64,000 bases of DNA from an uncultured Rivularia sp. (GTDB lineage Bacteria; Cyanobacteriota; Cyanobacteriia; Cyanobacteriales; Nostocaceae). Numbering within the stretch: the first letter of the stretch is position 1; each line of letters opens with the position of its first letter. The translations under genes were made by a program, and so were the position numbers. Below the pieces are notes generated by a model that saw nothing but the letters and a program-made list of their open reading frames with translations, did no database searches and was not told where the DNA came from. Below are positions 1-64,000 of the stretch, one piece after another. The stretch is taken from positions 3,808,001 to 3,872,000 of the forward strand of contig OY762007.1 in the NCBI GenBank assembly GCA_963665115.1, read 5' to 3'.

Positions 1-819
1 ACTCCTGAAGCAGCTATTGAAAAATGGATTCAAGAAGAACAAGTACATCACTTATTATCACCTCACGAATATCCAGGGGAAGAGCCAAAACCGGATAAAT
101 TTTTAGATGGTACAACTAAATTATCAAGAGAAAAGAAATATCAATTCCTGTTAAACCTACTCAAATCAAATTTAGAACATATCGAAGCATTTAAATTTCA
201 GTTTCCTGGATACGACGAAGATTTTTGGTGGTTAGATGAAACTTATGAAGGTATATATCCTCATAAAGACTTTATTTGTGGTTTAATTGGTAAAACTTTT
301 GATGACAGTTGGATTTCAATTTCACCAACAATACCAACTAGACATACTTTACCCGAAGAGATAGCAGCTTCCGACTACCAAATTCCTATAAATCAAAGTC
401 AGGGAGAAAATAGTTTTAATTTACAATCTCAAGTAAAACAAATTTTAGCAGAACTAACTCCTTTGAAATTAGCCGTTTGCTATCCTGCTGGATACAGCTA
501 TAGCTATATTTATCAACTTTGTTGTGCTGTATCTACGACAAAGGAATCAGCAATTACTCAATCTTTACTTAAATCGGGATTATTCAAAATTAATAAATTT
601 CAAGATTTTTTATCGGAAACTGATGGCTCTCATTACTATGAAAGCTTACGTCGCAAAAGAGAACAAATTCTTTCTCGATTTTTTAAAGCTACATTTCCTG
701 AAACCAAAATCTATCATTTAGCTTTATACGATATTGATTACACTTATATTCTTGGAGAAACACCTCATCAAGATTATGTAGGTATCAAAATATCTAGAGA
801 TTATCATTACAATCCTTAG
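1..819 (+). CDS. 5'-partial protein with two putative nuclease A inhibitor (NuiA)-like domains
   Basis: Frame +1 is open from base 1 to TAG at 817-819, so the track ORF 463..819 is only its 3' part. Two segments resemble the NuiA C-terminal pattern: KYQFLLNLLKSNLEHIEAF...GLIGKTFDDSWISIS and ILSRFFKATFPETKIYHL..DYTYILGETPHQDYVGIKI. Confidence 0.55.
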   Translation, partial: TPEAAIEKWIQEEQVHHLLSPHEYPGEEPKPDKFLDGTTKLSREKKYQFLLNLLKSNLEHIEAFKFQFPGYDEDFWWLDETYEGIYPHKDFICGLIGKTFDDSWISISPTIPTRHTLPEEIAASDYQIPINQSQGENSFNLQSQVKQILAELTPLKLAVCYPAGYSYSYIYQLCCAVSTTKESAITQSLLKSGLFKINKFQDFLSETDGSHYYESLRRKREQILSRFFKATFPETKIYHLALYDIDYTYILGETPHQDYVGIKISRDYHYNP

Positions 820-825
820 ATATTT

Positions 826-917
826 AACCCACGCAGGTGGGTTTCACTTGTGTAGACAAGCCACTGCGTTGCGGAGGTTCCCTCCGTTGAAGCAAGTGGC
901 GTGCGGTTTCAACCGCC
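826..917. repeat. nested small dispersed repeat (palindromic host element with an internal ~44-nt hairpin insert)
   Basis: AACCCACGCAGGTGGGTTTC..GTGTAG / GCGGTTTCAACCGCC interrupted by AGCCACTGCGTTGCGGAGGTTCCCTCCGTTGAAGCAAGTGGCGT (859-902). Confidence 0.65.
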
Positions 918-934
918 GGATACCTGATGATAAC

Positions 935-978
935 CTCTCTCCAACCTCTTCCTCCGCGCTCTCTGCGCCTCTGCGGTT
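935..978. repeat. dispersed repeat (CTCTGCGCCTCTGCG family)
   Basis: Near reverse-complement copy at 14011-14054; related copies lie within 46695-46748 and 50861-50914. Confidence 0.75.
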
Positions 979-1018
979 AAATAACACCAAAATATCTCGT
1001 TACTAACCTAAATACCGG

Positions 1019-1045
1019 GAGACGTAGCACTGCTACGTCTCTACA
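1019..1045. repeat. REP-like palindrome GAGACGTAGCACTGCTACGTCTCTACA
   Basis: Hairpin followed by CTACA; copies at 42375-42400 and, with a variant loop, 46259-46284. Confidence 0.8.
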
Positions 1046-1900
1046 TCACATCAGTTTCCTTATCCCCACTTCCAACCCCCGACAAACCCCAGTCAAAAAA
1101 TCCAAATCCAAAGTTTCAATCTTGTCGCTAGGCTTATGGTAATGAGGATTCCGCATAAATGAAGTATCTGTCACCATCATCGCCGGATAACCTGCATCCC
1201 AAAATGGGGAATGATCGCTCCGTCTTACCGCAGGAACTATTTTGCCTTTATTCGGAACTGGTAAAAATTCACTCTTAGTCCCCGATTTACGAATAATGTT
1301 GCGGAGTCGAAATAAATCGGGAAGCGTTTTCAAATTACCAATCAAAGCAATATAATCACCCGTACTCGGATAAAACTTTTTTAATATCGAAGCCGGATAT
1401 TCTTGCGTCCCCGGATTTGAATTACAATAACCTAACATTTCTAAAGACATCATCAAACGCAATTTCTGCTTTTCCCTTAGCAATTCATTTACATATTCCT
1501 TACTACCCAAACAACCAGCTTCTTCCATATCAAAAGCAACGAGTCGCAAAGGATACCTTGTTGGCTGCGTGGCAAAAATTCTTGCTAATTCTAATAAAAC
1601 TGCAACTCCGGTAGCATTATCATCGGCTCCTGGACTTCCTGGAACGCCGTCGTAATGAGCAGCAATTAAAATTGGTGATAAATTGTCCTTTCCAGATTTT
1701 AAATCTGAAGGTAAATTCAAGATTAGATTTTCACAGACTTTGCTACCAACTTCAAAGGTGTGGATTTCCACACTTCCCCATTGTGAAAAATCAGCACGAA
1801 TGTATTCTTGGACAAAGAAATGTCCTGCTGTTGCTAAATAAGCATCGCGCTCTCGTGCTATCTGGATAAGATGGGTTGCGAGTTGTTTTTTTAAATCCAC
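1046..1900 (-). CDS. M28 family peptidase
   Basis: Motifs AHYD, GADDNATGVA, DMEE, SDH, HYHKPSD. Confidence 0.9.
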   Translation of the reverse strand: MDLKKQLATHLIQIARERDAYLATAGHFFVQEYIRADFSQWGSVEIHTFEVGSKVCENLILNLPSDLKSGKDNLSPILIAAHYDGVPGSPGADDNATGVAVLLELARIFATQPTRYPLRLVAFDMEEAGCLGSKEYVNELLREKQKLRLMMSLEMLGYCNSNPGTQEYPASILKKFYPSTGDYIALIGNLKTLPDLFRLRNIIRKSGTKSEFLPVPNKGKIVPAVRRSDHSPFWDAGYPAMMVTDTSFMRNPHYHKPSDKIETLDLDFLTGVCRGLEVGIRKLM

Positions 1901-2169
1901 GGATTAACTAGGAACTATGAAGGATAAAGGATAAAACTTAAATAAGCGATGAAAAATGATTTGTTTTTTCGAGTACATTTATTACCCGTCAAAGGCAAAA
2001 ATGGATTTTAACTGTTAGTGGCTTGTTTGATGGATTAATTAAATTATTTCAAACTTGATTGATTATTGATAACGAAGCTTGACAAAGTATTTCTCAACTG
2101 CAAGATACAATAAATCAAGCATTACTTCTAAACATATATTTATAAGACATACTAGGAGAAGCGTAGGGC

Positions 2170-4440
2170 ATGGGCAAGGTAGTAGGCATCGACTTGGGTA
2201 CAACAAACTCTGTAGTCGCCGTTATGGAAGGTGGCAAGCCGGTGGTTATTGCCAATGCGGAAGGAATGCGAACCACTCCGTCGGTTGTTGGCTTTAGTAA
2301 AGACGGCGAAAAGGTTGTCGGACAGATGGCAAGAAGACAAACTGTCCTCAATCCTCAGAATACCTTTTTTGCTATCAAGCGGTTTATGGGGCGTAAATAT
2401 TCGGAGTTAACTCCGGAATCGAAGCGGGTGCCTTATACGGTACGTAAAGGCGAAATTGGCGAAATTAATATTGTATGTCCCCGTGTAAAGAAGAATTTTG
2501 CACCGGAAGAAGTTTCGGCGATGATTCTCAGAAAATTAGCCGATGATGCGAGTAAATATTTAGGAGAGCAAGTAACGGGTACAGTAATTACCGTTCCTGC
2601 TTATTTTAATGATGCCCAGCGACAAGCTACCAGAGATGCGGGTAGAATCGCTGGTTTGGAAGTATTGCGAATTCTTAACGAACCTACTGCTGCTGCTTTA
2701 GCTTACGGTTTGGATAAGGCAGATAGCGAAGTAATTTTGGTATTTGACTTGGGTGGTGGAACTTTCGACGTATCCATCTTGGAAATTGGCGATGGTGTAT
2801 TTGAAGTCAAAGCCACATCCGGCGACACTCAATTGGGTGGAAACGATTTTGATAAAAGGATTGTCGATTGGTTAGCCCAGAAGTTTTTAGAAGATGAAGG
2901 TATAGATTTAAGAAGAGACAGACAAGCTTTACAACGTTTGATGGAAGCTGCGGAAAAGGCGAAAATCGAACTTTCGGCTGTGAGCGTTACCGATATTAAT
3001 TTACCTTTTATTACTGCCGATCAAGATGGTCCGAAACATCTCGAAACTCGTTTAACGCGATCGCAATTTGAAGCGATGTGCGACGATTTGTTAGGTAAAT
3101 TACGAGTTCCTGTTAAAAGAGCGTTGCGAGATGCTGGGATGACACCGCGAGATATTGAGGAAGTTGTACTCGTGGGTGGTTCAACCAGAATGCCAATTGT
3201 GGAAAAATTGGTAGAAGCAATGATTGGTTTGCAGCCGAACCAAAATGTTAACCCTGATGAAGTTGTAGCCGTTGGTGCTGCGGTGCAAGCTGGTATTTTG
3301 GCTGGCGAACTCAAAGATGTATTGCTGCTTGATGTCACTCCCCTATCAATTGGTTTGGAAACCATTGGTGGAGTAATGAAAAAGTTAATTCCTCGCAACA
3401 CTACAATCCCAGTACGTCGTTCCGATATTTTCTCCACTTCTGAAAATAATCAAAACACCGTAGAAGTTCACGTAGCCCAGGGCGAGCGGGAAATGGCCGC
3501 CGATAACAAATCCCTGGGACGATTTAAACTTTACGGTATACCTCCCGCACCTCGGGGAATTCCGCAAATTCAAGTGAGTTTCGATATTGATGCCAACGGA
3601 ATATTACAGGTAACGGCATTAGATAGAACCACCGGAAGAGAACAAAGTATTACAGTTCAAGGTGCTTCCAATTTAAGCGAAGCCGATATCAAGAGAGCAA
3701 TTCAAGATGCGGAAAAATTTGCCGACGTAGACAGACAGCGCAAAGAAAAAATTGAAAAACGCTCCCGTGCCGAAGCATTAATTAATCAAGCCGAAAGACA
3801 GTTACGAGAAGTAGCGTTAGATTTCGGAATGCAGTTTGCTCGCAATCGTCGCCAGCGTATTGATAATATTTGCCGCGATTTGAAAGATAGTTTGAAGGCA
3901 GATGACGACAGAGGAATTGACCAAACTTACGCCGATTTACAAGACGCATTATCCGATTTAAATAAAGAAGTTCGTCAGTACTATGCCGATGACGAAGAAG
4001 ACGATCTATTTGGTACTATCCGCGACATCTTTATCGGCGACAAAGATGATGATGATTTCTACGATAAAGGCTACGGTAGGGGATATGACAGGGGTTACGG
4101 TAGAGATGCCGACCGGGGTGGTAACAGGGATTATGACCGGGGTTACGGTCAAGATTACAACCGAGGAGCAGCTTACGGAAGAGATGCCGATCGAGGTTAC
4201 GGCAGAGAACCCGACCGTGGTTATAGAGAACCCGGCGATAGGGGTTACGGAAGGGATGCCGATCGAGGTTATAGCGATGATTCCAGGGGTTACGCAAGAA
4301 ACGATCGGGGAAGAGATGCCGATAGGGGTTATGGAAGAGATAACAGCTATCCGAACTATGACAAAGATTATTCTCCGCGCAAACCAGCCAAACCTAGCTA
4401 CCAGGATAACTGGGATGATGACGATGACGATTGGCTATAA
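2170..4440 (+). CDS. dnaK: molecular chaperone DnaK (cyanobacterial DnaK3 type, long C-terminal tail)
   Basis: [20 protein letters not shown] and LVGGSTRMP signatures; ends WDDDDDDWL; followed by dnaJ. Confidence 0.97.
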
Positions 4441-4814
4441 AGTAGTTTAAATTAGCTTTTTACAAGCAAATATAGGCTAATATACGGGCGGTTAACCCCG
4501 CTCCCAGTCCTGTTAACAATATACTTATGAAATAATCCGGCTTTAAATATTAGACAAGCGTAAAAGCTAGACATATAAAGGCTTTTTCTTAAGTCTTCAA
4601 AAAATAGTTTTACCTTTATTTATTGACCAAAATCATAAATTTAAACGTAAATCATCAACATAAAGAAAATCCGCTTCTTTATTTATGACCTTTTATGCTC
4701 AATATCATGTCAAAAAGCCCGAAAAGCTTGCTATATAAATAAAATTGCTCATCCAAAATTAAAATTATTGATTAATCTTATTTACTCCTTATTCCTTCCC
4801 ATAAACAACTTACT

Positions 4815-5814
4815 ATGCAGAATTTGCAGAATTTTCGCGACTACTACGAGATTTTAGCAGTATCTAAAGATGCTCCTAATGATGAAATTAAAAAAAGTTA
4901 TCGCCGATTAGCCCGACAATTCCATCCAGACTTAAATCCTGGAAATAAAGCCGCAGAGGAAAAATTTAAAGACGTAAATGAAGCCTACGAGGTTTTAAGC
5001 GACCCCCAGTAAACGCGCTCAGTACGACCAATTCAGCGTATTTTGGAAGCAAAATGGCTTTCCTGGTTCAAAATCGTCCCCACGCAAAGGCTGGAATAAA
5101 GGAAACGGCGATCGCACTTCTACTTCTGCCGATGTTAATCCCGCTAAATACGATAATTTTGATACTTTTATTGACCAAGTATTTGGTGTCAAAAACAAAG
5201 GCAATGCCCCTGGTAGTTCCACAAACACTGCAAAAACCGATCCATTTCGGACTCCCAGAACAAAAGTTTCCTATACTCCAAGTGCGCGTCCAAATCGCCG
5301 GGATATAGAAGCAAGATTAACTTTACCTTTAGAGAAGGCTTATCAAGGTGGCTTAGAAAGAATTCGTCTTGAAGATGGACGTTCTTTAGAAGTAAATATG
5401 CCCCCAGGAATGGTAACAGGACAAACTATTCGATTGCGTAATCAAGGTATTGGTGGCGGCGATTTATACCTAAAAATTACCGTACAGCAACATCATATTT
5501 TTAAAGTTGACGGTACTGATATATTCTGCCAAGTGCCTATTACTCCTTGCGAAGCAGTCTTAGGAGGACAAGTAGAAGCACCAACTTTAGATGGATTAGT
5601 AAAAATGACTATTCCTCCAGGAGTCAGATCCGGGCAAAGATTGCGTTTAGAAGGTAAAGGCTATCCCAACGAAAAAGGCAAGCGAGGAAACCAACTCGTA
5701 GAAATTCAAATAATTACTCCTGCGTCTAAAAATATTAGCTCTGAGGAACGCGAACTTTACGAAAAGTTACGCGAGATAGAAACTTTTAAGCCTCGTAAAG
5801 ATTTGCTGAGATGA
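4815..5814 (+). CDS. dnaJ: DnaJ co-chaperone (J domain + DnaJ C-terminal domain), split by a +1 frameshift at C5 5003-5007
   Basis: J domain with HPD in 4815..5012. Removing one C gives ..[13 protein letters not shown].. and joins the frame of ORF 5398..5814 ([16 protein letters not shown]), restoring 332 aa. Confidence 0.88.
5108..5115. repeat. HIP1 octamer GCGATCGC (representative site)
   Basis: Recurs throughout the window (e.g. 7268, 10648), a cyanobacterial hallmark. Confidence 0.9.
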
Positions 5815-5978
5815 TTTTTGATTAAATAGCTGCATAGCCTTATAGAAAGCCAAAACAGCATCTAAAGTTAGATTTACAAATATTCAAATATTGATGAAAA
5901 TAAGATTTTCATACCTTGCTACAAAAAGATAGTTTTAAAATATGAGGAAAAACTGTTTGCAAGGTAAGGAATACAGCC

Positions 5979-6521
5979 GTGAATCAAAATGGGACAAAAC
6001 TCAGCCGAGGAGAAGCAACCTATTATTCCTTACTAGGTTTGCATCCAGCAGCTTCGGTAATCGAAATCCGCCGTGCTTACCGAGAACTTAGCAAACGCTA
6101 CCATCCCGATACTACAAATTTACCCACAGCACTTGCTATTGTTAAATTTCAAAAGCTCAACGAAGCTTACGCAACCCTTAGCAACCCCCAAAAGCGTTTA
6201 ACTTACGACCTGAAAATTGGCTATTCTCGGTTTGGAGTAATTCAAGCACCCTCCGACTTAAACCAACCAGTTTCTGAAAATCGACATACATCCAAATCGG
6301 CTTACCTCGATCCAACCGATCGCCCCCTCTCACCCGGTGAGATTTTCGCCTTATTTATTCTAGGGTTAACTTTCTTAGGATGTTTGCTGCTAGTAATCGC
6401 CGTAGGTTTAACCAGAGGTGAAGCCGCTTTTCAAACAACTATAGAGCAGCCAAGTATTATAATACAGCAGCAAGCAATCAATTCCAATCAAGCAAATATC
6501 GTAAATAAATTTAATAATTAA
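5979..6521 (+). CDS. J-domain protein with C-terminal transmembrane helix
   Basis: YYSLLGL..IRRAYRELSKRYHPD; hydrophobic IFALFILGLTFLGCLLLVIAVGL. Confidence 0.85.
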   Translation: MNQNGTKLSRGEATYYSLLGLHPAASVIEIRRAYRELSKRYHPDTTNLPTALAIVKFQKLNEAYATLSNPQKRLTYDLKIGYSRFGVIQAPSDLNQPVSENRHTSKSAYLDPTDRPLSPGEIFALFILGLTFLGCLLLVIAVGLTRGEAAFQTTIEQPSIIIQQQAINSNQANIVNKFNN

Positions 6522-6530
6522 AATTTTTCA

Positions 6531-6622
6531 GGTTAGAGGTTAAAGGTCAAAGGTCAGAGGTTAAAGGTTAAAGGTTAAACAATTTCTAACAACTAACAAC
6601 TAACAACTAACAACTAACAACT
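6531..6622. repeat. heptamer tandem repeats (GGTTAAA/GGTCAAA and CTAACAA)
   Basis: Intergenic 7-mer arrays visible directly. Confidence 0.85.
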
Positions 6623-6629
6623 AATTTTC

Positions 6630-6902
6630 ATGTATCTTTTAAACTCAGAAACTCCACTGTACAATCATCCGCTTCCTCAAATTGAGCAATGGTTGGAAAA
6701 CAGAGGCTGTCAGCAAGACTCAAAACTATTACACTTATGGCGCATAAACAAACCTGCTTGGGAAGCGGAAATCTGGCTTGATGTGGAAGAAATCATCGTT
6801 CGATATCTTAGTGCAGGAGAAACTAAAGAAGACATTCAGCGCTCGTTTAAATATTCTCTTAGTCGTCAAGATGTAGAAGAAGCCATTTTCTGCGGGCCAT
6901 GA
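6630..6902 (+). CDS. DUF3143 family protein
   Basis: TPLYNHPLPQIEQWL...RSFKYSLSRQDVEEAIF, typical of this conserved cyanobacterial family. Confidence 0.8.
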   Translation: MYLLNSETPLYNHPLPQIEQWLENRGCQQDSKLLHLWRINKPAWEAEIWLDVEEIIVRYLSAGETKEDIQRSFKYSLSRQDVEEAIFCGP

Positions 6903-7002
6903 GGAGATGGGGGACAAGGAGAAAGGGAGAGAGGGGGAAGAGGCGGGAGAATAAATAATATTATCAATGCCCAATGCCCAATCCCCCATACCCATTCCCA
7001 AA

Positions 7003-7752
7003 TTAAACTTTGCCAAACCTTCTGTCTCTTTGCTGATAGGCTGATAATGCTTTGCGGAATTCGTTGCGGTCGAAATCGGGCCACAATGTATCGGTAAAAT
7101 ATATTTCTGAGTATGCTGCTTGCCATAAGAGAAAATTACTCAAGCGCATTTCCCCGCTGGTACGAATAATTAAATCTGGATCGCAGTTTCCAGCAGTATA
7201 GAGATGATGTTCAAATGCCGCTTCATCAATTTCATGTGGTTGGAGCAATCCTTTGTCTACTTTTTCGGCGATCGCCCGACAAGCTTGAAGAATTTCTTGT
7301 CTACCTCCATAGTTAGTAGCAACGTTAAAATCAATTCCGCGATTGTCTTTGGTTTCTTCCATCGAACGGCTAATTTCTGCTTGTAAGGCATTTGGCAAAG
7401 CTTTTAAATTGCCTACAAAGCCAATTCTGACGTTCTCTTTGAGCATTTCTCGCAGTTCTTGACGCAACACTCGCTGGAACAAAGTCATCAAAAATTCAAC
7501 TTCTTCTTGCGGTCTACCCCAGTTTTCGGTAGAAAAAGCATAAGCAGTTAGCGCTTTTATTCCCCAATCCTTGCAGCAGCGGAGCAAATCCTTAAGAATA
7601 TCAACTCCGCGCTTGTGCCCCATAATTCGAGGCAAACCCCTATGTTTAGCCCATCGACCATTGCCATCCATGATTACCGCAACGTGTAGTGGTAATAGTT
7701 CTTTTTTTAAATCGCTTGGCAAATATTCTAAATTTGTTGATTGTGCTGTCAT
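7003..7752 (-). CDS. uppS: isoprenyl transferase (undecaprenyl diphosphate synthase)
   Basis: [39 protein letters not shown]. Confidence 0.95.
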
Positions 7753-8669
7753 TTTTTGTCCCGAGAAGCGGTCGATGGTAAACCGAGTAAACGTGAAATT
7801 AATGCGGTGAATTTACCACGAATTTGACGACCCAAGCTGAATAAACCGGGGGCTACAGCTTCCCGATCCACTGCCGGAGAAAAATGAGTCTCCAAGGAAT
7901 CTCTCAATTTCGTGATGGTTAGCGGTCTATTTAGAGTTCCCCTTTCTGCAAGAGAAATAGAACCTGTTTCTTCCGATACAACGACACAAATACAATTTTC
8001 GACACGCTCGGTAATTCCCATCGCCGCTCGATGGCGCGTTCCCAACTGGCGAGAGGCAGTACGTCCCGAAAGCGGTAAAATTATACCACTGGATACAATC
8101 CGAGAACCACGTATTAATGTTGCACCATCATGCAAAAGAGTTTTTGGCTGAAAAATTGTTTGCAGTAGTTCCTTAGAAACTTCAGCATTCAGCTTCACTC
8201 CCGGCACGGAAAAATCACGCTCGTCAATTGGACCAGTGGTTTCTATAATCACCAAAGCTCCAATTCTATTTTTTGAGAGTTCTCTAACCGCATCAACAAT
8301 TTCATCAATTACACTATACGATTTCGGTACCGCTAAGCTAGAAGTTTGAAATAACTGCCGAAATTCACCACGTCCCAACTGTTCTAGAAAACGGCGAAAC
8401 TCTGACTGAAGAGTTATCGCCATCGCTACAGCACAACCATATACAAGGCTTTGCAAAACAAAATTTAACAGTTGTAGCCCAAAGAAATCACTTACTGCTG
8501 AAGCTAGCATTAAAACAATAAACCCCCGCACCATCCATAGCGTGCGACGTTCGCTGATAATTACTAGCATCATGTATGTTAGCGCCAGCACTAACATGAT
8601 ATCCAGAGTCTTTAACAAGGGCTGCGACCATCCCAGGTTTGCCAGCACTTGTTTCCATAAATTCCCCAT
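7749..8669 (-). CDS. cdaA: diadenylate cyclase CdaA
   Basis: N-terminal TM helices, HDGA and GTRHRAA motifs; lysA-cdaA-uppS order. Confidence 0.93.
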
Positions 8670-8838
8670 GACATCTGGATTACGCGCTTTGTTTGAAGGA
8701 TATAAAGCTCAAAGTATAAATAATATAGATGCCCTCCGGGCAACTTAAGGGCATAGTAGCATGAAGTACAGAGCATAAAATAGCTGATTTGTTTTCAGCC
8801 TTTATGCTACCCTAATGCTTTGCCGACATCATACTTTA

Positions 8839-10257
8839 TTATTCGCTTTTTTTGAGCCGTTCTGGTAAGCAATCTTGACGAATCAAATCTTGATATGATT
8901 CGCGTTGCAATATTAAACTTGCTTCACCATTTGCAACTAAAACTGCTGCCGGTCGAGGCAAACGGTTGTAATTGGATGACATACTGTAATTATATGCACC
9001 AGTTCCCATTACTACGAGAGTATCTCCCGCTTCTGTGGGTGGAAGTTGGGCATCATTAATTAGAATATCTCCCGATTCGCAATGTTTACCAGCAATTGTG
9101 ACTTTTTCGGTAGATGGCACGGACATTTTATTCGCTACCACCGCTCGATAAATTGACTGATAAGTAATCGGACGAGGATTGTCCGACATTCCTCCGTCTA
9201 CAGCAATATATTTACGTATTCCGGGAATTTCTTTAGATGCACCAATACTATATGCTGTAACGCAGGTTGTACCAATTAAAGAACGCCCCGGTTCGCATAA
9301 TAATTTTGGTAAGGGAATATTCGCGGTAGAACAGGCTTTTTCAACTACCTCGCAGATCGGCTTTACCCACTCTTCTATGCTCGGTGGATCGTCGGATTCT
9401 ATATATCTTATTCCCAAACCACCACCAACATTTAATTCGGTAATGTTGATACCATAAGTAGCAGCTTTTTTTAACCACTCTACCATAAGAGCAGCTAAGT
9501 CTTGGTGGGGTTGACGCTCAAAGATTTGCGAGCCAATGTGAGCGTGTACGCCAACGCAGTTTAAAGATTTTTGCTTGCTGACAAATGTAAACAGATCGTC
9601 AAGAGCATTAGGATCGAAACCAAATTTGCTATCTAACTGTCCCGTGCGGATGTAATCGTGGGTATGACAATCAATACCGGGAGTCAAACGCAACATAATC
9701 CGGTACGGTGCATGGCTATCGAAACTATTTTCTGAGGCTAGCTCCACCAAAGTATTCAATTCGTACCAGTTATCCACCACAACAGTACAACCGGATTCCA
9801 CAGCAAAAATCAGTTCATCACGAGACTTATTATTACTGTGTAGGTAAATATAGCCGGCATCCGCACCACTTTGTATTGCTGTATATAATTCACCACCAGA
9901 AGCTACATCTATTCCCAAATCTTCAGATGCAACAATCGCGCACACTGCCAAACAATTCCATGCTTTAGAAGCGTACAATACTTTGGATTCACCTTTATAG
10001 TATTGCTTAAAACTATCGCGATACTGACGGCAAGCAGTTCGCAAGCTTTCTTCATCCAGAATGTATAGTGGAGAACCAAACTGGTTTACTAAGGTAATTA
10101 CATCACAACCACCTACTTCCAAATTGTCATTCTTGTTAACAGAGGCAGTCAAAGGTAAAAGCGACTGATTCGGCGAAACGCTTTCTTTTTGGCTGCTATT
10201 TGATAGTATATATTTACTACCAATATTTTGAACCCCAGTAGGGTAAGTCGATACCAT
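8839..10257 (-). CDS. lysA: diaminopimelate decarboxylase
   Basis: YASKA, HAHIGSQ, EPGRS, GKHCESGD, GAYNYSMSSNYN. Confidence 0.96.
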   Translation of the reverse strand: MVSTYPTGVQNIGSKYILSNSSQKESVSPNQSLLPLTASVNKNDNLEVGGCDVITLVNQFGSPLYILDEESLRTACRQYRDSFKQYYKGESKVLYASKAWNCLAVCAIVASEDLGIDVASGGELYTAIQSGADAGYIYLHSNNKSRDELIFAVESGCTVVVDNWYELNTLVELASENSFDSHAPYRIMLRLTPGIDCHTHDYIRTGQLDSKFGFDPNALDDLFTFVSKQKSLNCVGVHAHIGSQIFERQPHQDLAALMVEWLKKAATYGINITELNVGGGLGIRYIESDDPPSIEEWVKPICEVVEKACSTANIPLPKLLCEPGRSLIGTTCVTAYSIGASKEIPGIRKYIAVDGGMSDNPRPITYQSIYRAVVANKMSVPSTEKVTIAGKHCESGDILINDAQLPPTEAGDTLVVMGTGAYNYSMSSNYNRLPRPAAVLVANGEASLILQRESYQDLIRQDCLPERLKKSE

Positions 10258-10346
10258 AACGATATAAAGTGTGTGAATTGAATTCTGGGCAACATTTGTC
10301 TGACTTTACCCAGTGTACAAAGGGCGATGTACTATAACCAATAAAA

Positions 10347-10898
10347 GTGAATCTATTTGAGCTAAAAATTCAATCTCTTTCTCATGAACATCTATCCGCA
10401 ATATTAGAACTAGATAAATCTAGCTTTGGCGGCTTATGGTCAAAAGAAGGCTATCAAAGAGAGCTTGATAGTCCAAATAGTGAGATACAAGGTTTATTTT
10501 CTCAGAAAACCGGCGAAAAACTTCTAGGAATGGGTTGTTTTTGGTCAATCTTAGAAGAAGCCCATATTACAATTTTGGCAATAGATGTTCAATCTCAGCG
10601 TCAAGGAATGGGCGCAGCGTTACTTTACTCTCTTCTAAAGACAGCACGCGATCGCCATTTAGAAAGAGCGACTTTAGAAGTGCGGGCTTCCAACATAAAG
10701 GCAATTTCCCTATACGAAAAATTTGGCTTTAAGACAGCAGGAAGAAGAAGACGCTACTACAAAAACGGTGAAGACGCATTAATTCTGTGGCTTGGAGGCA
10801 TACACAAGCCAGAATTCTCCGAAACCTTAGCCAACTGGGAAAGCAGTGTTGCTCAAAGCTTGAGTAACTCGGGCTGGGAGTTAGGAGTTAGGAGTTAG
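10347..10898 (+). CDS. rimI: ribosomal-protein-alanine N-acetyltransferase
   Basis: EAHITILA, QRQGMG, LEVRASN, RRRYY..GEDA. Confidence 0.9.
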   Translation: MNLFELKIQSLSHEHLSAILELDKSSFGGLWSKEGYQRELDSPNSEIQGLFSQKTGEKLLGMGCFWSILEEAHITILAIDVQSQRQGMGAALLYSLLKTARDRHLERATLEVRASNIKAISLYEKFGFKTAGRRRRYYKNGEDALILWLGGIHKPEFSETLANWESSVAQSLSNSGWELGVRS

Positions 10899-11327
10899 GA
10901 ATTGGTTGACCTTTGACCTATCCCCAATTACCAATTACCAATCCCCCATGCCCAATTCCCAAATATAATTGTTTAAAAATTATTACTACTAATAATCAAA
11001 TGATATTTAACCAAACTATAAAGTATTTTTATAAAGTTCATAATCAACTTGACGGAAAGGAATAAAGTTGATATTAGTGGTTGTTGGCTAATGGCTTAGC
11101 AATGACCCGAATCTAAGTGTGTATGGGTTGTAGTCAAGCTAAATAACGCACTCAATAATCGCTCCTCAGTACGCTGACTACAAAAAAGTAACAAATAATA
11201 TGTAACTTCAACTGCGGAAGTAGGTTCCTAGCATTTGGATGTCTAACAAGTTCCACAGACACCCATCGGATTTGCCTGTGCTAAAATCAGCGTACCGGCA
11301 CGACGCAGGCGATGGGAATAATGCCTT

Positions 11328-13823
11328 ATGTTTGAACGCTTCACAGAAAAAGCCATCAAGGTAATAATGCTTGCTCAAGAAGAGGCTCGCCGCCTTGGGC
11401 ATAATTTTGTTGGCACCGAACAAATCCTCTTGGGTTTGATAGGCGAGGGAACTGGCGTGGCGGCTAAGGTGCTCAAATCAATGGGCGTTAACCTTAAAGA
11501 TGCCAGAATCGAGGTCGAAAAAATCATCGGCCGAGGCTCGGGTTTTGTCGCTGTGGAAATTCCGTTTACCCCACGGGCAAAGCGAGTTCTGGAACTATCT
11601 TTAGAAGAAGCTCGCCAGTTAGGTCATAACTATATTGGTACCGAGCATCTACTGTTAGGCTTGATCCGCGAAGGAGAAGGTGTAGCAGCTAGAGTACTCG
11701 AAAATCTTGGTGTAGACCTATCTAAGGTCAGAACCCAAGTTATTCGTATGCTTGGTGAAACCGCTGAAGTTACTTCTACAGGTCAATCTGGACGCAATAA
11801 AACTCCAACTCTGGATGAATTTGGTTCTAATTTGACCCAAATGGCACTGGATGGCAAGCTTGACCCCGTGGTCGGACGTGCTAAGGAGATTGAGCGGGTA
11901 ATCCAAATTTTAGGTCGTAGAACAAAAAATAACCCCGTATTAATTGGGGAACCTGGTGTTGGTAAAACAGCTATTGCTGAAGGACTAGCGCAACGTATTG
12001 GAAACAAAGATATACCTGATATCTTAGAAGACAAACGTGTAGTAACTCTTGATATTGGCTTGCTTGTAGCAGGAACCAAATATCGGGGTGAATTTGAAGA
12101 ACGCCTGAAAAAAATTATGGATGAAATCCGTCAGGCGGGAAATGTAATTTTAGTAATCGACGAAGTTCACACCTTAATTGGTGCTGGTGCGGCGGAAGGC
12201 GCAATTGATGCGGCCAACATTCTTAAGCCAGCTTTAGCTCGTGGTGAATTGCAGTGTATCGGTGCGACAACGCTCGATGAATACCGCAAACACATCGAGC
12301 GGGATGCAGCGCTTGAGCGTCGTTTCCAACCAGTAATGGTAGGTGAGCCTTCAGTAGATGAAACTATTGAAATTTTATACGGTTTACGCGACCGTTACGA
12401 ACAACATCATAAATTGAAAATTTCTGATGAAGCGGTGCTAGCGGCGGCTAAATTATCTGACCGTTATATTAGCGATCGCTATCTTCCAGATAAAGCAATT
12501 GACTTAATTGATGAAGCTGGTTCTCGGGTTCGTTTGATTAACTCCCAACTGCCACCCGCAGCTAAAGAGTTAGACAAGGAACTGCGTAAAATCCTTAAAG
12601 AAAAGGATGATGCGGTACGTTCCCAAGACTTTGATAAAGCTGGCGAACTGCGCGATCGCGAAATGGAGATCAAAGCAGAAATCCGCGCGATCGCTCAAAG
12701 CAAAGCTGGTACTTCTGGTGGTAATGGTGAAGAGCCTGTAGTTACCGAAGAAGATATTGCTCACATTGTGGCTTCTTGGACTGGCGTTCCGGTGAATAAA
12801 CTCACCGAATCGGAATCCGAGAAATTGCTGCACATGGAAGACACCTTGCACCAGCGTTTGATTGGTCAAGAAGAAGCTGTAAGAGCAGTTTCGCGTGCAA
12901 TTCGTCGCGCTCGTGTTGGTTTGAAAAATCCCAACCGACCGATTGCTAGTTTTGTCTTCTCCGGGCCTACTGGTGTTGGTAAAACTGAATTAGCTAAATC
13001 ATTGGCATCTTATTTCTTCGGTTCGGAAGAAGCAATGATTCGTCTGGATATGTCCGAATTCATGGAGCGTCACACCGTCAGCAAGCTGATTGGTTCGCCT
13101 CCTGGTTATGTCGGATACAACGAAGGCGGTCAGCTAACTGAGGCTGTAAGACGCAGACCTTATACGGTAGTGCTGTTCGACGAAATCGAGAAAGCGCACC
13201 CCGATGTATTTAATATGCTGCTTCAAATTCTTGAAGACGGTAGATTAACTGATGCTAAGGGACGTACTGTAGATTTCAAAAATACCTTGCTGATATTAAC
13301 TTCTAATATTGGTTCTAAGGTAATTGAAAAAGGTGGTGGCGGAATCGGTTTCGAGTTTGCCGAAGATGCTGGCGAGTCTCAGTACAACCGGATTAAGTCT
13401 TTGGTTAACGAAGAACTTAAACAGTACTTCCGTCCTGAATTCCTCAACCGTCTGGATGAAATCATCGTCTTCCGTCAGTTGAATAGACAAGAGGTAATGT
13501 TGATTGCCGACATTATGCTCAAGGAAGTATTCGGACGACTCACCGAAAAAGGTATCAGATTAGAAGTGAGCGATCGCTTTAAAGAGCGATTGTTGCAAGA
13601 GGGCTATAATCCGAGCTATGGTGCAAGACCTTTACGTAGGGCAATTATGCGCTTGCTAGAAGATAGTCTTGCAGAAGAAATTCTTTCCGGACGTGTTGGC
13701 GAAGGCGATACAGCCCTAGTTGATGTGGACGAAGGTGGAAATATCCTTGTTAGCTCCGAAAAGAGTGAAGAAGATAGCAGCGGTGAGCAAGATGATGCTT
13801 TACCTCAAGCTGTTGAGGGGTAA
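11328..13823 (+). CDS. clpC: ATP-dependent Clp protease ATP-binding subunit ClpC
   Basis: [12 protein letters not shown] start, two Walker A motifs ([16 protein letters not shown]), UVR middle domain, GIGF loop. Confidence 0.97.
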
Positions 13824-13867
13824 TAGAGTTTTAGATAGTAATTATCTGGAATTTTGAAAATTAGGAA

Positions 13868-13902
13868 GCGGTAGGGAATTTAGTTTCTCTACCGTTTTTT
13901 TT
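13868..13902 (+). terminator. rho-independent terminator of clpC
   Basis: Stem GCGGTAGGGA / TCTCTACCGT followed by a T run. Confidence 0.8.
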
Positions 13903-13910
13903 GTTTTTTT

Positions 13911-13958
13911 CTTGTTCCCAGGTTCTACCTGGGAATGTAGTTAGCGAGGCTCTGCCTC
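13911..13958. repeat. partial copy of the CAGAG-loop palindromic repeat/MITE family
   Basis: CTTGTTCCCAGGTTCTACCTGGGAATG...GAGGCTCTGCCTC matches the left half of 21555-21663. Confidence 0.7.
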
Positions 13959-14134
13959 CATTCCAGTAGTATTTCAGTTCTAGTTGGTGTTTAAATTGCT
14001 GGTTTTGATAAACCGCAGAGAGCGCAGAGGGCGCGGAGGAAAGAGGTAGAGAGAAAATATAGTTGAGACACAGTGTTACGTCTCGTGCAATGTGAAATCA
14101 TATGTTTATATTGCGATTGTGCAACGCCTGAATT

Positions 14135-14569
14135 TTAAATCATAGAATCATCAATGATTTTTCCATCACACCAGATAGTATCTCGACATACGCATTCAAT
14201 AAAAGAGGTATTATCAAAAATTGCTCCTCTAAAATTGCTGCCTACAATAGAACACATAGCAAGTTCGGCATTTGTAAAGTTAGCTTCTTCAAAAATCGCA
14301 TCGACTAAAGTGGTTTTCTGTAGCAAAGCTCCTTTCAGGTTGGCTCGTCTAAAATTAGCTTTTATTAAAGTAGAGAAAGATAAGTTAGCATTTTGCAAAT
14401 TAGCTGCTTCTAAACTGGCTTCATAAAAATCAGCTTCCGCTAAATTGGCATCACTCAAGTTAACATTATTCAAGTTAGCACCACTCAATTTAGCACCAGG
14501 TTCCAGCACAATGCCAAAAAAATTTCTTTCCCCAGCAGCGTACCGCCGTAACAATTCTTCAGCACTCAT
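14135..14569 (-). CDS. pentapeptide repeat protein
   Basis: MSAEELLRRYAAGERNF cap followed by A(N/D)L(S/A)x repeats. Confidence 0.9.
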   Translation of the reverse strand: MSAEELLRRYAAGERNFFGIVLEPGAKLSGANLNNVNLSDANLAEADFYEASLEAANLQNANLSFSTLIKANFRRANLKGALLQKTTLVDAIFEEANFTNAELAMCSIVGSNFRGAIFDNTSFIECVCRDTIWCDGKIIDDSMI

Positions 14570-14787
14570 GCTCGTTTGTAGTTAATTAAATTATCAGTTC
14601 ATTTTAATTCACATCTTGCAGCATTCACGCCAAAGCGTGCGTTTAATCTAGTTAAGCTACATTTCCCGGCTTGAAATCAATTGATGCGGCTAATAGTTGA
14701 AGTCTACTCCAGTATACCGAAAAGCTTTTTCTTGCAGCGAGTAATTACAAACATTCATAAACAAACCGATTTCGCGCTACAAATTTT

Positions 14788-16137
14788 ATGAAACCTAAAT
14801 TTAAAAAATCAATACAGCGAGGTAATTTATATCGCTTGGTATTAATTTTGGTTTTGCTTGTAAGCATAAAACTGCTTTCTGCTTGTACCAATAATTCAGC
14901 AACTACTTTATCTTTTGTTGTGTCGCAAGAAGAAATTAAATATTTTGAACCGCTAATTGAGCAGTTTAATGATAGAAACCCAAATATTAAGATTGAATTA
15001 GCAGAAAATAGTTTAAAAGCAAACGACAGCGATCAACTTAAAGAAATTTATCAAGCTGATTTTAAAGAGAAATTACCCCGTTATGACTTGATTTACCTAG
15101 ATATTATTTGGGTACCTGAATTTGCTGAGAATGAGAATTTGTTGGATATAACTAAGGATTTTCCATCCCAAGATTTAAAAAAAGAATTTTTGGCGAGTGA
15201 AGTAGACGATGGAATTTATGATAATAAAATGTATCGCGTTCCCTTCCGTACTGATATGGGAGTGCTTTACTACCGTAAAGATTTGCTAGAAGCAGTAAAG
15301 GAAAAGCCACCCGAAACATTTGATGATTTGTTACGGATTTCTCAAAAAGTTAAGCAACAACAGCAAGATATTGAATATGGTTATCTTTGGCAGGGGCGAA
15401 AAACCGAAGCAATAGCGGCGATGTTTGTGGAAGTGCTTGAGGGTTACGGTGGATTCTGGATTAATACCGAAGATAACCAAGTTGGATTAGACAAAAGTGA
15501 GGCGATCGCCGCAGTCGAGTTTCTACGCAATACAATCGATAAAAAAGTATCTCCCAAGAGTGTTACCACTGACAATGAAAACGACACACGTAAAAAATTC
15601 CGCTTGGGAAAAGCCGTTTTTATGCGAAACTGGCCTAATGTCTGGCTAGACGCTAATCATTTAGGCTGCTGCATTCGCGGTAAGATTGCCATTCAACCAA
15701 TGGTAAGCGTACCGGGAAAAAGCGGTGGTGCATCCAAGGGTGGCTGGGGTTTTGGAATTGCTAAAACTACGAAACATAAAAAAGAAGCCATTGAAGCGAT
15801 TAAATTTTTCACAAGTGCGGCAATTCAACGGCAGTTTACCCTAAAATATGGCTCCGTACCAACTCGTCGTCAATTATTTTTTGAACCGAAAATTGTTGCA
15901 AAATATAATCATTATCCAAAGTTGCTAAATATTATTGATAATAAAATTGAGAACAAATCTGTTAAATTGGTTTCTCGTCCGAGCATTCCTCAATATGCAG
16001 CAGCATCCTGTATTCTACAGAAACATCTTCATGCTGCGCTAACTGCAAAAACAAATCCTACTCCTCAAGAGGCGATGAAGAAAGCAGCAGAGGAAACTAG
16101 ACAGCTATTAAAGACGGGGAAATCAAATTGCGAATAA
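14788..16137 (+). CDS. sugar-type ABC transporter substrate-binding lipoprotein (no permease nearby)
   Basis: Lipobox LLSAC; YDLIYLDIIWVPEFA, LYYRKDLL, FMRNWP, GGWGFGI. Confidence 0.88.
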   Translation: MKPKFKKSIQRGNLYRLVLILVLLVSIKLLSACTNNSATTLSFVVSQEEIKYFEPLIEQFNDRNPNIKIELAENSLKANDSDQLKEIYQADFKEKLPRYDLIYLDIIWVPEFAENENLLDITKDFPSQDLKKEFLASEVDDGIYDNKMYRVPFRTDMGVLYYRKDLLEAVKEKPPETFDDLLRISQKVKQQQQDIEYGYLWQGRKTEAIAAMFVEVLEGYGGFWINTEDNQVGLDKSEAIAAVEFLRNTIDKKVSPKSVTTDNENDTRKKFRLGKAVFMRNWPNVWLDANHLGCCIRGKIAIQPMVSVPGKSGGASKGGWGFGIAKTTKHKKEAIEAIKFFTSAAIQRQFTLKYGSVPTRRQLFFEPKIVAKYNHYPKLLNIIDNKIENKSVKLVSRPSIPQYAAASCILQKHLHAALTAKTNPTPQEAMKKAAEETRQLLKTGKSNCE

Positions 16138-16170
16138 TATCATCGCAGGGAGAATACTTTTCTGTGAGGG

Positions 16171-16207
16171 TTGGTAATTGGTAATTGGTAATTGGTAATT
16201 GGTAATG
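16171..16207. repeat. heptamer tandem repeat (GGTAATT)n
   Basis: About 5 copies between convergent genes. Confidence 0.85.
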
Positions 16208-16208
16208 A

Positions 16209-18288
16209 TTAAGGTTTACAACGAAACATATTTACCTTGCCGTCTGCATTCGCAGAAGCCAAAAGGTTTGTATTTTTTGGACTAAAAGCAATTGCTACCA
16301 AACCTTTACCACTATTGCAGGTACTCAAGCGATCGCCGTTATCGATGTTCCACAGATTTATAGTCCCATTAGTACTTGCTGTCGCGACATAGTTTTTATT
16401 ATCGGGAAAATCAACTGCTACTAGATTATCTTCATCATTATGTCTGAGGGATATTGTGAAATTGTCGCTTTTATGGTTTTCCCAATTCCACACCACCGCT
16501 TTGTTATCTTCTAAACCGATAGCAACCAAATGTTTTCCATTTGGACTAAATGCGATTTCCATTGGATAAGTTTGGAGATTTACTTGTGCAACTTGCTTGA
16601 AGGTGGTTGTGTCCCAAATTTGAGCAATGCCAGCAGCATTGGCTGATGCTAAATACTTTCCATTTGTTGGACTAAAGGCAACGGCTACTAGGTTATCGGA
16701 ACCCAGAGATATAGCTTTTTGTGTTTCTTTGTCGGCTTGCCAGTTTCCACAATCTTCCAAGGTTGTTTAAGCTAGCTGTAGCTAAATATTTTGTATCCTG
16801 GCTGAAGCTAATAGCCCTAATGTAAGTTTTACTATTCAGAATTGCCTGTCGCTGACTGTTGCTTGTGTCCCAAACTCTGGCAATACCGTCAGCACTAGCT
16901 GATGCTAAATACTTTCCATCGCGACTGAAATCTAATGCGATTACGGGAGGTTTAAAGTTTGGGATATCGGAATACTCGTGGGATAGCTTTTTGAATTCGA
17001 TTTTACCATCGAGATTCATCGTCCACAAACCGGCGGTTGCATCCAAACTCGCTGTAGCTATTTTCTTACTATCGGAACTAAATTTGAGCGCGACTACACC
17101 ATCTCCGTGTAGTTGACAATCAATCTGCTTGGGCGTTTCATCTGGCAGTATGGTTGCATCAAATACTCGTAATGTTTTATCCAAACTTACTTGGGCAAAA
17201 TACTTACCATCGGGACTAAAAGCAATCTGACTTGTATCTAAAGCAGGTGAATCGCAAGCTGTTGAAACTGGCGCAGGTAGCAATGCCAGGTTATTCATTC
17301 TCCACCCGATAGCTATACCGATCAATAAGGTGATGGGAAATCCCAGCATAAAAACCCACCGATAAAGTTTAAAGAAAGAAGGTGATGGTGGTGGTGAAGC
17401 CTCTTGCTGTAATAATTCAATAACATCAAGACGCTGCAATATTTCTTTAGTATTTTGAGGTCGATTTTCAACCTCTGGTGCCATTAATTCATCGATAAAA
17501 TTGGCTAAAGGCTGGGAAATCTGTGGTGCAGAATCGCGCCAAATAAATTGGTTTGTAGGGCTATTTTTAGAAATCTCGTAGGGATGTTTACCCGTAAATA
17601 AATGAACAAAAGTACGTCCCAAAGCAAAAAAATCGGATTGTGGTAAGGCTTTAAATTTCTCTTGCTCTGGAGCTGCATATCCAGGAGTCAAAACTCCCGT
17701 AACATCACGCTTGGGATCGAATACTGTTTCCGTCACCCATCTAGCCGCACCAAAGTCAATTAACACCAATTGCCCATCGGGTTTAAGCATGATATTGGAG
17801 GGTTTAATATCCCGGTGGAAAAGCTTCTTTTGGTGTACCCGATGTAAAATATTTGTTAGCTGTTTGAGCCAATCAATTGCGAATTCTTCAGATATCCGCT
17901 GATGTTGTCCCAAAAACTGCTCTAAATCCTGCCCTTCAATTTTCTCGATAATCAAGCAGTGCAATTGCCGTTGAGTTTGACCAATTTTAAACGTAAAATA
18001 TCCTTCGGGATCTATTTTCGGAATTCCCTGATGTTTGAGTGAAATCAATACTTCAGCTTCTCGCTTAAATAGACGTAGTAAAGTATCATCGCGACTTTTG
18101 AGAACTTTAAGAACTTTCGGCGTTCCTTTGTCATCAACTTCAAAAACTTCTATGTAAGGCGATTTATTCAGCTCGCGCAAAGGACGAACTAAGCTATACC
18201 GATCTTTTATACACATCGGAGTGCCGCAATCTGGGCAATAATTTGAAGTATTTTGGTGATAGCACTCGGGGTTGATGCAGTAGCTCAT
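16209..18288 (-). CDS. Ser/Thr protein kinase: 4-Cys N-terminal prefix, kinase domain, TM helix, WD40 propeller; +1 frameshift at 16744-16746
   Basis: MSYCINPEC..CPDCG, HRDIKPSN, DFG, GYAAPEQ, TM WVFMLGFPITLLIGIAIGW, WD40 repeats. Deleting one base gives LGRLWNWQADKETQKAISLG and joins ORFs 16693..18288 and 16209..16760 (692 aa). Confidence 0.88.
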
Positions 18289-18345
18289 AATGGTTACTTC
18301 TCTAAAAATTGCCAGATAAGCATAGTGCTATATCCCAGAGATGCA

Positions 18346-19491
18346 TCACATACCTTGGGGATACATTCGCTTAATATACTTACCTATAACAGGCTGCAAA
18401 GTAAAAAATGTCCCAGCCGTTTGGGTAATCTTCTCAATCAGCGATCGCCATCCCAGAGATTGCATGGCTTTGATTATTTCTGACTTTGGTACTGTTACAG
18501 AAAGGTTATTCTGTAATTCTACATATGATATTGGCTCGCCATAACTTGCCATTTCATACATAATCCTTTTTTCTAAATCATCCAAACGTATAAACTGTTG
18601 CTCTAATATTTGCAAAAACTTATCGCCGATAACTATAGTATTTTCTTTTAAATATTCCTTAACATTACCTGCAAATACTTCTTTAATAGTAGTAGAAATC
18701 ATTTTCAGTGCTAAAGGATTTCCACCATACATTTGAATTAATTCCTGCCAACTTTCTTCTTGATACAATAATTTTTTTTCCTGGAAAATTTGGTTTGCTG
18801 CTTCCCCCAAACCTGCGATCAATAGCGAGCGAACTCTGAGTGTCTCGTCTTCAAGCAAGGCAACTTCGTGTGGTTTTTCTCGACCAATTAACACTAAGCA
18901 ACTTTGCAATTCCCGTGTTTCTCCAACTTGTCTAATTAAATCTTTATAGCCTTCGTATCCAGAACTAAAATGTCCCGCAAAATTACCGCTGCACAGAATA
19001 GCATCTACTCGATCTAATATCACTAAACAGCGATGCTGGCATAAAAAGTTAATTAATTGTGATACATCTACATGAGTTTGTTGCTCTGGAGTTAATGCTG
19101 AGATTAAGTTAGTTAAAACAGATTCATAAGGTGGAGCATCTCGAAGACTGCGCCAAATAAAATAATCAAAATTCCCTTGAATTTGTTCTACTAACTTGAC
19201 TGAAGTAGCAGTTTTACCAATTCCTCCCATACCTAATAGCGTTACCACGCGGCAGCAATCGTGCAAAATCCATTGTTCTAAAGTTGCAAGTTCTTGAATA
19301 CGTCCGTAGAAAACTCCCACATCAGGAGCCTCACCCCAATCTTTGATTGCATTCGGCTGTGAAAACTGAAAATTTGTGGTGTTATTTACAGTTTCCGAAT
19401 CAGCAATTTCCTTCCATTCCACACCCACAACTCGACAAATATTGATAAAGGTAGTTGTGATAGCGGCGATGCAGGAGGTGATTGTTAACAA
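18346..19491 (-). CDS. NB-ARC (STAND) ATPase with winged-helix end and no C-terminal repeats; 5' end probably truncated
   Basis: DWGEAPDVGVFYGRIQEL, Walker A GMGGIGKT, IWRSLRDAPP, CLVILD, GGNPLALK, FTLQPVI near the stop. Confidence 0.85.
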   Translation of the reverse strand: MLTITSCIAAITTTFINICRVVGVEWKEIADSETVNNTTNFQFSQPNAIKDWGEAPDVGVFYGRIQELATLEQWILHDCCRVVTLLGMGGIGKTATSVKLVEQIQGNFDYFIWRSLRDAPPYESVLTNLISALTPEQQTHVDVSQLINFLCQHRCLVILDRVDAILCSGNFAGHFSSGYEGYKDLIRQVGETRELQSCLVLIGREKPHEVALLEDETLRVRSLLIAGLGEAANQIFQEKKLLYQEESWQELIQMYGGNPLALKMISTTIKEVFAGNVKEYLKENTIVIGDKFLQILEQQFIRLDDLEKRIMYEMASYGEPISYVELQNNLSVTVPKSEIIKAMQSLGWRSLIEKITQTAGTFFTLQPVIGKYIKRMYPQGM

Positions 19492-19720
19492 GCTTTAGGA
19501 AAAAATCGCTATTTCCCCATAGAAATTTCAAAAAATGTTAAATTATCGGGATTATTAGTACTCAATCTCATGGTATAAGTATAATTAAGAACGATAATTT
19601 CCTGATTATTACAGATAAATTTTAAGCGGGATATATTCCATACCAACATCGTCGCAACAATTAAGATAAATTAAATACTGGCTCGCGGCATCGATTGGAG
19701 TATTCCCTCGTTTAAAGCAG

Positions 19721-21509
19721 ATGACAAAATTACTGAATAATCGTTATCAAGTTATCCAGGTGTTAGGTGCTGGTGGGTTTGGCGAAACCTTTTTAGCGGA
19801 AGATACTCATCTTCCTTCTCGCCGACGTTGTGTTATCAAGCAGCTAAAACCATTAGCAGACGATCCAAAAACCTATCAAAAGGTTCAGCAACTTTTTGAA
19901 AGAGAAGCAACAACTTTAGAATTTCTCGGTGAAGGTAGCGATCAAATTCCCAATCTTTTTGCTTATTTTTCGGAAAACGGGTTATTTTATTTAGTTCAAG
20001 AATGGATTCAAGGACAAACTTTAACTAATATCGTTGAAACTAACGGATGTTTAAACGAGCAAGCTGTTAAAGATATTCTACAAAGTTTGCTACCAGTTTT
20101 AGAATATGTCCACTCGAAAGGAATTATTCACCGCGATATTAAACCCGACAATATTATTCTGCGTAATTCTAATAACAAGCCAGTTTTAATTGATTTCGGT
20201 GCGGTAAAAGAAACCGTTCGTACTGCAATCAATTCTTCAGGAAACCCTACCCAGTCAATGGTAATTGGTACGCCGGGATATATGCCTAGCGAACAAATGT
20301 TAAGGCGTGCGGTTTTTGCTACCGATATTTATAGTTTAGGTTTGACGGCAATTTATTTATTAACTGGGAAACATCCCCAAGAATTGCAAACAAACCCAGA
20401 AACAGGAAAAATAGTATGGGAAGATGACGTTAATGAAATTTCTACTTCTTTAAAAACAGTTCTCAATCGAGCTATCGATCCAAATATAGGTAGTCGTTAC
20501 AGCACTGCGGGCAAAATGCTTTATGCTTTACAATCTACTTCTACAGCTACTACACCCATAATAAATAATCAAAAAACTCAAAATAATCAACAAACTCAAA
20601 AAACAGTTGCAGTATCTCCCGGTGCCCGAATTCCTCGAAAAAATATTAATTCTCCAAATTCCACAAATTCTACAAATAGGTTAAAGCCCGGTTTAATTTT
20701 CGGTGGTATACTCGCTGCTGGATTAATTGGAGGAATCGCAATTGCTAACTTTAATAACCAGCAACCCGAAGAAGATATTGTTATATCCCAAACTCCGCCA
20801 CCAGAGCCTACTGATAATAGCGATCGCACTAATATAATTCCTTCTCCCGAACCAACTTTCGCCGAAATTCAACCAACCGCAAAACCCCGAATTAAAATTC
20901 CACCACAAATTGCTCCACCGCAGCAACAAGAGCAAACAATCGAACCACCACCAGAAGCAACAACAGAAAATAGGCAACCAGCACCTATTTTTACACCGCA
21001 ACCGAAACCACAAATATTTTCTACTCCCAAGCCTCAACCTACAGCTAATTCCCAACCACAACAAACCCCAAAACCAGTTCCCGACAATAGTCAAAATAAT
21101 ACTTCAAATATCAGCGTTTCCAGTATTTCCTACAGGTAGCTCCGAAAGCGACGTTAAAGCAAATTTAGGACAACCAACAAAAGTTTCTAGAGGTTTATGG
21201 AATACCCGCGCCTATCTTTATAAATTACAGCCAGATGTAGACTTAGGTTTATTATTCGATCGCCAATCTGGAAGATTACGACAAACAGAAGCATCGCTTG
21301 CTCAATCTGTAGGAGCAAACACCATGCAAAATACTTTACAAGGAATGTTAAAAGGTAATATTAACGGCGACATTCAACAAGGATTGCAGCGAGTGTATCA
21401 GCGCCAAAGTAATCAATATTCTTTTCAAACAGGAAATTTAAAAGGAACAATACAGCGCAACAACCAAGGGCGCATTTATATTGCCGTTTGGGAAGCGGAT
21501 TTGCACTAA
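19721..21509 (+). CDS. membrane Ser/Thr protein kinase with Pro/Gln linker and C-terminal extracytoplasmic domain; +1 frameshift at 21117-21119
   Basis: LGAGGFG, HRDIKPDN, DFG, GTPGYMPSEQ, TM LIFGGILAAGLIGGIAI. Deleting one T gives NISVPVFPTGSSESDVKANLG and joins ORF 20910..21509 (595 aa). Confidence 0.87.
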
Positions 21510-21554
21510 AAAAGGGGCATCAGGAATTGTGAGAGGGGGTAGAGGGGGTTAGCT

Positions 21555-21663
21555 CTCGTTACAAGGTTCTACCTTGTAATGCATTTCAAGAAGGCTCTGC
21601 CTTCCCTACATAGTGCAGGCAGAGCCTCCAAATATGGTTTCCCAGCCAGAGACTGGGAACCAG
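21555..21663. mobile_element. MITE/REPIN-like palindromic element
   Basis: Imperfect terminal IR CTCGTTACAAG / CTGGGAACCAG and internal IR AGGCTCTGCC / GGCAGAGCCT; partial copy at 13911. Confidence 0.65.
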
Positions 21664-21666
21664 TTA

Positions 21667-22074
21667 TTATTTAACAGTTACTTTCGCACCAGCTTCTTCG
21701 AGTTGCTTCTTCGCATCTTCAGCAGCTTCTTTAGCCATAGCTTCTTTGATTGCTTTAGGTGCGGATTCTACCATTTCTTTAGCTTCTTTCAAGCCTAAGC
21801 CGGTAATACCGCGTACAACCTTGAGGATAGCAATCTTCTTATCAGCAGGTACGTCTTCTAGTACTACGTCAAACTCAGTTTTCTCTTCGGCAGCTTCAGC
21901 TTCACCACCACCAGCGGCTCCAGGCATCATTCCGGGCATCATCATCATGCCACCACCACCGGAAGCGGAAGCATCTACTTCAAATACTTCTTCGATTTGC
22001 TTAACTAATTCGGAAGCTTCGAGCAAGCTCAAAGTCTTCAAGCTTTCCATGATTTCATCAGTTTTTGCAGACAT
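21667..22074 (-). CDS. rplL: 50S ribosomal protein L7/L12
   Basis: [25 protein letters not shown]. Confidence 0.98.
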
Positions 22075-22118
22075 AATTCTATTCCTGTTGTTGTTGTTGG
22101 TATTTTTCTAAACTTAGG

Positions 22119-22172
22119 TTCGTAGTAAGGATTTTAATCCTTATTGGAGAGGGCTGAAGCCCTTACTACAAA
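22119..22172. repeat. GTAG-type REP doublet
   Basis: TTCGTAGTAAGGATTTTAATCC / GGGCTGAAGCCCTTACTACAAAC inverted pair; a single copy TTCGTAGTAAGGGCTTTAGCCC lies near 35964. Confidence 0.7.
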
Positions 22173-22181
22173 CAAAAAATT

Positions 22182-22763
22182 CTAGGATTCCGCAGAATCT
22201 TCTGAAGAACCTTCTTTTTGAGATACTGCTTGAATTGCCCGTGCCAAAGAATTTGGTACTTCGTTGATACCTGTAGCCAATTTGGTTGGTACCTGGTTGA
22301 TTCCCACTGCCAATTTGGTAGCGATAGAATTCAAACCACCAGCAATACGAGCCATTAGTTCTTGCTTGGAAGGTAAATCCTTGAGTGCTTTGACTTGATC
22401 TACTGTTAAAGCTTGCCCTTCAAGCACTCCACCGCGAATCTTTGTTTTCTTGGTGGCTTTTTGGAAGTCTTCGTAAGCCGTGATAGCGTCTTTTAAGTCT
22501 TCTTTAACTAGTAAGAAAACCGAAGAGTCTTGAAGATACTGCGTCATTGGCTGCCATTGTTGATCTTCTTCAACAGCAATCCGCATCAAGGTATTTTTGG
22601 TTCTTTTACAAACCGTACCAGTTGGACGCATCCGATTACGTAAATCGCTAATTTGCGATACGCTTAGACCTTCGTATTCAATTACTATTGCTAGGGAAGA
22701 CTCGCTCAAAAGTCCTTTAAGATCGGAAACTATTTCCTTCTTATTTGCTAGCGTTCTACCCAT
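22182..22763 (-). CDS. rplJ: 50S ribosomal protein L10
   Basis: KNTLMRIA, LPSKQELMARIAG; upstream of rplL. Confidence 0.97.
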   Translation of the reverse strand: MGRTLANKKEIVSDLKGLLSESSLAIVIEYEGLSVSQISDLRNRMRPTGTVCKRTKNTLMRIAVEEDQQWQPMTQYLQDSSVFLLVKEDLKDAITAYEDFQKATKKTKIRGGVLEGQALTVDQVKALKDLPSKQELMARIAGGLNSIATKLAVGINQVPTKLATGINEVPNSLARAIQAVSQKEGSSEDSAES

Positions 22764-22805
22764 TTTATATCACCTCCTTCACGATCTTTATTAACCTTAA
22801 AAACA

Positions 22806-23002
22806 ATGAAACCCTGACTGCAACAGCCAGGGTTTTATCTAGGTTTTTCCAAGGATTAATATCTATAAAAACGTTTCTCTACGTCTTTAAAAAAATCCCT
22901 TTGGAATCATATCTTCACCATTTCGGTCAGAAATGAAAACAATTGAGGAGTAAACCTAAGCAGGAAATTAAGCTTTTGTGAAAGCACCTACTGTCTCTGG
23001 CT
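22806..23002 (-). promoter_or_regulatory. ribosomal protein L10 leader (autoregulatory RNA) with downstream hairpin
   Basis: Minus strand CCAGAGACAGTAGGTG...TTAATTTCCTGCTTAGG matches the L10-leader pattern; hairpin AACCCTGGCTG/CAGTCAGGGTT before rplJ. Confidence 0.75.
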
Positions 23003-23127
23003 GTTAGTTATTTAGTTTTTAATTAAGTTAATAATTAAGAGTTAAAAGTTGATAACTCATAACTCACAAATCATAACTCAAAATTGGTCAAAGTCAACTA
23101 TTATTTTTTTAGTTCGAGCTTAATAGC

Positions 23128-23838
23128 CTAAACCATCTTCATGTCGCGTAAAGCGTTTGTATCAACTCGGATGGATGGCCCCATCGTGGCAGATACATAA
23201 ACAGTACGCCAGTAGCGACCTTTTGCTCCGGAAGGACGGTTACGGTCAATGCTTTCCTGTAACGCCTTCAAATTGATCAATAAGTCTTCCGGGGAGAAAG
23301 AAGCCTTACCAAACATTATATGAACTATTCCTGTACGGTCGGCTCGGTATTCTAATTTACCAGCTTTGAATTGCTCAATTGCTCCTGCGAGGTCGGTTGT
23401 CACGGTTCCACCTTTAGGCGATGGCATCAAACCACGAGGACCTAATAATTTACCGAGCTTTGCTACCTGCGGCATCACATCGGGTGTAGCGATCAATTTG
23501 TCGAAATCCATTCTTCCTTGCTGAATTTCGGTAATTAATTCTTCCGAACCTACTACATCAGCACCGGCGTTAGTTGCTTCTGCTACTTTTTCGCCTCGTG
23601 CAATTACTGCCACTCTAATGGTTTGTCCGGTTCCCTTTGGCAGTACTACTGTTGTCCGCAATTGCTGGTCTGTATACTTGGGGTCAATTCCCAAACGAAT
23701 ATGCGCTTCTGCTGCTTCGGGAAACTTTGCTGTTGCCGTATCTTTGAGCAAACCTAAAGCTTCTATCGGTTCGTAGTCTTTATCTTCGACTTTTTCCAGC
23801 AGCGTCTTCATGCGACGCGATAATTTATTATTTGCCAT
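23128..23838 (-). CDS. rplA: 50S ribosomal protein L1
   Basis: [23 protein letters not shown]. Confidence 0.98.
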
Positions 23839-23890
23839 GTTTTCTCCTGGGGTAATTGACGAGATTGATTCTCTCCCCCAATTAATTTTT

Positions 23891-23972
23891 GTTGGTTGTT
23901 GGTTGTTGGTTGTTAGTTATTAGTTGTTAGTTGTTAGTTGTTAATTCTTAACTCATAACTCATAACTCATAA
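23891..23972. repeat. heptamer tandem repeats (GTTGGTT/GTTAGTT, ACTCATA)
   Basis: 7-mer arrays in the rplK-rplA spacer. Confidence 0.8.
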
Positions 23973-23977
23973 CTGAA

Positions 23978-24403
23978 TTAGTCACTTACCGTTACGCCCA
24001 TATTACGAGCGGTACCCGCAATGATTTTCATCGCCGCTTCGATGTCGTTGGCGTTCAAATCGGGCATTTTTGTTTCAGCGATTTCTCGCAATTGGTCTTT
24101 TGTGATCGAACCAACTTTAACTTTTCTCGGTTCGGCCGAACCTTTTTCAATTTTGGCTGCTTTGGTAATTAAGACCGATGCAGGAGGAGTTTTTAAGATA
24201 AATGTAAAACTCCGGTCTTCAAAAACCGAAATTTCTACAGGAATCACCGTTCCAGCTTTATCTGCTGTCTTGGCGTTGTACTCCTTACAGAACATCATGA
24301 TATTAACGCCGTGCTGACCTAGAGCAGGTCCCACTGGCGGTGCTGGGTTGGCTTTTCCAGCTTGCAGAGCCAGTTTAATAATCGCTGTTACTTTCTTCGC
24401 CAT
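23978..24403 (-). CDS. rplK: 50S ribosomal protein L11
   Basis: [25 protein letters not shown]. Confidence 0.98.
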
Positions 24404-24409
24404 TTCTTA

Positions 24410-25057
24410 CTAGCTTTGTTTCTGTACTTGATCAAATTCCAATTCTACTGGCGTGTCTCTTCCGAAAATCGAAAGCGATGCTTTGAGTTTACTTCTTTCT
24501 GGACTGACTTCGATAACTTCACCTTCAAAATCTTTAAACGGACCTGAAAGCACGACTATCTTATCACCAGTCGCCATATCAATTTTCACTACTGGCTCTT
24601 GTTCGGCAGCCTGTTGTTTGAAGATTCTTTCTACTTCACTATGAGAAAGCGGCAACGGTTTTACGTGTCCGCGCCCTCTACCAGTACCGCGCTTTTGTTC
24701 TGCTCCTACGAAGTTGATTACATGGGGAGTGTTTCTCACTACCTGCCAGATATCATCTTCCATTTGCATTTTTACGAGTACATAGCCAGGAAATACCTTC
24801 TCGTCTGTACTATAGCGACTGCCGTCTTTACGAATCTTAACTGTTGGCGTGTGTGGAATTTCGACTTGGATAATTTTATCAGCGACATCAAAAGTTTGAA
24901 TACGCTGCTCCAAGTTGGTTTTTACACGCTTCTCGCAGCCAGAGGCTACTTGCACTGCAAACCAGCGGGCTGAGCGCACGCCGCCATCGTTTGATGGTGC
25001 ATCTACTTCCTCTGACTGCAACGGCGAATTACGATCTTCGTCTGTTGCAGAATTCAT
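24410..25057 (-). CDS. nusG: transcription termination/antitermination factor NusG
   Basis: FPGYVLV, KOW motif SGPFKDFEG, IFGRDTPVEL. ATG at 25057 overlaps the secE stop (ATGA). Confidence 0.96.
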   Translation of the reverse strand: MNSATDEDRNSPLQSEEVDAPSNDGGVRSARWFAVQVASGCEKRVKTNLEQRIQTFDVADKIIQVEIPHTPTVKIRKDGSRYSTDEKVFPGYVLVKMQMEDDIWQVVRNTPHVINFVGAEQKRGTGRGRGHVKPLPLSHSEVERIFKQQAAEQEPVVKIDMATGDKIVVLSGPFKDFEGEVIEVSPERSKLKASLSIFGRDTPVELEFDQVQKQS

Positions 25058-25278
25058 TTGAATATTACTGTTGCTGCCCAAGCAAAGAATTTATCTACGA
25101 AAAATATTAATGTAGCGGAAAGAGTTACCATCAACAGCACCGCTGCGGATTCACTGACGAGCTGTTTGCGACTTGGCCAAACGACTTTTTCAAACTCTTC
25201 TCTAGTCCCTTTAAAGAAGTTGCTGAGACTAAACCCGCTATTTAATTCTTGTATTTGTGCTTCGTTCTTTTTGGCCAC
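25054..25278 (-). CDS. secE: preprotein translocase subunit SecE
   Basis: EEFEKVVWPSRKQL plus one TM helix; between tRNA-Trp and nusG. Confidence 0.95.
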   Translation of the reverse strand: MAKKNEAQIQELNSGFSLSNFFKGTREEFEKVVWPSRKQLVSESAAVLLMVTLSATLIFFVDKFFAWAATVIFK

Positions 25279-25477
25279 GGTATGAAACTCTCCCCCTATC
25301 CTTACTTGTATTGGCGTTGTTCTCCATTAATAGTAACAGCTTTAAATAGAACCAATATTTATAAGTAAAATATATAAAGTTAAAGCTGCTATAAAAACAA
25401 AATCAACCCGAAACTATCAGTAAAACTGATTTTACAGTTATAACTGCAAAGCTTTCGGGCTGAATTTTATTTTAGAG

Positions 25478-25550
25478 CGCGCCCTGGAGGACTCGAACCC
25501 CCGACATTAGGTTTTGGAGACCTACGTTCTACCAACTGAACTAAGAGCGC
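25478..25550 (-). tRNA. trnW: tRNA-Trp (CCA)
   Basis: GCGCTCTTAGTTCAGTTGGTAGAACGTAGGTCTCCAAAACCTAATGTCGGGGGTTCGAGTCCTCCAGGGCGCG folds as a cloverleaf with anticodon CCA. Confidence 0.97.
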
Positions 25551-25703
25551 ACAAGCTTTTTTAATGACTGTTTTATCTCAGTCTTATATAGTCTAACGTA
25601 TGGAGTGACATTTGAGATCCATTTTTTATATAAATTAATGAACAGCGGCGATAGATGCCGCTATTACAATGATTTTCACGTTTAGGGTGAATAGTCATTT
25701 AAA

Positions 25704-26066
25704 TCATAATGAGCGGTCAAAACGCTGTTGAATACGAGTAGCTTTACCGATGCGCTTGCGTAGATAATAAAGTTTAGCGCGTCGTACTTTACCGCGACGC
25801 ATTACTTTAATGGTATCAATTCGGGGAGAATGGACGAGAAAAACCCGTTCAACGCCAACGCCTTGAAAGACTTTGCGAACCGTAATAGTTTCATTAATGC
25901 CACCATTACGCATGGCGATTACAACTCCTTCGTAGGGTTGAACGCGAAATTTTTCACCTTCTTTGATTTTTACTCCAACTCTAACGGTATCACCTACGTA
26001 AATTAATGGTAGGTCTGTTTTGAGTTGTTCCGTTTCTATATCACGGATTATCTGCTGTACGTTCAT
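25704..26066 (-). CDS. rplS: 50S ribosomal protein L19
   Basis: [30 protein letters not shown] at 26066 preferred over the upstream TTG. Confidence 0.97.
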
Positions 26067-26314
26067 GTCAAATTCTCTAAAAGTTTGCAAGCCCCATACT
26101 TTAAAGTCAGGGATTAAGAAACGAGTCGCCGATTTTAGTGCTAGTCGTTATGGGTTGTATTCAAATCTCACAATCGCTAATAATAAATCAATATAGATGT
26201 TTTAGTCCACTTATTTAAGACAATTATTTTAGATATTGCCAGAATTTTCTGTATGAAGCAGAATTTATTTTTATGTTCGGTAGTTCGTAGGGCCGTATTT
26301 AGAGTATTGAGTGT

Positions 26315-27292
26315 ATGAAATTTAGCGTTGTGATTACAACCTATAACCGTTTAGATTTACTTAAACGAGCAATTAACTCTGCCCTTAACCAAACTCTTGA
26401 GTGCGAAGTGATTGTTGCTGATGATTGTTCTTCTGACGGTACTGATGAATACGTAACGAGTTTTAAGAAACAGCTACCAGTAGAACAACAGCAGCGATTA
26501 GTTTACCTTTGCAATTGTACCAATTCCGGTCATGCTGCGACGGTAAATGCTGGGGTTTCTAAAGCTAAAGGGGAGTGGATTAAATTTTTAGATGATGACG
26601 ATTATCTGGCTCCCAATTGTCTGGAGGAAATGCTTTGCGCGATCGCACTTCGTGAAAATGCCGCAATCTGTTCTTGTGTGGCGGCTCAGGTTAATGATTC
26701 AGAGGTTGAAGTCAGTCGTACATCTGTATTAGGTCCCGGTGAAGCTTTTTATATTCCTCAAGCGGATATCCATTACGGTATGCTTCTGGAAAGATTACCA
26801 TTTGGTACGCCAGTTCAAGTAGCTTGTACTCGCGAAGCTTTCTTAAAAAGCGGTGGATGGGATACAAAATTAACTGGCTGCGATGATATTGATTCTTGGA
26901 TTCGTATTGCCCAGTTTGGAGATGCTATTTTCTTAAATCAATGTTTAGCTTACCGAACAATTTGGTCTGGAGGATACGATCAAAAAATCTATCTAAAAAA
27001 GCGTTTAAATACTAATATCTCAATGAAAGAGAAGATTTACGCTTTAGTTAACGAACAGCACCGCTCCGAAATTCCAGCTTTAGACGATATCAAAGGTTAC
27101 TTGAAACTGCATTGGGCGTTAGTAGCATTAAAGCAGAAAAAGGTGAAAAACTTTCTCAAATTAGCCGACATTTCTGTTTTATCTTTAACTGCTTGGAGAC
27201 TTCTACTCGCTTCAGCCTTAGCACGTCGCGGAAACTTAAACAGTCCAAATTTACGTAAAATTGTCTTAATTGAATCATCTAAAAAAGACTGA
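26315..27292 (+). CDS. glycosyltransferase family 2
   Basis: SVVITTYNR, DDCSSDGT, FLDDDD. Confidence 0.92.
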   Translation: MKFSVVITTYNRLDLLKRAINSALNQTLECEVIVADDCSSDGTDEYVTSFKKQLPVEQQQRLVYLCNCTNSGHAATVNAGVSKAKGEWIKFLDDDDYLAPNCLEEMLCAIALRENAAICSCVAAQVNDSEVEVSRTSVLGPGEAFYIPQADIHYGMLLERLPFGTPVQVACTREAFLKSGGWDTKLTGCDDIDSWIRIAQFGDAIFLNQCLAYRTIWSGGYDQKIYLKKRLNTNISMKEKIYALVNEQHRSEIPALDDIKGYLKLHWALVALKQKKVKNFLKLADISVLSLTAWRLLLASALARRGNLNSPNLRKIVLIESSKKD

Positions 27293-27336
27293 ATTTATTT
27301 TCGGTTATTTATGTTTATTTTAAAAATCATATTTAT

Positions 27337-27459
27337 GGTAATTGGTAATTGGTAATTGGTAATTGGTAATTGGTAATTGGGGATTGGGGATTGGTAATTG
27401 GTAATTGGTAATTGGTAATTGGTAATTGGTAATTGGTAATTGGTAATTGGTAATTGGTA
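27337..27459. repeat. STRR heptamer array (GGTAATT/GGGGATT)n
   Basis: About 17 tandem 7-mers. Confidence 0.92.
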
Positions 27460-27586
27460 AGTAGGTGAGCGTAATTAAATGTAAGTGTATTTTGTCATTG
27501 CGACGAGGTATTCGGTTGCAATCCCAACCGTTTTAAGCTTTTTAAATTTCTTTACATAGTTGGTTATATTTGTACCAACTGAGTTA
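27458..27586. mobile_element. degenerate MITE, same family as 40931-41060
   Basis: Shares TAAGTAGGTG, TGTCATTGCGA, GCAATC and TTACATAGTT blocks with the 40931 element. Confidence 0.6.
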
Positions 27587-27697
27587 ATAGTTAATAGTTA
27601 TTAAAAAATATTTGTAGTGTTCGCATCTTGATCCCTTATTATTTTCTACATCTCTATATCTCATCCCCAATGCCCAATCCCCAATGCCCAATCCCAA

Positions 27698-30600
27698 TTA
27701 CCTATTACCCATTACCCGGATCAATTTTCCAGCAAACAAATCGTGTAACAAAATATAAAAACAAGGAATAACAAATAAGGTTAATAGTGTTGCTAAAGAT
27801 AACCCAGAAAACACTACTACACCCAAAGGTTGCAGAAATTCAGAACCTTCTCCGATTCCTAATGCCAAGGGAAACATACCTAAAACTGTAGTGATGGTTG
27901 TCATTAATACCGGACGCAAGCGTTGAGGTGCGGCTTGCAAAATTGCGCTTTTACGGTCAATACCTTTTTGTTCTTTAATTTGATTTGCTAACTCTACCAT
28001 AATGATGGCGTTGTTCACGACAATTCCCACCAGCAATACAGCACCAACTATAACCGTTGCACCAATGGCTGTTTGAGTAATATAAAGTCCGAGAATACCC
28101 CCAGCTAATGCCAAGGGAATTGTAAACATAATTACTAACGGATCTACGAGGGAATTGTACTGTACAGCCATAACCACAAATACTAGAAATGCGGCTAATC
28201 CTCCTAACAGTTTCAAAGAATCTTGCAGTTGCTCGTTAGCTTGTGATGCCGAACTTGGCAATACTGACACACCTGACGGTAAATCCAAAGTAGCGAGTAC
28301 CGAATTCACCTGTTTTGTCGCTTCGCTAAGGCTGACTCCTTCACTTAAATTTCCGGCAATAATATAAACTTGACGCTGGTTAATCCGCTGAATTTCTCCA
28401 GGTGCTTCACCGTCTACAATTTCGGCAACATCACTCAAACGTACTTGACGATTATTATCAACAAACAAAGGTAATCTTGCCAGTTCTGAAGAAGATTTTA
28501 TCGAGTCTTCACTCAACTGCACTCGTATATCTACCAAACGGTTATCGCGCTGTAACTGAGTGGGAATACTACCTTCAATAGCTGTTTGAATTGTGTCGCC
28601 AATTTGTTGAGCGGTTAATCCTACGGCTGCAACTCTTTCCCAATTAGGAAGAATTTGAATTTCTGGTTGACGGGGATCGGCATCGGGACGAAATCTAGCT
28701 AAAGGAACTTGCTCTTCCACTGCTGCCAATACTTGTTTTCCGGCTTCTTCTAAAGATTGAGAATCGTTACCTTGCAAAATAATATCAACATCTGCACCGC
28801 GCACGGGAGAGTTACTTAGTATCAAACCCCGCACTGCACCGGGACTGATACGCAGACGAATTCCGGCTAAGTTGAGCTTCTCAAATTCGGCATCAACTTT
28901 TTCGACATAAGCTTCTATATCGGTACCGGGTTTTAAGGTAATCGTACTCGAACCCCGTAATGGGTTTTCGCTAGTGCTAGTACCAAATAGAAAACCGCCA
29001 GATGTGGTGAAAACGTATTCGGTTTCTGGCTGTTTGAGCAGAATATCATCTACCGCAGCCATAACTTTTTGGTTTGTTTCTAATGGTGTACCGGGAGGAA
29101 ACTGAGCAAATAATCTGGCTTGTCCGGTACTGATACGCGGTAAAATTTCTTGAGGTATTTGGGGAATCATCCACAAACTACTTCCACCAAAAATCAGGAT
29201 AGCCAACCCAATTGCTAACAATCGAAAACGCAGCACTTTCCCTAAAAAATTAGCGTATCCTCTCGTAGCGGCTTCAAAACGGCGATTAAACTGGCGTAGC
29301 AGCCAAAATTCATGCAAATTACTCGACCATTTCCAAGCTAATAACCGAGATGTCATCATCGGTACAACTGTGATTGCAATTAAAATAGAAGCCGCAATCG
29401 AAAAGCTAATTGTCAGAATTAATTCGTTGAATAGCAGGGAAATAAAGCCACCAATCAATACAAATGGCAATACTGCAACTAAGTTTGTACTTGTGGAAGC
29501 AATCAATGCTGATTCGACTTCCCGACTACTTTTTTCGGCTTGAGTAATAAGTTGATGGGGACTCAAACGGGTTTTTGTATTTTTACCGGGAGTCAGAAGC
29601 GCACCCTCGGCAATATTCTCCAACATGACGATAGAGTTATCAACAACAATCCCCACACCCAAAGCCAAACCACCCAAACTAAAAACGTTGAGGGATAAGC
29701 CAAATATTCCCATCAAAATAATTGCAGCCAGAGTAGCCAAAGGAATTGCCAGCACGATAATAATCGTTTGACGGATCGAACCAAGGAATAATAAGACAGC
29801 GATCGCCGCGAGCAAGGTGCCAATTAAACCGGAAGTTGTCACGTTAGATATAGAGTTACGGATAAATTTTGATTCATCCGAAGTCGTGGTAATTACTGTT
29901 CCTTCTGGAACTACACCGGATTGTTTTAGCTGTTCTAAACGCTTTTTGACATCATCTACAACGTTGATTGTATTGGCATCCGGTTGTTTCTGGACGCTGA
30001 GTTTTACTGCTTCTTTACCATTGAGCAAAACGAACACTCGCTGTTCTTCAGCACCATCTATAACTTGAGCAAAATCTCGCAGATAAACTCGTTGAGTTGG
30101 TGATGTGGTATCGGTAGAAGAAACTTCAAAGGAAAGATTTTTCAGTTCTTCAGCATCTTTAAAACGTCCGACAGTACGAATTAACGGTTCGGAATTTTCA
30201 CCAATAATTCTTCCCCCAGAAACGTCTTGGTTACGGTTTCTTAACTCATCAAGTACGTCATTTAAACCTACACCCAAAGCTTGCAGTCTATTTAAGTCAA
30301 TATTTACCCTAACTTCTTCTTGAACACCTCCCGATACATCTACAGACGCGACTCCAGGCACGACACCGAGTTCGCGAGCAAGTTCTTCTTCGGCAAATAC
30401 ACGCAAATCAACACCTTTTAAGGAAGGCGAAGTTAAAGCAAATTCGTAAACTGGTAATTGGGAAGGGTCAAACTTGAAAATACGCGGTGCTTCCAGAGTA
30501 TCTGGTAGACGGCTTCTGGCTCTGTTATATGCAGCTGTCGCATCATTAAGGGCTTGGTCAATATTCCCCCCCGGCTTAAAGTATAAATCTACACTTATTC

Positions 30601-30886
30601 TTCCTTCACGAGTTTGAGAAAATACCTGAATCACACCTTCTGTAGCTGCAAAAGCTGATTCCAATGGTCTGGTAATTTCATCAACTCCTACCTGTGGAGA
30701 AATTCCCGGTGCTTCCAAACGTGCGCCAATTCGGGGATAGGTAATTGATGGGAGTAAATCAACTGGTAATCTCAGGATGAAAAAGACACCTAAAATTACT
30801 ACCGTCAGCGTCAGCATCAGCGTACCAATATGCTGGCGGATCGAAACACCACTTATACTAAATCCGTTTTGCTTAACCTGCTGCAT
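27698..30886 (-). CDS. RND efflux transporter permease (AcrB/AcrD/AcrF family)
   Basis: 1062 aa; GIVVDNSIVMLENI, GIVVNNAII, RLRPVLMTT. Confidence 0.95.
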   Translation of the reverse strand: MQQVKQNGFSISGVSIRQHIGTLMLTLTVVILGVFFILRLPVDLLPSITYPRIGARLEAPGISPQVGVDEITRPLESAFAATEGVIQVFSQTREGRISVDLYFKPGGNIDQALNDATAAYNRARSRLPDTLEAPRIFKFDPSQLPVYEFALTSPSLKGVDLRVFAEEELARELGVVPGVASVDVSGGVQEEVRVNIDLNRLQALGVGLNDVLDELRNRNQDVSGGRIIGENSEPLIRTVGRFKDAEELKNLSFEVSSTDTTSPTQRVYLRDFAQVIDGAEEQRVFVLLNGKEAVKLSVQKQPDANTINVVDDVKKRLEQLKQSGVVPEGTVITTTSDESKFIRNSISNVTTSGLIGTLLAAIAVLLFLGSIRQTIIIVLAIPLATLAAIILMGIFGLSLNVFSLGGLALGVGIVVDNSIVMLENIAEGALLTPGKNTKTRLSPHQLITQAEKSSREVESALIASTSTNLVAVLPFVLIGGFISLLFNELILTISFSIAASILIAITVVPMMTSRLLAWKWSSNLHEFWLLRQFNRRFEAATRGYANFLGKVLRFRLLAIGLAILIFGGSSLWMIPQIPQEILPRISTGQARLFAQFPPGTPLETNQKVMAAVDDILLKQPETEYVFTTSGGFLFGTSTSENPLRGSSTITLKPGTDIEAYVEKVDAEFEKLNLAGIRLRISPGAVRGLILSNSPVRGADVDIILQGNDSQSLEEAGKQVLAAVEEQVPLARFRPDADPRQPEIQILPNWERVAAVGLTAQQIGDTIQTAIEGSIPTQLQRDNRLVDIRVQLSEDSIKSSSELARLPLFVDNNRQVRLSDVAEIVDGEAPGEIQRINQRQVYIIAGNLSEGVSLSEATKQVNSVLATLDLPSGVSVLPSSASQANEQLQDSLKLLGGLAAFLVFVVMAVQYNSLVDPLVIMFTIPLALAGGILGLYITQTAIGATVIVGAVLLVGIVVNNAIIMVELANQIKEQKGIDRKSAILQAAPQRLRPVLMTTITTVLGMFPLALGIGEGSEFLQPLGVVVFSGLSLATLLTLFVIPCFYILLHDLFAGKLIRVMGNR

Positions 30887-30940
30887 ATTTTCAAAAGGGA
30901 ATTGATAATTGATAATTGGTAATTGATAATTGATAACTGC

Positions 30941-32296
30941 TTATTCGGTTTTTTCTGAAAGTATCGAAAGACGTACAGTTGCACCATCTTTTAACGGCTC
31001 TCCGCTACGAGCCACAAATCTTTCCCCAGCTTGCAATCCAGATAAAATTTCTACTTTGCCATCAACATTTTTGCCAATTTTTACTTCTCTAGCTGACACT
31101 GTAGGTTTTTCTGAGGAATTTAAAACAAATATTTTACCTCGATCGTTTGGCTGGGAATTTTCTTCGCTACTACTTTTTCTGTCTTTTTGTAAGGCTGATT
31201 CAGGTATTACTATATTTGCTTGTTCTTGGGATGTGAAATTAACTCTTGCTAATAAACCGCTACCAATCCCATCTTGATTGGGAATAATTACTTCTACTGG
31301 TACAAGTCGAGCTGTTGGATCGGCGGCTGGAGAAATACGAGAAACTGTTCCGGAGTATGTTTGGTTGGGGAAAGCATCTAAACGCACTTGTACGGATTGC
31401 CCAACTCGGATTTTTGCTAATTCTAATTCCGAAACTTGAACTTCGACTTTGACGCGATTGAAGTCACCTATTTTTAATAGTTCATTCCCAGGTTGGAGAA
31501 GATTCCCCGGTTCCGTTACTCTCGCCAGAATTACCCCAGAAATTGGCGATATTAATCTTGCATAAGAGCGTTTTTCTACAGCTTCTGCAACTACCGCTTG
31601 TTGAGCTACAATTCTACCTTGAGCCGCAGCTAGGGATTGCTGTTCGACTTGAACGCTTTCTTGAGCAGCACGAAGTACTTGAGCCGCAGTTTGCGCTTCT
31701 GTAAGTGCTTGTTCGGCTGCTTGTTTGGCGATCGCCCCTTGCTGTGCGAGTTTCTGCTGTCTTTGGGAATCTGCTTGTTTTTGTTGGAGTTGCAACCGCG
31801 TTCTTTCTACTTCTACACGAGCATTGCTTATCTGAGCGTTGATGCGTGCAACTTCCGATTTCAGAGATGCTAATTCTGCTTCTGCTTGATTTATTGCCGT
31901 TTTCAATAGAGCATCATCAATTTGTCCAATGATTTGCCCTTTGTTAACCGTATCTCCTATATCAACATTTAATGCTAAAAGTCTTCCTTCAACTTGCGAA
32001 CGTAATGAGACTGTACGAAATGGTGTAGTAGTACCCGTTAGTGATTGTTCTTGTTGTAATGAACCCGTGCGAGCGATCGCTACATCTACAGCCGTTGCAC
32101 CACCTTTTTTTCCTCCCCTACCCTGACGCTGAGATTGAGCCTCGGCTGAATCCTTGGGAAGTGAAGCGCAACTTGTACTTAAAATTCCTACGCCTAAAAT
32201 GATTACAATCAATCCGTTAGATGAAGCAAAAAAGCGATACGTATTGAATAAAAAATTATTATTCTTTTGTCTATTTGTCTCCTTTTTGTACCGCAT
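30941..32296 (-). CDS. RND efflux membrane fusion (periplasmic adaptor) protein
   Basis: RSQVEGRL..VDIGDTV lipoyl half-motifs, coiled coil, SPISGVI; directly upstream of the permease. Confidence 0.93.
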   Translation of the reverse strand: MRYKKETNRQKNNNFLFNTYRFFASSNGLIVIILGVGILSTSCASLPKDSAEAQSQRQGRGGKKGGATAVDVAIARTGSLQQEQSLTGTTTPFRTVSLRSQVEGRLLALNVDIGDTVNKGQIIGQIDDALLKTAINQAEAELASLKSEVARINAQISNARVEVERTRLQLQQKQADSQRQQKLAQQGAIAKQAAEQALTEAQTAAQVLRAAQESVQVEQQSLAAAQGRIVAQQAVVAEAVEKRSYARLISPISGVILARVTEPGNLLQPGNELLKIGDFNRVKVEVQVSELELAKIRVGQSVQVRLDAFPNQTYSGTVSRISPAADPTARLVPVEVIIPNQDGIGSGLLARVNFTSQEQANIVIPESALQKDRKSSSEENSQPNDRGKIFVLNSSEKPTVSAREVKIGKNVDGKVEILSGLQAGERFVARSGEPLKDGATVRLSILSEKTE

Positions 32297-32534
32297 ATTT
32301 TTGTTTATATTTTGTCTGTAAATTATTTATTTTTGAACTAATACAATTTTTTTAATAATAATTATTAACAGATATAACCAACGAAAAAACGAGGTTATAA
32401 ATAGAAATTATGTCTGATTTTGAGAATTATTAATTCTGTTAATTCGAGTCAGCATGAAATAAGATTTCGATAATATTGAAAGCACTTTACATCTTGCAAA
32501 CCGTAAGTTAATAGCGCAAGTTGTCTAAAGACAA

Positions 32535-32645
32535 CTAGTACAGTACGGCGTAAATAAAGCACCCATTTAAAAAGTTTGAAAGCCTTATCATATAATACTT
32601 TTTACTTCTTACTTTTGACTTTTTACTTCCGCGCAGCGGTACTAG
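32535..32645. mobile_element. MITE with CTAGTAC...GTACTAG termini
   Basis: 111 bp; imperfect TIRs CTAGTACAGTACGGCGTAA / TTCCGCGCAGCGGTACTAG; internal TTTTACT-type heptamers. Confidence 0.7.
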
Positions 32646-33034
32646 TTAAGATTTTCAGTCTGCTTAAGTAGACTTTCGCTATTAGTCTGGGAATTGATTC
32701 CGAGGTGGTTTTGAGGGCTAAATGAGAATGGTACAAGAGATCGGAAGCACTGTTCTTTACAACAAGGTTGTTTAAGACGCTAAATTAGTATTTACGTTCA
32801 AAATGTTTGTATTTATAGTACAAACGCTTATCTAACAATTTACGCTTATGTATGAAATTTATTTATGCAGTTATTAAATATTATAAGTATTTTTAAACAA
32901 TTATCACTATATCGCAAGTTATAAAATTTACACTACTAATCCGTGACTTTTTTCACTTTTGTTTTTGGCTTTTCCGTACATTAGGGTGGGAGACAACAGG
33001 GAATAGTTACCACTAACAATTAACAACTAACCTC

Positions 33035-34453
33035 TCACTCCTCATTTATTTCCGAAAGAATCGATAGACGTACATTCTCGCCATCTTTTAAGGGTTTGTT
33101 ACTCCGTACTACATAAGATTCTCCCGATTTTAAACCCGATACAATTTCTACTTTACCGTCAGTTTTTTCCCCTAAAATTACCCTTCTTGCCCGTACTTTC
33201 TTTGTTTTCTCGTCTTCTACAACAATAAATACCGTACCTTGAATATTTGTATTTAATTGAAATGCAGTTCTTTTAACATCTGCTTCTGTTTGAATTGCTC
33301 TGAATGGTACTATAACTTTCTGTGCGGTTGTATTCTGAAAATTGACTCGCGCTAATAAGCCGCTACCAATTTTGCCGTCAATATTCGGCATTACTACTTC
33401 TACGGGTATTAAACGAGCCGTTGTATTTGCTGCTGGTGAAATGCGTTTTAAAGTACCGATATATTCTTGATTGGGAAAAGCATCTAATAAAATCTTTACA
33501 GATTGTCCTATTTCAAGTTTTCCTAGCTCTAATTCTGAAACTTGAACTTCTATTTTTACTCTACTAAAATCGCCGATTTTTAATATTTCATTACCGGGTT
33601 GTATTAAGTTACCCGGCTCGATTGTCTTTTCTAAAACTACACCTGCAATCGGAGATGTTAATTTCGCGTAGCTCCTACGCTCTTTTGCTTGAGCAACTAC
33701 TGCTTGCTGTGCTACTACTCTTGCTTTTGCTGCAATGACGGCTTGCTGCTCTATTTGCACTTGTTTTTGTGCTGCCTCAACCGCTTTTGCTGCTGCTTGG
33801 GCTGTGGTGCGCGTTTGCTCGGCTATTGCGCGGGCGATCGCACCTTCAGACAACAATTTTTCCTGTCTCTGAGCATCTGCTTCTTCTTGCTGTAATTCTA
33901 ATCGCGCTCTCTCTACTTCTGTTAAAGCGTTACCTACTCGGCTATTAGCTCTTGCTACTTCTGACTTAAGCGCCGCAAGCTCTGCTTGTGTTTGATTTAA
34001 TGAGGTTTTGAGCAAAGTATCATCAATTAATCCAACAACATACCCTTTAGTGACTTTATCGCCTAGATCCACATTCAGCGCTAATAACTGCCCAACAAGG
34101 CGCGATCGCACTGAAATTTTCCGAAATGGCACGGTACTTCCGGTATAAGATAATTTTTCGTTTAACTGCCCTTTTCGAGCAATGGCTGCATCTACAGCAG
34201 CCGCACCTCCCCGACGTTTCGATGTGGCTTGAGCAGTTTCTTTGGGTGCTGAATTACAACTTGTAATCAGTAAACCGCTAACCAAATAAAATCCAAATAA
34301 AATCGAGGTAGAGCGCAATAAATTACTCTTTATTTTGATAAATAGTTGCTTTACAAATGCGTCTTTTTTAAAACATCTTTTTCTCGCCTTTTTTCCTACA
34401 TGGAAATGCTGTTGTTGATTGTACATTTGTTTATAATTTGTAATATGACTCAA
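33035..34453 (-). CDS. second RND membrane fusion protein (paralog of 30941..32296)
   Basis: Colinear similarity to the adjacent MFP (VQVSELEL, DAFPNQ, IGSGLLARVNF, VRLSILSE); start codon uncertain. Confidence 0.9.
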   Translation of the reverse strand: MSHITNYKQMYNQQQHFHVGKKARKRCFKKDAFVKQLFIKIKSNLLRSTSILFGFYLVSGLLITSCNSAPKETAQATSKRRGGAAAVDAAIARKGQLNEKLSYTGSTVPFRKISVRSRLVGQLLALNVDLGDKVTKGYVVGLIDDTLLKTSLNQTQAELAALKSEVARANSRVGNALTEVERARLELQQEEADAQRQEKLLSEGAIARAIAEQTRTTAQAAAKAVEAAQKQVQIEQQAVIAAKARVVAQQAVVAQAKERRSYAKLTSPIAGVVLEKTIEPGNLIQPGNEILKIGDFSRVKIEVQVSELELGKLEIGQSVKILLDAFPNQEYIGTLKRISPAANTTARLIPVEVVMPNIDGKIGSGLLARVNFQNTTAQKVIVPFRAIQTEADVKRTAFQLNTNIQGTVFIVVEDEKTKKVRARRVILGEKTDGKVEIVSGLKSGESYVVRSNKPLKDGENVRLSILSEINEE

Positions 34454-34550
34454 CTTGCATTCCTTGTTCCTAAAAGCTTGTAAAAAACACGGTAGTAGGA
34501 GAAGGGAAAGTTTATCTAATCTAAAAAGCTAACCAAACGCCAATTCAGGA

Positions 34551-34706
34551 TCAAAACAATTCAAAATTACCATTGCCTGAAGTCTGAGGTTTGAAACGGC
34601 GTGTGGAATGTTTCGATAATTTTCTCCTTTTAAGGAGAGGCTTGTATGCTTAATGAAATAATTAAAATAGAATTAATTTTTAATTTTACATTTTTAATTT
34701 TGAATT
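34551..34706. mobile_element. MITE-like repeat with AATTCAAAATT / AATTTTGAA termini
   Basis: Related direct copy at 37563-37744 (TCAAAACAATTCAAAATT, AAGTCTGAGG, AAGGAGAG..TTGTAT). Confidence 0.65.
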
Positions 34707-35073
34707 AAAAAAAATGGTCATCTAATAAATATTTTTAAATAAGTATTAGAAAACACTTGACAATGATTTCTCATCGCTCATGGTCAGTCATTTATTTTAT
34801 ACACTAGGTGTCATTATAAACCGAGCGTTAGAAAGTTAATCTCTGATTCAACCGATAATCTGTCTAAAGATATAAAAATTTTTGTTTTCCGATTTTCTCT
34901 TCTAAACAGCGCTGCATAACTAAGTAGTTGTTAACACTATTCAATCTAAAGACAATTTCGATGCGCTATATTGTATCGAACATACCAGTATTTTACAAAA
35001 TATGTAGTTAACCTTAATATATATTACAAAATCTGGTATTTGCAGGGTATATAGTGTATTCAATCTCAACTTA

Positions 35074-35634
35074 ATGAGGAAACAACCAGTGACATCTCCC
35101 ATCAAACTTTTACAAATAGCTGAAGCTACCTTGATTGCAGAATTTTTTCGAGAATCAGTTGGTAAATGGAATTCGGAAAGACGTTACTACACTTTACCGG
35201 ATGGAAAAACCAAAGAAGTTGCGAGTGTCATTACCATTCGGTTTTTAGAAGCGGGATGCGATGAATTGCAAAAACTCGCACGGATGCACGAATTAGATGA
35301 GTCTACCATCATGACTTGCGGTGCTGAAGTTTCTTGGGAAAGTACCAACGCCGTAACCAAAGCAAAAGAGTCCCCCCAAGGTTTAACATTATTCGGTGCT
35401 TTAGGAAATATATTGTATCGCGATCGCGGTTTTGCAACGTCGAAACCAATCACCGCAGAGTATCATTTCCCTGCTGAGAAAACTTTGTGTTTGCGTACCG
35501 AGTATAACGGCTCGGTGTTTGAGGAAGAACTTAAATTTATTGGTGAAAAATACCGTACCCGTCAATCTGTAATTTCCCGTGCTGGAGAGCAGGTAATGAT
35601 TGGGCAGTATTTAGAAAAGCGGATTGAAGAATAA
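35074..35634 (+). CDS. phycobiliprotein lyase, CpcS/CpeS family
   Basis: FFRESVGKWNSERRYY, LYRDRGFAT, FEEE...RTRQS..; start may be GTG at 35089. Confidence 0.85.
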   Translation: MRKQPVTSPIKLLQIAEATLIAEFFRESVGKWNSERRYYTLPDGKTKEVASVITIRFLEAGCDELQKLARMHELDESTIMTCGAEVSWESTNAVTKAKESPQGLTLFGALGNILYRDRGFATSKPITAEYHFPAEKTLCLRTEYNGSVFEEELKFIGEKYRTRQSVISRAGEQVMIGQYLEKRIEE

Positions 35635-36226
35635 TATGGCAGTTCAAACTTTAGCTTCATTGATAGGTTAAAGTTTGTATTGTTAATTGCTGCTGCTTAA
35701 TTGCCAACGTGGAGAATTTAAACTCAACACTGTTTCTGATATTTTTAATCTATATAGTTTTACAGATATTATTTAATCTAGTAGTACGAATCTTATTAGT
35801 TATTGCTTCGTTTATAGTTGTTTAACGGGTGTCTAAGTGGTATGGATAGTGTTTGTTGATTGGTAGTAGTATTTTTTTACAATTTAATAAAATTAATTTA
35901 ACCTAATAGTGCAACACTATTAGGTTTATTTTTAAATGTATATACAAGCATTAAATATAAAGATTCGTAGTAAGGGCTTTAGCCCCTCCGAATTGCGTTA
36001 TAAAAGGCATTAAATAGTAATTATTCTTCTCATTATCTCCTCAAAAAAAGTACCCATAGGGGTAATAAAATTTTATATAAATGAGTGCCAATAATAGTAA
36101 TCCAATCAAATTATAAGCTGTTATAAAGTTTTATTAAAACTCTGTGATTTTTTAGATAACCAAGCTTGTTATTAGGGAAGTAAATATTAGAACAAACCCT
36201 AATCTTTTTAAATAATTGAAGAGAAA

Positions 36227-36742
36227 ATGATTAACGTTTCGATTAGTGATGAGAATCCTGAAATAAAAAACCTTTTAATTAAATGCTTGCAAACAGCAGG
36301 ATTTGAGGTTGTTAGCAAAAAAAATGGTCTGATTAGCTTTCGGCTGGCACTTAGGGAATTTTCTACTACCACCGAGAAGGAATCCAATATTCCTGGATCT
36401 ATATTTCCATCTATTCCCCGACTGCATGAAGTTTTTGAGTTCATTGAATTGAATTACGATCAAAATATTGGACTAAAACAAGTAGCTCAAGCAGTAGGTT
36501 ATTCTTCAGCTTACTTAACCAACTTAGTGCGAAGACTTACCGGGAAAACTGTCAATAATTGGATTATCGAACGCCGAATAGCGGAAGCAAAGCGCTTGCT
36601 TTTAGAAACCAACGACTCTATTGAACGGATTGCTTTTAATGTAGGCTATCAGAATATGAATCACTTCTACTATCAGTTTCGTAACTACTATAAAAATACT
36701 CCCGGTGCTTGGAGAGAAACACAGCGTTGTTTAGTAGCTTAA
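36227..36742 (+). CDS. AraC family transcriptional regulator with vestigial receiver N-terminus
   Basis: SIFPSIPRLHEVFEFIELNY, VAQAVGYSSAYLT, IAFNVGYQNMNHFYYQF...TPGAWR. Confidence 0.88.
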   Translation: MINVSISDENPEIKNLLIKCLQTAGFEVVSKKNGLISFRLALREFSTTTEKESNIPGSIFPSIPRLHEVFEFIELNYDQNIGLKQVAQAVGYSSAYLTNLVRRLTGKTVNNWIIERRIAEAKRLLLETNDSIERIAFNVGYQNMNHFYYQFRNYYKNTPGAWRETQRCLVA

Positions 36743-37086
36743 AAGTAAATACAAAGCTCAAAGGGTTATAACTAGTGAAATCAATCTTTTATTGCTGGGC
36801 GGCTCTTTTCAAAAAGAGTTTGACTATATTTTAATTCTTGCAGTAGTGATGCTTTAAACAGTAGCTTACTGCTTTTTTTTAATATGTAACATTATAAAAT
36901 CCTATTCGCTATAACTCGATAAAAATCAAAAATATCTACAAATAGTTAACTATATTTTCCTTTAACTCCTACAAATAATTAATAAACAAACTTAGATTTA
37001 CAGGATAAATTGATATTAAGAAATAAGGGAAAGCTTAATACATCAGCTAAACCTTAGTTCTATTCATTTCAATTCTATATTCAAAG

Positions 37087-37548
37087 GTGAAAAAGATGAA
37101 CTTTAAAACAACAAGAACCAAATTACTCAGTACTTTGTTTGGCGGTGCAGCTTTGGCTTCAATGTTCGGAGGAATGATATTTGTAGATAGTGCGGTTGCA
37201 CAAAAACCATCCTCAAGTAGACATGGACGCTGCTATTCCTATACCATCGTAAACAGAACAAATCGTGGCGTTGATTTCAATATTAACAACCGTAAAGCTT
37301 ACTTAGCAGCAAAAGGTACACGTCGTTTGCGCCGTTGTTTCCGACGTAGAGTAAATCATCCATTGGTTAAATTCGACAAAATTATCGGTAGTGGATACAA
37401 ATTAACAAGAGTAAGATTATCACCAGGAAGAAATGGTTTTGATCGTCAGGGAAAAACATTACTCTTGACAACTGGTACTCCTGCTAATAATCCCGTTCCT
37501 AATGCTGTTCCCAACAGACCAGTTCCTAACAAAGCTAATTTAGACTAA
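37087..37548 (+). CDS. hypothetical secreted basic protein
   Basis: Signal-peptide-like N-terminus ending SAVA-Q; Arg-rich body; Pro/Asn tail. Confidence 0.7.
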   Translation: MKKMNFKTTRTKLLSTLFGGAALASMFGGMIFVDSAVAQKPSSSRHGRCYSYTIVNRTNRGVDFNINNRKAYLAAKGTRRLRRCFRRRVNHPLVKFDKIIGSGYKLTRVRLSPGRNGFDRQGKTLLLTTGTPANNPVPNAVPNRPVPNKANLD

Positions 37549-37562
37549 GATATGAAAATAGG

Positions 37563-37744
37563 TCAAAACAATTCAAAATTATCAATTCAAAATTAAAAAA
37601 TACCATCCCCTAAAGTCTGAGGCTTGAAGTAAAGAAGATGTTTTTATCTGTTTATCCTGGAAAGGAGAGATTTGTATCATTAATTAAATAATTACAAATT
37701 CATTCTTCTTGAATTTTTAGTTTTTAATTTTTAATTTTGAAATC
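37563..37744. mobile_element. MITE-like repeat (copy of 34551-34706)
   Basis: Shared sequence blocks and inverted AT-rich termini. Confidence 0.65.
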
Positions 37745-37908
37745 AAAAAATAGTTCTTATTTGTTAAAAACTAGTAATTATACTTACTAGTTTTATTTTT
37801 TATTTATACAGATTTAGTTTGCAAAATCAAAAAAAGGTTGTTAGTATCGAGGTGGCTTTTTCGTGATTATATTTACCAGTGTATTCTACCAGTTGATGTA
37901 ATTTAACA

Positions 37909-40401
37909 TTGGAAAATATGGCAATTATCACAGTTTCTAGCGCGGCAGATAGTGGAAAAGGAACGCTTAGAGAAGCTATTTTACAGGCAAATTCAGGGGA
38001 TACGATTCGCTTCAATTCATCTCTTGCTAACAAAACTATTAAACTGAACGAGCAGCTTGTCGTTGATAAAAGTCTTACTATTGATGGGGCTGATGCATCC
38101 AATTTAACTATCAGCGGTGAGAATAAAACGCGCATTCTACGTGTTAGCTATGACTACTCGGATGTAGTACTGCGAAACCTCACCTTTGCGAATGGTAGAG
38201 CAGTCGATAAAGACTCCAAAAAAATGCGGGGTGGAGCAATTGAACTTGTAGACTCTAATAACTTGGTAGTCGAAAATTCGCGCTTTATCGACAATGTAGG
38301 CGAACGAAGTGGTGCAATTTTTGTTGGCTACGGTGCTAAAGCCAAAGTTATAAACAGTGTTTTTGATGGAAACGACGGTTCGGTTGCTGGTGACGGCTTT
38401 AGTGCAGGTGCAATCTCTACCTATGGAGGTGGAGACAGAGCAACCGTTGTTAATAGCAATGGCGATCGCAATGTTGGTGGAGATGCTTCTCTAGAAATTC
38501 GCGGCTCTACTTTTACAAATAACAAAGGAACCTACGGGGCTGTCTATACCTTATTAACTAATCTCAAAGTTGAGGATTCAATCTTTAAGAATAATGAGGG
38601 TGTTGACGGAAGCGGAGCTATCTTCACCGATGGAGCCAACGGAACCGAGAAACGCGATAATTTCGGGGGAACAACCCTGATTCGCAACGTTGTGGCAGAG
38701 GATAATATCGGCGGTGGAGATTATGGTGGAGCTTTTTTCCTCAGCGGATACTCCAAAGACAAGATTGTGATTGAAAACAGTAAAATCATTAACAATAAAG
38801 CTAGAAGAGGTGGAGGCTTAGCCGTTCAATCTTATCGAGATGAAGAAAATCCTGCTTCGTTAGTAATTCGCGATTCCACAATTGCCGACAATACCTCCAC
38901 ATCACAGGGAGGAGGTTTATGGACGGATGTTAAAGGTGGAGTCACAATTGAAGACTCAACCTTCTCTGGCAACCGCATCGAGAATTCTAAAGGAAGTGGA
39001 ATCGGTGGAGCAATTGTCCTCAATTATAAAAGTCCAGCTAAATCGAAAATTATCAACTCAACGTTTGTTGACAACTATGCTGGAGATCAAGCCGGAAGTA
39101 TCTGGATTGCTGGGAAACAACAGGCAAAAAACCTCACCATCAGCAAGTCTGAGTTTGCAGACAACCGTTCGAGCAATAAAGAATTAGAGAATACAGTTAA
39201 TTACAAAGTAACTAATGGCGGTGGGAACGTCGTTCAAAATATAGACGGTACAGATTCAGGTATTCCTGGAGCGAAGTTGGTTGATGATTTGCAATTAAGT
39301 GTAAATCCAGTTCCTCAAAATGACGATAATCCTGTTCGCAATCCAGTGTCTGAACCGCCTATGGATACAGGAAATCCCCAACCCGAACTTTTACGTTATG
39401 AAGCCGAAGAACTTACCCTAGATGGTTATAAAGTAGAGACTGTAAAAAACTCTGGTGCTTCAGGTGGAAAGCATATCTCTCTGAAAGGGAATACTCAGAA
39501 TAAAGGCTCTGCTACAGGTACATTTGAGGGTGAAACAGGAACTTATCAAGTAAAAGTTGGTTATTTCGACGAAAACGATGGTCAATCTAAAGCTAAAGTT
39601 ACTGTAGGGGAAGAGAGTACAAGCTTTACTTTTGACAAAGATTTACCCGATGGCTGGGCAAAACCTGCTTCAAAAACTAGTCGTATTGCCATAGAGTCAG
39701 TGCAATTAGAGTCTGGAGATACCTTCAAAATCGAAGGAATTAGTAACAAAGGTGAATTTGCTCGCTTCGATTACATTGAATTTTCTCCCAAGCCAACTTC
39801 CGCAGCAACTCCTCAAACTCCTATGGAGGCAGCAGGGAGTAGGGAGCAGGAAGTAGGAGGAGAAGAGGATACAGTTATTAGTGGAATAGTAAATCTGAGT
39901 AAAGTTGATTTTGATGGAGATGGCACAACTGACGAACGGGTTTCGTTGATTTTGGATGATATTAACAGTACAGCATCCTATAGTAATTCAGCAGGTTTTT
40001 ATCAAGTCTTAGACTCAGATGGTACTGTAGTCGATCCAGTTACAAATCAGCAGATTAAACCGGGAGAACAAGGATATGAAACAGCAGCACTTAATCAAAG
40101 TATTCCTGAATTAGAATTTGATAAAAATGATCGTAGTTTAACCGCAGAAGTTGATGGGGGAATATTTTTAGCACCATACTTGATTGCCAACGGTACCGCA
40201 GAAGAATTTATCGACAAAAACCCCACAAATGAAAAGTCTGGAAGCGGATTAAATGCCTACTTTGCTTTTGGAAATGCTAATCCAGATGGAATAGAGCATC
40301 TCAAATCTTCAGATAGCGACTTTGGTTTTGAGGATTTATATGGTGGAGGAGATAAAGATTTTACGGATTTGACTTTCAATTTGAGTGTGGAGAGTGCTTA
40401 A
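37909..40401 (+). CDS. large extracellular protein: beta-helix repeats + carbohydrate-binding-like module + DUF4114-like C-terminus
   Basis: ADSGKGTLREAI start, GGAI/FxxN repeats, RYEAEELTLDGY..FARFDYIEF module, FGFEDLYGGGDKDFTD end. Confidence 0.8.
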   Translation: MENMAIITVSSAADSGKGTLREAILQANSGDTIRFNSSLANKTIKLNEQLVVDKSLTIDGADASNLTISGENKTRILRVSYDYSDVVLRNLTFANGRAVDKDSKKMRGGAIELVDSNNLVVENSRFIDNVGERSGAIFVGYGAKAKVINSVFDGNDGSVAGDGFSAGAISTYGGGDRATVVNSNGDRNVGGDASLEIRGSTFTNNKGTYGAVYTLLTNLKVEDSIFKNNEGVDGSGAIFTDGANGTEKRDNFGGTTLIRNVVAEDNIGGGDYGGAFFLSGYSKDKIVIENSKIINNKARRGGGLAVQSYRDEENPASLVIRDSTIADNTSTSQGGGLWTDVKGGVTIEDSTFSGNRIENSKGSGIGGAIVLNYKSPAKSKIINSTFVDNYAGDQAGSIWIAGKQQAKNLTISKSEFADNRSSNKELENTVNYKVTNGGGNVVQNIDGTDSGIPGAKLVDDLQLSVNPVPQNDDNPVRNPVSEPPMDTGNPQPELLRYEAEELTLDGYKVETVKNSGASGGKHISLKGNTQNKGSATGTFEGETGTYQVKVGYFDENDGQSKAKVTVGEESTSFTFDKDLPDGWAKPASKTSRIAIESVQLESGDTFKIEGISNKGEFARFDYIEFSPKPTSAATPQTPMEAAGSREQEVGGEEDTVISGIVNLSKVDFDGDGTTDERVSLILDDINSTASYSNSAGFYQVLDSDGTVVDPVTNQQIKPGEQGYETAALNQSIPELEFDKNDRSLTAEVDGGIFLAPYLIANGTAEEFIDKNPTNEKSGSGLNAYFAFGNANPDGIEHLKSSDSDFGFEDLYGGGDKDFTDLTFNLSVESA

Positions 40402-40423
40402 TTTTTAGTATTCCATACATCTC

Positions 40424-40454
40424 GATCCCCCCAACCCCCCTTTTTAAGGGGGGC
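40424..40454. repeat. CCCCCC(T)nAAGGGGGG palindromic repeat
   Basis: GATCCCCCCAACCCCCCTTTTTAAGGGGGGC between convergent genes. Confidence 0.7.
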
Positions 40455-40520
40455 TTTTTTTAATTTTGTTTGAAAAAAATAATTGAATATAAAACAAGAT
40501 ATTATATTTAACAAATTCGC

Positions 40521-40706
40521 TTATTTAGCAGTTTGTTCTTGCGAGGCTTTTCTCACCTCATCGACTGTTAAATCTAAAGCTTGTGCTGCTTGTTCCACAG
40601 TCAATCCAGCAGCCAACATTGGTGGTATTGCTAATAGCTTTCCTCTAAGTTCACCTTCTGCGAAAGCTTGCTGATATACTTTTGTTTGCTTCAAATCGCT
40701 ATTCAT
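40521..40706 (-). CDS. stand-alone C-terminal segment of an Rpn family (DUF2887-type PD-(D/E)XK) protein; small gene or remnant
   Basis: SDLKQTKVYQQAFAEGELRGKL.AIP.ML..GLTVEQAAQALDL resembles the Rpn C-terminal tail; no nuclease domain upstream. Confidence 0.65.
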   Translation of the reverse strand: MNSDLKQTKVYQQAFAEGELRGKLLAIPPMLAAGLTVEQAAQALDLTVDEVRKASQEQTAK

Positions 40707-40930
40707 ACAAGTGTCACAAATGTTGGTTTTAATTGATGTTCGCTGGTGGTAACGAGCGAGACGCTCGCACTACAAAAGACGGTAGAATATGCTATCGGTT
40801 TTCACTAATTAAATGATTGAAAAGCAGAGTATTCTCAAATTATCATATTTGGATATTTGATAACTTTCTCTTGCATCGAAGAAATTGATTGGAGTATGTG
40901 TTGCTGGAACAATACCATTTCGCCAGATGG

Positions 40931-41060
40931 TAAGTAGGTGGGTGGGAAAATTTATAACTATGTCATTGCGAGTGGAACGGAGTGAAACGAAGCAATCACA
41001 AGCACTTCAAGAGTTTTACATTCTGTTACATAGTTTTGTTTATTCTAGCCTACCTACTTA
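40931..41060. mobile_element. 130-bp MITE
   Basis: TIR TAAGTAGGT / ACCTACTTA; degenerate copy at 27458. Confidence 0.75.
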
Positions 41061-41106
41061 GAGTAGTTACTGATGAAGATTGAAAATTTGAATTTAAGGT
41101 CAATAA

Positions 41107-41135
41107 GTTGGGTTGAGGAACGAAACCCAACCTAC
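41107..41135. repeat. REP-like palindrome GTTGGGTTGAGGAACGAAACCCAACCTAC
   Basis: Hairpin plus CTAC end overlapping the pcp stop codon. Confidence 0.65.
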
Positions 41136-41776
41136 GAAAAACTATCGGTTTTCTCAAAGGCAGACTTGCAAATTATTAGCGACAGGGCTTCACGAATCAT
41201 ATCTATCGTCATAAATGGTGCTTTTGGGTAGTATTTAATAACTTGTTCTGGCAATACCGGAATATGAACAAAACCAACCTTCATCTTAGAATTATTAACT
41301 TCTCTCCAATAAAGAAAATGATAAAAAACTTGATTACACAAATGAGTTCCACAATCGTTTGAAATTTTAGCTGGAATATTATGGTTTTCTAGTAGGGAAA
41401 CTAAACCTTCTTGGTTTGGTAAAGAATTCCAATAAGCCACAGGAGCATCTTTGATAATTAATGTTCCCTTGGGTGCATTTCCTGCTTTGTCCAAAGTCAC
41501 AAAATATCTTAGATTCTTTGCCATTCTCTCAAGAGTTATTTTGTTATAACCGCGTGCTTGTCCGATACCAATACAAATATCGGGTAATAATGTCTTAAGA
41601 GTTTCATTAACTGTATGTTCGAGAGTATTAGTGTTACCGGGCATAATCTTGAAGTCAATGCAATCGATATATTGACTCAGCTTTGAAGGAGGGCGATCGC
41701 GCAAAGATTTTACTAACAACTCTGACGCATTTAAGCCATCGTCATTCGGCTCAAAGCCAGTTATTAAAACTTTCAT
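41132..41776 (-). CDS. pcp: pyroglutamyl-peptidase I
   Basis: VLITGFEP, ITLER.AKN, GTHLCN (catalytic Cys), GFVHIP. Confidence 0.9.
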   Translation of the reverse strand: MKVLITGFEPNDDGLNASELLVKSLRDRPPSKLSQYIDCIDFKIMPGNTNTLEHTVNETLKTLLPDICIGIGQARGYNKITLERMAKNLRYFVTLDKAGNAPKGTLIIKDAPVAYWNSLPNQEGLVSLLENHNIPAKISNDCGTHLCNQVFYHFLYWREVNNSKMKVGFVHIPVLPEQVIKYYPKAPFMTIDMIREALSLIICKSAFEKTDSFS

Positions 41777-41958
41777 TTAAAAGAATTTTTTTGTTAATAA
41801 TAGTTAGGAAAAGTTGGATTATACCGATAAATAAAGTACGATACACCCTTGAGATCTTGGTTTCGTCTATTGCAAGATTGTGCCAAAACGGAAAAATTGT
41901 ACGCGCTTGGAATTAAAAAGACGAATTTTTTAAACTTTAAACTACTAAGGGCTTTTAA

Positions 41959-42225
41959 ATGACTGCCAAAGTTGAAATTTATACGAGTCAGGCTTGCTCG
42001 TATTGCCGTCAAGCCAAGGCTTTACTAAAGAAAAAAGGTGTTGAGTTTATTGAATATAGCGTTGATGGAGATAAGATAGCACGGGCTGCTATGGCAGAGC
42101 GAGCTAACGGTAGGTATTCCTTACCTCAAATTTTTGTCAACGATCGCCCTTTTGGTGGTTGTGATGATTTGTATGAAATGGACGATTTAGGTAGGCTTGA
42201 AAAATTTCTACAAATAGATTCTTAG
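41959..42225 (+). CDS. grxC: glutaredoxin 3
   Basis: CSYC active site, SLPQIF, GGCDDL. Confidence 0.92.
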   Translation: MTAKVEIYTSQACSYCRQAKALLKKKGVEFIEYSVDGDKIARAAMAERANGRYSLPQIFVNDRPFGGCDDLYEMDDLGRLEKFLQIDS

Positions 42226-42299
42226 CATTAAAATTGTCAATTTAATTCGTTGTTTTTGCACCGTGAAGCCAACCTACAAACTGATAATTTTCCACACAT

Positions 42300-42371
42300 G
42301 ATGGTGCGTTACGGCATATTCAAACGTATAACCTATTAATTGAATAACCTCGTACCGTAACACATCCTACA
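42300..42371. repeat. REPIN-like element (GATGGTGCGTTA...TAACACATCCTACA)
   Basis: Inverted related copy at 46116-46188. Confidence 0.7.
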
Positions 42372-42402
42372 AACAGACGTAGCACTGCTACGTCTCTACA
42401 AG

Positions 42403-44115
42403 TTAATAATGCGTTCCCGTTTTCCGATAATGTACTGCGCTTACACCTTCGTTATTAAATACTTTGCCGTTATCGACGGTGGCATAAACTAACCAGTGGT
42501 CGCCACATTCCATGCGTGAATTTACTGAGCATTCAACATATGCTAAGGCATCAGTAAGGGCGGGAGAGCCATTCTCTGCTTCTTCCGTCTCAACTCCTGC
42601 AAATCTATCTTCACCAGGACTAAAGGGTTTGAGAAAATGTTTCATCATCCCTAAATGACCGCCTTCTTTCAATACATTCAACACAAATCCGCTACCCGAA
42701 TGCATCAAGGATTCTAAGGCTCTATCTTTAGCTACGGCGATAGTTAAACCGGGTGGGTTGAAGCTGGCTTGAGATACCCAGGAAGCTAACATGGCGCTGG
42801 AAACATCACCTCGTTTCGCTGTCACCACACATAAAGAACCGATGATTCTTCCTACAGCTTGTTCTACGCTGGTAGAAGGTTGAGAAGGTGCTTTCACTTT
42901 CTTGGCTTTTTTCAATGCTTGAGCAAAATCAACTCCAGCTTCTTCGCACATTTGCAAAGTCTTTTCATCGGGTTTGAATTTAACGCGAATTGGATCGAAG
43001 CCGAAACGGAATCCAGCATCTTTGAGTTTGCTTTCAAGAATATCTACAGCTTCTCCACTCCAACCAAAGGAACCAAATACACCAGCAGGTTTACTTTTGG
43101 CTGCTGTAGAAAGGATAATACCCAAAGCTGTTTGAATTTGGGTTGGTGCGTGCCCTCCCAGAGTCGGGGAGCCAATTACAAAACCAGATGCTTTTTCTAC
43201 TGCTGCTTTAATTTCTTCTGGTTCAACAGCTTCGCAATTAATCGATTCTACTGCCACTCCAGCTTTAGTTATGCCTCGTGCGATCGCCTGGGCTAAAGTT
43301 GCGGTATTCCCGTAGGCGGAAGCATAAATTAATGCAACGTTAGTATCTTGTTTTGTTTGCTGTTTGCTCCATTCGTGGTAAGCATCTGTTAAATCAATTA
43401 AACCTTCGCGCACCAAAGGACCGTGATTTGGAGCGTACAGCCGCACTGCAAAGTCATCAATTTTTTCTAAAGCAGTTTCCACCTGACGGGCGTGGGGTGC
43501 CATCAAGCAGTCATAATAATAACGTCTATCTTCAACAAATATTTTCCAACCTTCATCAAAAACTTGGTCGCCACAGATATGTGCGCCAAATAATTTATCG
43601 GTGTAGAGAATTTCCGTTTGGGGGTCGTAAGTGCAAAGATGATCGGGATAGCGTGGATTAGGTGTGGGAATAAATTCTAAATTATGCCCTTTTCCTAAAT
43701 CGAGGGTTTCTTCACCCTTCATCACCATAATCGGTAAATCTTCGTTTTCCAAAGCTTTGCGTAAATTGATTGCACCGGGATTAGAACAAACAAATTTTAT
43801 TTGAGGAGCAATTTCCAATAAAGCCTTTAAAGTTGCCGCACGGTTGGGGTTTACATGACCAATAATTATGTAATCAACCGTCTTAAGATCGTATCTTTGC
43901 TGCAACGCATCTAAATATTTTTCTGTAAAAGTTTCCCCAGGAGGATCGATAAGTGCAATTTTATCGGCTTGAATTAAATAAGAATTAGCAGTAGTACCTT
44001 TACTTAAAGCGTACTCGATCTCAAACCGTAACTGCGTCCAACTGCGGGAACGGATGATAGTTGTATCTGTAGCAATCGGGAGAATTTGAACGTCGCGGGG
44101 TTTTGTTGAATTCAT
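42403..44115 (-). CDS. flv1: flavodiiron protein Flv1 (Flv1A-like)
   Basis: Beta-lactamase-like domain with non-canonical GHVNPNR, flavodoxin (SAYGNT) and flavin reductase domains; ATG at 44115 (MNSTKPRDVQ). Confidence 0.9.
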   Translation of the reverse strand: MNSTKPRDVQILPIATDTTIIRSRSWTQLRFEIEYALSKGTTANSYLIQADKIALIDPPGETFTEKYLDALQQRYDLKTVDYIIIGHVNPNRAATLKALLEIAPQIKFVCSNPGAINLRKALENEDLPIMVMKGEETLDLGKGHNLEFIPTPNPRYPDHLCTYDPQTEILYTDKLFGAHICGDQVFDEGWKIFVEDRRYYYDCLMAPHARQVETALEKIDDFAVRLYAPNHGPLVREGLIDLTDAYHEWSKQQTKQDTNVALIYASAYGNTATLAQAIARGITKAGVAVESINCEAVEPEEIKAAVEKASGFVIGSPTLGGHAPTQIQTALGIILSTAAKSKPAGVFGSFGWSGEAVDILESKLKDAGFRFGFDPIRVKFKPDEKTLQMCEEAGVDFAQALKKAKKVKAPSQPSTSVEQAVGRIIGSLCVVTAKRGDVSSAMLASWVSQASFNPPGLTIAVAKDRALESLMHSGSGFVLNVLKEGGHLGMMKHFLKPFSPGEDRFAGVETEEAENGSPALTDALAYVECSVNSRMECGDHWLVYATVDNGKVFNNEGVSAVHYRKTGTHY

Positions 44116-44240
44116 GGCTGAGAGGGGGAAGAGGGGCAAGAGGGGGTAGAGGGGGAAGAGGGGGGAGAGGGGGAAGATGATGATTAATTCCTAACTCCTA
44201 ACTCCCCACTGCTCACTGATAACTGTTCACTGTTAACTGA

Positions 44241-45962
44241 CTAATAATGGTTTCCAACTTTTCTGTGATGCACGGCGGTTAAGGCATCGGGTTTGCTGAC
44301 TTTACCTGCGTACACTGTGCTGTATACAATCCAATGATCTCCAGCGTCCATTCTGCTGGCAACTTCACACTCTACATATGACAATGCATCAGTTAATATT
44401 GGCGCACCGTTTTCGGCTGGTTGGGTTTTCACTCCTTCAAAGCGATCTGCACCAGGGCGGAATCGCTTAAGAAAGTGTTTCATCAACTTTTGATAATTGC
44501 CTTCTTCGAGAGTATTTAAAACGAATTTATCGCCAACCTGCATCAAGGATTCAATTGCTCTATCTTTTGCGACTGCAATTGTTAATCCCAAAGGTTTAAA
44601 ACTAGCTTGATTTACCCAGGATGCTAACATCGCACTTTTCACGTCACCTTGTTGAGCGGTAATAATATACAATCCACCACTCAATCTTCCCAAAGCTTTA
44701 TCCAAGTCAGCATCAAGAGACTTCATGTTTTTGATGCTTTTAGCGCGGTTTAATAATTGCCCTAAGTCAGTTCCCGCTTCTTCGCACTGTTTATAAGTAT
44801 TCTCGGTGGGAGTTTCTTTAATTTTGATTGCACCGAAGGCTGGTTTTAAACCCAATTCGCGGAATTTAGTCAAAACTGGATCGATTGGTTCATCATCACC
44901 ACCACCAGTTTCAAATAATCCTACTGCTTGCTTGTCATGTACCGAACCTAAAATAGTACTGAAAGCAGTTTGCAACTTTTGATCGGATGCTGGTGGCATT
45001 CCTAATATTATTCCAGTAAACCGGCTTGCTTGCTCTCTTAATTCCTGTAAGTCAATTTCTTCGCTTAAATCAACCATTTCTACAGCGACTTCGGTTTTGG
45101 AAACACCGCTAGCAACTGCTTGAGCAAGTTTATTACTATCACCGTATTTGGAAACGTAGAAAATACCAACGATTTTCTCAGCCTTGGCTTTGTTTTTACT
45201 CCAATTGCGATATCTTCCGATTAACTCATCTACATTATGAGATAAAAGTGGGCCATGTCCGGTTGCTACCATGCCCACGGTTTCCAATTCACCCATGCGT
45301 TTGAGAGCAGACATTACAGAGCGGGCATTTGGAGCCATCAAACATTCGTAATAATATTTGTATTCGGCACTAATGGCGTTTAAATCTTCGTCAAAAGTGG
45401 CATCCGAACAATAATGCATCCCAAAAGCATCGCAGGTGAAAAGTATTTGGGTTTTGTGGTCGTATGTGAAAATGGTATCGGGCCAGTGTAGGTTAGGAGC
45501 AATAACAAATTCAAGCTCGTGCCCGTTTCCTAAATCAAGGCGATCGCTGTTCTTTACAACTTGATTTTTAAAAGGTTGGTGTACCAGATTTTCCAAAAAC
45601 TGAATCGCAACTTTGGAACCAACAACAGTAACTTCCGGCGCTAACTGTAAAAAATCTTTAACCAAACCGCTGTGATCGGGTTCGGTATGACTGATAATTA
45701 AATAATCGATTTCCGCTGGATTGACAAGTCCGTTAAGTGTGTCTAAGTAGAGCTTGCGGAACTTTTCGTGAGAAGTATCAACTAAAGCAGTCTTTTCGCC
45801 GCGAATGATAAACGAGTTATAGGTGGTGCCATTTTCCAAACCAAACTCGATATCAAATCTATCTCGATCCCAATCCAGAGAGCGAATTGCTGTTGTATCT
45901 TCAGCAATCTCAGCAGTCTGCATGGTGAGTTTTTTCGCTACTTTATCGGTAACTGCTACCAT
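44241..45962 (-). CDS. flv3: flavodiiron protein Flv3 (Flv3A-like)
   Basis: Canonical SHTEPDHSG, LHWPD, CDAFGMH; RDRFDIEFGL. Confidence 0.92.
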   Translation of the reverse strand: MVAVTDKVAKKLTMQTAEIAEDTTAIRSLDWDRDRFDIEFGLENGTTYNSFIIRGEKTALVDTSHEKFRKLYLDTLNGLVNPAEIDYLIISHTEPDHSGLVKDFLQLAPEVTVVGSKVAIQFLENLVHQPFKNQVVKNSDRLDLGNGHELEFVIAPNLHWPDTIFTYDHKTQILFTCDAFGMHYCSDATFDEDLNAISAEYKYYYECLMAPNARSVMSALKRMGELETVGMVATGHGPLLSHNVDELIGRYRNWSKNKAKAEKIVGIFYVSKYGDSNKLAQAVASGVSKTEVAVEMVDLSEEIDLQELREQASRFTGIILGMPPASDQKLQTAFSTILGSVHDKQAVGLFETGGGDDEPIDPVLTKFRELGLKPAFGAIKIKETPTENTYKQCEEAGTDLGQLLNRAKSIKNMKSLDADLDKALGRLSGGLYIITAQQGDVKSAMLASWVNQASFKPLGLTIAVAKDRAIESLMQVGDKFVLNTLEEGNYQKLMKHFLKRFRPGADRFEGVKTQPAENGAPILTDALSYVECEVASRMDAGDHWIVYSTVYAGKVSKPDALTAVHHRKVGNHY

Positions 45963-46115
45963 AACTCGTCTCCTTAATAGATTTTTAATAATTGAGTATT
46001 TATGCCTCAGCTTCTATTGTGACACGAGTTAATTGTAAATTTTTATCAATATATCTATGGGTAGAGTTTGGATTTAGGGATTGGGAATAGGGGATGGGGC
46101 ATAGGGCATTGGTTT

Positions 46116-46188
46116 TGTAGGGTGTGTTAGACGCACGACTATATAAGGCTTCAAATGATAAATATTGTTATTCGTCTAACGCACCATC
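46116..46188. repeat. REPIN-like element
   Basis: TGTAGGGTGTGTTAGACG...CGTCTAACGCACCATC; inverted relative of 42300-42371. Confidence 0.7.
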
Positions 46189-46314
46189 TGAAATTACTGT
46201 GAAAACAGAATAATTAATGAAATTTATTTCGCAGGGTTTGTTTTCTCGCAAATTTCGGGAGACGTAAAATTTTACGTCTCTACATTCCATGAAAACTAAT
46301 GGGACAAACCACTA

Positions 46315-46677
46315 CTAATATGGAAATAATGGTTCTATATCGTACTTTATTGATAAATCTTTAAAAGTCTTCCTGACTCTATCTACAACAACAGCTTCAT
46401 CTTCCAAAATTAGAGTTTTATCTTCTTGAATCATTTTTCTTGCTTGTAAAAAATTGATATTTGCTGCTTCAGCTAAAGCTTTGATGTGCTGTTTATTTTG
46501 AGAATCGGCTGAAAGCAAATAAATTTTGTATTTAGTTTTATCCTGCCTAATTTCTGGAATATAGGTCGTGACAATAACCCATTTATCGCATTGATTGCAG
46601 AATAAACCTTGAGTACTACCTTTAATTCTATGTTCGAGATTAGTTGCACAATGTTGGCATTTATTAATTTCAATCAT
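46315..46677 (-). CDS. hypothetical protein with N-terminal zinc ribbon
   Basis: 120 aa; CQHC...CNQC; ATG start; same strand as the HEAT genes. Confidence 0.75.
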   Translation of the reverse strand: MIEINKCQHCATNLEHRIKGSTQGLFCNQCDKWVIVTTYIPEIRQDKTKYKIYLLSADSQNKQHIKALAEAANINFLQARKMIQEDKTLILEDEAVVVDRVRKTFKDLSIKYDIEPLFPY

Positions 46678-46694
46678 TATTTTTTTAAAAGAAT

Positions 46695-46748
46695 AAAAAC
46701 CTTACTAGACACGGAGAGCGCAGAGGGAAGAGGTTATAGAGAGATAGT
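46695..46748. repeat. 54-bp direct repeat, left copy
   Basis: 48/54 identical to 50861-50914. Confidence 0.9.
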
Positions 46749-46754
46749 AATTAA

Positions 46755-48740
46755 TTAGATAAATTCGGGATTATAAAGTTGATGTCGTTGTTGAATTTCT
46801 TCAATTGCATCACAAAATATAGCTTTATCTCTAGCTTTGATTTGAATGTTCCACAACTGCGGAACAATTTTCAAACTTCCAAACCTGAACAATGTCAAAG
46901 TAGCGAAACTATCCAAACAGGTATCCGTTGGTAAAGGTTCTAAAATCGCCTCTATTGCACAATCGCTACCAATTTTTCCCAGAGCTTCAACGATTGTGTC
47001 TAAAACTGGGTCAAAAGCACAACCACCGCTAGGGTTTAATAAAGCTTGCCGCAACGCGACTACAGATTTTTCTCCACCTATCACACCTAAAGCATAAGCA
47101 GCTTTATCGCAAACTATATAATCTTCGTCTTTCAATAAAACATCAATTATTGCAACTTCGGCTGATTCACCACCGATATTCTGTAAAGCACGAATTGCAT
47201 TTACCCTAGCACTAGGGTTTTTTTCATCTTTGAGAATTTCGATGATTGTTGGAATAACTATCGAATTTCGAGTTTCTCCCAATCCAAGAATCAAAATTTT
47301 CCTAGCACTAGAGTTTTGTTCATCAGCAAGCATTTTCGTTAAATGGGGAATTACAGATTCGTCACCAAGTTTTGCTAAAGCACGAGCAGCGTTTACTCTA
47401 GCACTAGGGTTTTCGTCTTGTAATAGTGGAAATAGTTTCTTAGCAGCATCTTGATATCCGATAATTCCTAATAACCTTGCTGCACAAGCTCTTACTTCTG
47501 GATTATGATGCTGTAATGCTTTAATTAATTGAGGTGCAATTGATTCATCGGCAATTCTTTCCAAAACTAAAACTACTCTCCGACGTACTTCCTCATCTTC
47601 GTCACAGAGAGTTTTCGAGATTGCGATCGCGATATGGTTAATTTCGTTTTCTGTAAATTTATTGACGGTTTCTTCTACTTCATCCGATGGTGAAATAATT
47701 TGTCCTACTGCAAAAACAGCTTCCTCTCTAACTCGAACATCTTCATCCTGCAACAGTGGAAGTAAAGCTGATAAAGTATGCTGGTCGCGGATATTTTTCA
47801 ATCCATAAACAGCAGCTTGACGTACATTAGCGTGATCATGGTTTAAAAATGAAAACAAAATACTAATTCCTCTTTCATTTCCAATTTCAACCAACCCAGC
47901 AGCACAGCTTTTACTAATCCATTCATCTTCATCAAGTAAAAAATGAATTAACGCTTCTACCGCGACTTCTCCACCAATTTTTCCCAAAGCACGAGCAGCA
48001 TCTTGAGCAATCAATTTTTTTTCATCAGCTAAAGCAGTAATTAAGACTTCTAAACCTAAATCCGAAGCAATTTCTGCTAAACCATAAATTGCTGTGCTGC
48101 AAATTTCTTCATCTTCATCCTTTGATGCTTCAATTAATGCAGTTATAGCAACTTCACTATGAATATTTCTCAAAGCTATGACAGCATTTTCTCGAACAGA
48201 TTTACGCTCATCTGATAAAGCTGTAATTAACAACTTTGTCGCCGATTCTCCACCAAATCTTCCTAGAACATCAGCCGTTTGTGTACTTAAACTTTCATAA
48301 TGGTAAGCTTGATGAAATAATTCCTCTTCTGGAGCTTCTTCAATTTCACCTTTAAAATATAAATCTATCTCAAGTCTCGCACGAATCAATTCTTTTTCCT
48401 GGTTTAACATTCTTGTTAAAAAAGGAATCGCAAATTCAGACTTTGTTCTACCTAATAACTCAACTTTCAAATTATTCAGTATTTGTAAATTCTCAATCCA
48501 ACCCACAGTTTCTTTTTCTAATTTTTGTTTAACTTTACCAGCTAAAAAAGCACCCAATATTAAATCAATATCTAAAGCCAACTCTACTACCCGTAAAGCT
48601 TCTGAATCATCAATTAGTGGTAATATTGAAGCGATAGATTCCGTCCACTCAAGATGATTGAGATAATCTCTTTGAAATTGCTCATCACTTAATTGTGAAA
48701 TTTGAGAAATAAGAGATTGATTATTTTTATTTGACTGCAT
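46755..48740 (-). CDS. HEAT (PBS lyase-like) repeat protein
   Basis: Repeated VR..AA.ALG.IG...A...L...L.DE units. Confidence 0.9.
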   Translation of the reverse strand: MQSNKNNQSLISQISQLSDEQFQRDYLNHLEWTESIASILPLIDDSEALRVVELALDIDLILGAFLAGKVKQKLEKETVGWIENLQILNNLKVELLGRTKSEFAIPFLTRMLNQEKELIRARLEIDLYFKGEIEEAPEEELFHQAYHYESLSTQTADVLGRFGGESATKLLITALSDERKSVRENAVIALRNIHSEVAITALIEASKDEDEEICSTAIYGLAEIASDLGLEVLITALADEKKLIAQDAARALGKIGGEVAVEALIHFLLDEDEWISKSCAAGLVEIGNERGISILFSFLNHDHANVRQAAVYGLKNIRDQHTLSALLPLLQDEDVRVREEAVFAVGQIISPSDEVEETVNKFTENEINHIAIAISKTLCDEDEEVRRRVVLVLERIADESIAPQLIKALQHHNPEVRACAARLLGIIGYQDAAKKLFPLLQDENPSARVNAARALAKLGDESVIPHLTKMLADEQNSSARKILILGLGETRNSIVIPTIIEILKDEKNPSARVNAIRALQNIGGESAEVAIIDVLLKDEDYIVCDKAAYALGVIGGEKSVVALRQALLNPSGGCAFDPVLDTIVEALGKIGSDCAIEAILEPLPTDTCLDSFATLTLFRFGSLKIVPQLWNIQIKARDKAIFCDAIEEIQQRHQLYNPEFI

Positions 48741-48755
48741 TTTTTAAGAGAATAA

Positions 48756-50735
48756 TTAACAAAACTCTGGATTATAAAGTTGATGTTGCTGTTGGATTTT
48801 TTCGATAGCAGAATACAAGTTATTCGTAGCAGAAGCAATTTCAATATATCTAGCAGTTAATAATGCTTTCCACAGAAGAGGAATATGTTCTAGTTTTCCA
48901 TCTTCCATCAATATTTCTGCAGCTACTTTATCAACAAGATAATTATTATGAGGTAATGATATTAAAATTGCTTCTATTGCTTGCTCGCTACCATTTTTTT
49001 CTAAAGCTAAAATAGCCATTTGTCTAACGTTAAAATTTTTATCTTCTAATAGCTTAATTAGTACAGGAAGCGTAGAATTATCTGGAATCAAACTTAATGC
49101 ATAAGCTGCTGCTGCACGTACTCGATGATTTTCATCTTCTAAAGTTTTAATTAAAGCCGGAATAGTTGAATTATCTCCGATTTCTGCCAATAAATAAGCT
49201 GCTCTCTCCCGTACTTGATAATTTTTATCCTGTAATGCTTCAAGCAAAGTTGGAACTACAGATTTGTTTCCTATTTTTCCTAATACGATAGCTGCACTAA
49301 AGCGTACCTCTGGATGTTCGTCTTGTAATATCTTCAATAAAATAGGAATAATAGATTTGTCATTAATTCTTCCTAGATAAAAAGTTGCTAACTGACGTAT
49401 ATTATGATTTTCATATTGTAAAGCTGTAATCAAATCTTCTTTGGTCTTTTCGATATTTTCAGCTTTAGATATTTGAATTTCTATGGCTTTATTCGCTGCA
49501 CTACGGATATGATAGTTACAATCTTGAGACTTAATAAGCAAAGTAATTAAATCGGATTCATCAATAATTTCTTCAACATCTATTTTTGCTTCCCAATATA
49601 ATTCCTTATACTCATCCCTCAATGCTTCAAACTCTGATGATTCCATTCCGTTTTTAGGTACTGTTAACTCTTTAGCTGCTGTTCTACGAACTTTTGGATT
49701 TTCATCATTCAACAGATTAACGAACAAAGGTAAATTGGAAACCCTATCCGATTTTTTTACAATTGCTCCTAAAAATAAAGCAGCTTTTCTGCGGACTTCA
49801 GCATCATCAGATTGGGAAGCTAAGAATATGAATTGAATTCCTTTATTTTTGTCAATCTTCAATAAATTATCAAAGACATTTTTACTCATAAAATCTTCTT
49901 TATCTAAAAAAGCATGAATTATTAACTCTTCTGCTAACTCTCCACCAATTATTCTTAAAGCTTTAACAGTTTGAATTCTAACACTACGGTCTTCATCATC
50001 AATAAAATTAATTATTCTATTCAGTATAGACTTTCCACCAATCCGTCCTAAAATAGCAACAGCAATTCCACGAACAGCAGGAAATTCATCGTCTAAAGCT
50101 TCAATCATAATTTCCAACAATGAATCATCAGCAATTTTTCCTAAAGTTAAAATAGCTTTATAACGAATATGTATATCTTCATCTTTCAACAACTTTATAA
50201 GTATGGTGATTTCTGATTTATCAATATACTCTCCAAATACTACGATTGAAATCTTACGAACCCAATGATGTTCATCTTGTAATAATTTCAGCAGCATTCT
50301 TGTATATAATTCTGCATCAACAATTTCTAACTCTTCTATTGCTTGCGAAACAAGGTTTTCGTATAAATAAAATGAATGTGTTGTCTCAGGAATATTTTTG
50401 ATAAAATCTTCTAAAAAATAAACTGCTACTTTTGATTTCGTCTTCGTCAACAACTTTAATTTCAATTCGTCAGAAATTTCTAACTCACCAACCCAACGCA
50501 CAGTCTCTTCCTGCAACTCCGACTTAACTTTACCAGCCAAAAAAGCACCCAACATCAAATCAACATCCAAAGCTAAACATACCACCCGCAAAGCTTCTAA
50601 ATCATCAATTAACGGCAACATTGAAGCGATAGGTTGCGTCCATTCCAGATGATTGAGATAATTTCTTTTAAGCTGCTCATCACTTAATTGGGAAAGCTGG
50701 GAAATCAAAGATTGATAATTTTTTTCTAATTGCAT
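48756..50735 (-). CDS. HEAT (PBS lyase-like) repeat protein, paralog of 46755..48740
   Basis: HEAT repeats; very similar first ~100 aa and C-terminal IQQxHQLYNPEF. Confidence 0.9.
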   Translation of the reverse strand: MQLEKNYQSLISQLSQLSDEQLKRNYLNHLEWTQPIASMLPLIDDLEALRVVCLALDVDLMLGAFLAGKVKSELQEETVRWVGELEISDELKLKLLTKTKSKVAVYFLEDFIKNIPETTHSFYLYENLVSQAIEELEIVDAELYTRMLLKLLQDEHHWVRKISIVVFGEYIDKSEITILIKLLKDEDIHIRYKAILTLGKIADDSLLEIMIEALDDEFPAVRGIAVAILGRIGGKSILNRIINFIDDEDRSVRIQTVKALRIIGGELAEELIIHAFLDKEDFMSKNVFDNLLKIDKNKGIQFIFLASQSDDAEVRRKAALFLGAIVKKSDRVSNLPLFVNLLNDENPKVRRTAAKELTVPKNGMESSEFEALRDEYKELYWEAKIDVEEIIDESDLITLLIKSQDCNYHIRSAANKAIEIQISKAENIEKTKEDLITALQYENHNIRQLATFYLGRINDKSIIPILLKILQDEHPEVRFSAAIVLGKIGNKSVVPTLLEALQDKNYQVRERAAYLLAEIGDNSTIPALIKTLEDENHRVRAAAAYALSLIPDNSTLPVLIKLLEDKNFNVRQMAILALEKNGSEQAIEAILISLPHNNYLVDKVAAEILMEDGKLEHIPLLWKALLTARYIEIASATNNLYSAIEKIQQQHQLYNPEFC

Positions 50736-50860
50736 TTAAATAACGACATTAATATTGTCGCCACAAACCATAATATTATTATCTAATAACTAAACTGAGT
50801 GCGCCTACCTTTTCTTGGAAAAAGCTTCAGTTATTTGCAAAACTCTAATTACTGATTAAA

Positions 50861-50914
50861 AAAAACCTTACTAGACGCAGAGGGCACAGAGTGAAGAGGT
50901 TGTAGAGAGATAGT
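50861..50914. repeat. 54-bp direct repeat, right copy
   Basis: 48/54 identical to 46695-46748. Confidence 0.9.
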
Positions 50915-51669
50915 TGTTAATTCAAAAGTTTAAAAAAGTGTTATCTAATCCCCCAAAAACCTGGCTAGCATTAATAATCGGTAACTCACGCTTACACTGG
51001 GGCTTATTCACCGGAGAAAACCTCACAAAAGCTTGGGACACCAATTATTTATCTACCCCCTCTCCCCCTCTCCCCCTCTCCCCCTCTCCTCTCTTCATAG
51101 CTTCCGTAGTTCCTTCTCAAACAAAACTTTGGCAAAATTACCCAAATGCAAAATTTATCACCTTAAACGAAATCCCTCTCAACAACTTATATCCCACATT
51201 AGGAATCGATCGCGCCTTATCTTTACTTGGTGCTGGTGAAACTTGGGGTTTTCCCATGCTAGTAATTGATGCGGGAACTGCACTTACTTTTACAGGTGCC
51301 GATAATCACCGTAATTTAATTGGTGGCGCAATATTACCGGGATTGAGTTTACAATTTTCAACTCTTACCAATAAAACCGGGCAGTTACCAAACGTCGAAT
51401 TACCGCAACTGCTTCCAAAAAGATATGCAATCAATACTTCAGAAGCAATTCAAAGCGGAATTATTTACACGATACTCGCAGGAATCAAAGATTTTATTGC
51501 AGCATGGTTACAAGATTTTCCTGAAAGTAAAATTGCTATTACTGGCGGAGATAGAAATTTATTATTTAATCATCTAAAATCACAATATCCAAAAATATCA
51601 CAACGGATAATTGTAGAAAAAAATTTAGTTTTATGGGGAATACAAAAAACAGTCTCCCCATACATTTGA
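50914..51669 (+). CDS. coaX: type III pantothenate kinase
   Basis: [37 protein letters not shown]; true start may be GTG at 50938. Confidence 0.92.
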
Positions 51670-51671
51670 GA

Positions 51672-51787
51672 TATAGCGTTTCTCAATCTGGTGAAGCACA
51701 GCTTTCTTTATCTCCCCTCTCCTTAATAAGGAGAGGGGTTAGGGGTGAGGTTTTGATATGTACCTTGATAGACCGGGAAGCGCTATA
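51672..51787. mobile_element. 116-bp MITE
   Basis: TIR TATAGCG / CGCTATA; internal palindrome CCCCTCTCCTTAATAAGGAGAGGGG. Confidence 0.7.
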
Positions 51788-51851
51788 AATATAGCAAAGT
51801 AATTTATTTTAATTTGTAGTGGGAGTATCTTGCTCGCTATATATCAATTAA

Positions 51852-52670
51852 CTATTGAGCCTTTTTAATAAAAGCTCTAATTTCTTTAGCTACATCAGAA
51901 GCGCATGATTGAGGTAAATTATCTTCTCCACGATCGATTATTTTCAACTTACCTTGAGGAGTAAGTTTGGCGTAAATTTGACTCCTTTTTAAAGCATCTG
52001 GCGTATCTTTTCCACCTTGCAATATCAAAACCGGAATTTGGATTAAATCCAATTTTTCCTGTAATAATTCCGCTTCAATTTCTGGAAACTGACGCTGATA
52101 CAATAATTGACTTCCCGTTGGATTTTCTAATAATATTCGTCTTTGCTGTAAATCTTCTTTTATTTTGGTTTCCCAACCAAGCATTTTCGCGAAAGGACGA
52201 AATATTTGTAAAAGCCTAAATATAAATGATGGCTTCTGTATTAAACGCCGCATTTTTTGCCAACGTTTTTGAAATCCATCGATTTCTACACCTTCTGGAG
52301 ATAGTAATACTAAACCTTGAACTTTCTCTGGATATTTTAAAGTACAACTAGCAGCAATCCATGCTCCTAAAGAATTTCCTGCTAAATACACTTTCTCTAA
52401 TTTTAAAGCTTGTAAAAACTCAACTAAAGAATCAACGTGCAAATCAATTGTATGATGAACGTCGGGATATTCTGACTCGCCGAATCCCAACATATCTGGT
52501 GCAAAACAATGAAAATCTCGGGATATCAATTCCATTATCGATACCCATTCACTGCTATCGCACCAAGCACCATGCACAAAAACTACCGGAATACCATAAC
52601 CAACTTCACGCCAGAATAATAACCCTTGAGAAAGCTTTCTCCGAGAGTTACGGAATAACATCGTATCCAT
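51852..52670 (-). CDS. alpha/beta hydrolase
   Basis: VFVHG, PDMLGFGES, GNSLG nucleophile elbow. Confidence 0.9.
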   Translation of the reverse strand: MDTMLFRNSRRKLSQGLLFWREVGYGIPVVFVHGAWCDSSEWVSIMELISRDFHCFAPDMLGFGESEYPDVHHTIDLHVDSLVEFLQALKLEKVYLAGNSLGAWIAASCTLKYPEKVQGLVLLSPEGVEIDGFQKRWQKMRRLIQKPSFIFRLLQIFRPFAKMLGWETKIKEDLQQRRILLENPTGSQLLYQRQFPEIEAELLQEKLDLIQIPVLILQGGKDTPDALKRSQIYAKLTPQGKLKIIDRGEDNLPQSCASDVAKEIRAFIKKAQ

Positions 52671-52898
52671 ATTGAATTTAATTTAGCAGTTAAATTTAAC
52701 AAGTTTGATTCTTTAGTTACTTTGATGCTGAAATTATCGTATAAAACGACTATTACCGATTATTTTTAATCGTTTTTTCTGTTAATAGCGTTTCCTACTC
52801 TCTTCTTTTGACCATTTATTTAGCACAAATTGGTACGTCTACAGGCATAAATTTTAAACTAAATATAAAGCCTAAAATTTAGATGTTAGTACATAGTT

Positions 52899-53393
52899 TT
52901 ATGCCAATATTGTCAAGTCATTTAAGTAGTCTTGCAACTGGCGATAGTGGTCGTGAGACATTGGTTCTTTGGGTAAAGAGTTGCGAGGAAAAGCTTGAAT
53001 TTCACTTGCTTCTAAAGTGTCTTGAATTTCCATTTCCCCTCTAACTTCCGCCTCCGCGACAACACAGATTGAATGGATTCTGGGGTCCCTATCTGGTGCT
53101 GAGTAAACTCCAACCAAACGCCGAATTTTCACTAACTCTAATCCGGTTTCTTCCATTAATTCACGTTGAATTGTGGTGGGAACATCTTCTCCCCAATCTA
53201 CCATCCCACCGGGCAAAGACCATAGACCGTTGTCTCTTCGCCGAATTAATACAATCCGTCCATCGGGTAATATCGGAATGATACTTGTCCCCGTTATCGG
53301 ATGACGGAAGATAATACCCAGTATTGTTTGTCCATAGCGCCATAAAGTCCGTGTGGACTGTACGGCTGCACCAAATAAAGCAGCAACGTTCAA
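52899..53393 (-). CDS. NUDIX hydrolase
   Basis: PGGMVDWGEDVPTTIQRELMEETGL Nudix box. Confidence 0.92.
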   Translation of the reverse strand: MNVAALFGAAVQSTRTLWRYGQTILGIIFRHPITGTSIIPILPDGRIVLIRRRDNGLWSLPGGMVDWGEDVPTTIQRELMEETGLELVKIRRLVGVYSAPDRDPRIHSICVVAEAEVRGEMEIQDTLEASEIQAFPRNSLPKEPMSHDHYRQLQDYLNDLTILA

Positions 53394-53626
53394 TGTTCAA
53401 GTTTATGTGTTGTACTCACTTACTCTGACTCACACTCATTCATACAACCACCATTTTGTATGGCAGCTTTGATACAAAAATATTTGTGTGTCAGGCTTTA
53501 TTCTAACAATTACCATTTTGTAAAACGGTAGTCATAGAACAGATTAATTTTACCATCCAAAGACTTAATATTTATTGTGTATAACTATACTTTCAGGCGC
53601 AATATTTTATAAAAAATTATCAGTTT

Positions 53627-53668
53627 GTAATCGGTGTTACAATTACTGCTATTTGTCGAAAATATTCT
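53627..53668 (+). promoter_or_regulatory. putative NtcA-activated promoter
   Basis: tGTA-ATCGGTGT-TACa (53627-53640), then 22 nt, then TATTCT (53663-53668): GTA-N8-TAC-N22-TA-N3-T. Confidence 0.6.
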
Positions 53669-54255
53669 TCTGTCAGCAATTAAGCATATAGTTAATTCCG
53701 AGCAAAATTTTACGTCAGAGCAATCGCTTTTTAAGATTTAATAATTGGAATTCGATCTTTTTGTTAAGATTAAAATCGCTATTGCGATAAATTAAATTAT
53801 AGTTTATCAAGCAAAAATATTTTAAAAATATAGCTTTTTATAGTTTAGACCAACTACATCTAACTGATATAATTGCTAATAAGTAGTTAAAGATTAAAAG
53901 ATCAATTCAAATATTTAACTTATAATTAGGGTCACGCTTCTATATAAAATTAAGGGATAAGTCACTTTCCGTAAGACTTTTATTTTTTTAAAAGTGCGAT
54001 AGCCTATCTTTTGTTACACTAATAATTTTCGATAATCCCCTAATTTTTAACAAAATATTAGATATAAAATTTAGAATGGTATAAACTTAGTAAGAGCCAT
54101 TGACATTATAAAAATAAATGGGATAGACTGTATTGCTGTTTAAAATATGCTAGTAACTGGTTTAGGCTAGAATGTTATTAACATCAATTAGATAGTAAAA
54201 AAATGTCTATCTAATGCCGATCGGGAACTTAAACGTTGTTTATTTAGAGGTGAAT

Positions 54256-54445
54256 ATGGCTAAGCGCCGTAACCTAAAGAAAGAAAAGGCGTTACGGAAC
54301 CAGGCATATGCCCGCAAGTTTCGTAAACGGACAAATACAGGACGCTATCAAAGAAGGTACCAGCAAGGGGCCGCCTAAATCAGAAGAAGAGAATTCATCA
54401 AATAATAATGATGATAATAACGGCGCTACCACTGCTACTGACTAA
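54256..54445 (+). CDS. small Arg/Lys-rich protein (missing from the ORF track); apparent +1 frameshift at G4 54367-54370
   Basis: RBS GAGGTG; MAKRRNLKKEKALRNQAYARKFRKRTNTGRYQRRYQQG. As written it stops at 54378 (40 aa); with one G removed it continues PPKSEEENSSNNNDDNNGATTATD* (62 aa). A terminator follows. Confidence 0.72.
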
Positions 54446-54480
54446 TCTTCTAATTTCAATTTTTACTTTTGTAAGTTCTG

Positions 54481-54522
54481 AATTGCGGAGCGTGTATATA
54501 AACGCTCCGCAATTGCTTTTTT
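54481..54522 (+). terminator. rho-independent terminator
   Basis: AATTGCGGAGCGT / ACGCTCCGCAATT stem followed by a T run. Confidence 0.8.
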
Positions 54523-54587
54523 CAGTTACCAGTTAGCTAGTTTTCCCGTTCAATACTTATTCTTAAGGGAGCAGGGAGTGTAGGTAA

Positions 54588-54791
54588 AGGGGGAAGAGGG
54601 GGAAGTGTAGGAAGAGGGGGAAGAGGGGGAAGAGGGGGAAGAGGGGGTAAAAAATTATCAACTCATTACTCATAACTTATTACTCCCTACTCCCTACTCC
54701 CTACTCATAACTTATTACTCCCTACTCATTACTCCCTACTCCCTACTCCCTACTCATAACTCATAACTCCCTACTCCCTACTCCCTACTCA
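54588..54791. repeat. GAGGGGGAA nonamer and ACTCCCT/ACTCATA heptamer arrays
   Basis: Tandem arrays downstream of argH. Confidence 0.88.
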
Positions 54792-56204
54792 TTACTTATT
54801 ACTCCCTTCCCCCTTCCCATCAATTTGATCGCGGGCAACCTGTAACGCTTGATTTACCTGCTCGAAGCCCGTTCCGCCATAGCTATTACGTGCAGCTACA
54901 ACTTGACGAGGTGATATCGCTTCATAAATATCCTTGTCAAATTTCGGATGTAGCTGTTTCCATTCTTCTAAACTCAAATCTTTTAAAAGTTTACCAGCAG
55001 CAATACTGGTTTTTACTACCTTACCAACCAGGTTATAAGCTTCTCGGAAGGGAACACCCCGCGCCGCGAGATAATCTGCTACATCGGTGGCATTAGAAAA
55101 GTCTTCCGCTACGGCTTCTGCTAACCGTTGAGTGCGAAATTCCAAACCTTCTCTGAGCAAAATTGTCATTGCTGACAAACAAGCTTTGACGGTATTTACC
55201 CCATCGAATAAACCTTCTTTGTCTTCTTGCAAGTCTTTGTTGTAAGCCAGTGGTAATCCCTTCATCATTACCAACATTGCTTGCAGATGACCGAACACCC
55301 TGCCAGTTTTACCCCGCACTAATTCCGGTACGTCGGGATTTTTCTTTTGCGGCATAATGCTCGAACCAGTTGCACAACTATCTTTAAGCGTGACAAAGCC
55401 GAATTCCTCGGAAGACCATAAAATCACCTCTTCCGACAAACGGCTGAGGTGAACCATTATCAAACTAGCTGCACTCAAAAATTCAATGGCAAAATCTCTG
55501 TCACTTACTCCATCAAGGCTGTTGTCGTAAACCTTGTCAAAATTTAATAGTTTGGCGCTGTAATGTCTATCTATAGGAAAAGTAGTTCCCGCTAAAGCAC
55601 CGCAACCCAAAGGTGAAATATTTACACGCTTATAAACATCTCCCAAACGTTCCCAATCTCGTTGCGACATTTGGAAATAAGCTAAGAGATGATGAGCAAG
55701 ACTTAAAGGTTGAGCGCGTTGTAGATGAGTGTAGCCAGGAATCAAAGTTTCAACGTTTTTTTCGGCAATATCAACTAAAACAGCTTGAAATTCTCGTAAC
55801 AATTGACGAATTTGCTGAATTTGTTCGCGTAAATAAAGTCTCGTATCCGTACCAACTTGGTCGTTCCGAGAACGTCCGGTATGCAGCTTTTTACCCACAT
55901 CGCCAACAATCTCTACCAAACGATGTTCGACAGCAAAATGTACATCTTCTGAATCAACATCCGGATTAAAATTACTATTCCGGTATTCCTGACGAATTTG
56001 TTCTAAGCCAGCAACTAACTGTTCCCCTTCCTCCGAAGAAATAATGCCGCACTTCGCCAACATTTTCGCATGAGCAACCGAACCAGTTAAATCGTATTCA
56101 ATTAATTCAATATCGAAATGGATGCTGGCATTAAAGCGAGCGATAGTAGGATGCAATGCTGATTCAAACCGCTGGCTCCAAGTTTGCTGTTGTGTTTGTG
56201 TCAT
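54792..56204 (-). CDS. argH: argininosuccinate lyase
   Basis: [36 protein letters not shown] at 56204 preferred. Confidence 0.97.
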
Positions 56205-56366
56205 AGATTGGGAATTGGGGAGATGGGGAGATGGAGAGCGAGTAGTGAGTAAATGAGTAGCGAACCACCCCTTTAACAGCCTCATGACAATAATGGGGGA
56301 GAAAGTAATTTACTTGCTACTTGCTACTTACTACTCCTAACTCCTAAACTTTAAACTTTGACCTTA

Positions 56367-56618
56367 TTAACCGTAGCTTGTTAAATTGCGAATTAAATAA
56401 CCAACTACTAATCCAATTAAAAGCGCCCAAATTTGACCTGTTTCGACAAAGTTATTCCAAGCTTTTTGTACTTGACCTATAAGGTCGGGGTCGGTGACGT
56501 TTTGAGCTAATACACTCCAGTTTACAGGTATTCGGTTCTGAGCATTAACAGTATTTGATAATAAAATTGTTGTCCACAAACTAATAGCAAATCCACCCAA
56601 GATCGACGCTAGTTTCAT
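56367..56618 (-). CDS. small hypothetical membrane protein
   Basis: 83 aa with two hydrophobic segments (GQIWALLIGLVVGYLI); co-oriented between larB and argH. Confidence 0.75.
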   Translation of the reverse strand: MKLASILGGFAISLWTTILLSNTVNAQNRIPVNWSVLAQNVTDPDLIGQVQKAWNNFVETGQIWALLIGLVVGYLIRNLTSYG

Positions 56619-56668
56619 TTTTAACTTACCTATTGGTTAGCATCACCGTGATAGCTCAAAGATGTAAA

Positions 56669-57445
56669 CTATGCCATCCGTAATTTCTCGGCAGACCTCA
56701 AAATTTGTCCTGCTAAAACGGCTGCACCAAATCCATTATCAATATTTACAACTCCTATACCCGCAGCACATGAGTTAAGCATTGTTAGTAAAGGTGCCAG
56801 TCCACCAAAACTTGCTCCGTAACCGATACTGGTCGGTACGGCAATTACTGGGGAGTCTGCTAAACCTGCTACAACACTTGGTAAAGCTCCTTCCATACCC
56901 GCGACAACAATTAATACAGATGCCGACTCGATGACATGGCGATTACTTAACAAGCGATGAATTCCCGCAACTCCCACATCCCACAGCCTTTGTACCTCGA
57001 AACCAAAAAGCTCTGCGGTAACTGCGGCTTCTTCAGCAACTGGTAAATCAGCTGTTCCAGCAGTAAGTATACCAATTGTACCGGAATATCGAACTTTGAC
57101 TTGAGGAGGTGCGATCGCGCAGATTTGAGCAGATTCGTAATAACGCAAACCCCTTACTTTCGGTTGCAGGGTAACGAAAACTTCCTGAGTAATACGAGTT
57201 GCCATCACAACTTGATTCTGTAAACGCATCACCTCCATAATCCGAGCAATTTGTTCGGCAGTTTTATCTTGGCCCCAAATGACTTCAGGGAAACCAGTTC
57301 TTAAAGAGCGGTGATGGTCAATTTTGGCAAAATCTTCTACAGATTCGTAAGCTAAATTTTTGAGTTGAGAAAATGCAGCATCCGCCGTTACGTTACCGTT
57401 AGCAACAGCATTTAATAGAGATTGTAGAGATTTTTCATCAGTCAT
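56669..57445 (-). CDS. larB: nickel pincer cofactor biosynthesis protein LarB (CpmA-like)
   Basis: AGTADLPVAEEA, DVGVAGIHRL, AGMEGALPSVV, VNIDNGFGAA. Confidence 0.92.
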   Translation of the reverse strand: MTDEKSLQSLLNAVANGNVTADAAFSQLKNLAYESVEDFAKIDHHRSLRTGFPEVIWGQDKTAEQIARIMEVMRLQNQVVMATRITQEVFVTLQPKVRGLRYYESAQICAIAPPQVKVRYSGTIGILTAGTADLPVAEEAAVTAELFGFEVQRLWDVGVAGIHRLLSNRHVIESASVLIVVAGMEGALPSVVAGLADSPVIAVPTSIGYGASFGGLAPLLTMLNSCAAGIGVVNIDNGFGAAVLAGQILRSAEKLRMA

Positions 57446-57452
57446 AATTTAT

Positions 57453-57660
57453 TTGGGGATTGGGGATTGGGGATTGGGAATTGGTAATTGGGGATTGGTA
57501 ATTGGTAATTGGTAATTGGGGATTGGGGATTGGGGATTGGGGATTGGGAATTGGGGATTGGGGATTGGGGATTGGGGATTTGGGATTGGGGATTGGGGAT
57601 TAGGGATTGGGGATTGGGGATTTGGGATTGGGGATTGGGGATTAGGGATTGGGGATTGGG
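57453..57660. repeat. STRR1-type heptamer array (TTGGGGA)n
   Basis: About 30 tandem 7-mers with variants. Confidence 0.95.
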
Positions 57661-57797
57661 AAATTTTTTCTACGTGCAAAATAAGAAGGGAGCAAGATGC
57701 TCCCACTACCAATAATATTAATTCTTAACTCCTAACTCCTAACTCCTAACTCCTAACTATTCTCCACGCCCAATCCCCCATGCCCCATTCCCATTTT

Positions 57798-59570
57798 TTA
57801 TTCTTTCGTTAATTTAACTTCGTCAATATTCCAGAAAGCACCGCCTATGGCATTGAATTTAGTGCCTTCAATATTGTTGCGGATGGCTCCTAGTGAGAGG
57901 GGATTGACTAGGTAGATAAAAGGTAGATTTTCCTGGGTGATTTTTTGGGTTTCGCCGTATATTTCTTTGACTTTTTCTTCGTCTAATTCCTGTGTAGCTT
58001 TGACGTAAAGTCTGGCAATTTCTGCTTCCCAAGGTTCAACTTCCCAGCCTTCAATTGGTTTTTGTCCGGCTTGTGGTTTCTGATTAAACATATGCAATCC
58101 ACCTTCGGGTTTCCATACGTTGGCACCATCGTTTGGTTCTAAGCCACCCGTTAAACCAATCAATGCCATTTCAAAGTCTAAGCTATTGGAAATTTTATCT
58201 AAATAAGTATTCCAAGCAAGAGGTGTAAAATCAACTTGAATGCCGATTTTACTCAAATCTGATTTGATTTGCGCTCCCATAGCTTCGCGAATTTTGTTAC
58301 CGGAATTAGTTAGTAAAGTGAAGCGGACGCGATTTCCATCTTTGTCTAATAATTGACCTTGAGAGTTAGATTTAAATCCGGCTTTCTTGAGTAATTCTCT
58401 GGCTTTATCTAAATTGTAATCATAAACTTTTAAGCCTTCTTCTGGAGGTAGGTAATAAGGGCTTTGTACGGAAATTGGAGAATTTTGTTTTTGCCCCAAA
58501 CCACGAAATGTGTTGTTAATCATGGTTTCGCGATCGATAGCGTATGCTACAGCTTGGCGGAATTCTTTAGAATTAAACCATTTTGATTTTACTGGGTTAA
58601 CTAAAGGCTTACCGTTTCTGCTGCCTTTATTCAAATTAAAAAAGACAAAAGATGTACCAGTAGCCGGGCCACCATTCTCTATTTTAAAGTTACCCCGCTT
58701 TTCTTCTTTCTTAAGTAAAGAAAAATAGTCTGGTGTTACCCCTATATAATCCAAGCTACCGGAACGGAATTGTAATAAGGAAGTATCTTGAGATTCAACA
58801 ATTTCCCAATTTACTCTATCAATGAATGGTTTATCTTTTTTCCAGTAATTAGGATTGCGTTGAAATACAACACGTTGAGTAGTATTGTAACGTCCTAATT
58901 TGTAGGGACCATTGGTAACAATCTCATCAACGGGAGTATCAACACTCCATTTTTGTAGAAATAACGGTTTCCCTTCCGAATCTTTCTTTTCTACCGATTC
59001 TCGTAGAGCATGAGCCGGTAAAATCGGAGTTCCCATATTTTGTAAAAAAGGTCGAAAAGGTTCGGGTAAAGTAAATTCAACTTGGCGATCGCTGAGTTTT
59101 CTAACTTTTGGTAATTGACCGCTTTCCCCAATTTTTAAACCATCTTTAACATCACTCGGAATTTCTTTATTAAAGTAAATGTTGTTGTAACTAAATACGA
59201 CATCTTCTGCTGTTAAAGGTTTACCGTCAGACCATTTCAAATTTTCACGTAGAGTAAACACAAACCGCAAACCATCATCGGAAATTGTCCAGGATTCAGC
59301 TAATTCTGGCTCTGTTTCTCCAGTTATAGGGTTTTGAGTAGTTAACCCGACAAAAGTATAGGGAAAAATATTAGGAGACTCTTGAGAAAGAGCGTAGTTA
59401 AATGTTTTCGGATCGCTGAGAGTACTAAGTATTAACGCTGGTTTTTCTGCTGCTTCGCTTCTAAAATTAGCTGGATTGCAAGCAGCAACCGTGAGTGCAC
59501 TTATCGCTGCCAGAATAACTGGTAAACGCAAACGCCGAAAGTTAGGAATTAAAGAACGAATTCTTAGCAT
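57798..59570 (-). CDS. peptide/nickel ABC transporter substrate-binding lipoprotein (family 5)
   Basis: Lipobox VAAC; LAESWTIS, FTLRENLKWSDGKPLTAEDVVFS, FRQAVAYAIDRE. Confidence 0.93.
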   Translation of the reverse strand: MLRIRSLIPNFRRLRLPVILAAISALTVAACNPANFRSEAAEKPALILSTLSDPKTFNYALSQESPNIFPYTFVGLTTQNPITGETEPELAESWTISDDGLRFVFTLRENLKWSDGKPLTAEDVVFSYNNIYFNKEIPSDVKDGLKIGESGQLPKVRKLSDRQVEFTLPEPFRPFLQNMGTPILPAHALRESVEKKDSEGKPLFLQKWSVDTPVDEIVTNGPYKLGRYNTTQRVVFQRNPNYWKKDKPFIDRVNWEIVESQDTSLLQFRSGSLDYIGVTPDYFSLLKKEEKRGNFKIENGGPATGTSFVFFNLNKGSRNGKPLVNPVKSKWFNSKEFRQAVAYAIDRETMINNTFRGLGQKQNSPISVQSPYYLPPEEGLKVYDYNLDKARELLKKAGFKSNSQGQLLDKDGNRVRFTLLTNSGNKIREAMGAQIKSDLSKIGIQVDFTPLAWNTYLDKISNSLDFEMALIGLTGGLEPNDGANVWKPEGGLHMFNQKPQAGQKPIEGWEVEPWEAEIARLYVKATQELDEEKVKEIYGETQKITQENLPFIYLVNPLSLGAIRNNIEGTKFNAIGGAFWNIDEVKLTKE

Positions 59571-59679
59571 TTAGGTAGATATACGAGTAGTTGATGATAT
59601 TGATTGCGATTGTAGCGAATACAGAGATTAGTTAGGAGTTAGGAGTTGTAAATCCCAATGCCCCATTACCAATTACCAA

Positions 59680-60156
59680 TTACCTAATCAACAAAACCAC
59701 AGCATAAGCACAAATCCCTTTTTCTTCACCTACGGGGCCTAATTTTTCATTAGTAGTAGCTTTGACACCAACTTGATTGGGTTCAATTTGTAAAACCCCC
59801 GCCAACTTTTCGCGCATTTTTTCAATGTGGGGTTTTAGTTTAGGACGCTCTGCTACTACTACCGAATCAATATTTCCTACGCGCCAATTTTGTTCTTTAA
59901 TCAAATTATTAACATTATCTAAAAGCATCAAACTATCAGCACCAGCCCATTTATCATCGCTGGGGGGGAAATAATGTCCAATATCGCCCAAAGAAAGCGC
60001 ACCCAACATCGCGTCCATAATCGCATGAGTTAGAACATCAGCATCGCTATGTCCTAACAAACCCAAAGAATGAGAAATTTCCACACCACCCAAAATCAAC
60101 CGGCGATCGGTAGTCAAGCGATGGATATCGTAACCGTTTCCAATACGAACATTCAT
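59680..60156 (-). CDS. ispF: 2-C-methyl-D-erythritol 2,4-cyclodiphosphate synthase
   Basis: [29 protein letters not shown]. Confidence 0.97.
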
Positions 60157-60231
60157 AATCAGGTTAAAGGTTAAAGGTTAAAGGTTAAAGGTCAAAGGTA
60201 ATAGTTAGGAGTTAGGAGGTAATAAGTAATG

Positions 60232-60312
60232 GTAGTGCGTTAGCGCAGCGTGTCCGTAAGGATATGCATCTTGCTCGCTGGTTATATATAGCGAGCAAGA
60301 TGCTCGTACTAC
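60232..60312. repeat. GTAG-type REP doublet with a ~26-nt insert in the left arm
   Basis: GTAGTGCG[TTAGCGCAGCGTGTCCGTAAGGATAT]GCATCTTGCTCGCT / AGCGAGCAAGATGCTCGTACTAC; single arms also near 40752, 51815 and 57688. Confidence 0.8.
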
Positions 60313-60343
60313 CTTTCTCCTTGTCTCCTTGTCCCCCTCTCCA

Positions 60344-61069
60344 TCACCCCATCTCCCCCTCTACCCCCTCTCCCCCTCTCTCCTTCTCCTCAAGCCATGC
60401 TTCATACAAATCGGGACGACGTTTGCGGGTTCTGGCTATTTGTTGCTCGTAACGCCATTGGGCTATTGCTGCATGGTTTCCGGATAATAATACATCGGGG
60501 ACTTTGCGATCGCGAAAGATGGCGGGGCGGGTGTATTGGGGATAATCTAATAATCCTTCTTCAAAACTTTCTAATTTTAAAGATTCTGCTTTACCTACGG
60601 TTCCAGGAAGCAAACGTACTACTCCATTAACTAATGCCATTGACGGTATTTCACCACCTGTCAAAATAAAGTCTCCTAAAGAAACTTCACGGGTGACTAA
60701 TTCTAATACTCTCTCATCAACTCCTTCGTAATGGCCGCAAATTATAACTATTTGGTCGTAATTTCCAGATAATTCTCTTAATAAAGGCTGATTTATGGTT
60801 TCTCCTTGAGGACTCATCATAATTACCTCTCGTCGTTGCAACATTGGTAGCGATTCGACGGCGGAGAAAATGGGGCCGGGCTTCATTAACATCCCTACTC
60901 CCCCACCATAAGGTTCATCATCAACTTTCCGGTGCTTGTCGGTGGTAAAGTCTCGCGGATTGACAAAATGCACGCTGGCAATCTGTTTTGCTAAAGCTTT
61001 ACCAATCAGCCCGGAATTTAGAATGGAAGTAAAACAATCGGGAAATAGCGTAACTATATCAAAACGCAC
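60344..61069 (-). CDS. trmD: tRNA (guanosine(37)-N1)-methyltransferase
   Basis: VDDEPYGGGVGM, CGHYEGVDER, SLGDFILTGGE, PDVLLSGNH. Confidence 0.97.
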   Translation of the reverse strand: MRFDIVTLFPDCFTSILNSGLIGKALAKQIASVHFVNPRDFTTDKHRKVDDEPYGGGVGMLMKPGPIFSAVESLPMLQRREVIMMSPQGETINQPLLRELSGNYDQIVIICGHYEGVDERVLELVTREVSLGDFILTGGEIPSMALVNGVVRLLPGTVGKAESLKLESFEEGLLDYPQYTRPAIFRDRKVPDVLLSGNHAAIAQWRYEQQIARTRKRRPDLYEAWLEEKERGGEGVEGEMG

Positions 61070-61679
61070 AGTAATTCGTATTGGAGGACACTATTCTTGA
61101 ATTAAACTCGCTCGGCTCAGGTGCAGAAGCAATGTTTACTAGATTACATTTAAACTTTATTTAAAGTATATAAAAGTACTTAGGATAGGATATTTTCTGT
61201 TAAAACGAAAGTTTTTCTAATTACTTAATTTATGTTTAAATATTGTCACATCTAAATTTAAATTAAAGATTCATCTCGGCGCGAACAACAACGCAGCATG
61301 ATTGTATCCTGCATTGCGACGGTTGTTGTCCTTTCTCTATGCTTTATCCCAACCACTTTGCCTTGGTGGCAGGTAAGGGAAACTAAAAAGGAACTGGTGA
61401 AATACCTTGTTTCGGCTGGCGAAAAGAAGAGATAATGGGGCGTTATAGATATTCGGCCGTGTCTGCTCGTTCGGGCTTTGAGCTAAAAAGCGAAAAAGCT
61501 AAAAGCCATAGTTCGCGAAAACACGAAAAACGTCGCAATTGCAATAAAACTGGCAGCCGAACGGACATTCCGGTGAAAAATAAACGACAAAAACAGAAAA
61601 TGTCCTGCCGATTATAATACGAACGCGAACTGTCCGCGAAGTAAAATTCACCCGAGACGGTTGTTGACAGGAGACAATT

Positions 61680-62543
61680 ATGCGGCAACTAAAAGCTAAA
61701 TGGCTGGAAATGACCACATCCCAAGCAACTAAAACCGCCGTTCTGGTTATTGGAGGCGCAGAAGATAAGGTTCACGGACGAGAAATTCTGCGAACTTTTA
61801 TAGACCGTGCTGGTGCAAGAGATGCCCATATTACTATTATTCCCTCTGCTTCTCGGGAACCGAGTATTATTGGCGCTCGCTACGTAAATATTTTTGAAGA
61901 TATGGGAGTTAAAAAGGTTGAAATTTTAGATATTCGAGAGCGCGACCACTGTCACGACCGTTACTATAAGGAATCCCTCGAACAATGTACCGGAGTTTTT
62001 TTGACTGGTGGCGACCAATTACGTCTTTGCGGTGTCTTAGCTGATACGCCGGTTATGGATATAATCCGAGAGCGAGTCAAAACCGGAGAATTAACTTTAG
62101 CTGGTACTAGTGCCGGTGCTGCGGTGATGGGACATCATATGATTGCTGGAGGCGGTAGTGGAGAATCTCCCAATCGCTCTTTAGTTGATATGGCAACTGG
62201 CTTGGGTTTTATTCCCGAACTGATTGTTGACCAGCATTTTCACAACCGTAACCGCATCGTGCGTTTAATGAGTGCTATATCATCCCATCCAGATCGTTTG
62301 GGAATTGGCATTGATGAAGACACTTGTGCCATGTTTGAAAAAGACGGTTGGCTCGAAGTTATGGGTAAAGGAGCGGTGACAATTATCGATTCAAGCGAAC
62401 TTACTCATACCAACGAACCTCGTGTCGGAGCAACCGAACCCCTGAGTCTTCATAATTTACGAGTTCACGTTCTTTCTCATGGCGATCGCTATCATCTTTA
62501 TGGACGTACTGCGATACCATCTGTGGGGCGAATATCCAGCTGA
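61680..62543 (+). CDS. cphB: cyanophycinase
   Basis: IGGAEDK, TGGDQLRL, GTSAGA, DQHFHNRNR, GIDEDT; upstream of cphA. Confidence 0.96.
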   Translation: MRQLKAKWLEMTTSQATKTAVLVIGGAEDKVHGREILRTFIDRAGARDAHITIIPSASREPSIIGARYVNIFEDMGVKKVEILDIRERDHCHDRYYKESLEQCTGVFLTGGDQLRLCGVLADTPVMDIIRERVKTGELTLAGTSAGAAVMGHHMIAGGGSGESPNRSLVDMATGLGFIPELIVDQHFHNRNRIVRLMSAISSHPDRLGIGIDEDTCAMFEKDGWLEVMGKGAVTIIDSSELTHTNEPRVGATEPLSLHNLRVHVLSHGDRYHLYGRTAIPSVGRISS

Positions 62544-62721
62544 CGGGAATAGGTATATGTGGTTACACTGGGTTGACCGCGATTTTTGTTGCTGCATAAA
62601 AGCAAGGAAAATCACAATAATAGGAATAAATAATAAAAAAACTGTTATTCACGAACAGTTTTGCGGTCAATTCCAGTAAGAAACTAGAATTTTGGTTCCG
62701 AATCTCCATCTACCCTTAATC

Positions 62722-64000
62722 ATGAGAATCCTCAAGATCCAAACTTTACGCGGCCCAAACTACTGGAGCATTCGACGCCACAAGTTAATCGTCATGCGCC
62801 TCGATTTAGAAAACCTCGCTGAAACGCCTTCTAATGAAATCCCCGGTTTCTATGAAGGATTGGTCGAAGCATTACCTTCTTTGGAAGGTCATTACTGCTC
62901 CCCAGGCTGTCGTGGTGGTTTTCTGATGCGGGTGCGAGAAGGCACTATGATGGGTCACATTGCCGAACACGTGGCGCTAGAGCTTCAGGAATTAGCCGGA
63001 ATGCAAGCGGGCTTCGGTCGCACCCGCGAAACTGCGACTCCGGGAATTTATCAGGTAGTTTTCGAGTATTTAAATGAGGAAGCTGGACGGTATGCTGCAA
63101 GAGCTGCTGTACGGCTTTGTCAAAGTATTGTGGATAGAGGTCGCTATCCCCAGGCTGAATTAGAACAAGATTTACAAGATATTAAAGACCATTGGCGCGA
63201 TGCTTCTTTAGGGCCTTCTACTGAATCAATTGTCAATGAAGCCAAAAAAAGAGGTATCCCCTGGATGCCTTTGAGTGCAAGGTTTTTGATTCAACTCGGT
63301 TACGGAGCGCAGCAAAAGCGGATTCAAGCTACTATGACGGCTAATACCGGCATTTTAGGTGTAGAACTTGCTTGCGATAAAGAAGCTACTAAGCGCGTTC
63401 TCGAATCTTGTGGTGTACCCGTACCCAAAGGTACTGTAATTAATTTCTTCGACGATTTAGAAGATGCAGTTGATTATATTGGTGGCTATCCCATTGTCAT
63501 AAAACCCCTTGATGGCAACCACGGACGCGGTATTACTATTGATATCAGAAGTTGGGAAGAAGCTGAAGCGGCTTATGATGCTGCAAGGGCTGTTTCTCGC
63601 TCGGTAATTGTTGAGAAATACTACCTCGGACGCGACCATCGTGTATTAGTAGTCGATGGAAAACTTGTTGCAGTTTCCGAACGAGTACCGGCTCATGTGG
63701 TTGGTAACGGTAGGTCAACTATTGCCGATTTGGTTGAACAAACCAACAAAGACCCTAATCGCGGTGACGGGCATGATAATGTTCTGACTCGGATAATTTT
63801 AGACCGTAATAGCTATGCTTTGATGGAAAGGCAGGGTTTTACCCTTGATAGCATTTTAAATAAAAATGAAATTTGTTATTTACGAGCAACGGCGAATTTA
63901 TCCACGGGTGGTATTGCTGTAGACCGTACCGATGAAATTCATCCCCAAAATGTTTGGTTAGCTCAGCGAATAGTTAAAATAATTGGATTGGATATCGCCG
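62722..64000 (+). CDS. cphA: cyanophycin synthetase (3'-partial, runs off the window)
   Basis: ATG at 62722; MRILKIQTLRGPNYWSIRR..HYCSPGCRGGFLMR..KPLDGNHGRG..ATANLSTGG. Confidence 0.96.
   Translation, partial: MRILKIQTLRGPNYWSIRRHKLIVMRLDLENLAETPSNEIPGFYEGLVEALPSLEGHYCSPGCRGGFLMRVREGTMMGHIAEHVALELQELAGMQAGFGRTRETATPGIYQVVFEYLNEEAGRYAARAAVRLCQSIVDRGRYPQAELEQDLQDIKDHWRDASLGPSTESIVNEAKKRGIPWMPLSARFLIQLGYGAQQKRIQATMTANTGILGVELACDKEATKRVLESCGVPVPKGTVINFFDDLEDAVDYIGGYPIVIKPLDGNHGRGITIDIRSWEEAEAAYDAARAVSRSVIVEKYYLGRDHRVLVVDGKLVAVSERVPAHVVGNGRSTIADLVEQTNKDPNRGDGHDNVLTRIILDRNSYALMERQGFTLDSILNKNEICYLRATANLSTGGIAVDRTDEIHPQNVWLAQRIVKIIGLDIA

What the first reader, a model, noticed from the sequence alone, without database searches (positions are those of the whole stretch)
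46755..50735. Tandem HEAT-repeat paralogs resembling NTPase-less sensor cassettes of NACHT-HEAT (NLR-like) proteins
Seen: two ~660-aa genes 15 bp apart share a very similar first ~100 aa (LSDEQ.xR.YLNHLEWT..IAS.LPLIDD.EALRVV.LALD.DL.LGAFLAGKVK, also similar at DNA level) and a shared end (IQQxHQLYNPEF), while the HEAT arrays between are strongly diverged. Recalled knowledge, unverified: this N-terminal helical segment resembles the region right after the NACHT domain in cyanobacterial NACHT-HEAT proteins. Inference: these are stand-alone sensor modules with constant ends and variable middles. They could act in trans as decoys or co-sensors, or serve as a recombination reservoir for swapping specificity into a full-length NACHT gene elsewhere, analogous to orphan toxin-tip cassettes.
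Basis: partly seen in the sequence, partly recalled or inferred. Interest (0 to 1): 0.72.

Follow-up and report, generated by a model that had tools for sequence, protein, structure and literature searches.

The report
Headless NLR-like HEAT sensor gene pair
These two neighbouring cyanobacterial genes encode the helical and HEAT-repeat back half of a NACHT (NLR-like) receptor without its ATPase or effector, a form kept in many cyanobacteria, and they likely work alone as strain-variable protein binders rather than as spare parts for the full receptor.

Summary
Two intact HEAT-repeat genes (659 and 661 aa) share their first ~85 residues. That segment matches the helical domain right after the winged-helix motif of a NACHT-HEAT-caspase protein in this genome (44-45%). 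Such NTPase-less forms are widespread: 38 of 40 picked loci from 11 other families of the order. A second NACHT family has its own headless paralog cut at the same junction. The middles are two stable types, A and B (65-73% within type, ~30% between). The shared start is best explained by gene conversion between the paralogs, and A bodies show signs of exchange between strains. The reservoir idea fails: 59-61% DNA identity to the NACHT gene, and no NACHT-fused protein with either array (best under 39%). Docking on the parent NACHT is disfavoured: residues near-invariant in fused forms are lost in headless ones, and at least 25 genomes hold only the headless form. Best reading (0.45): stand-alone, ligand-binding sensor solenoids under conflict-type evolution. 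No function was tested, and six literature searches found no description of this form.

The parts
48756..50735 (-). Gene A, 659 aa: post-winged-helix helical domain + HEAT solenoid + C-terminal cap; no NTPase, no effector
   Evidence: model mean pLDDT 87.4, all-helical
46755..48740 (-). Gene B, 661 aa: same architecture, different HEAT type (~30% to A)
50421..50735 (-). A residues 1-105, homologous to the helical domain after the FRHQLLQEYYAAE motif of NACHT-HEAT proteins; helix 30-42 has lost fused-specific residues (H29, E31, Q34, S38; also F65, K69)
48426..48740 (-). B residues 1-105, same domain
48759..48824 (-). C-terminal cap of A (IQQQHQLYNPEF), variant of the family cap; not matched by Pfam NCC-H
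46758..46814 (-). C-terminal cap of B (IQQRHQLYNPEF)
46315..46677 (-). 120-aa Zn-ribbon-like ORF downstream of B; co-occurs with the pair in G019, absent at the site in G001, G007, G017, G021
46692..46756 (+). Copy of a 65-nt dispersed repeat at one end of the pair
   Evidence: 22 places in the genome at E<=1e-3
50858..50922 (+). Second copy of the same dispersed repeat at the other end (86% identical)
50914..51669 (+). Type III pantothenate kinase gene, conserved flank; begins 178 bp from A's start, leaving no room for a NACHT remnant
44241..45962 (-). Flavodiiron-type protein gene (name recalled from sequence), conserved flank on the other side

Best explanation
A and B are NACHT-HEAT receptor halves that begin right after the winged-helix motif and carry no NTPase or effector, and they likely act alone as HEAT solenoids that bind foreign or stress-related proteins, most likely trapping them or competing for the ligand rather than switching on a response themselves. 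Shown: the architecture, the breakpoint, wide occurrence, purifying selection, and loss of residues conserved in fused forms. Inferred: that the lost residues face the NTPase module, that the N-terminal domain now serves as the cap of the solenoid, and that the conserved 5' end and flanks act as recombination anchors for conversion between paralogs and exchange of A alleles between strains. Untested: expression, ligand, any role in defence.
For: Breakpoint and homology. Headless forms at 38 of 40 picked loci from 11 other families, some starting with winged-helix remnants such as MEFQHQQLQES. dN/dS 0.38 (A) and 0.36 (B), against 0.05 and 0.17 for two flanking genes. Patchy site: filled in 5 of 24 genus relatives, empty in 11, undecidable in 8. 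Allele exchange: G000/G001 dS is 0.13-0.18 in flanks but 0.46-0.79 in the A body; G007/G021 dS is 0.38-0.44 in flanks but 0.06-0.31 in the A body. In A, the helix positions that vary in alphaRep binders (positions recalled) have pN/pS 0.89 against 0.45 elsewhere. Fused-specific residues are lost while the core is kept: of 11 positions chosen on other headless forms, the A/B group lost 7 (against 2 of 38 other conserved positions) and a second genus lineage lost 8 (against 7 of 38). Recently broken fused genes keep 7.7 of 9.
Against: No ligand, expression or phenotype data. No position class exceeds pN/pS 1, and B shows no such contrast (0.50 against 0.44, one repeat anchor misplaced). Neighbours of the headless genes share no common gene set, and several lineages sit at fixed loci beside ordinary-looking genes (neighbours were clustered by BLAST, not scanned against defence libraries). 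PADLOC gives only generic HEAT hits. In this genome the two N-termini are the least alike of five pairs (76% aa, dS 0.71), so conversion is not recent here. That the lost residues touch the NTPase is inferred from conservation and helix periodicity, not from contacts.
Confidence: 0.45

Rival explanations
1. The headless proteins were co-opted as ordinary HEAT scaffolds or chaperones for host proteins, unrelated to conflict.
For: Other headless lineages sit at stable loci across genera. The family-2 headless gene is in 9 of 10 genus genomes searched. One lineage carries a C-terminal dual-specificity-phosphatase-like domain (E 8e-5, below cut-off). The fold resembles general scaffolds (alphaRep, PP2A-A).
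Against: A/B is patchy, broken in G019 and G011, reordered in G021, mosaic in G007 and P0009, and shows discordant dS. All phycobilin lyase and NblB models score far below cut-off (e.g. 105 against 300).
Confidence: 0.28
2. They regulate the full-length NACHT-HEAT protein in trans by docking their helical domain on its NTPase module, as co-sensor or inhibitor.
For: The domain is homologous to the NACHT-adjacent domain. G000 and the five relatives with the cassette at this site also hold a fused family member, some truncated. In G016 a headless gene lies directly upstream of a NACHT gene.
Against: Near-invariant residues of fused forms are lost (K 96% to 24%, L 92% to 18%, R 87% to 21%; 126 fused against 33 headless). 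At least 25 of 50 hand-picked genomes have only headless matches. 22 of 24 genus genomes match the domain anyway, so co-occurrence says little.
Confidence: 0.15
3. They are a silent reservoir whose HEAT arrays recombine into a full-length NACHT gene, like orphan toxin-tip cassettes.
For: The junction is a real swap point: G004 L080 joins a family-2 NACHT (44%) to a family-1 helical/HEAT part (44%) there. Recombination among A/B copies is evident.
Against: DNA identity to the genome's NACHT gene is 59-61% with exact runs of 9-11 nt. No blastn hit outside the pair. The best identity of either array to 180 NACHT-bearing proteins is under 39%, and 30-35% for Pfam-NACHT-bearing hits in the B-body database search (proteins up to 1157 aa, 7992 candidates scored). 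The L080 chimera keeps the fused-type motif, so its donor was likely a fused gene. The pair lies 3.8 Mb from the NACHT gene.
Confidence: 0.06
4. They are decaying remnants of a NACHT gene with no function.
For: Broken copies in G019 and G011; higher dN/dS than flanks.
Against: Intact 618-661 aa frames in five genomes, dN/dS 0.36-0.38 at dS 0.4-0.5, helical core better kept than in fused forms (17.3 against 15.7-16.2 of 18).
Confidence: 0.06

Closest known systems
Bacterial NACHT / NLR-related proteins with HEAT sensors (Kibby et al., bioRxiv 10.1101/2022.07.19.500537; passages read)
   Same: Same post-winged-helix domain, HEAT array and cap as cyanobacterial NACHT-HEAT proteins; the paper lists HEAT among antigen-receptor-type sensors and notes many paralogs in cyanobacteria.
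   Different: A and B lack the P-loop NTPase, the winged helix and any effector. The passages read describe only NACHT-containing proteins.
Avs7 sensor shared with NTPase-less Dsr1 (PMC13581612; passages read)
   Same: A STAND sensor module reused without the NTPase.
   Different: There the sensor is fused to an effector (sirtuin, HEPN); here most headless forms end at the cap with no effector, and the sensor family differs.
Orphan toxin-tip cassettes of polymorphic toxin systems (recalled; PMC3482391 seen only as a search listing)
   Same: Tandem copies with a shared 5' segment and different bodies.
   Different: No adjacent full-length gene, no DNA identity sufficient for exchange with it, intact starts and purifying selection.
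PBS-lyase / NblB HEAT proteins and alphaRep binders
   Same: 31-residue PBS-HEAT repeats; best structural match is an artificial alphaRep (6fsq).
   Different: Scores far below the lyase and NblB cut-offs; the N-terminal domain derives from NACHT proteins.

Membership tests
Bacterial NACHT/STAND receptor | P-loop NTPase with Walker A/B | tested here: not met
   No NACHT/NB-ARC hit in A or B; no PF05729 match at this place; 178 bp to the next gene upstream
Bacterial NACHT/STAND receptor | Winged-helix domain with conserved His motif | tested here: not met
   A and B start just after FxHQxxQEYY in alignment A1
Bacterial NACHT/STAND receptor | Helical domain plus repeat sensor after the NACHT module | tested here: met
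   top 150 of 850 representatives all cover the winged-helix or helical part
Bacterial NACHT/STAND receptor | Effector domain | tested here: not met
   Proteins end at the cap; the genome's fused relative has a caspase after it
Bacterial NACHT/STAND receptor | Post-winged-helix domain structurally equal to HD2 of solved NLRs | tested here: inconclusive
   No STAND structure among matches; best Z 6.7 to generic helical domains
Bacterial NACHT/STAND receptor | Anti-phage activity | not testable with these tools
   needs experiment
Orphan tip cassette / recombination reservoir | High DNA identity to the full-length gene at the junction | tested here: not met
   59-61%, exact runs 9-11 nt
Orphan tip cassette / recombination reservoir | Cassette body found fused to the full-length gene in some strain | tested here: not met
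   under 39% to 180 NACHT-bearing proteins; database search for the B body only, up to 1157 aa
Phycobilin lyase CpcE/F/CpeY or NblB | NCBIfam equivalog cut-off | tested here: not met
   58-112 bits against cut-offs 220-600
NCC-H-bearing HEAT proteins (PF22730) | C-terminal NCC-H motif | tested here: not met
   No match at A or B; the Atlas lead (87% NCC-H cluster, score 0.91) was not borne out

The most novel reading that the evidence does not exclude
Cyanobacteria repeatedly release the sensor half of their NLR-like receptors at the winged-helix junction, in at least two NACHT families, and keep these headless sensors as a separate arm of immunity: NTPase-free binders that neutralise phage proteins directly or soak up phage inhibitors and triggers, with specificity renewed by swapping whole repeat bodies behind a constant 5' anchor.
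Probability: 0.25. Interest if true: 0.8.

Novelty: new variant of a known kind. Interest (0 to 1): 0.57.

Why it matters
Surveys of bacterial NLR-like proteins start from the NTPase, so they cannot see this class, and annotation calls its members HEAT or lyase proteins. The data point to a widespread NTPase-less derivative, cut at the same junction in two NACHT families and losing the same residues. It offers a direct test of whether a STAND sensor can protect or regulate without its switch, and a natural series of HEAT binders with exchangeable bodies.

Tried and rejected
Complex prediction of the genome's NACHT protein (residues 5-580) with A (1-350): no verdict, score 0.00; not used as evidence. 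Sequencing runs: no RNA holder listed; not used. Fold searches of the winged-helix plus helical model gave no clear match; no STAND structure was listed. Promoter and terminator scan was at chance level (20 against 19.5). The 65-nt direct repeat flanking the pair is a dispersed repeat (22 places), not a specific att site. NCC-H as the name of the cap was rejected. A single origin of family-1 headless forms was not formally rejected (AU p 0.059). The NACHT-type hit inside the window (18349-19494) did not match the family NACHT query and was set aside. Earlier findings by sequence and by words returned nothing.

Full report
Observation. The window holds two minus-strand genes, A (48756-50735, 659 aa) and B (46755-48740, 661 aa), 15 bp apart. 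Both are PBS-type HEAT arrays with no other Pfam domain. They share 70-85% of residues over the first 80 alignment columns and 78% of DNA over 287 nt, then fall to about a third, with a 49-nt match (84%) at the 3' end. A model of A is one confident all-helical solenoid (mean pLDDT 87.4) whose best matches are alphaRep and PP2A-A type scaffolds. The closest named relatives are annotated Rivularia sp. and Calothrix parasitica.

Origin of the N-terminus. The genome has one other match to the first 110 residues, at G000:46296-49820. It is a 1174-aa frame with Walker A (GRPGSGKS), the motif FRHQLLQEYYAAE, HEAT repeats and a caspase domain. A and B align from the residues just after that motif at 44-45% identity. 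This protein itself was not among the 16 Pfam NACHT matches in the genome, but three relatives pass the NACHT cut-off. A profile of the winged helix plus helical domain finds 850 clusters at 50% identity; the 150 listed nearly all include the winged-helix part. I call the segment the post-winged-helix helical domain; equivalence to HD2 of solved NLRs is recalled and was not shown by fold searches.

The headless form is common. The profile matches 163 of 401 genomes of the order; only 150 of 245 matches were listed. I picked 40 matches that lacked the winged-helix part and fetched their loci. In 38 the domain lies at the start of the frame with no NACHT hit in the locus; one had a NACHT in an overlapping frame and one a winged-helix remnant near a contig end. 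The 38 come from 11 families besides the window's own. Several begin with worn winged-helix text (MEFQHQQLQES, MELHHQPIQESY), which points to truncation of a fused ancestor. Of 50 hand-picked genomes, chosen mostly for weak best hits and so biased, at least 25 have only headless matches with a gene checked; other NACHT families may still be present in them. Neighbours share no common gene set. A tree of 248 rows on 96 columns needs 6 changes between fused and headless, 3 forced by starred branches; two of the scattered rows are broken genes, and 10 rows were left out as broken, partial or duplicate. A second headless lineage in the genus (7 rows) nests with the NACHT-HEAT-caspase relatives (97/98 support, 4 of the 7 included), although one origin of all headless rows is not formally rejected (AU p 0.059). 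Independently, a different NACHT family (G000:902516-905467, 24% to the first) has a paralog at G000:5114174-5116093 that starts at the same junction. It is present in 9 of 10 genus genomes searched, and similar headless-type matches appear in three genomes of other genera, not checked further.

What the constant start means. The pair sits between the pantothenate kinase and flavodiiron genes. Of 24 genus relatives, 5 carry one or two copies there, 11 have a gap of 0.2-1.1 kb (empty), and 8 cannot be judged. The bodies form two types, each with full support (65-73% within, 28-33% between). The first 82 residues do not sort by type. In 4 of 5 pairs each copy is closest to its own partner (84-95%, one tie); two of these pairs were assigned by equal contig length. 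In G017 and G021 the two copies also share about 150-190 bp of upstream DNA. That pattern indicates gene conversion of promoter and 5' end. This genome's pair is the exception (76%, rank 14 of 15). Mosaics exist: P0009 has an A front and B back, G007 has a B-like patch near its end, and G021 has the order reversed. Synonymous distances in the A body disagree with the flanks in both directions (G000/G001 0.46-0.79 against 0.13-0.18; G007/G021 0.06-0.31 against 0.38-0.44), as expected for alleles exchanged between strains. dN/dS is 0.38 and 0.36, so the genes are under purifying selection, weaker than the flanks (0.05, 0.17). G019 and G011 carry broken copies.

Loss of the presumed NTPase-facing surface. 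Among 126 fused and 33 headless non-redundant rows, the core of the domain is equally conserved, but Y, K, W, E, L, M, L of the helix YLKWTExxALMLxL and the R of GARLAG drop from 76-99% to 18-48%. Their spacing fits one helix face (helix 30-42 of A). To limit circularity I chose positions on headless forms outside the genus: 11 of 49 conserved positions. The A/B group lost 7 of the 11 and 2 of the other 38; the second lineage lost 8 of 11 and 7 of 38 (Fisher p 1e-4 and 1e-3). A/B may share ancestry with the training set; the second lineage likely does not. Recently broken fused genes keep 7.7 of 9 such residues, and a fused protein with no Walker A has the eroded motif (L075). That these residues contact the NTPase module is inference.

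Mechanism. A reservoir role is unlikely: 59-61% DNA identity to the NACHT gene, no fused protein above 39% to either body among 180 held, and none close to the B body in a database search limited to 1157 aa. The junction is a swap point in nature (L080), but that chimera has the fused-type motif. Docking on the parent is disfavoured by the eroded surface and by genomes lacking a fused member. What remains is a capped HEAT solenoid acting alone. Patchy presence, allele exchange and relaxed surface positions in A (pN/pS 0.89 against 0.45; B 0.50 against 0.44) favour a conflict-type binder (0.45) over a housekeeping scaffold (0.28). No ligand, expression or phenotype was obtained.

Literature. 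Six searches listed no paper on NTPase-less derivatives of cyanobacterial NACHT-HEAT proteins. I read passages of the Kibby preprint, PMC13581612, PMC7159879 and PMC2853523; other papers were seen as listings only. The preprint's supplementary tables were not seen and may bear on the clade and on domain names. Most subscription journals are not searched. One earlier AI note on this genome describes another NTPase-less repeat sensor; I did not check it and do not count it as support.

Verdict. A real, previously unremarked (in these searches) variant of bacterial NLR-like proteins, with a firm evolutionary account and an untested function.

Noticed in passing
G000:C1:5114174-5116093 (L157:4175-6094): NTPase-less paralog of a second NACHT family (ends in NCC-H), starting at the same winged-helix junction; followed by a short duplicated 3' fragment and small genes that look like a toxin-antitoxin pair (recalled resemblance).
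   Followed up: partly
L080:4360-6378 (G004): Natural chimera: family-2 NACHT joined at the winged-helix junction to a family-1 helical/HEAT part.
   Followed up: partly
L143:4392-6314 and relatives L138, L139, L142, L144, L152-L155: Headless lineage with a shared C-terminal domain; in L143 it weakly matches dual-specificity phosphatases (E 8e-5, below cut-off).
   Followed up: partly
L043 (G016) 1143-2909; also L040, L046, L050, L055, L066, L085: Second headless lineage of ~590-620 aa in the genus; in G016 directly upstream of a NACHT gene, in G015 and G018 beside the gene that flanks the NACHT-HEAT-caspase locus in G000.
   Followed up: yes
window 46315-46677: 120-aa Zn-ribbon-like protein with look-alikes in unnamed clusters from other phyla (score 0.95) and a weak L7/L12 C-terminal lead (0.86).
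   Followed up: partly
window 46692-46756 and 50858-50922: 65-nt dispersed repeat with 22 places in the genome; related genomes carry other palindromic repeats upstream of A/B.
   Followed up: partly
window 18349-19494: 382-aa NTPase-only frame (Pfam NACHT 27 bits) followed by a separate kinase/WD40-like frame; different family.
   Followed up: no
L075:244-3822 (G035): Fused family member with a degenerate Walker A and an eroded helix motif like the headless forms.
   Followed up: partly
L034:9413-10543 (G019): A TnpB-like insertion (recalled resemblance) truncates the B gene; the A gene there is frameshifted.
   Followed up: no
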